Assembly: GCF_000400465.1 (NCBI RefSeq) | Contig: NW_008806277.1 | Location: 60,001 to 92,000 of the forward strand | DNA length: 32,000 nucleotides | DNA from: Wallemia ichthyophaga EXF-994 | Taxonomy: Eukaryota; Fungi; Basidiomycota | Direction of reading: 5' to 3' | Shown here: piece by piece, positions 1 through 32,000 of the stretch | Numbering within the stretch: the stretch's first letter is position 1 | How the letters are laid out: each line of letters begins with the position of its first letter | Translations under genes and position numbers: made by a program | The notes under the pieces: model-generated | The model's input: the letters and a program-made list of their open reading frames with translations, nothing else | Databases searched by the model: none | Told to the model about the DNA's origin: nothing

Positions 1-16
1 TAAACCGATACAAACA

Positions 17-3000
17 TCACGGCCTCATTTTGTTACTATCATACGCATTGAATATTTTCTCTACCATGGTCTTGCTTGATGAGTTACTGTCTAATCTTGA
101 AAGAGTCAGTTGAAGCATCAGTTTGAGCGCGCTCCTTGGTAATTCCTTGCAAGCATCTATCTGATTAAACATAGCCATCACCGTACCTCGATCTGGATAA
201 TTGTGTGCTGATAAATAGACACCGGCTTCCCATTCAGGTCTTTTCCCAATAAGGACATCCCTAAGCACATGCTCTTCCACGCCACCTTTGCAAAGTGTTC
301 GGATAGCGTAAGTTATCATTGAGCTTTGCAGCAGTGGTGCGAGATAACCTAGCACACTCCTTAATGTGCCTCTATATGCGGCCTGCAGGTAATTGAGCTC
401 GCGAGCACTCAGAACAAGCTCTGTCGAGTTAGACCGAGAGTATGTCTTTTTATGTGCAAGATTGCATAAGCGGTTCAAGGTCAAATGATACCAAACACTG
501 ACAGGCTTGTCATTAGACAGCGCATCCAACAGCACAGCATCGATGAAATTGCAGCTGCCTCCAGACCTAGCGAAGCTTGCTAGAGACGACAAACTGCCAC
601 TCAGCTCCAGACTATTACCGACTTCTTCGTAGTTTTCGGAACGTAGCAGCCCCTGGTCGGGTGTGAGATCCGTCCTCAGGTTGGCTACAAGGTCAAGTCC
701 AGCCTTATTTCTGCTAGCGGTAGACTTCAGATTGCGAGGATCAGCTGCGTAGCTCAAATATCCTGCTTTCTTCTTAACGTAGAAAGTCTGTGATGTCTTG
801 AGATTCTTCAGACTGTTCTCATCGTTGAAATCAATAACAAGCGGCCAATATCTGGGCGAATCAATCTTCAGGCTGAGCAGTCTAGAATATTTGGGCACGA
901 GCGTTGGCGCTATCATCCTCATGCTTTTCGGCATCTTGTCCAATTCGTCGACAGCCTTGATCTTAATGGGAACATAGACAGCCTCATTAGTCTTGACATC
1001 GCGCGGAATAAAGCATCGTTTCTGTACAGCCTTCACCCACAAATGTCTGTATGCGAATGAATGGTTTGACTGATCGGCTGGCGTCATTGGCCATTTGGGG
1101 TACAGAGCGCACAAGAGGAATCCAACAGCTTCGTTTGAGTTAGTGAGCGTGTACTCTCCGCCTCCTAGAAATAGTAATCCAAGTGCCATATGCGTCGCCA
1201 TCTGTGAGCCGAAGTTTCTGCCACTTGATGCACCGAATTGACCGTGAGCTATGCGGAGACGCTTCAAGATTCCAAGTTCGCCAGTGCCAGCCATAACCGC
1301 CGCTAGTGCTACGGTTATTGTGTTCAGACCTGACCTGATTGCTGCTCGTTTCACTTTGCCCTCGTATGTGATAGCTGGAATGGGAGTCAAAGTGTCAGTC
1401 CATTAACCATCGCATTGTCACACAACCCACATTTAATCGATGCGGCTTGTGTGAAGAGATCCATATAGTAAAGTAGACACTCAAACGCATCGTCTTCGGC
1501 TGTACCCGCAAATTTGAGTCCTTGAGCAAGACATGCGCCGGCGACGATGTTGTAGTAGCCCAATTCGATACTATCATCCACAGACTCAAACCTATCCTTC
1601 TTTCTATCAAGAGCAGATCGTATGAACTGGGGTATTTGACTCTCAACCCACTCCTTCTTCCTGCCAATCGAATCCCACATGATGAGATTCTTGGCGAGAG
1701 TTCTAAATAGGAGGAAATCAGGTCTGATCCAATCTAATTCAGTGGAGTTGTGGGGTAGATCCATTAGAGACGCCACGTCGCTTCTCTCAGACTTTAGAAA
1801 CCACATTGCGAGTGCCAGTGTCGCGCCGGGACTGGTAAAGTTGGCGTCAAGGGCGTCAAACTCGATGCCCGACTTGTTGTGGCCGTGCTTATCGCCATGC
1901 ATATAGTGTCTCAGTTTTGTAATCATCTGCGTCTCTGATGGCGATGTCGCTTCTTTACCTTTCGCGAGCATGACTAATCCGAAGCCAAGAGCTGCCGATA
2001 ACGAGTAGCTTCCTCGCACGCTACCCTTTCCTTCGTTTGAAGGGACATCCACTCCACCGATCTCGCCAAGCAGAATCTCAGCCTGGCGTCTCTGCCGTGT
2101 ACCAAGGTGCGCAACACCCAAGCTGAACAGTCCTGCCGCCTGTGTGAGCCCCGAAAGATTGAATTCCAGTTGGTGAGTTGGTAGTATCGCGGGTACGTGT
2201 AGCGAGAAAGCCCCTATCAACCGTTCCGGCGGATCGCCTGCATAACTGATAGCAACACCAAGCATCGTCCCTATTGTCATAAATTCATTCTTGGGCTCGA
2301 GGAACTTCTGCACGTGCCCCAGCCACATACTGCGCAAATGGCCATTCATTCCTAGCCCCAGCATCAGACCAGAGTGACGCGCTGACATGACATTCTTGCT
2401 CGGTTTATTTAGCATGATCCAGCTCTCGTCCACTGTGAGCTGCTCATTCAGCTTCAAAGCTGAGGCGACACCATTTGAAAACTCCCCCCATTCTTTGAAT
2501 TCAGTCATGATTGCTGTGGATTCGATGTTGTACGTCGTGTTAGTCGGTATCATGCGCACACGATAGTCAAAATCCGGTATCTGTAGTGGACCTGCTGGAA
2601 CACTCTGACTTGTTCCGTAAGTCAGCATACCACGTCCATATGGCAGACTTAATGTGCGTTCTGGCATCTCGTTCGTAACATTTTCCTGCTCTTTCAAAAA
2701 GTCTGGTTCACTGTATTCTAGTTAGAGGGAGTTTTACCAAACAAGAAGCAAACCCACAGCAGTCCACTGGTGTTGAGAAAGCGCATGTTTGTCAACTCGC
2801 TGCCATCCAACATCTTTGCTACCTCTTTCAAGCGATGATCCTGTGAGAATCTCAACTTTGGTATTTCCATATTATCAAATTCGACACCGGAGCAATTCTT
2901 GTTTGAAGCATTACTTTCATCTTCCTTTTTAGTTTTAACTATATTCTTGATGGTCTCCATAGACGGTAAATCGCGCACATCATCACTCTTACCCTGCCGC

Positions 3001-5441
3001 TCTTTGGCATTAGCATTTGCGACAAGGTCCTCTCTCCCTATGAGCTGGTACGCTTCTGCTGACCATCGCAGTTTCGGTCTCATCTGGCATACACGCAGGA
3101 CCTCCTGCAAAATTACTGAGAGTTGTAGCGGTAGAGTTCTGATTTTTTCATTCGTGAAGCCATTACGTATCAACTCATCCACCGTGCCTTCGAGATTGTT
3201 GTCTCCTATCAACGTAAATACTTTTTGTAATGCTACTGTCGACTGTAGTTGCTGAGGCGGTATGACAGGATAAGAAGACGAGTTTCTATCCATCCTGCAC
3301 TGCAGATCTTTGTAGATACTCGGAGGCGGCTGGATATCAATTTCAACAGACGCATGGCTTCCACAGTCAAAAGGCAGAGGGGTATATTCCCCAGCCCATC
3401 GCTGCCACCAGCCTACATAGTCTTCGCGACGTGCAGCCTTACTCAGCCATCCTAGAATCGGAGCGAGATTAGCGAGATTCTCAAACCTCGTCGTGGTATC
3501 CAATAGCACATCTTCTGCAACAAGATGCAGAGCGAGCAAGACGTGATGAAGCGCTTGCGAATGCGGCTTCAAATCAGAAGCAGATTTGTGTTGCTCTTTC
3601 TTCATTGACTCAGGAGGAACTGCGAATATATTCGAGCTTCTCAGAGCGCGTTGATGGGCTTTAGTGTTGGTCAACCTATTCCAGCCATTGCTCATTGCTG
3701 CAGTGGGTGTTTCAAGGTGCTCGCATCGTATAAAATCAGCTAGTGTACTGATTAAAGCTTCAAGACCCTTATTTTGTGGTGTGAAGTGCTTAAACATTTT
3801 CCTTGCAAAGTCCGCTTTTTCTTCGTTGGTGCAGAGAGATGAAATGAGACTGGTGCACGATTTAACAACAGGTTCAATCGGCCACTGACCCAAGTTGAAA
3901 CGTCGAACTTTGGAAGTGGTAGTTTCGATTGTGAGACAGCTGCCATTGACATCCTTGAATGCTCTCGGTAGATCTCGTGAATCTTGAAACAAGCATGGAA
4001 ATAGTATAGACTTGGGTGATTTGTGTATGAGAATATGAAGTTGTTTGGCATTATCGAGAATAACCAGCTCATCGGTATGCTCCTGGGTACATCTAATGCT
4101 AGTCACCGCAGTAGCTACGGGGAATCCAGTATCCTTTTCTTCAATATGCAGCTGACTGGTTATGGGAAGGATGGGGTCTCGGCTCACTTTGATGACTATC
4201 AATTGCGATGACAGGCCAGAGAAATGGATGGCGAGAGAAATTTCGCTTTCAGACTGATCGAATGCGTGAGCGGAGGGAGTGCTGTAACGTCCAAATTAAA
4301 GATATTTCAAAAAGCATTAAAGCACGCACCTCGAATCTATATCAGCTGCTTTGCATTCCCAAAGCAAATCGATAAAAACGTCAGACTCGCTGGAAAGCGT
4401 CTGAGTCTCATCGGGTTTCGAGCCTGGTGGAGCTCTGTTGGAAGCAGATTCGCCAGCGAGAATCATTCTATCCATGGTGAGACTGATATCGCTATTATCG
4501 AACGTATTCTCGAGAGTAGTGTTGACCTTAGACTTGATACTGCTCCTACGACGATTCGGCTGCGGTCTCGGTGTTGAAGATCTCTTTAAGTTTGAAGACA
4601 CAATTGGAGCATTCGGGAGGGAGGAAGGTGCGGCATAATCAGGGGAGGGAGGATTGGTTTTGATGGGATGTTTGAGTCTGGTATAACGAAAAACACTGAG
4701 TGTCTTTGATTGTGAGTCAAACGAGATGAGAAATGGCCAATTGTGTTTTGTGGATTGGTTGTGTGGTTGCATGGGAGTGATGAGGACGATGCGAGATTTT
4801 GGACGCGGGGTGAAATCGAAAGGCCTGATAGGATTTCTGTAAGCGTCATAGCCTTTGCAGCCACCAATTGGTCTCCAAGGGTGCCAAATACCAGATAAAA
4901 CAGCCCAAGAGGACACCTTTTCACCGGCTCTGCGAGCGTCACTGCGTTCTACGAGCCAACCAAGGCCAAGGTCCCAGCTTCTGTAGAGGTTGAAAGGGAG
5001 TGGAAGAGAGTAATCAAGACCAGGATCGAGGAAGAACAAGCGTGCGAGATTAGCAGTGGAACTGATTGCCAAATCGAGGTCATTCTCGTTTGTGTTTGAG
5101 GTGAGGGTGGAGTGTAAAAACACTATGAGGCACTCTCTAGGCTTATCGTCTGCGCTGTTGAGATGGAGTTGTCCAAAAGACGCGTGTGAGATGTTGAGAT
5201 GATCGCTGTCGAATTTGAGAATGCGCTGGATATGCGAGTGGCTGCTAACAACGAGATGAGAATTCTGCCACGTGAGCTCGCGTTGGCCATGTAGAGATCT
5301 ATGCAATGGCAGTGGCAGCGGGGGCTGGTAGAGCTTAAATAGGCCAGGCTCAATGGAAGGAGGTGGTGGAGGATACGACGGGGATTTATTTATCTTATTA
5401 AGGTAGATGGTCGCAGGTGAATTGAGATTTATAATTTCCAT
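17..5441 (-). CDS. APC1: Anaphase-promoting complex subunit 1, about 1757 aa; exons 5441-4330, 4281-2758, 2710-1431, 1374-17
   Basis: Four consecutive minus-strand ORFs join in frame through three GT-AG introns (4282-4329, 2711-2757, 1375-1430; 48, 47, 56 nt), total 5274 nt. Recognised PC-repeat segments: HSGLMLGLGMNGHL, AGLFSLGVAHLGT, FTSPGATLALAMWFLKS, MATHMALGLLFLGGG, LYPKWP. Confidence 0.93.
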
Positions 5442-5720
5442 CTCATCGGCGTTTGATTTTGAGATTTGAGATAAGAAACTCAGGTTAGATTAGAACGATC
5501 AAATTCGATTTAGAATAAAAATGAAATTAGGGGATTCACTCGTCAGCTAGCCTCCGCTGGAATCATCTAACTTACTGAGCCACTGGCCATTGACCATCTC
5601 AGCAATTCTAACGCCTCAAACTTGCACGTAGATTCAGTCTAAAGAACGGCTCGGACAGCCACATAGTCTGTTGGAGAATCCTTGATAGATCTCACGCTCT
5701 TCTTGCTTATCTCTTCGATA

Positions 5721-6710
5721 ATGTCGACATCTCAAACGCCTTATGCGCAAATTTTCTCTTCTTCGTGGCCCTCCAAACAGTCTCAGATGACTCAGGCGTT
5801 CCAAGAGAATGACATTTACATATTTGCACAACTTGCACTCAAATTTATACTCAAATGGCTGGAATTTTTTTTTATAGCGCGATGTACATTTGAATGGTAG
5901 AATTGTTCTCTGATTTTATAAGATTATCGACGAATTTCTCATATCAACGATAGATTTCGTCCAATCATCTCAAATGCTGTTAGACGTTCAGGTCAAAATT
6001 TTGCAAGACATCTCGATTGGGACACTTCTGAGCTGAGTTGTTGGACTGGTTTCTGTCAAGAAGTTGCTGGTATTCATGGTGAGACTTTGTCTAATATATT
6101 AGTACTGGGTGAGTTGGAACCTTCCCGTTTGAGCGAGCTATCTGGATTATTTCAATCACTGGCTATACTCCTATTCAAAGTACACTCAATCACTCAATTC
6201 TACCAAAACCGTCTCCAAAACGTTGTCAAATGGCCACTGAAACTTTCGAGGCAACACAGAATGAAGAATTGGAGAGACCTTGCTGTTTTGTCCAACACAG
6301 ATTCGCCGTTGCGGGTTGTGTCTGAAATCATACTCGATAATCTTCGACATGTTGCCGATGTCGTTATATATCTTGCTGTACAGACCAACAGGAGCGTAAT
6401 CCATCTAATTGGATATAGTGTTTTTACGGCGCTGATACACGTCGAACTGAGTTTCATGAACATTAACGTCTTTACTAATGATGAAGTGGTTTTTCCAGTT
6501 CAACACAAATGGTGGTGGGTGAGTGGGTTTTTTGTTTCCAGTCTAAGTTTCTTCAAGGTTCTCAAAACAACTACAAATACAGCAGATATTAGCAGAATGA
6601 TTACTGAGATCATGTTGAAAATATCCAACAAAAGCACTCCTTCTAGAGTAACACATAGCTCGATAAAACCCATCATCTCTGCAATCGAAGCGAGAAGTTC
6701 AGCTCAATAA
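5721..6710 (+). CDS. Hypothetical orphan protein, about 316 aa; exons 5721-5883, 5923-6710
   Basis: ATG at 5721 (MSTSQTPYAQ). A 39-nt GTACAT...CTGAT...TAAG intron (5884-5922) removes the in-frame TAG and joins a stop-free frame running to TAA at 6708-6710, which includes track ORF 6087..6710. It fills an otherwise empty 1.3 kb. No family recognised. Confidence 0.55.
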
Positions 6711-6785
6711 GAACACAAAGTGCAGATACCACATTCAATGTATCCAATGTATCTAAAAGATACCATAAAATTTCAAAATATCTAT

Positions 6786-8293
6786 TCAGTTTCCTTGTCT
6801 TGGTTTTACACCAGGAACTGGAACCAGACGACTTTTATCCTTCCTAGCCGTCTTCTTGCGTTTAAGCTGTCTAGAAATCAAAGAGCTGCAGTAGAAAGAC
6901 ACTGGAGCTATGAGATTGTATGAGATAGCAGCTTGTAGTGGGACTTTGAGAGATAATTCGGCTGTCTCACTTTGAGGATTGCAAATTAGACCACCGAGTA
7001 GAATAAGGAGCATAGCCATACTTGCAAACACCATATGCATCAAAAAGATGGCAAAATTAGGCGCGTCAAACTTATCCAACAGAAACATCAAGCCGAATAC
7101 TGGGATGATGAAGAAAATGCCATATTGGATTAACTGTGAGAAAAATGAGCATTTGAGGCTAAATATGATGTAAACTTACATATCCAGCTACTACAAATTT
7201 CTGACCTATCCGCAGATCTCTGAAAGACAAGGCTAATAAAGAAAACAGATGCTCAAAATCAACACCCATAGCAACGGTGTACTGGGTAAGTGTGAAGATT
7301 TGCAGTGCCACAAAGACATCATTCCATCCTATCTTTTCCGGGTTTCCAGTAGGTCGGAGCAATAAAGCCACAGATGCAAACATCATTGAGCAGTAGATGG
7401 CTTGCGTTACATTGCCTTCCAATGTCATACAGCACATGATGGGATGTACAAACTCTACTGATTTGAAGAATTCGCGTCCGTGTTGTTCATTATACCATCT
7501 TCTACTGACTGAGATGACTGTTAATGATACGGTAATACTGTGAGAGTGAGAATAATAACAATCAAGTAGCGCTTACTCACGCAAATATCGTACTTTTGCT
7601 CCACGTATTTGGGATTAGTGGTAGAAGAGTACACATGGCGTAGCTCTGCAGCCACTCATCAGGTTCATAAGAAGACGACTTGATCACGTTGTATCCCAGC
7701 AAGAAAATGACAAGTGACCAAAGCCTTTGATCGTAGTAAGTGAGCTGCAGTGGTGTGAGTGAGTGAGTGAAGTTAGTGTACTAGACACGCACTACGATTG
7801 TGAGCAGAGAGAGAATAGAGATTATGACATTAGTGAGCTGCTGTCTGATAGAGCCTGTGTGATTTGTGCGATTGAATAGTGCAATACAACTATCCAAGTA
7901 AGTAGTCGCAGCTGAGTAGATGAAGGTGTTTATCACTAAGCCAACCTGACTTTCAAATGGGGCGTCTTGGATACTTAGAGCCAGGCAGCCAAATCCAGCG
8001 CAGAGTAAGATCGGGGCTCTAATGAGTGGTTTATAGAAATCAGCGTGCGCGTGCGCATGTGTGCTGTTGTCAAAGTTGGTATAATGCTTGAGTATGTGAA
8101 GTGAGAGCAGGAAAGAGAATCCAAAGAGAGCGGTAATGATAAGAATATCATTGAATAGTTTATTATATCTGAAATGGCGTCATTTGATGCCGAAGAGAGT
8201 GGTTGCGTCTACCAACATTTTCAAATCTTTTATAGCTCGAATCGTATCATCAATCGAAGGGATTTGGTTAAATACATATTTTGTATCGTCCAT
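6786..8293 (-). CDS. Hypothetical multi-pass membrane protein, 440 aa; exons 8293-8217, 8168-7793, 7744-7581, 7537-7180, 7133-6786
   Basis: Five exons join in frame through introns 8169-8216, 7745-7792, 7538-7580 and 7134-7179 (48, 48, 43, 46 nt; donors GTTGGT, GTGCGT, GTGAGT, GTAAGT). The product has many hydrophobic segments and a basic C-tail (RQLKRKKTARKDK). The first exon is the least certain. Confidence 0.75.
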
Positions 8294-8388
8294 TTGCTCA
8301 ATAATTCTACCTAAATTATATTCTTCCGGATTTCGGTTGTAAACTTGCGAGCAATCATCCAACAGCCAAACTCGGCAAATAAACGGCA

Positions 8389-10163
8389 ATGGTTTATGTG
8401 CCTTATATTAGCTCAAAGCTGCCTAATTACGATGGCCCATATCCTGTCGGTGCGTTTGATTTGGAGTTGCCAGTCGATGAGGTACGACTTTTCGCCACCG
8501 ATAGAGCCCCACACAACTCACACTGACGCAGCCAGACGAAAAGCAATCTGCCAGCTTCAAGATTGATACAGATCCGGAGCCACTCAAGCTAGAAACTGTC
8601 CTCTTCACACTGTACTACCCAACAGACAAGAAAGCTTTTAACGGCAAGGGGAAGCTTATCAAGTGGTTTCCTAGGCCATTCGCTTCCACCGCTTATGGAT
8701 ATGCTAAGCTTGCTGAGATTTCTCGCACTTTTGCAGGTGAAGCACGCTGACTGCCAATTCCTAATGCGTAACTGACTTTTATACTTTAGTTTCATTCGCA
8801 CATGCTCTAGCTCGCAGCACAAAGATCCCTGCATACGATTCTGCTCCTCTCGCTTCCTGCCCCACGGGAAAATGGCCGCTTATCATCTTCTCGCACGGCC
8901 TCGGCGGGCAGAGGAGAATGTACAGCCACCTCTGCGGGAGCCTGGCTAGTCATGGATATATAGTGTGTGCAGTTGAGCACCGCGATGGAAGTGCACCAAC
9001 TTCGTGGGTCTATCCACCGCTCAACAATCGCAGCGAGCAGGGCTCGCCGAGATCAGTCACCTGGTACGACTGGAAACAGGTGAAGTTTGAAGATCCTTCA
9101 AAAGAAGAGTCCCACGTCCCTCTGCGTGACGAGCAGCTCGATTTCCGGTTGAGAGAGCTTGAGATGACCTGGAAACATCTCAAACGTATTGCTGCGGGCC
9201 AGGGCGCTGCATCTGAGCTCATGAACCATCGTAAGAAAGTAAGTGGTGCTGCAGGCCAAGTGAATTGGGATTCATTCGCAAGATGTATGGATGCAGACAG
9301 GGATGTTACTTTCATGGGCCACAGCTTCGGTGGAGCGACTATCTGCAGGGTTGCGACCAAGTCAGATGGATTTCTGCGATGCATAACACTCGATCCTGTG
9401 CGTATTTCTTTGCCATTCAATCACACCGCGGCTAACAAGACACTCCCAGTGGAGCTGGTGGGAGATTTTCCCAGAAGACGCCATCTCGTACCCCGTTTTC
9501 TCACCGCCGCATTTCGACATCAAGGTGCCTTTGCTGACGATCAATTCTGAGCAGTTCACAGTATGGCACGACAACTTCCGCTCCGTCTACGACCTTCACC
9601 GACGCCAGAAAGATAAAGGACTGCCGTCGTGGTTATTCACCATCTGCGGCACGCTTCACGCTTCATTCAGCGACATCAACCTAATTGCGCCTCGGCTGTC
9701 CAAGTACAAAGGGATGCGTATCAACCCAAAGCAAGCACTTGGCCTGACGGTGGATGTCGTGAGGGAGTTCACGAACCAAAACCCCAGCCATGACCGTACA
9801 CCTTCGATCCACACCCACGCTAGCACCGACACATCTGAGTTCTCCGTGTGTGAGAGCGAGGATGAGGAGCATGCGCGTGTTCTCGATGAAAGACGTCGCG
9901 AGAGGCCCTACGAACTCGCTGACGAGGACAAGGAGAGCATTATGAAGAGGTGGCCGCCACGTCTCCCGCCAACGTCGAAAGAGCTGATCAAGTTGAAGAT
10001 CGGAGAGCCCGGCCATTTCGTCCTGCATATCAAACCGAGAGAGGAATATGCAGGGGCAGATGTGGAAGACTCTATACCGTCGCCTACCCTCCCCAGTCAC
10101 ACACCGCCAGATACTACGAGTCAGCCTAACCAGCAGCTGCCATACAATGTGTCGGCATCGTGA
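8389..10163 (+). CDS. Platelet-activating-factor acetylhydrolase family (alpha/beta hydrolase, phospholipase A2-like), 539 aa; exons 8389-8481, 8532-8736, 8790-9397, 9450-10163
   Basis: N-terminal LPNYDGPYPVGAFDLELPV, IIFSHGLGG, VCAVEHRDGS, nucleophile elbow GHSFGG, LDPW (formed by splicing) and GTLHASFSD. Introns of 50, 53 and 52 nt keep the frame. Confidence 0.9.
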
Positions 10164-10299
10164 GCGCGGCTACCCAATCCACACACCACACACCCACACA
10201 CTAACAAAGCAAGGACATGTACTTCTAATCCCTAATTAGTTACTTTAATTGAACATTTTGTTACAATTATAATAAATTTATTTGATAGACACGCGCAGA

Positions 10300-11877
10300 C
10301 TACTCTCCCAGCGCAGCCATAGCACCGTCATATCCCTGTCTCCAGCCAGTTTCGAATTCCCACATGTTCCCACTTAGGCCTCTAAAAGCTGAGTGTTCGT
10401 CCATCCGCGCCTCGATCCATTTCCCGACGAAGCCGATTTCTGAGCGCCCGACTACGTGGTGAGAGGGAGGGCGATGATAAGCAAACATTACCTATAGGTA
10501 GTGTGTTAGCAGGCAAACAACGTAACAGCTGCCATTACACACCGCATCATCCCAACCGATCCTGAAGCCATCTTCGAATCTCCAGTGTTCGGCAACAGGC
10601 AGACCTTGAGAGGCCCAGTATTGAGCGTGAGTGTGTACAGCATGTTGGCCGAGTTCGTCTCTCTCCTCCAGCGACGCTCTGCCCTCCTCTGGCAGACCTC
10701 TCCTGCCGCCTGCCCACTGGGGGAAAGCGTGAGTGTTGACGGCCTCCTTGAAATCCCAACCGGTATCCCCGCCATGCTCCTTGCGCAGTGTCCAGAAGAA
10801 CCAGCCAGCGGTGGTGCGTTCGTAGAGTGCGAGTTGGGCGCCGATCCACATGGCGATCATATCGTGATGATCGTGTCCCGCCGTCGACCCCGGATTCAGC
10901 CCGCCACTCCACTCACCGACAATGAGACTCCCGCGGGCTTTGCGCTGCGCCTCGCCCAGGAACTCGAGATACTCCGCTTGACACCGCCCAGTATGGTCGA
11001 ACGCACTCGCGCTTGTTTGCTCCTCGGTGAAACAGCGATAGAGGTGGTGGTCGAGCATGACGAAATCTTTGCGACTGCCTACTACACCGGAATAATACTC
11101 CGTGTCCCATGCATCTCCTAGCGCTAGGGGGAAATGCGGGTGGGTCAGTGTGCGCGCTTCGCTCAGTATGTCGAGATAAAGTGATAGTAACGCATCGTTG
11201 TTCGCTGGCTCATTCACTAGCTCCACTCCTACCACATTGTCGCGAGGGGAAAAGTGTGCGATGAGGAAACGCAGCGCATGCTTGAGTACTGCGATGTTAC
11301 GCTCCTCCCACATCTTAATCTCAGGTCCAGATCTCCCAGAGTGATCATCGTGGTTTTGCTTTCCAGGTGCAGAATGTAGATCGAAGTGTACACCAATGTT
11401 CCACTTCTCCGCCCAATCTACGGCTCTTTCGATGTAGGATATAGTGTTCTCGTACACATGTCCCAGGCCTTGGAAATCTGTGCCGTCGAGATACCCTTGT
11501 CCGAGATATTTGCTGAAATGGTAGTATCCTACTGGGATACGCACCGTGTTTATACCAATACTAGACAACCACTCGAAATCTGCTTCAGTTATCCACGTCT
11601 CGTAGTGCTGCTCCATTATTTCTTTTGCATTTCCGCCGCGAGCTACATCGTGGTCTGATTGGGCTGGCTCTACCGCCTCCCTGTAGGGAGACCAGGTGAT
11701 CCACTTTTCGAGGACAAACCAGCTGCCTAGATTGACACCGCGCTGCTTACGAAATCTGTACACATCAGCGGGCGATAGGATTCTTGGTGGTATTGTGTGG
11801 TTCGAAGTGGGGTAAGCGTGAGCGTTGGATGTTGGCTCTGTCGAAAAGGATTTCTTGAGCGATTTGAAAATTCCCAT
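10300..11877 (-). CDS. Glycoside hydrolase family 5, glucan 1,3-beta-glucosidase-like (yeast YBR056W / S. pombe Exg3 type), 508 aa; exons 11877-10543, 10491-10300
   Basis: RGVNLGSWFVLEKWI, INTVRIPVGY, DLHSAPGKQN, acid/base NEP, DHHLYRCF, nucleophile VGEWS. A 51-nt intron (10492-10542) joins ORF 10300..10488. Start taken at MGIFKS; an upstream in-frame ATG lies at 11934. Confidence 0.9.
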
Positions 11878-12049
11878 AATAGTGAGACAACTTAGTATTA
11901 TAACAAAACAAGTGTTGCGTCGTAGATATTTCATATATGCGCAAGACACACACACGTGAGCAGATTATTTAATTCAAAATGAATAAGATTCACAAAAGAA
12001 AAAAGTTCATTTAATAGTCGATTAGATTATTTGGTTATATGCTTTGTAC

Positions 12050-13060
12050 TTATGCATTGCGGTGGAAATCAATAACCTGGTTGACTTCATGCTTCGAGCC
12101 CAAGAAGACAGGCACTCTCTCGTGGATAGAAGTAGGCTTGATGTCCAAGATGCGTTGTGTGCCAGTAGTGGCAATACCACCGGCTTGTTCGATGAGCATG
12201 GCCATTGGGAAACCCTCGTAGAGAATACGCAGCTTACCATCCTTGGTCTTCTTGTCGCCTGGGTAACCAAAGATACCACCGTAAAGAAGTGTTCTATGGA
12301 CATCAGCAACCATAGAACCAATGTATCTGGCGCTGTAAGGTTTGCTACCGTCTGCAGGGTTCTTGATAGAGTCAAGGTATTTGTTTACAGGTTCATGGAA
12401 GAACTTGCTGTTACCTTCATTGAAAGAGTAAATAGAGCCCTTTTCAGGAAGGGTGATGTTTTCGTGGGTGAGGATGAATTCACCGAGGGCAGGGTCAAGG
12501 GTGTAGCCATTAACGCCAGAGCCGGTGGTGATGACGAGGTTGGTGGAGGCACCATACATGGTATAACCGGCGGCAACCATATCAGAGCCCCTCTGCAGGG
12601 CGTCTTCTATGTCGCCCTTTGAGCCATCCCTGACCTTGTAGATACCGAAGATGGTACCAACGTTAACACCGGCGTCAATGTTGGAAGAACCATCGAGAGG
12701 ATCGAAAGTGACGCAGTACTTGCCCCTCTTTCCATCCTCAATGAAGACAGGATCGTCGAGTTCCTCAGAGACGAGGACAGCAGTCTTACCAGAAGCCCTG
12801 AGAGAGTTGATCATGATTTCGTTGGACAGGACATCGAGTTTCTTCTGGTCCTCGCCCTGGACGTTGGTCTCACCAGCCAAACCAACGAGGTTGATAAGCC
12901 TGGCTTTACGGACGTTGTTCGCGATGAACTTTGACGTCAGCGTGACTGAGGTGAGGAGAAGAGAAAGATCGCCAGACGCTTCAGGCGAGTTGTGCTGGTC
13001 TTCCAAGATATGGCGGGAGACAGTCTGTAAGTTTGTGTTTGAATTTGGACCTTCTGACAT
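12050..13060 (-). CDS. FBP1: Fructose-1,6-bisphosphatase class I, 336 aa, single exon
   Basis: NVQGEDQKKLDVLSN, VSEE, FDPLDGSSNIDAGVNVGTIF, YSARYIGSMVADVHRTLLYGGIF, GKLRILYEGFPMA. Confidence 0.98.
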   Translation of the reverse strand: MSEGPNSNTNLQTVSRHILEDQHNSPEASGDLSLLLTSVTLTSKFIANNVRKARLINLVGLAGETNVQGEDQKKLDVLSNEIMINSLRASGKTAVLVSEELDDPVFIEDGKRGKYCVTFDPLDGSSNIDAGVNVGTIFGIYKVRDGSKGDIEDALQRGSDMVAAGYTMYGASTNLVITTGSGVNGYTLDPALGEFILTHENITLPEKGSIYSFNEGNSKFFHEPVNKYLDSIKNPADGSKPYSARYIGSMVADVHRTLLYGGIFGYPGDKKTKDGKLRILYEGFPMAMLIEQAGGIATTGTQRILDIKPTSIHERVPVFLGSKHEVNQVIDFHRNA

Positions 13061-13255
13061 GGCTGTATGGTTGAAAGAAGATGGAGCCGGCGGAGGGCTA
13101 GCGTGTGGATAGATTCGATGAGGTCATTGGATTTTGGTGGGTGGGTTATTGAGCGGTGAGTGCGCGTAAAGTCTGTGCCTCTAATGCTGGCGCTTGATCT
13201 AGTGTGTTACTCACACCTGCGTGGTTACATCACTTTACAAATGGATAAATGAATT

Positions 13256-13261
13256 GCGGGG
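13256..13261 (+). promoter_or_regulatory. Candidate Mig1/CreA carbon-catabolite repressor site upstream of FBP1
   Basis: GCGGGG (SYGGRG consensus) preceded by AT-rich ATAAATGAATT, about 195 nt upstream of the FBP1 ATG. A short motif, so a chance match is possible. Confidence 0.35.
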
Positions 13262-13562
13262 GTAGTTTTGCATATATCCACCGGTACACCACACAATTTA
13301 CAAATTTATGCAATTCCACTGCCACTGCTGTGCGATGTATAGTGCGTAGTATAGCATTCCCGGGACATTCCAATGAGCACGCAAGTGGGCTGCACTGTGG
13401 GCAATCTATTGGGCCATCCAACGACAAAATACCATCGTGATTATCCTACTGCTCGCTCACAAAACTCAAATTAATTCCGGCGAAACATCCTAAATCTGAA
13501 ATCCTCCGAATCATCGCACTTCTAAATTTCTAAAGCCATCACAACGCAGCAAATCGCAAATA

Positions 13563-14276
13563 ATGAACTGGGTCGGAATACTAAAGAAGATATTCAAGAT
13601 ATGCGTGAAGGAGATAGAGAAGCATCAGGAGCAGCAGAGTGAGCCAACTCCAGCACCCTCGCAGAAACCAACGGGAGAATACATACCGCCCAAGGAATCG
13701 CTCGGAGAGAAGCGGATTAACGGTCAAGCAGCAGAGCAGTACTGGATGTCTCAGCCCGAGTACACGGAACTCCGCGACCGCGCCAACGCAGAAGGCGACA
13801 AGATGGGCAGGTGTTTCGACGCAGCCAGCAGTGCATACACCAGTGGTGACGGCGGTAGAGCTAAAGAGCTTAGCAACGAGGGCAAGGAGCATAAGAAGGA
13901 GCGCAGTCGCATTAACAAACAAGCCGCAGATTGGATCTTCGAGAAAAACAACCTCGATAACCGCCGCGATGAGGTCGATCTGCATGGCTTGTATGTTAAA
14001 GAGGCCATGGGGAAGGTGGAGGAAGCCATCGCCAATGCTCGCGTTTCTAATATCAACCCGCTCAAAGTCGTCGTCGGGCGCGGCACCCACTCTAAAAATC
14101 ATGTCTCAAAGATGAAGCCGGCGATTGAAGGTATGATGCGCAAAGAGAATCTGAGATGCAGAGTAGATCCAACCAACGCTGGCCAGCTGCTCGTATATCT
14201 CGATGGTCAGGGTGATGGAACGGATAATGCTGAGGACGTTGCCAAGGACACGGAGGATGCTTGTGTTATTATGTGA
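13563..14276 (+). CDS. DUF1771 + Smr domain protein (putative endonuclease), 237 aa, C-terminal CaaX motif CVIM
   Basis: DUF1771-like helical segment (ELRDRANAEGDKMGRCFDAASSAYTSGDGGRAKELSNEGKEH...AADWIF) followed by Smr motifs EVDLHGLYVKEA and VVVGRGTHS. Ends TGT GTT ATT ATG TGA. Confidence 0.92.
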   Translation: MNWVGILKKIFKICVKEIEKHQEQQSEPTPAPSQKPTGEYIPPKESLGEKRINGQAAEQYWMSQPEYTELRDRANAEGDKMGRCFDAASSAYTSGDGGRAKELSNEGKEHKKERSRINKQAADWIFEKNNLDNRRDEVDLHGLYVKEAMGKVEEAIANARVSNINPLKVVVGRGTHSKNHVSKMKPAIEGMMRKENLRCRVDPTNAGQLLVYLDGQGDGTDNAEDVAKDTEDACVIM

Positions 14277-14300
14277 TGTACACACCTATGTAATGTTATT

Positions 14301-15173
14301 CTACCTGCTATAGAAATTAATAACACCATCACTCCCACTGCTAACCATTTCCTCGCGTGTGGGGTGGTGGTCGACGTAAAGCACCGCCTTCTCGTGTGAC
14401 TTGTGCTGTGATACTATTCTACTCTCCAGCATATCCCATACGAGTAGTCTGCCATCCTCGCTGGTGCTGATGACAGACGAGTCACCAAGCCCGAAAGTAG
14501 AAACCGCTTTGAACTTCTCAGCGGCGTGACCGGAGAACGTAGCGAGGAGTTCTCCCGTCGCCGTATCTAGCAACCGCACTTTATTATCCAGCGTAGAGAC
14601 GAGGATGGCGGAGTTATCCGATGTAGGTTTAACAGAAGTGACGGCGTGATCGAGGTAATCCTGACGGAGCTGTCCAGCTCTAAGATCGTAAGTGCGCACA
14701 AAGCCATCTACGCTAGCAGAGTAAACGATGGAGCCACTGACACACACATCCACCACGCTATCCGAAGCATCGTCAAGTATCTGCAGAGGGAGACGCTGTC
14801 TAGCACGCATATCCCATATGCGCACCGTAGAGTCAAACGAGCCAGACAGTAGCACTGAGGCATCGCCGTTGAATGCCACCGTGTTCACTTTGCTGTCGTG
14901 TCCAACGCACCTGCGTACTGTCGCGCCCGCTTGCACATCCCATACAAATACACTCTTGTCTCCCCCGCAGCTGGCGAAATGGGTGTTGTCGGGCGTTATG
15001 CTCAACCCAAGCACCTCGTAGCCGTGCCCGTTGTACGCCTTCACTTGGCTCGCCGTGTGCGGATTCCATAGTCGTATACTGCGATCTCGCCCTCCACTTA
15101 GGCAATACCGCCCCGCATTGTTGTTGAACTTTACTACATTCACGGGCCCGCTGTGGCCGAGAAGTTGCGTCAT
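14301..15173 (-). CDS. WDR83: WD40-repeat protein of WDR83/MORG1 type, 290 aa
   Basis: Seven WD-like repeats. GHSGPVNVVKFN...YCLSGGRDRSIRLWNP, GHGYEV, FASCGGDKSVFVWDV and RTYDLRAGQL are typical of MORG1. Confidence 0.85.
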   Translation of the reverse strand: MTQLLGHSGPVNVVKFNNNAGRYCLSGGRDRSIRLWNPHTASQVKAYNGHGYEVLGLSITPDNTHFASCGGDKSVFVWDVQAGATVRRCVGHDSKVNTVAFNGDASVLLSGSFDSTVRIWDMRARQRLPLQILDDASDSVVDVCVSGSIVYSASVDGFVRTYDLRAGQLRQDYLDHAVTSVKPTSDNSAILVSTLDNKVRLLDTATGELLATFSGHAAEKFKAVSTFGLGDSSVISTSEDGRLLVWDMLESRIVSQHKSHEKAVLYVDHHPTREEMVSSGSDGVINFYSR

Positions 15174-15372
15174 GGTTGTTCGGTTTAGATTACAGTGTGT
15201 ATCGTATAAGTTATTAAATACAAATGATTAAAGTATAATTACCTGCTTATACTCCGCTATGTAGTGTAGGTATGAGTTTACTAGAAATTGAAATGAGCGT
15301 GGTGTTTGTGGGGTTGCTGCTTCTGTGCGTATGAGCAGCTATGAATACATAAATGAGCGCGTTTGTTTGTGT

Positions 15373-16485
15373 CTATCTAACTATCTCCTGCGCTGATCCC
15401 TTCCTCCTAATCAGTTTATTGAATATTCTGTTGTTGTAAAAATGTGAAGATTTTGTGATCTTACTCGCGACTGCTGGGTGTTTCAATTCGAGTGGTGTCT
15501 CTGGTGGACTAGCTAGGGCCATCAATGAAGGTATGTTCTGTGTCTGGAGTGGGTGATGTGGGTGATTAGAGTGAGTGTGGTAAGAGTGCTGTTGCTGCTG
15601 CGAGTGATATGTTTGCTGTTGATTCAGCGGACTAAGTGAGATATTCCCGCGTGGACGAAGCGTTGGCTGTGATCTTTGTTGACGAAGTTGGTGGTGTTTG
15701 CGTATTGCCGATGGGGATGGGTACGCGGGGATATTGTGTAAGTTGTGGTAGAACATAGGTGGTGGCTGTAGTGGCTGGTATTGCTGATATGGAAGCATCA
15801 TCTGTGCAGGCATCTGTGGCATTTGCGAGATGGGAGAGATGGGAGCCATTCCAGCCATTCCAGCCATGTTTACTGGAGGCGCCCTAATTAACGGACCAAA
15901 CTCCCTGACAATGTCTTGATGAGTTATATTCAATTCAAAATTCAAAAAGGACAGCAGCTGCCTCTCCATCAAGTTAACCTCTGCCACACTAAACAACCTA
16001 GCGTGTCTAGCCCAGTGCTTGTTCTTAGGGCTGCTGTCATTAAGAAATTTTGAAGCGACTATCAAAGCAGCCAAGAATACTCTATGTCTGGTGCAAGACA
16101 TGCCTTTAGCAACGGGTGGAAGCTTGAGCCTAAGTCTATCCAAGTAAACGAGGGTAGAAATGAGAGTTGGAACTTGGACATTTGATTGGTCAACCAGAGT
16201 TGCGATAAAGCATTCCAAACTGGGCAAGGTAGATGATTGAGCGAGTAAATCATCTGTCAAAGACAAATTGGGCAATTCAGCAGCATCTTTTGTTGGCGTA
16301 GCAGGTGGTGTGAGTACTGATTCATATCCATTCTTCCCCCCAGCCGATAACAAGCTATCCGTTGTCTTCTTTGCGAGGTAGGTGATCATTGAGGGCGTAA
16401 CGGGTGAGTAAACAAATTCCAATAACTCCTTTTCATGCTTAAAGAAGCTTAATTGACTAAACGGGCACTTCCTATCAATCTTCAT
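15373..16485 (-). CDS. Pho85-type G1 cyclin (Pcl1/Pcl2 family) with Q/H/P-rich tail, 370 aa
   Basis: [83 protein letters not shown]. Confidence 0.93.
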
Positions 16486-16755
16486 TGTTACGTTCCAACT
16501 TTTTCACTTATTCTCAATAAGGAAGGTCTTTCACTTTGAGCTTGTGGACGTTCTCAACTAAGAAATATTTCATCTTCTCATTTTATATTCCATTTGTACC
16601 TTATGATTGATTTGTTGACATGCTTTCAACCTGCTTCGCCGTCAACTTTATTAAGACCTAGGGTTGGCAAAAATTTTTATTTTCTTGTGTCTTTTGAGAT
16701 GAGGAGGGGGCATATCCGTAGGGAGCTTGAGCATCCCTTTCAAACCACCTTTCAA

Positions 16756-16761
16756 ACGCGT
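16756..16761. promoter_or_regulatory. Candidate MCB element (ACGCGT) upstream of the Pcl cyclin gene
   Basis: AAACGCGTAAAA, about 270 nt upstream of the cyclin ATG in the divergent intergenic region. Single copy. Confidence 0.3.
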
Positions 16762-17212
16762 AAAATTCTAACTTTTCGTCGAGATATGCACGTCATTGCG
16801 TAATAGTAAACAAGGGCGGGAAAGGCGAGAATACATGCAAGCAATACATCTAGTACAAGCACTGCACTCCCGCACAAAACCCACCCTCTATCCTCACAAA
16901 TCAGTCAAATACCTCAATTTACGTCACCAAATGTCTAATTCATATCTCATCGGGCTCAATTTCATAAAACAGCTGTCAGATCTATTTTGTCTTTTTGGGT
17001 GAAATATGAATATTTTCAGCCTTTTCCGCTCATTTGGCTACAAATTCTGACGTCTTGAACCGGCCAACGTATAGTCCGCAGGGAGGGGCAGCAGACAGCG
17101 CGTAGACTACAATATATTAGTATATCGCACACAAACACACAATATATCACATTGGACAGCGACAACACGCAGCACAGCTCATCACAGCACACACCCCAAT
17201 GCACCCAACCCC

Positions 17213-17905
17213 ATGCCCAATATCAGCGTAAGAGAACGAATAAGCGCTTTGGAGCAGCAGCACCGGCCGAGCACAAGCGAAGGCGTCGCCGATGCCCATC
17301 GAAGGATATCCAGCAATTCCACAAGCATGAATGTGAAGCAGCGCGCGAGTTATTTCCAGGGCGAGGAGAGTAGAAGTAGGAGTAGGAGTAGCGGCAGCGA
17401 CAGTGCTGGTGGTACTAGCAATGACACCACGAGCAGCAACACGGGCAACGCATCCACTCCACCCTCCACCAATCCACCTTCCTCTCCCCGCATCGACAGC
17501 AGCAGCGTGCAGGTGGAGAGTGGCAGTGTGGGCAGCGCCGATAACAGCATACATACACCTACTCCCGCCTCACCCGCTTTCACAGCCACCACTGACGTCC
17601 ATTATCAGGTCCCTGAGCTCGTCGAAACGGACTTGGAACACAACCAGGAAATAATCCAGCTGCTGAGAAACGACAAACAGCTGTCTTTTGCACATGAGAC
17701 TCAGACACATGCACACCCTCAGTCTCGTACGGACGTTCTTCAGGCTACACACGACCTAGCAAACCTCAGTACATCCTTCGACGGTGAAGTTGGTGAGCTG
17801 GACGGCGTTCTTGATGCGGATAGCAGTATTAGCAGTGCTAGCAATCGTGATAGTGAACTGGAAGCAGATACTGAGGCTGGCTGGGTGACAGTCATCACAA
17901 CATAA
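17213..17905 (+). CDS. Hypothetical Ser/Thr-rich disordered protein, 230 aa
   Basis: ATG-started 693-nt ORF in an otherwise unoccupied region, with low-complexity S/T/P and acidic composition. No catalytic domain recognised. Confidence 0.7.
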   Translation: MPNISVRERISALEQQHRPSTSEGVADAHRRISSNSTSMNVKQRASYFQGEESRSRSRSSGSDSAGGTSNDTTSSNTGNASTPPSTNPPSSPRIDSSSVQVESGSVGSADNSIHTPTPASPAFTATTDVHYQVPELVETDLEHNQEIIQLLRNDKQLSFAHETQTHAHPQSRTDVLQATHDLANLSTSFDGEVGELDGVLDADSSISSASNRDSELEADTEAGWVTVITT

Positions 17906-18078
17906 CCATGACTGAATATGTCTTATTATATGGATACCTAGTCAAAATAATACACGCAGTTTATCAGTAGAATCAGTAGACAGCAGGTAGCTTGAAGTAC
18001 CTATTATAATCCATTTTCCTATTTTGTTTCTAGTTTCATTTGAATTCTAATTTGAGTTCCCATTGGCCTTCACTCCAC

Positions 18079-19685
18079 CTAATCACTCACCATCTGTGGG
18101 TTGGATTCGCGGGTGATAGTGAGTATATGATCGCCAATAGCACGTGCATCGAATCCTGCCTCACAGTAAGTAAAGTAGTAAACCCACTTGCGTCTAAACA
18201 CCTCGATCGCCTCATCCGACAATCCTTTATGTTCGAGTGCGAGATGATGGCGAATTTGTGTATCGAACGACGCCTCGAAAGCCCTGCGCCAATCGCGAAG
18301 AGTGCGAGAGTAATGAGGGCCTATCTGCACAACATTATCGACCACCAGCTTTCCTTTGGTGCCCTCCAAGAGTGTATCAAAGAGGGCTGTGAGACTAGGC
18401 AGAACGCCACCCGGGAAAATATACTTGCGAATGAAATCGACATTCTTAACGTAAGCCCCGAAACGACCTTCGGGGATGGTAATAGCCTGGATGACGGCGA
18501 TGCCGTTGTCATTGAGTGCCCAATCAAGGCAATCGAAGTAACGGGCCAGGTACTCTATACCCACAGCTTCGATCATTTCAATCGATACGACACGGTCGAA
18601 ATTTGCGTGCCAACTCTGTGGCATGTTTCTATAATCGCAGAGATGCACCCTGATGCGATTACTCAGTCCAGCATCACTGATACGTTGCTCGGCGAGCTCT
18701 TTCTGCGCTGTGCTCAGAGTGAGTGTGTCGACTATTAGACTCGGGTAAAGCTTGCACGCCTCGATCGCAAACGATCCCCACCCACTGCCTATTTCTAGCA
18801 AACGCATGTTGGGGAGAATGCTAGTTTTGTGTATGATTGTGTGCAGCTTTCGCAGCTGCGCAGCGTGCAGATCATCACCCTCATTCACTGCATCCCCATT
18901 AGCCAGTGTGCGGCCGTTGTTGTTTAGTTTCAGTTTGTGTGTTTTCTGTTTTTTCTTCGAGTTGCTGGTTGTGCTGCCGTTATTGGTGGTGCTACCGTTG
19001 CTGCCATTGCTCCCAGTAAGCGCCAACGCCACCTCCGTATCTGCCTTGGGATCCTCGTAGATACCGCAGCTGTATGTCATATCGGGGGAGAGGAAGCTGG
19101 TGAACATGTCGTTTGAGATATCGTAGTGAGCTGAGATATTGCGACGCGTGTTCGTTATGCTGTTTGCGAAACGCGTGTTGAGAGCATACGCCAGCCAGCT
19201 ATACAGATAAGAAGGCAGAGTCGACATTTCAGCGAGGTGCTTGCGGTTAGCTATGAAAATCTATAAAAGGCGCGGTAAGCACACATCGACGCGCCTCGCA
19301 ACCCACGACACACCTTGAAGACGGAAGTGAGATCATCGACGTCTATATCGCCGAACATGTACGCCTCGCTGAAACCAACATCGTTCATTAGGAGTAGACG
19401 CACCCAGAAAGCGTGATTCTTTACTGTGATGGTGGCTTGTGGCTGTTTGCCCGGTTCCCCCTTTCCAAATACCACAGCACCCTCATCACCGAGTACAACC
19501 AGCCTCCCAATCTCGATTCGCTGAAAGTACGACACAATCAACTGACGTGAAATCGCTGTCACTGGCCCAAACCCATAACCCAGAAATCCCTCTTTTACGC
19601 TGCCAAGTACCTTTTCTGCAGCTCGCAGCACACCACCGCTACCGACATTGCCACCGAAATCAATTTTTTCTCTCTCTACTCCCAC
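18079..19685 (-). CDS. Cyclopropane-fatty-acyl-phospholipid synthase (CFA/CMAS-type SAM methyltransferase), 517 aa; exons 19685-19314, 19260-18079
   Basis: NISAHYDISNDMF, DMTYSC, AQLRKL, LLEIGSGWGSFA, TLSTAQ, CDYR, FDRVVSIEMIEAVG, FIRKYIFPGG, GPHYSRTLRDWR, RKWVYYFTYCEAGF. A 53-nt intron (19261-19313) gives FK-IFIANR. Confidence 0.94.
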
Positions 19686-19875
19686 TGTACTTTCCCTGAA
19701 TCCACCACGTCAGCTTATCCGCGGCGCTATCTTTCCATTCTCACATAACGGTAGTGATCGCCGAGTTCCGAAAGGCAATGACCGCGCACGCATGACAAAA
19801 GCGGAGGTACATTTATATTTACATTTATAGTGTCATCATATTCATCGCAATCATCGTAATCTATATTATATACCT

Positions 19876-21323
19876 TTACAACAACGTCGAATGTGTTCTA
19901 TCGCGGCATGTCTTGAGAAACTTTATCAATGATGTCCCTCCTGTACCTTTGATATCCGTATCGCGCGATTCCGGGACATTTGCTGAATTTGAGTCTGATT
20001 CTTTCTCTGCCTTGCGCGACTGCGTCACAACATACAGCGTAGCTATCTTGATATGTTCACTACGCAACTTCTTCATCGATTCTATCGCACCATTGTACGC
20101 AGATTGCAGGTCAGCATTATGCGACGTACCCACGACATCCCGGCAGCTCGGTTCGACACATTTGAGGTGATTAAGGAACCGCCTGTGATAGTCAGGCATG
20201 TACGTCTGCATTCTGCGCATAAAAGTGTCGTCGAAATCAGCTTCGTCGTCTACAGGAGCATGATTTACCCCCAGGAAGGCATCTATAGCGTGAATTAGTG
20301 ATGATTGCCCTGCAGATGGTCCGCCGTAGTCTCTATACACCCCCAGCGGGTCGACGCCTTCGTAATGCCACTTGCCCTCGCCATTTGGTCCGTTGAACCA
20401 TCGCCTTATGCTCGTGTAGAACACTTCGGGACTGCATTCTGCACGCACTGCGACGAGTATCTCTGTAAGCACATTTATTTGAGCGGCTAGATCAGTCAAC
20501 TGCCTGCACATCCTGGGAAACGACACCTGCGGTGATACGTCTGCCATAAACGCTTCATCGAGACATTGAGACATCCTCTCCAAACATAATCTCCCCTCTA
20601 CTTCAATATGCGCCGAAGTTAAGTAGAAGTGTTCTTCATCGCGGGATTGAGTGAAAGTCAAGGGTGCTCGGAGATTTCCACGTCTAAGGCCCTTTGATTT
20701 GTCAATGTACTCCCAGTTCCACAGTACTGTGGAGGCGTAGGTGAGGATCGGAGGTAGACCGAGAGCCAGAGCGGTGGTATGCCAAGGAATCGCGATGGAG
20801 CGTGGTATGATCTGTGTCGATTGCGTAGTCTGCTTCTTGTGCGCTGGCTGCGAGTGAACGAAGAAATGAGCGAGGAACGACAGCACAGTGTATGCTCTTC
20901 GAACCGAGCGGATACCGTCGGAAAGGATAGTAGGGGGCTCGAGTACAGACATCTAATCGGCAACGACGTTAGAAATGCTTACGCAAAACTCACACCACTC
21001 ACGCCACAGATGGCATTACGCCATGTATTCGAAACCTCGTTGTTAGCACCGTCTAGAAGAAGAGGGAGATTTTGGGCAGAATCCAACGCTAACTCCCATA
21101 TATCATAGCACTCAGATAACCTCCTCAAAGGCTCTTCTGGTGGGAGAAACGCGGATCTGGGATCGACGTCGAAATCGGCAGCGGCAAGCGTGGAGCAGTC
21201 CAAGCTTCCGGAGTAGGTGAGCGAGCGCTGCGATAGGAAATGCTGATGAGGTAATTTTGTATTGGAATTCATTTTGGCGGAGAGCGCTTCTTGATCCGTG
21301 GCCATCATCAGCGATCTTGACAT
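19876..21323 (-). CDS. BNA2: Indoleamine 2,3-dioxygenase, 465 aa; exons 21323-21003, 20952-19876
   Basis: RRAYTVLSFLAHFFVH, LGLPPILTYASTVLWNW, DEEHFYLTSAHIE, GPSAGQSSLIHAID, YMPDYHRRFL, LRSEHIKIATLYV, GTGGTSLIKFLK. Intron 20953-21002 (50 nt). Confidence 0.94.
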
Positions 21324-21388
21324 CTTGAAAGAAGGAGATCAAGAGGGGAATTATATAAACAAACAAGTAAATTATAATACTAAAAAAA

Positions 21389-24300
21389 ATGTATTGGCGA
21401 TTAGGATTCGGGGTTAATAAAGAGATTGATCAGATACTCGATAACCATAACGTCGAGCTTGAAGAGATCCTACAAGAAGATTCCGTCGTACACGAATCTA
21501 AATCTCATAATTACAGACTGATAGAGTATTTGACACTGCCGCATAACCTCAGAAAGCTTCTAAGCTACTCTATTGGCAAGGCAACAGTTGATGACGACAG
21601 GAATAAGCTGAGGTGGGTCTTTTAATACTTTAAACTCTTCAATCATCTCAATTCACCTCATTCATTTAAGATTCCCGTACGTGGCCACCGAGATATTGTC
21701 CAGTGATATTCCTGCGATACACAATACTCTACTAGAGCCTTCAAATCGCAACGAGTACATACAGCCATTCTGGGATTTTATTATCAACAAGTCCACCCAA
21801 GAGTTGAATGATTTAAACCCCTTTGTCGGCTATTGGGGAAAAATATTGGCAAAATTGTTAGACACTAAGTCAGATCAAGTGGTTGAATTCCTCAAAGCTC
21901 AACCATCTCCTATAGATTCGTTCCTCAAACACATTGAAACTCCCGTTATCGGTGATTTACTATTTAGATTAATTGTCTCTGATCACCATAACTCATCTCT
22001 CATTGAGTTTTTCACTCAATCAGATTTCATACCAAAATTATCAAATATTCTCTCTTCAGAATACTCAAAAGATGCTCATTTAGCTGTTTCTGACTTGATG
22101 AAAACTGTCATCACATTCTCTGCACCTTCTCCGCCTGCAGCCAATGGTGATAATCAAATTTATATTTCAAACAACTTGGCAAGACAGCTTGCAAGTGATG
22201 ACCTGGTTAATAAGCTTATCAATTTTATCCTAGATGACGTTCCAGTTGGCAACAAAGTCGATAGCGGCGACATATCCACAAATCACCTTCCTGATTCTAT
22301 TAATGACTCGAGTAATGAACCCAATAATGAGAAACTTGCATCAGTTACTTCTTCACTCATCTCCATCTTATCCATTTATATAGAACTCATTAGAAAAAAC
22401 AATGCTGATTTCAGCGAACCGCATTTATTCCACACACTTAGAAACAAACTCATTACCATACAACAATCTCAGCATCAAGAGTCTATCAACAGCCTCAACG
22501 AAGATGATACTAGTAGCGTGAGTAACATGAGTAACCTCAACGACGAACAGTTGTCTAAAAAGGAAGAAGAAAAGGAACAGTCTGACAAAGACACATTAGA
22601 GGAAGCAATGAATCAAATGTCTCAATCTATCGGTATAGTACATTTAGGCTCGATATTGAAGGCTTTCACGAATAGATTGTCAGACTTTCAGAGCCTGCTC
22701 AATCATCCGCGCAGCTACAAAGGCATGATCATGTCTTCAACTGGCCCTATCAAGCCTCTAACATTTGAGAGGTTCAGGATATGTGAACTTTATGCTGAGT
22801 TGCTCCATTGTTCGAATATGGCCATCTTCAATAGACCAGCGTTTAACGGTCCACACTATGACGGCTACGGGAGGCTGATTGGTGGACTGGAAGCATTAAC
22901 ACAGCTATCGCGAGCACTGTCAGATAGCGAGGAAACGGACGAAAATGAGGAAATGGAAGAGATACCCGTAGACGCACCTCATTCAGACTCCACTCATTCG
23001 GACTCTACACATCCACACACACCCCATACAGCAGAACGCTCTGAGAATACTCAACAACTACCACAATCAACGTCTAGTTTGTCCATACCTCACGCTCACA
23101 CTGACGATAACCAATCGACGCAACTCACTACAGGGGAGAGTCTTAAGAAAGCGTTGATAAACAACGGAATTCTTAAAACGCTCACAGACCTCTTTTTCGA
23201 GTACGCTAGCAATCCATTTCTGCACAACGTAGTCTACGACGTGATACTGCAGGTGCTGAATGCACCGTTGGAGCGTGGACTAAATATGGAAGTCGCAGTG
23301 TCTCTTTTTAACGATGCTCGCCTAATAGAGAAACTGTTGATTGGGCATGGCAAGGTGAAGGAGAGCGTTGAGAGGAAGACACCGACACCCGGCTACTCAG
23401 GACATGTGATGCTCATAGCGGATGAATGTCAGAAAGTGTTTGAAAAACACGACACGCTCTATGAACGCATCAAGACGTCCTTCCCACAAGACGAATGGGA
23501 CGCGTTTGTGCAAGGACCACTAAGAACTGTACAGAATCTGGAGAAGGAGCCGTTAGGAGGTATACGTCCGGATACTAACCCATTTGGTCAGTATGGTAAG
23601 GTTGAAGGAGACCAGGACGACAGTGATAGTGATGATGATATCGGTTTCATGAGTGCTGGATTCGGAAGCAGCTATCGAAGCCTGAGTGGACAGTCGCATG
23701 CCAATATCAATTTCGACGAGGATGACGATGACGATGACTCTTTCTTCAGCTCGTTTAGCTTCAAAGGTGCGCATCCGCAGTCGCAGTCGCAGTCGCAGTC
23801 GCAATCGCTGGATGAGGATGATATGAATGAAGTGGCTGGTGGAGGTGCACAAGTGAGTTCTTTACTTTTTTTTTGCTAAACAAAGATTGCTAAGCTTGGT
23901 ATAGCTCAGCAACTTTATGAACACAGATGACGATGAGTTTGGTGATTTCACCCAGGGCGGTATGGATGACGTCGATCCGTTCGGTATGCCGCACTGCAGC
24001 AGCTCTGGTAATCCATTCGGCGACAATTTTGCGCCTGCAGCTACACAAAACCTTACACCAGCAGACTGGTCGCGGGACTTTAAGGAGAGTGTAGACAGCG
24101 AAGGAGAAGGAGCTGCAGACATAGTCAGCACTATCACTATCCCTGATTTCGACGACGACGAACACACGGAACACTCAGAACACATGGAGGAAATGGATCA
24201 CCCAGAGCACTCGCAACACACTCAGAACATCAATGATGCCATTAAAGGTCTTAAGATAGGCAAAGTAGTTGATGAGCGCGAGGCGTCGTCGCAAGCTGAC

Positions 24301-24450
24301 CTCGACACTGGGGCGCCTCTAGGACCTGGCTCTAACGCGGCGGCGGAAGTGACGGACGAGTGTGTCAAGCGCGAAGTGGACGGCGTCGTAGTTGAGGCGC
24401 CGAAAGACGACATGGTGCTGATAGCCGAGGACAGTGCAAAGACGGAATGA
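21389..24450 (+). CDS. SIT4-associated protein (SAPS / PP6 regulatory subunit family), 983 aa; exons 21389-21612, 21671-23852, 23905-24450
   Basis: MYWRLGF, LEEILQED, FPYVATEILS (formed by splicing), LTFERFRICELYAELLHCSN, LFFEYASNPFLHNVVYD, GYSGHVMLIA, acidic C-tail. Introns of 58 and 52 nt are in frame. Confidence 0.93.
23776..23805 (+). repeat. Coding hexanucleotide microsatellite (CGCAGT)4 + CGCAAT, encoding a QS run
   Basis: Directly visible: cgcagtcgcagtcgcagtcgcagtcgcaat. Confidence 0.9.
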
Positions 24451-24520
24451 GACGGGAGTATTGTAATATAAAATGTATACAAGATTCTGTGATAATCGGT
24501 AGTTGCCTTGACTAACAACC

Positions 24521-25360
24521 ATGACTTCAATATTTAAAGGCGCGACCCGGAGCAGCAACTCTGCGAATTCTATTAAGTCTATCAACTCGCTTCCACGCGC
24601 ACTTACCACCATCCCCACCAACACACCACGCCAGCGGCGCACAATCACCACATCTGCATTCATACTAGGCACGTCATGCGCACTAATCGGAGGATATGCG
24701 ATGGGTGCGCTGCGACCGCCGCACGCTCTCGCAATGCTCTACCCCGCACCTGCTCCTGGGCCGCCGTCGCCGCTGAGCGATGCTGGCCAATCGCACACGC
24801 TAGCGCTAGAAAAGGAGATACACCAACTGGCGCATGTTCAGGCCTTGAAGAGCGATAGTGATTGGTATGAGTCCCGTCCCTATGCAGCGATGGAGCAGAA
24901 CCGGGTAATAAACACACTCACAGCCGGCGCTCTCCGTTCACCGGGCCGGTTGGCTATAGCGCCGCTGGTACACGCACGTCACGATGACAGCGAGGCTGTG
25001 GTCACCCTCCATGTCGGCCGCGGGGTCTGCGGGCATGACGGTATCGTGCATGGCGGCCTAATCGCAACGCTGTTCGACGAAAGCCTCGCAAGAACTGCCC
25101 TTCTCTCGCTGCCGGGCAAGACTGGCGTAACTGCTACCCTCAATATCAGCTATAGAGTGCCCGTCAAGGCGGACCAGTTCGTCGTTATTAGGAGCACGCT
25201 CGAAAAGAGGGACGGCAGGAAGGCTTTTGTTAAGGCTGAGCTCTCGGATTTGTCAGGAAAGGCGCACGCTCAGGCTAATGCCCTCTTCATCGAGCCTAGG
25301 TGGTCCTTCTTGGCGGATAAAAAGAATATCAGGAAAGCGTTAGGCACAGAGAAGGCCTAG
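24521..25360 (+). CDS. Hotdog-fold acyl-CoA thioesterase (PaaI/THEM4-like), probably mitochondrial, 279 aa
   Basis: CGHDGIVHGGLIATLFDE, GVTATLNISYRVPV, ALFIEP. The N-terminus is R/S/T-rich with no acidic residues and is followed by a hydrophobic segment. Confidence 0.9.
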   Translation: MTSIFKGATRSSNSANSIKSINSLPRALTTIPTNTPRQRRTITTSAFILGTSCALIGGYAMGALRPPHALAMLYPAPAPGPPSPLSDAGQSHTLALEKEIHQLAHVQALKSDSDWYESRPYAAMEQNRVINTLTAGALRSPGRLAIAPLVHARHDDSEAVVTLHVGRGVCGHDGIVHGGLIATLFDESLARTALLSLPGKTGVTATLNISYRVPVKADQFVVIRSTLEKRDGRKAFVKAELSDLSGKAHAQANALFIEPRWSFLADKKNIRKALGTEKA

Positions 25361-25725
25361 ATTAGTGTAGTTTTGGATTAGATTACGTGTTGCTCTTTTT
25401 TTTTGTTCATGCTTGCATATGTTGATGCTGATACTGGGCTGTATGCCTTTGATGTATGTATGCGTGCCTTTGATGTTTGGCTAGCTGTAGCGCTTCTTGC
25501 AGATTCTTTGAGCCATCATCAACCATCTTCTTTTTCGATTCTTGCAAATGACGAAGGTCTCAGAATTCAATGATATATATTAACGCCAACACAATAGAGA
25601 AAAGGAGCTCTTTTGATAAGTAAAACAAATCAAAGCTAGCACTTGAGCTTCCAGAAGAGTGAAAATATTCACGTGTGTATAAACCTTAATTGAAACATAT
25701 CTTTCACAGCTGCAACGACGATTCA

Positions 25726-26435
25726 ATGAATCTTCAATATCTACCACACGACATTATTGTTGAGATACTCAGCCACCTCAAAGAAGACGAGCATTATACG
25801 TTGCGATCGCTTTGCAGTGGTTTCCACAAGGCATTTCCATCGTCGGAAGAGCTGCTTCTCATAGAGCCAGCCTCCATGACCTGCTAGGACTCCCTCGACA
25901 ATACACGTCAAAATTTCCATAACAAAGTATCGAATGTAAAAGCGGAAAACTTCATTAGCTTGTTAAACAACGTCATTGAGAATCCATCTATCGAATATAA
26001 TAATGTATGTTACCTGAATTGATATAACAACCTTCACTGATAATTATACTAGATCTGCAACTATCAATTTCAACTTACACGAGAATGGTCCTTACAAGAA
26101 AATAGTGAAACTTTTGTCTCTACTTCCAAATTTGTGCAGACTCAAGATGATAACCGCAAAAATGTCGCTGAAAGCTCTGGATTTTCCACTTTGCTTCCAA
26201 AAATTGGAATTGATCTACATTTGGAATCCAGTCATGATGTCAAGTTGGGGGAATCTCCTTCCCAACTCTGAAATGGATTTGCTACGATGATAGGAAATTA
26301 AAAGTAGATAGTTTGAACATAACAGAGCTGGAACAGAGACTAGCAGTCACTTACAAGAATTCCTTACGGTTTCCTAATCGGTCTCTTAATCAAGAAGCTC
26401 GACCAATGCATGATGATTATAAAGCTAACTACTAG
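25726..26435 (+). pseudogene. Disabled F-box / leucine-rich-repeat-like gene
   Basis: F-box-like start MNLQYLPHDIIVEILSHL...LRSLCSGF. In-frame TAG at 25885-25887. A GTATGT...CTGAT...TAG intron at 26005-26052. LRR-like segments (LPNLCRLKMI, FQKLELIYI, PTLKWICY) lie in different frames. Confidence 0.6.
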
Positions 26436-26607
26436 TTCCATATGTCCATTTTATCACACATGCTGATTATACCAAAGGACTTTTGCTGCATTCTGATCAT
26501 GGTGATAGTCCTATCAACTTGTAAAGCAACCGTTGCATATCTTTAGTAAATTAATTGTAATCCCAATAATCTTAAAACAAAAACTAAACATATGAAAAAT
26601 GAACTAG

Positions 26608-28671
26608 TCAGCTCCACGGATTTAGCTCTCTGTAGTCATATAAAACACTATTGAGTGGTGTTTGAGTGGATGTAGATATCGTACTGTTATCATCTTGGTC
26701 ATCTTCATCGTCAATTTCGTATCTATTTTGATATGAATGGCTGTGGCCTGGTATATCCTCCTGCTCATGTTCATTATGCTCCTGATCCTGCTCATTATGG
26801 ACATTATGGACATTGGAGAGACTCTTACGCGTCTGCACGCTCTCCTTAGGCCGCTGGAGGTGAGCGGAAGCTGATGACGCCGACTTGGGCGAGAGGAGTC
26901 GACTAGCCGCGCTCCTTTTGTTTGCGAGAACCTGATCTTCCATATCACGTCTCAAACGCATCTCCTCCTCCCGCGATACGTCTATATGGGGGTAATTGTA
27001 GTCACCGTATGCTGTAGCGTAGTAAGTGTGAGTGTAAGAAATAGCGTCTAAAGACCATCTCCACTCACGCAGTCGCTTCGCCTCAGAATACAATTTATCC
27101 TCTTCAGCTGAAGTTTCTCCGAAACTACACGTCGAGAGGTCGTCGACTGGGCGCTTGCGTCTGCTCGCACTTAAGTTTGCGTTTGCATTTGCAGCTGGCG
27201 AGGAGGTATTGATAGAATTATAGCTGCTGTAGTGGTCGTTAGTCAACCCACTCACTCCTGCTCTATCGCCATCGCCATCGCCATTGCGCACACCGCCGAC
27301 CCAGTATTTCCGAGCACCGCCGCTGGCATAACGCAAACCAGCACCGAGGCGAGTATTGATGGCTCTGCCCTGATGAATCTTGTTCGCTGCGACAGGCTCG
27401 AACTGTCTATAGTCGAACCCGTCGCCCTTGAGCGTCTGGAGGGAATCGATGAAGACATCCTTCATAGCGAACGAGTCCCTGAATGCATATGCCAGCGGGA
27501 GTCGTGAGGAGAGATAAGCGGATTTTGACACATAGTCGCCGCTTGAGAAGGCGAATAGGTGGAGTATTGCGAACAGAGGCATTTCGAAACAGATGAGCAT
27601 ATCACCAATAGCTAGAGAGATATGCTCGTTATCTGTGTATGGTCCGACTAGTTACGCTCGCGTTAGCAAGTTGAGCGTGACAAAAGGAAAAAAAAAAAAC
27701 GCACGTCTCGGAATCGCCCCCACCGCCACAAGGAAGGACACAAGAAGACCTTGCCAAAAAGTGGCAAAAAGAATTCCCTTCACGCATATGAACTTGGGAA
27801 TGGGTCTGAAGCCGCGCAGGTCGTCGTGTACCGTCACCCAGAACATGGCGAGACAGTAGAGTGCAGTACAAATACTGACATTGTATATGAGCTGGACATA
27901 GGTATAACCGGCATTCCAGGCTATGTTTCCGTCATCGTACTTGTCTGTAAGCTTGAGGATGAGGGTAAGGATAGCGAGCAGAGGTTTCACCCAGGCGTAT
28001 TGGAGAATGCCTCTTTTGAGGAAGAGGAAGCTGTGTGCTTACGTGTGGGTGAGCAAAGAGATTTACGAAGCCAAGAAACCTACGATCAGAGACGTCCATT
28101 GAGTCCTGGAAGAAGGTGACCGGGAAAAGGTGCTTGGTGGGCTTGCGGCCGAGGAGAGAAATGATAAGCTGACGTTCACCGCCGCTGAGATGAGTCAGCG
28201 GACAATATTATTCAAAAGCGTCTACTTGCAGGTATTCAACCTGGTATCGGCGTCAGGCGTTAGACGTCATTGTTATCGGTGGAGTGAAACGGGTAAACTT
28301 ACGAGAAGATTAAAGAAACAGTAAATAACGAAAGCCTGTTATAATTAAATATAAACATGTAATCCCAATGTGCCCGACGCACCTCATAAAGATCCCTACC
28401 GACATCGATCCAATACGCAGCATCGAGCGAGAAGAGTGAAATTAGGGACGCGAGAGCGTAAACGGGCAGCCTTAAGAGGAGTGAGATGGGCATGCAACTA
28501 GCGCCACACGCACATGACCAATATCCTCACTGTAAATCTCTGCAGCAGCGGCATACGGTAATTGAGTAAATGCGTCTTAATACCAGCCAGGCTGATAATC
28601 GTGGCGAGCAGTGCAGAAAGCGTACACAGTACAAGGAGCACAGTGGGCAGTTGACTGCCAGATCCTGCCAT
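26608..28671 (-). CDS. TMEM184 / organic solute transporter alpha (OST-alpha, DUF300) family protein, 587 aa; exons 28671-28514, 28470-28383, 28335-28303, 28240-28230, 28184-28084, 28037-27705, 27647-26608
   Basis: Spliced product reads HLLNYRMPLLQRFTVRILVMLPVYA...RDLYEAFVIYCFFNLLVEYLGGER...FLKRGILQY...PIPKFICVKGILFATFWQG...LICFEMPLFAILHLFAFS, all family motifs. Six introns (43, 47, 62, 45, 46, 57 nt), total 1764 nt in frame. Confidence 0.93.
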
Positions 28672-28758
28672 TCTAATCTCTATCTTCACGCTGATGACGG
28701 TATGAAACAAACAAGAAGGAAGAAAAATCAAATTATGTGTATGATACGCACAATCACG

Positions 28759-30073
<1,315 letters not shown>

Positions 30074-30161
30074 TGGTGGTGGTGGTGTAAGCGCAACTGA
30101 ATCTTAAATTTTTATAACTAATATCAGCAATAAATACGAGTTTACAATACATGCAGCCATT

Positions 30162-32000
<1,839 letters not shown>

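Follow-up and report, generated by a model that had tools for sequence, protein, structure and literature searches.

Smr-domain nucleases such as Cue2, NONU-1, N4BP2 and SmrB are the long-sought cutters of mRNA at collided ribosomes, and to our knowledge every fungus has a second, small Smr protein besides the collision nuclease. In the stretch of Wallemia ichthyophaga EXF-994 DNA analysed here (32,000 nucleotides; the window), an open reading frame for a small Smr protein ends in CVIM, the CaaX motif of K-Ras4B. The locus raises the question of whether a putative RNA endonuclease is held at a membrane by lipid, and what it would do there.

In the ORF list of the window, the frame is a single intact ATG-to-TGA ORF (Table 1), and the exact 237-aa protein is recorded for W. 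ichthyophaga, which bears out the original assumption of a basidiomycete source. The gene order FBPase–Smr–WD40–cyclin is kept in a relative whose protein is 76% identical, and 24 bp separate the stop codon of the convergent WD40 gene from that of the Smr gene. Together with the domain assignments described below, the gene model and family placement can be accepted with great confidence.

Table 1. Features of the Smr locus, in positions of the window
Feature	Positions	Strand	Basis
Ypl199c/Nbr9-like DUF1771-Smr protein CDS, complete, intronless, 237 aa + TGA	13563..14276	+	ORF list; exact sequence in NCBI/UniRef
Amphipathic Lys-rich helix, residues 3-23, proposed second membrane-binding signal	13569..13631	+	AF2, hydrophobic moment, conservation
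Cys14 codon TGC, candidate S-palmitoylation site	13602..13604	+	Helix position, conservation
Disordered Q/P/E-rich linker, residues 24-60, length varies among species	13632..13742	+	AF2, alignment A1
DUF1771 domain, residues 67-130, long helical hairpin before Smr	13761..13952	+	Pfam PF08590, AF2
Smr domain, residues 138-212	13974..14198	+	Pfam PF01713, Foldseek, family profile
DLHG, Smr motif I, residues 139-142	13977..13988	+	Alignment A1, N4BP2 profile alignment
GRGTHS, Smr motif II, residues 172-177	14076..14093	+	Alignment A1, N4BP2 profile alignment
Acidic disordered tether, residues 213-233, net charge -7	14199..14261	+	AF2, computed charge
CaaX box CVIM, Cys234-Val-Ile-Met237, predicted farnesylation site	14262..14273	+	Conservation, motif rules
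'Intron' of the alternative 274-aa NCBI model, removes VIM; not part of the gene	14265..14447	+	Mapping
'Exon 2' of the alternative 274-aa NCBI model; not part of the gene	14448..14570	+	Mapping
WD40 beta-propeller protein gene, convergent neighbour	14301..15173	-	ORF list and Pfam

Within the 237 aa, Pfam detects only DUF1771 (E 6.9e-25; 87.6 bits, cut-off 28.7) and Smr (match residues 138–196, E 1.1e-8; 35.6 bits, gathering score 25.7), with no CUE/UBA match in the protein at E up to 0.01 and only about 60 aa upstream of DUF1771. This arrangement fits the Ypl199c/Nbr9-like clade, whose members carry DUF1771 directly before Smr in about 240 aa, without CUE/UBA or kinase domains and with a variable low-complexity region upstream of the domains (bioRxiv 10.1101/674358). 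The AF2 model (mean pLDDT 80) combines a confident helical hairpin and Smr alpha/beta core with disordered tethers. Specifically, the DUF1771 helices span residues 65–93 and 97–129 (pLDDT about 98) and the Smr core reaches pLDDT 87–98; values below 50 extend across most of residues 26–52 and through residues 217–237, the latter forming a flexible C-terminal segment. The upstream linker is also the main length-variable part of alignment A1, which holds 31 sequences spanning Basidiomycota, Mucorales and two Ascomycota.

Foldseek ranks the N4BP2 Smr domain (2vkc, 2d9i, 3fau), the MutS2 Smr domain and YdaL as top matches to this model (2vkc: E 6.5e-5, TMt 0.70; 4och: TMt 0.81), and the family profile matches the N4BP2 Smr domain at E 1e-19. 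Both Smr signature motifs are preserved: in A1, L140, H141 and G142 never vary and D139 reaches at least 90% conservation, the motif aligning with DLHG of N4BP2, while GRGTHS stands inside VVVGRGTHS and aligns with N4BP2 GRGNHS. The invariant columns of A1 include H141, G142, G172, G174, H176 and S177, as well as C234 and M237 at the C-terminus. The ORF is very probably the W. ichthyophaga orthologue in the Ypl199c/Nbr9-like clade of eukaryotic Smr proteins, and the intact frame with DUF1771, Smr, DLHG, GRGTHS and a CVIM ending that the original prediction described is borne out by the ORF list and Pfam.

The C-terminus reads ...TEDACVIM, encoded by TGT GTT ATT ATG TGA across 14262..14276 (Cys234 codon 14262..14264, TGA 14274..14276), with the Cys exactly four residues from the end. 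Val-Ile-Met fits the FTase rule that a1 and a2 are aliphatic and X is one of M, S, Q, A or C. On yeast reporters CVIM, CIIM, CSIM and CLIM are fully farnesylated, and the same four motifs are alternately geranylgeranylated in ram1-delta (PMC11152559). Positional statistics were taken over 376 full-length family members, the best-scoring, full-length matches of profiles built with the C-terminal columns included, so that ascertainment raises the percentages somewhat. Cys stands at position -4 in 295 of them (78.5%) and Met at position -1 in 259. The overall Cys frequency of the family is 1.35%, and positions -2, -3, -6 and -8 to -12 each hold at most 3% Cys in the same members. These positional Cys and Met statistics rule out a chance origin of CVIM.

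Closer to Wallemia, the four nearest relatives end in CIVM, CIVM, CTIM and CTIM, and the pattern TGT-nnn-nnn-ATG-stop is kept in three Wallemia-lineage loci, with similarity dropping directly after the stop. Within the Basidiomycota/Mucoromycota set, 139 of 147 full-length members have a Cxxx ending, and X is Met in 137. When the endings of orthologues were tabulated, as had been proposed for the CaaX motif, it proved to be kept in these relatives and across phyla. It is very likely, on this comparative record of sequences, that the Wallemia Smr protein is functionally prenylated; membrane tethering of some kind is almost certain, because the last four residues form a deeply conserved lipid-attachment signal. 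The surroundings of the box differ from those in K-Ras4B, which has a polybasic region beside its CaaX where the Wallemia protein has an acidic stretch. No transmembrane segment or signal-peptide-like uninterrupted hydrophobic run was found in the Wallemia protein.

A second candidate signal lies at the opposite end. The Wallemia N-terminus reads MNWVGILKKIFKICVKE, and AF2 folds its Lys-rich segment into a helix (pLDDT about 75), placing Cys14 centrally on the hydrophobic face. Treated as a helix, residues 2–19 give a hydrophobic moment of 0.535, where 5000 shuffles average 0.246 (p = 0.016), and residues 1–16 carry a net charge of +4, in agreement with the earlier description of this N-terminus as amphipathic, Lys-rich and Cys-containing. 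The helix is kept in all five Wallemia-lineage sequences, and a parallel is seen in Agaricomycotina, whose N-terminus takes the form 'M[GS]-hydrophobic helix-C-G'. Moreover, a Cys within residues 3–30 occurs in 120 of 147 members of the Basidiomycota/Mucoromycota set versus 3 of 115 in the Ascomycota set, whose members use CC-aaX or CxC in its place. N-myristoylation is excluded in Wallemia by the M-N-W start, which presents Asn2 and not the Gly2 that this modification needs, usually together with a small residue or Ser/Thr at position 6; S-palmitoylation has no strict consensus. The N-terminal element is probably a second membrane signal.

The chemistry of the predicted anchors varies across lineages. 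Basidiomycota combine CaaX with the N-terminal helix and Cys as second signal, and Mucorales, Glomeromycota, chytrids and a green alga begin with a myristoylation-type MGxxxS sequence, met in these relatives as MGNSQS, MGQIAS, MGNLQS and MGNLLS. This start is paired with CaaX in Acaulospora (Glomeromycota), Fimicolochytrium (chytrid) and Chlamydomonas leiostraca (green alga), and an N-terminal Cys or MG start is present in 125 of the 137 single-Cys CaaX members of the Basidiomycota/Mucoromycota set. Pezizomycotina place CC-aaX after a basic amphipathic helix, with an N-terminal signal almost never present; Saccharomycotina end in a C-terminal CxC without CaaX; and in some unannotated relatives terminal TM-like segments replace the lipid signals. 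As read from motifs, the complementary second signals are the classical two-signal logic of prenylated proteins. The tether is kept throughout the fungi and in at least one green alga, as a prenyl CaaX in most lineages and as palmitoylation only in budding yeasts. This swap of prenyl for palmitoyl indicates that membrane attachment, and not one lipid, is the conserved trait, which provides a concrete start for finding the function of the clade.

The yeast protein Ypl199c/Nbr9 closely resembles the Wallemia protein in carrying DUF1771 and Smr without a CUE domain (240 versus 237 aa), and is a plasma-membrane-localised proximity partner of Lam1-4. Both proteins have a C-terminal Cys, which serves as a lipid anchor in Ypl199c/Nbr9 and is conserved in a CaaX context instead in Wallemia. 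Yeast and other Saccharomycotina place CxC in a C-terminal amphipathic helix with no CaaX, whereas Wallemia has a single-Cys CaaX ending in Met, and the Wallemia N-terminal amphipathic helix with Cys14 is absent from the ascomycete proteins. Family profiles recover Saccharomycotina members at E <=1e-76: the basidiomycete profile retrieves the Spathaspora protein at E 9.8e-89, and the ascomycete profile many proteins whose CxC C-terminus matches the yeast palmitoylation site. Several family matches are named after S. pombe C11H11.03c; the S. cerevisiae YPL199C sequence is absent among the matches listed, so that the link to yeast rests on its Saccharomycotina relatives.

Ypl199c is an Akr1-dependent palmitoyl protein (PMC3145546), and Nbr9 is palmitoylated at C233/C235, depends on palmitoylation for its plasma-membrane localisation and sits on the cytosolic side of that membrane (Nbr9 preprint). 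Deletion of YPL199C weakly derepresses a nonstop reporter, a small effect, in a study that treats Ypl199c as a NONU-1 homologue (bioRxiv 10.1101/674358). In addition, Ypl199c is biotinylated by Rps3-BirA* in an Asc1-dependent manner, indicating proximity to uS3 on the 40S head (PMC8583833). The nuclease activity of Nbr9 was not separable from a contaminant, and no clear phenotype was observed (Nbr9 preprint).

Lipid anchoring at one or both ends, as originally proposed, gains support from the CaaX box, from N-terminal conservation and from yeast palmitoylation. The prenyl anchor appears uncharacterised, in line with the accompanying remark that no characterised prenylated Smr nuclease was known, while lipid anchoring as such is already known for this clade from yeast. 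Searches of the literature for prenylated or myristoylated Smr-domain proteins returned only irrelevant papers or none, and membranes and lipids go unmentioned in the NONU-1 preprint in which the ypl199c-like clade is defined (bioRxiv 10.1101/674358). The prenyl version of the anchor and its breadth are not in the searched papers. One further candidate, SppC, a septal-pore CUE-Smr-DUF1771 protein of Aspergillus oryzae, was set aside as a Cue2-type paralogue outside the Ypl199c-like clade.

Likeness to Cue2, NONU-1 and N4BP2 lies in the catalytic DUF1771-Smr module with its DLHG and G(R/K)GxHS motifs, and by both structure and profile the best match is N4BP2 Smr; in contrast to these proteins, the Wallemia protein is much smaller and lacks a CUE/UBA or P-loop kinase domain. 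Cue2 is recruited through its CUE domains to ubiquitinated collided ribosomes, whereas the Wallemia clade would rely on membrane tethering. The bacterial ribosome-collision endonucleases SmrB and MutS2 share the Smr fold, with weaker Foldseek matches to MutS2 Smr (4och), YdaL (3qd7) and SmrB on the disome (7qgr), but at 17–24% identity they lack DUF1771 and lipid anchors and are recruited by an N-terminal hook or the MutS2 clamp. At its C-terminus the Wallemia protein belongs with Ras-type CaaX proteins (K-Ras4B CVIM; yeast Ras2 CCIIS; Rho3 CIIM, Rho4 CTIM), sharing the class C-aliphatic-I/V-M, and a Ras-like CC-aaX is present in Pezizomycotina orthologues. As is predicted for members of the Smr clade, Ras-type proteins join a prenyl group to a second signal, which may be an acyl-Cys, a basic amphipathic helix or a myristate. 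Unlike them, the Smr protein is not a GTPase, and its second signal in Basidiomycota and early-diverging fungi lies at the opposite terminus, so that both termini would fasten the protein to the membrane.

The explanation that we favour, and consider likely overall, is that of a farnesylated, two-tether membrane Smr protein and putative endoribonuclease. In the sequence of events that we infer, the cytosolic CaaX farnesyltransferase would farnesylate Cys234, with geranylgeranyltransferase-I as a possible back-up because X is Met and a2 is Ile. The -VIM tripeptide would then be trimmed and the new C-terminus carboxymethylated at the ER. With the acidic stretch before the CaaX (net -7), a single farnesyl would hold the membrane weakly, and the second signal would come from the basic amphipathic N-terminal helix, whose Cys14 is probably S-palmitoylated. 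Two flexible tethers would then suspend the folded DUF1771-Smr core on the cytosolic side of a membrane, most likely the plasma membrane by analogy with yeast. There the Smr domain, with its strictly conserved DxH and GxGxHS, would most likely act as an endoribonuclease on ribosome-associated mRNA. Of the original claim of RNA cleavage at a membrane, the membrane part is supported and the cleavage part is still an inference; membrane-proximal mRNA cleavage by the Wallemia protein is a tentative proposal whose chances we put somewhat short of even. If the nuclease role is true, it would amount to spatially restricted mRNA surveillance at membranes.

A broader and more speculative reading, which we regard as possible but rather unlikely, extends this proposal to the whole clade, making Ypl199c-like DUF1771-Smr proteins an ancient, obligately membrane-tethered Smr branch that runs a ubiquitin-independent, membrane-proximal arm of no-go/nonstop decay. 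The ancestor would have been pinned at both ends by an N-myristate and a C-terminal prenyl group, a form that would persist in chytrids, Glomeromycota, Mucorales and a green alga. Subsequent lineages would have changed the anchor chemistry (helix plus acyl-Cys, CC-aaX, CxC or TM segments) without ever losing the tether, and the proteins would cut mRNAs whose ribosomes stall at the plasma membrane or cortical ER or close by. Such a decay arm may have been overlooked because C-terminal tags and soluble reporters would hide it.

The anchors may alternatively sequester the enzyme, parking a potentially harmful nuclease away from its substrates until it is depalmitoylated or its second signal is lost and it becomes active elsewhere, in the cytosol, ER or nucleus. 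Proteins that carry both farnesyl and palmitoyl groups do cycle between plasma membrane and endomembranes, as in Ras trafficking. Sequestration was proposed by the authors of the Nbr9 preprint because a plasma-membrane nuclease has no obvious substrate, and the BioID proximity to the 40S head (PMC8583833) suggests that at least part of the Ypl199c pool meets ribosomes. Some relatives, however, carry apparently irreversible anchors (N-myristoyl plus prenyl, or TM-like), which points to a job at the membrane, and DNA-damaging agents did not relocalise Nbr9 in yeast (Nbr9 preprint). Sequestration is on balance unlikely.

Two further alternatives change the activity itself, and both are highly improbable. 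In the first, the protein would be an ESCRT-III-like membrane remodeller, its DUF1771 hairpin corresponding to Snf7 alpha1-alpha2 and its Smr domain acting as a non-nuclease. An HHpred likeness of Ypl199c to this Snf7 hairpin is reported in the Nbr9 preprint, which itself contains no evidence for such a role, and Foldseek adds weak matches to CdvB2, PspA and Vipp1 (E 0.6–1.5, TM 0.24–0.35); these are non-significant and expected from any long helical hairpin, Pfam finds no Snf7 domain, and the invariant DxH and GxGxHS are difficult to account for unless the protein is catalytic or binds nucleic acid. In the second, the protein would nick DNA in recombination or repair in the manner of N4BP2 and MutS2, in line with the first characterisation of the MutS2 and N4BP2/B3BP Smr domains as DNA-nicking (PMC3200294) and with N4BP2 Smr as the nearest solved structure. 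A protein on the cytosolic face of a membrane cannot reach chromosomal DNA, though, yeast Nbr9 stayed in place after DNA damage (Nbr9 preprint), and the eukaryotic DUF1771-Smr relatives with a demonstrated in vivo role, Cue2 and NONU-1, act on mRNA.

The farnesylated form would lose its basis if the true product were instead a soluble, spliced 274-aa protein without VIM, the CaaX box being an artefact of intron read-through. A spliced C-terminus lacking CVIM, which the original prediction had envisaged, does exist as an NCBI model: three 274-aa members of the same 90% cluster, with accessions from several W. ichthyophaga strains, diverge exactly after Cys234. The model nevertheless fails on comparative evidence. 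NCBI also holds 237-aa models for W. ichthyophaga, the GT of the proposed donor GTTATT is missing in relatives (ATT, ACG), and all close and distant orthologues end at CaaX. Moreover, 'exon 2' falls within the WD40 CDS in antisense orientation, where comparison with relative L001 gives 3 synonymous and 23 non-synonymous codon differences in the 'exon 2' plus-strand frame versus 16 and 10 in the WD40 frame. No transcript-derived contigs were found for the 3' end; all protein-carrying contigs look genomic, since they are syntenic and include neighbouring genes. The 274-aa product is barely credible on this record, and automated models of several W. ichthyophaga strains that splice away the CaaX are very probably wrong.

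Equally far-fetched is the idea that a secretory signal peptide or mitochondrial presequence forms the N-terminus and takes the protein to a compartment where the CaaX is never modified. In its favour, the Wallemia segment is short, stands at the N-terminus, is hydrophobic or amphipathic and carries positive charge, and agaricomycete versions such as MSLVKFLSALVNLLCGGS are superficially signal-peptide-like. Against it, four Lys break the hydrophobic run in Wallemia with Glu17 and Glu19 directly after, the homologous position in other lineages forms the MGxxxS start of a cytosolic modification, a strictly conserved CaaX needs a cytosolic C-terminus, and the yeast orthologue lies on the cytosolic side of the plasma membrane.

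The position of the anchors has a practical consequence, as C-terminal tags, and outside Ascomycota N-terminal tags too, will mislocalise proteins of this clade. No functional gene cluster was found around the Smr gene among the genes of the window, and no tRNAs were found in the window. The neighbours are ordinary housekeeping genes, encoding APC1, a GH5 glucanase, FBPase, the WD40 protein, a cyclin, a CMAS-type methyltransferase, IDO, a SAPS protein and a DEAH helicase.

The Smr gene carries an uninterrupted reading frame of 237 codons from ATG to TGA in the ORF list, with the N-terminus MNWVGILKKIFKICVKE and the C-terminus TEDACVIM directly followed by TGA. Pfam assigns DUF1771 to residues 67–130 (E 6.9e-25) and the Smr domain to residues 138–196 (E 1.1e-8), both above the curated cut-off, and finds no other domain in the protein. 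Specifically, DLHG occupies residues 139–142 and the VVVGRGTHS motif ends at residue 177. The DLHG, VVGRGTHS, CVIM and N-terminal elements quoted in the original prediction are all present, and its guess of Basidiomycota was right, an identical protein being recorded for Wallemia ichthyophaga (Wallemiomycetes). The AF2 model, built with a 31-sequence alignment (Basidiomycota, Mucorales and two Ascomycota), reaches a mean pLDDT of 80. It begins with a helix and a disordered linker, continues with the DUF1771 helical hairpin (residues 65–129), modelled with very high confidence, and an α/β Smr core (residues 137–212), and ends in a disordered tail. The best Foldseek matches in the PDB are to the N4BP2 Smr domain (2vkc, 2d9i, 3fau), followed by MutS2 Smr, YdaL and ribosome-bound SmrB, and a search with the profile of the family recovers N4BP2 Smr (E 1e-19), the DLHG, GRGNHS and KPA motifs being aligned.

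C234 and M237 form invariant columns in the 31-sequence alignment, as do the Smr residues H141, G142, G172, G174, H176 and S177, and the four nearest relatives (63–76% identity) end in CIVM, CIVM, CTIM and CTIM. Among 376 distinct full-length members pooled from three profile searches, position −4 is Cys in 78.5%, −1 is Met in 259 and −2 is mostly I or V, fractions somewhat inflated by lists that hold the top-scoring matches of profiles including the C-terminal columns. Overall Cys frequency in the family is 1.35%, and positions near the CaaX box other than −5 and −7 reach at most 3%. Judged from sequence, conservation of the box is beyond chance, the inflation being too small to matter given the effect size; recurrence of the box in orthologues, which the original prediction had named as a test, is seen in close relatives, and most of the 376 members have Cys at −4. 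Motif chemistry points the same way: CVIM, CIIM, CSIM, CAIM and CLIM each direct full farnesylation of yeast reporters, with geranylgeranylation as the alternative once FTase is deleted (PMC11152559).

Residues 3–23 are predicted to form an amphipathic helix (hydrophobic moment 0.535, p = 0.016 versus shuffles, net charge +4) that places Cys14 in the middle of its hydrophobic face; the computed moment and the helix prediction agree with the Cys-containing amphipathic N-terminus first proposed. At the opposite end, residues 217–237 are predicted to be disordered, and the 21 residues preceding the CaaX box carry a net charge of −7, whereas K-Ras4B has a polybasic stretch there. Across lineages, Agaricomycotina combine an N-terminal M-(G/S)-hydrophobic helix-C-G with a single-Cys CaaX, Pucciniomycotina a basic amphipathic helix with a single-Cys CaaX, and Mucorales, Acaulospora (Glomeromycota), Fimicolochytrium (chytrid) and Chlamydomonas leiostraca (green alga) an MGxxxS start, the N-myristoylation consensus, with a CaaX. 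Pezizomycotina have no N-terminal element and end in a basic amphipathic helix followed by CC-[VIT][VI]M, a CC-aaX type ending like that of Ras, and Saccharomycotina have neither an N-terminal element nor a CaaX, ending in LLIKxxCxCLNSK. An N-terminal Cys or MG start occurs in 125 of 137 single-Cys CaaX members (Basidiomycota/Mucoromycota set) and in only 1 of 85 CC-aaX members (Ascomycota set), counts that are phylogenetically non-independent. On these predicted signals, the lineage pattern is textbook two-signal logic, with the chemistry swapped and the tether kept. Additionally, a few unannotated relatives, represented by P0361, P0382, P0393, P0395, P0401 and P0416, and by P0368, P0378, P0387 and P0389, carry a TM-like hydrophobic segment at one terminus, either a tail-anchor-like C-terminal end of ~20 residues or an N-terminal stretch, and no lipidation motifs, which suggests that transmembrane anchors took over from lipid anchors in some members.

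In the proposed mechanism, Cys234 would be farnesylated in the cytosol, with removal of -VIM and then carboxymethylation at the ER, and stable membrane capture would be provided by the N-terminal basic amphipathic helix together with probable S-acylation of Cys14. Two flexible tethers would hold the DUF1771–Smr module against a membrane on its cytosolic side, with the plasma membrane as the likeliest candidate, and there the strictly conserved Smr site would most likely cleave ribosome-associated mRNA. The lipidation and capture steps draw on strong conservation and yeast precedent; mRNA cleavage, the least certain step, draws on Cue2/NONU-1 homology and weak yeast genetics. The main alternative, in which the protein is merely stored at the membrane and works elsewhere, is opposed by the relatives with apparently permanent anchors.

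The yeast precedent is Ypl199c, the putative S. cerevisiae orthologue and a plasma-membrane-localised proximity partner of the ER–PM tethers Lam1-4. Its palmitoylation is Akr1-dependent, and palmitate is described, in a passage citing Roth et al. 2006, as its sole membrane link (PMC3145546). Renamed Nbr9 in a 2024 preprint, it lies at the plasma membrane and loses this location in a C233S/C235S mutant; an attempt to demonstrate specific nuclease activity failed, and there was no clear phenotype (bioRxiv 10.1101/2024.03.07.583924). Moreover, loss of the gene (ypl199c-delta) causes weak derepression of a his3-nonstop reporter (bioRxiv 10.1101/674358), and Ypl199c receives biotin from Rps3/uS3, a labelling that depends on Asc1 (PMC8583833). 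Lipid anchoring of an Smr protein is thus not new; the Wallemia protein differs from this case in its predicted prenyl group and N-terminal signal. The lipid anchoring put forward in the original prediction gains support from this precedent and from the conserved predicted anchor signals. In a literature search of incomplete coverage, no paper was found that connects CaaX boxes, farnesylation or myristoylation with Smr proteins, an absence of evidence only; membranes and lipids also go unmentioned in the paper defining the ypl199c-like clade. The present analysis adds evidence that membrane tethering of the family is ancient and family-wide.

Coordinates of the Smr gene, its competing model and neighbouring features
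Feature	Sequence	Position	Strand
Smr ORF	window	13563..14276	+
Smr TGA	window	14274..14276	+
Conflicting annotations	window	14265..14570	
274-aa model, donor GT (GTTATT)	window	14265	+
274-aa model, intron	window	14265..14447	+
274-aa model, exon 2	window	14448..14570	+
Convergent WD40 ORF end	window	14301	-
Smr/WD40 stop codons	window	14274..14303	
Apparent WD40 intron (GTAAGT...)	L001	~4960..5010	-
Continuous WD40 ORF at matching site	window	~14400..14440	-
APC1/PC-repeat ORFs	window	17..1390, 1387..2697, 2718..4202 (together 17..4202)	-

Public annotations of W. ichthyophaga strains conflict on this gene, NCBI holding a 237-aa model (P0061, P0063) identical to the window ORF and a 274-aa model (P0001, P0062, P0064) that departs from it exactly past Cys234, losing the CaaX box and gaining 40 residues antisense to the WD40 CDS, within which its exon 2 lies. 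Exon 2 was compared with L001, the syntenic contig of the relative with the 76%-identical Smr protein. Of the codons that differ, 3 are synonymous and 23 non-synonymous when read in the + frame of the 274-aa model, versus 16 and 10 in the minus-strand WD40 frame; selection is therefore confined to the latter frame. Relatives lack the donor GT and read TGT-ATT-GTA-ATG-TAA and TGT-ACG-ATT-ATG-TAA instead, and nucleotide similarity with them collapses at once past the Smr stop codon. Transcript-derived contigs were sought, but every contig carrying the protein looks genomic. The spliced model is rejected on its antisense overlap, the codon-difference pattern and the missing donor; a spliced C-terminus without CVIM, the outcome the original prediction had set against its own reading, exists as an annotation and fails on comparative evidence. 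The true product is concluded, from these comparisons, to be the 237-aa protein ending in CVIM. The convergent stop codons are only 24 bp apart, so the 3′ UTRs of the Smr and WD40 genes must overlap, and this arrangement probably led gene prediction astray, to the 274-aa model. The WD40 orthologue in L001 has an apparent intron where the W. ichthyophaga ORF is continuous, suggesting intron loss in this very compact genome.

An ESCRT-III reading of the protein is unsupported, the Foldseek matches of the DUF1771 hairpin (model me9e11de722b0) to CdvB2, PspA and Vipp1 being weak and non-significant (E 0.6–1.5). These matches to ESCRT-III superfamily filaments echo the HHpred similarity behind the yeast name Nbr9.

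The Smr gene has housekeeping neighbours, with FBPase upstream on the minus strand and the convergent WD40 gene, then cyclin, downstream, an order common to the relative with the 76%-identical protein. At the window start, three successive ORFs with APC1 and PC-repeat domains seem to be exons or frame segments belonging to a single large gene for APC1 (anaphase-promoting complex subunit 1) running off the edge.

Several family members are unusual. P0050, labelled Amanita muscaria Koide BX008, has a Mucorales-type MGNSQS start and an LSWLDR motif and is 57% identical to a Thamnidium protein; its sequence points either to a contaminating contig from some early-diverging fungus or to a second, distinct paralogue. 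The longer DUF1771–Smr–CaaX models P0216 and P0259 (Dothideomycetes, 541–588 aa) and P0149 (Pleurotus pulmonarius, 450 aa) include a Use1 SNARE-like (PF09753) or DnaJ (PF00226) domain and are probably neighbouring genes merged by annotation; a genuine SNARE fusion would be of note. P0126 (Spathaspora sp. JA1, 452 aa) contains two tandem DUF1771–Smr units in one predicted protein, versus a single 246-aa protein in S. passalidarum, which points to a tandem duplication or else to a fused gene model.
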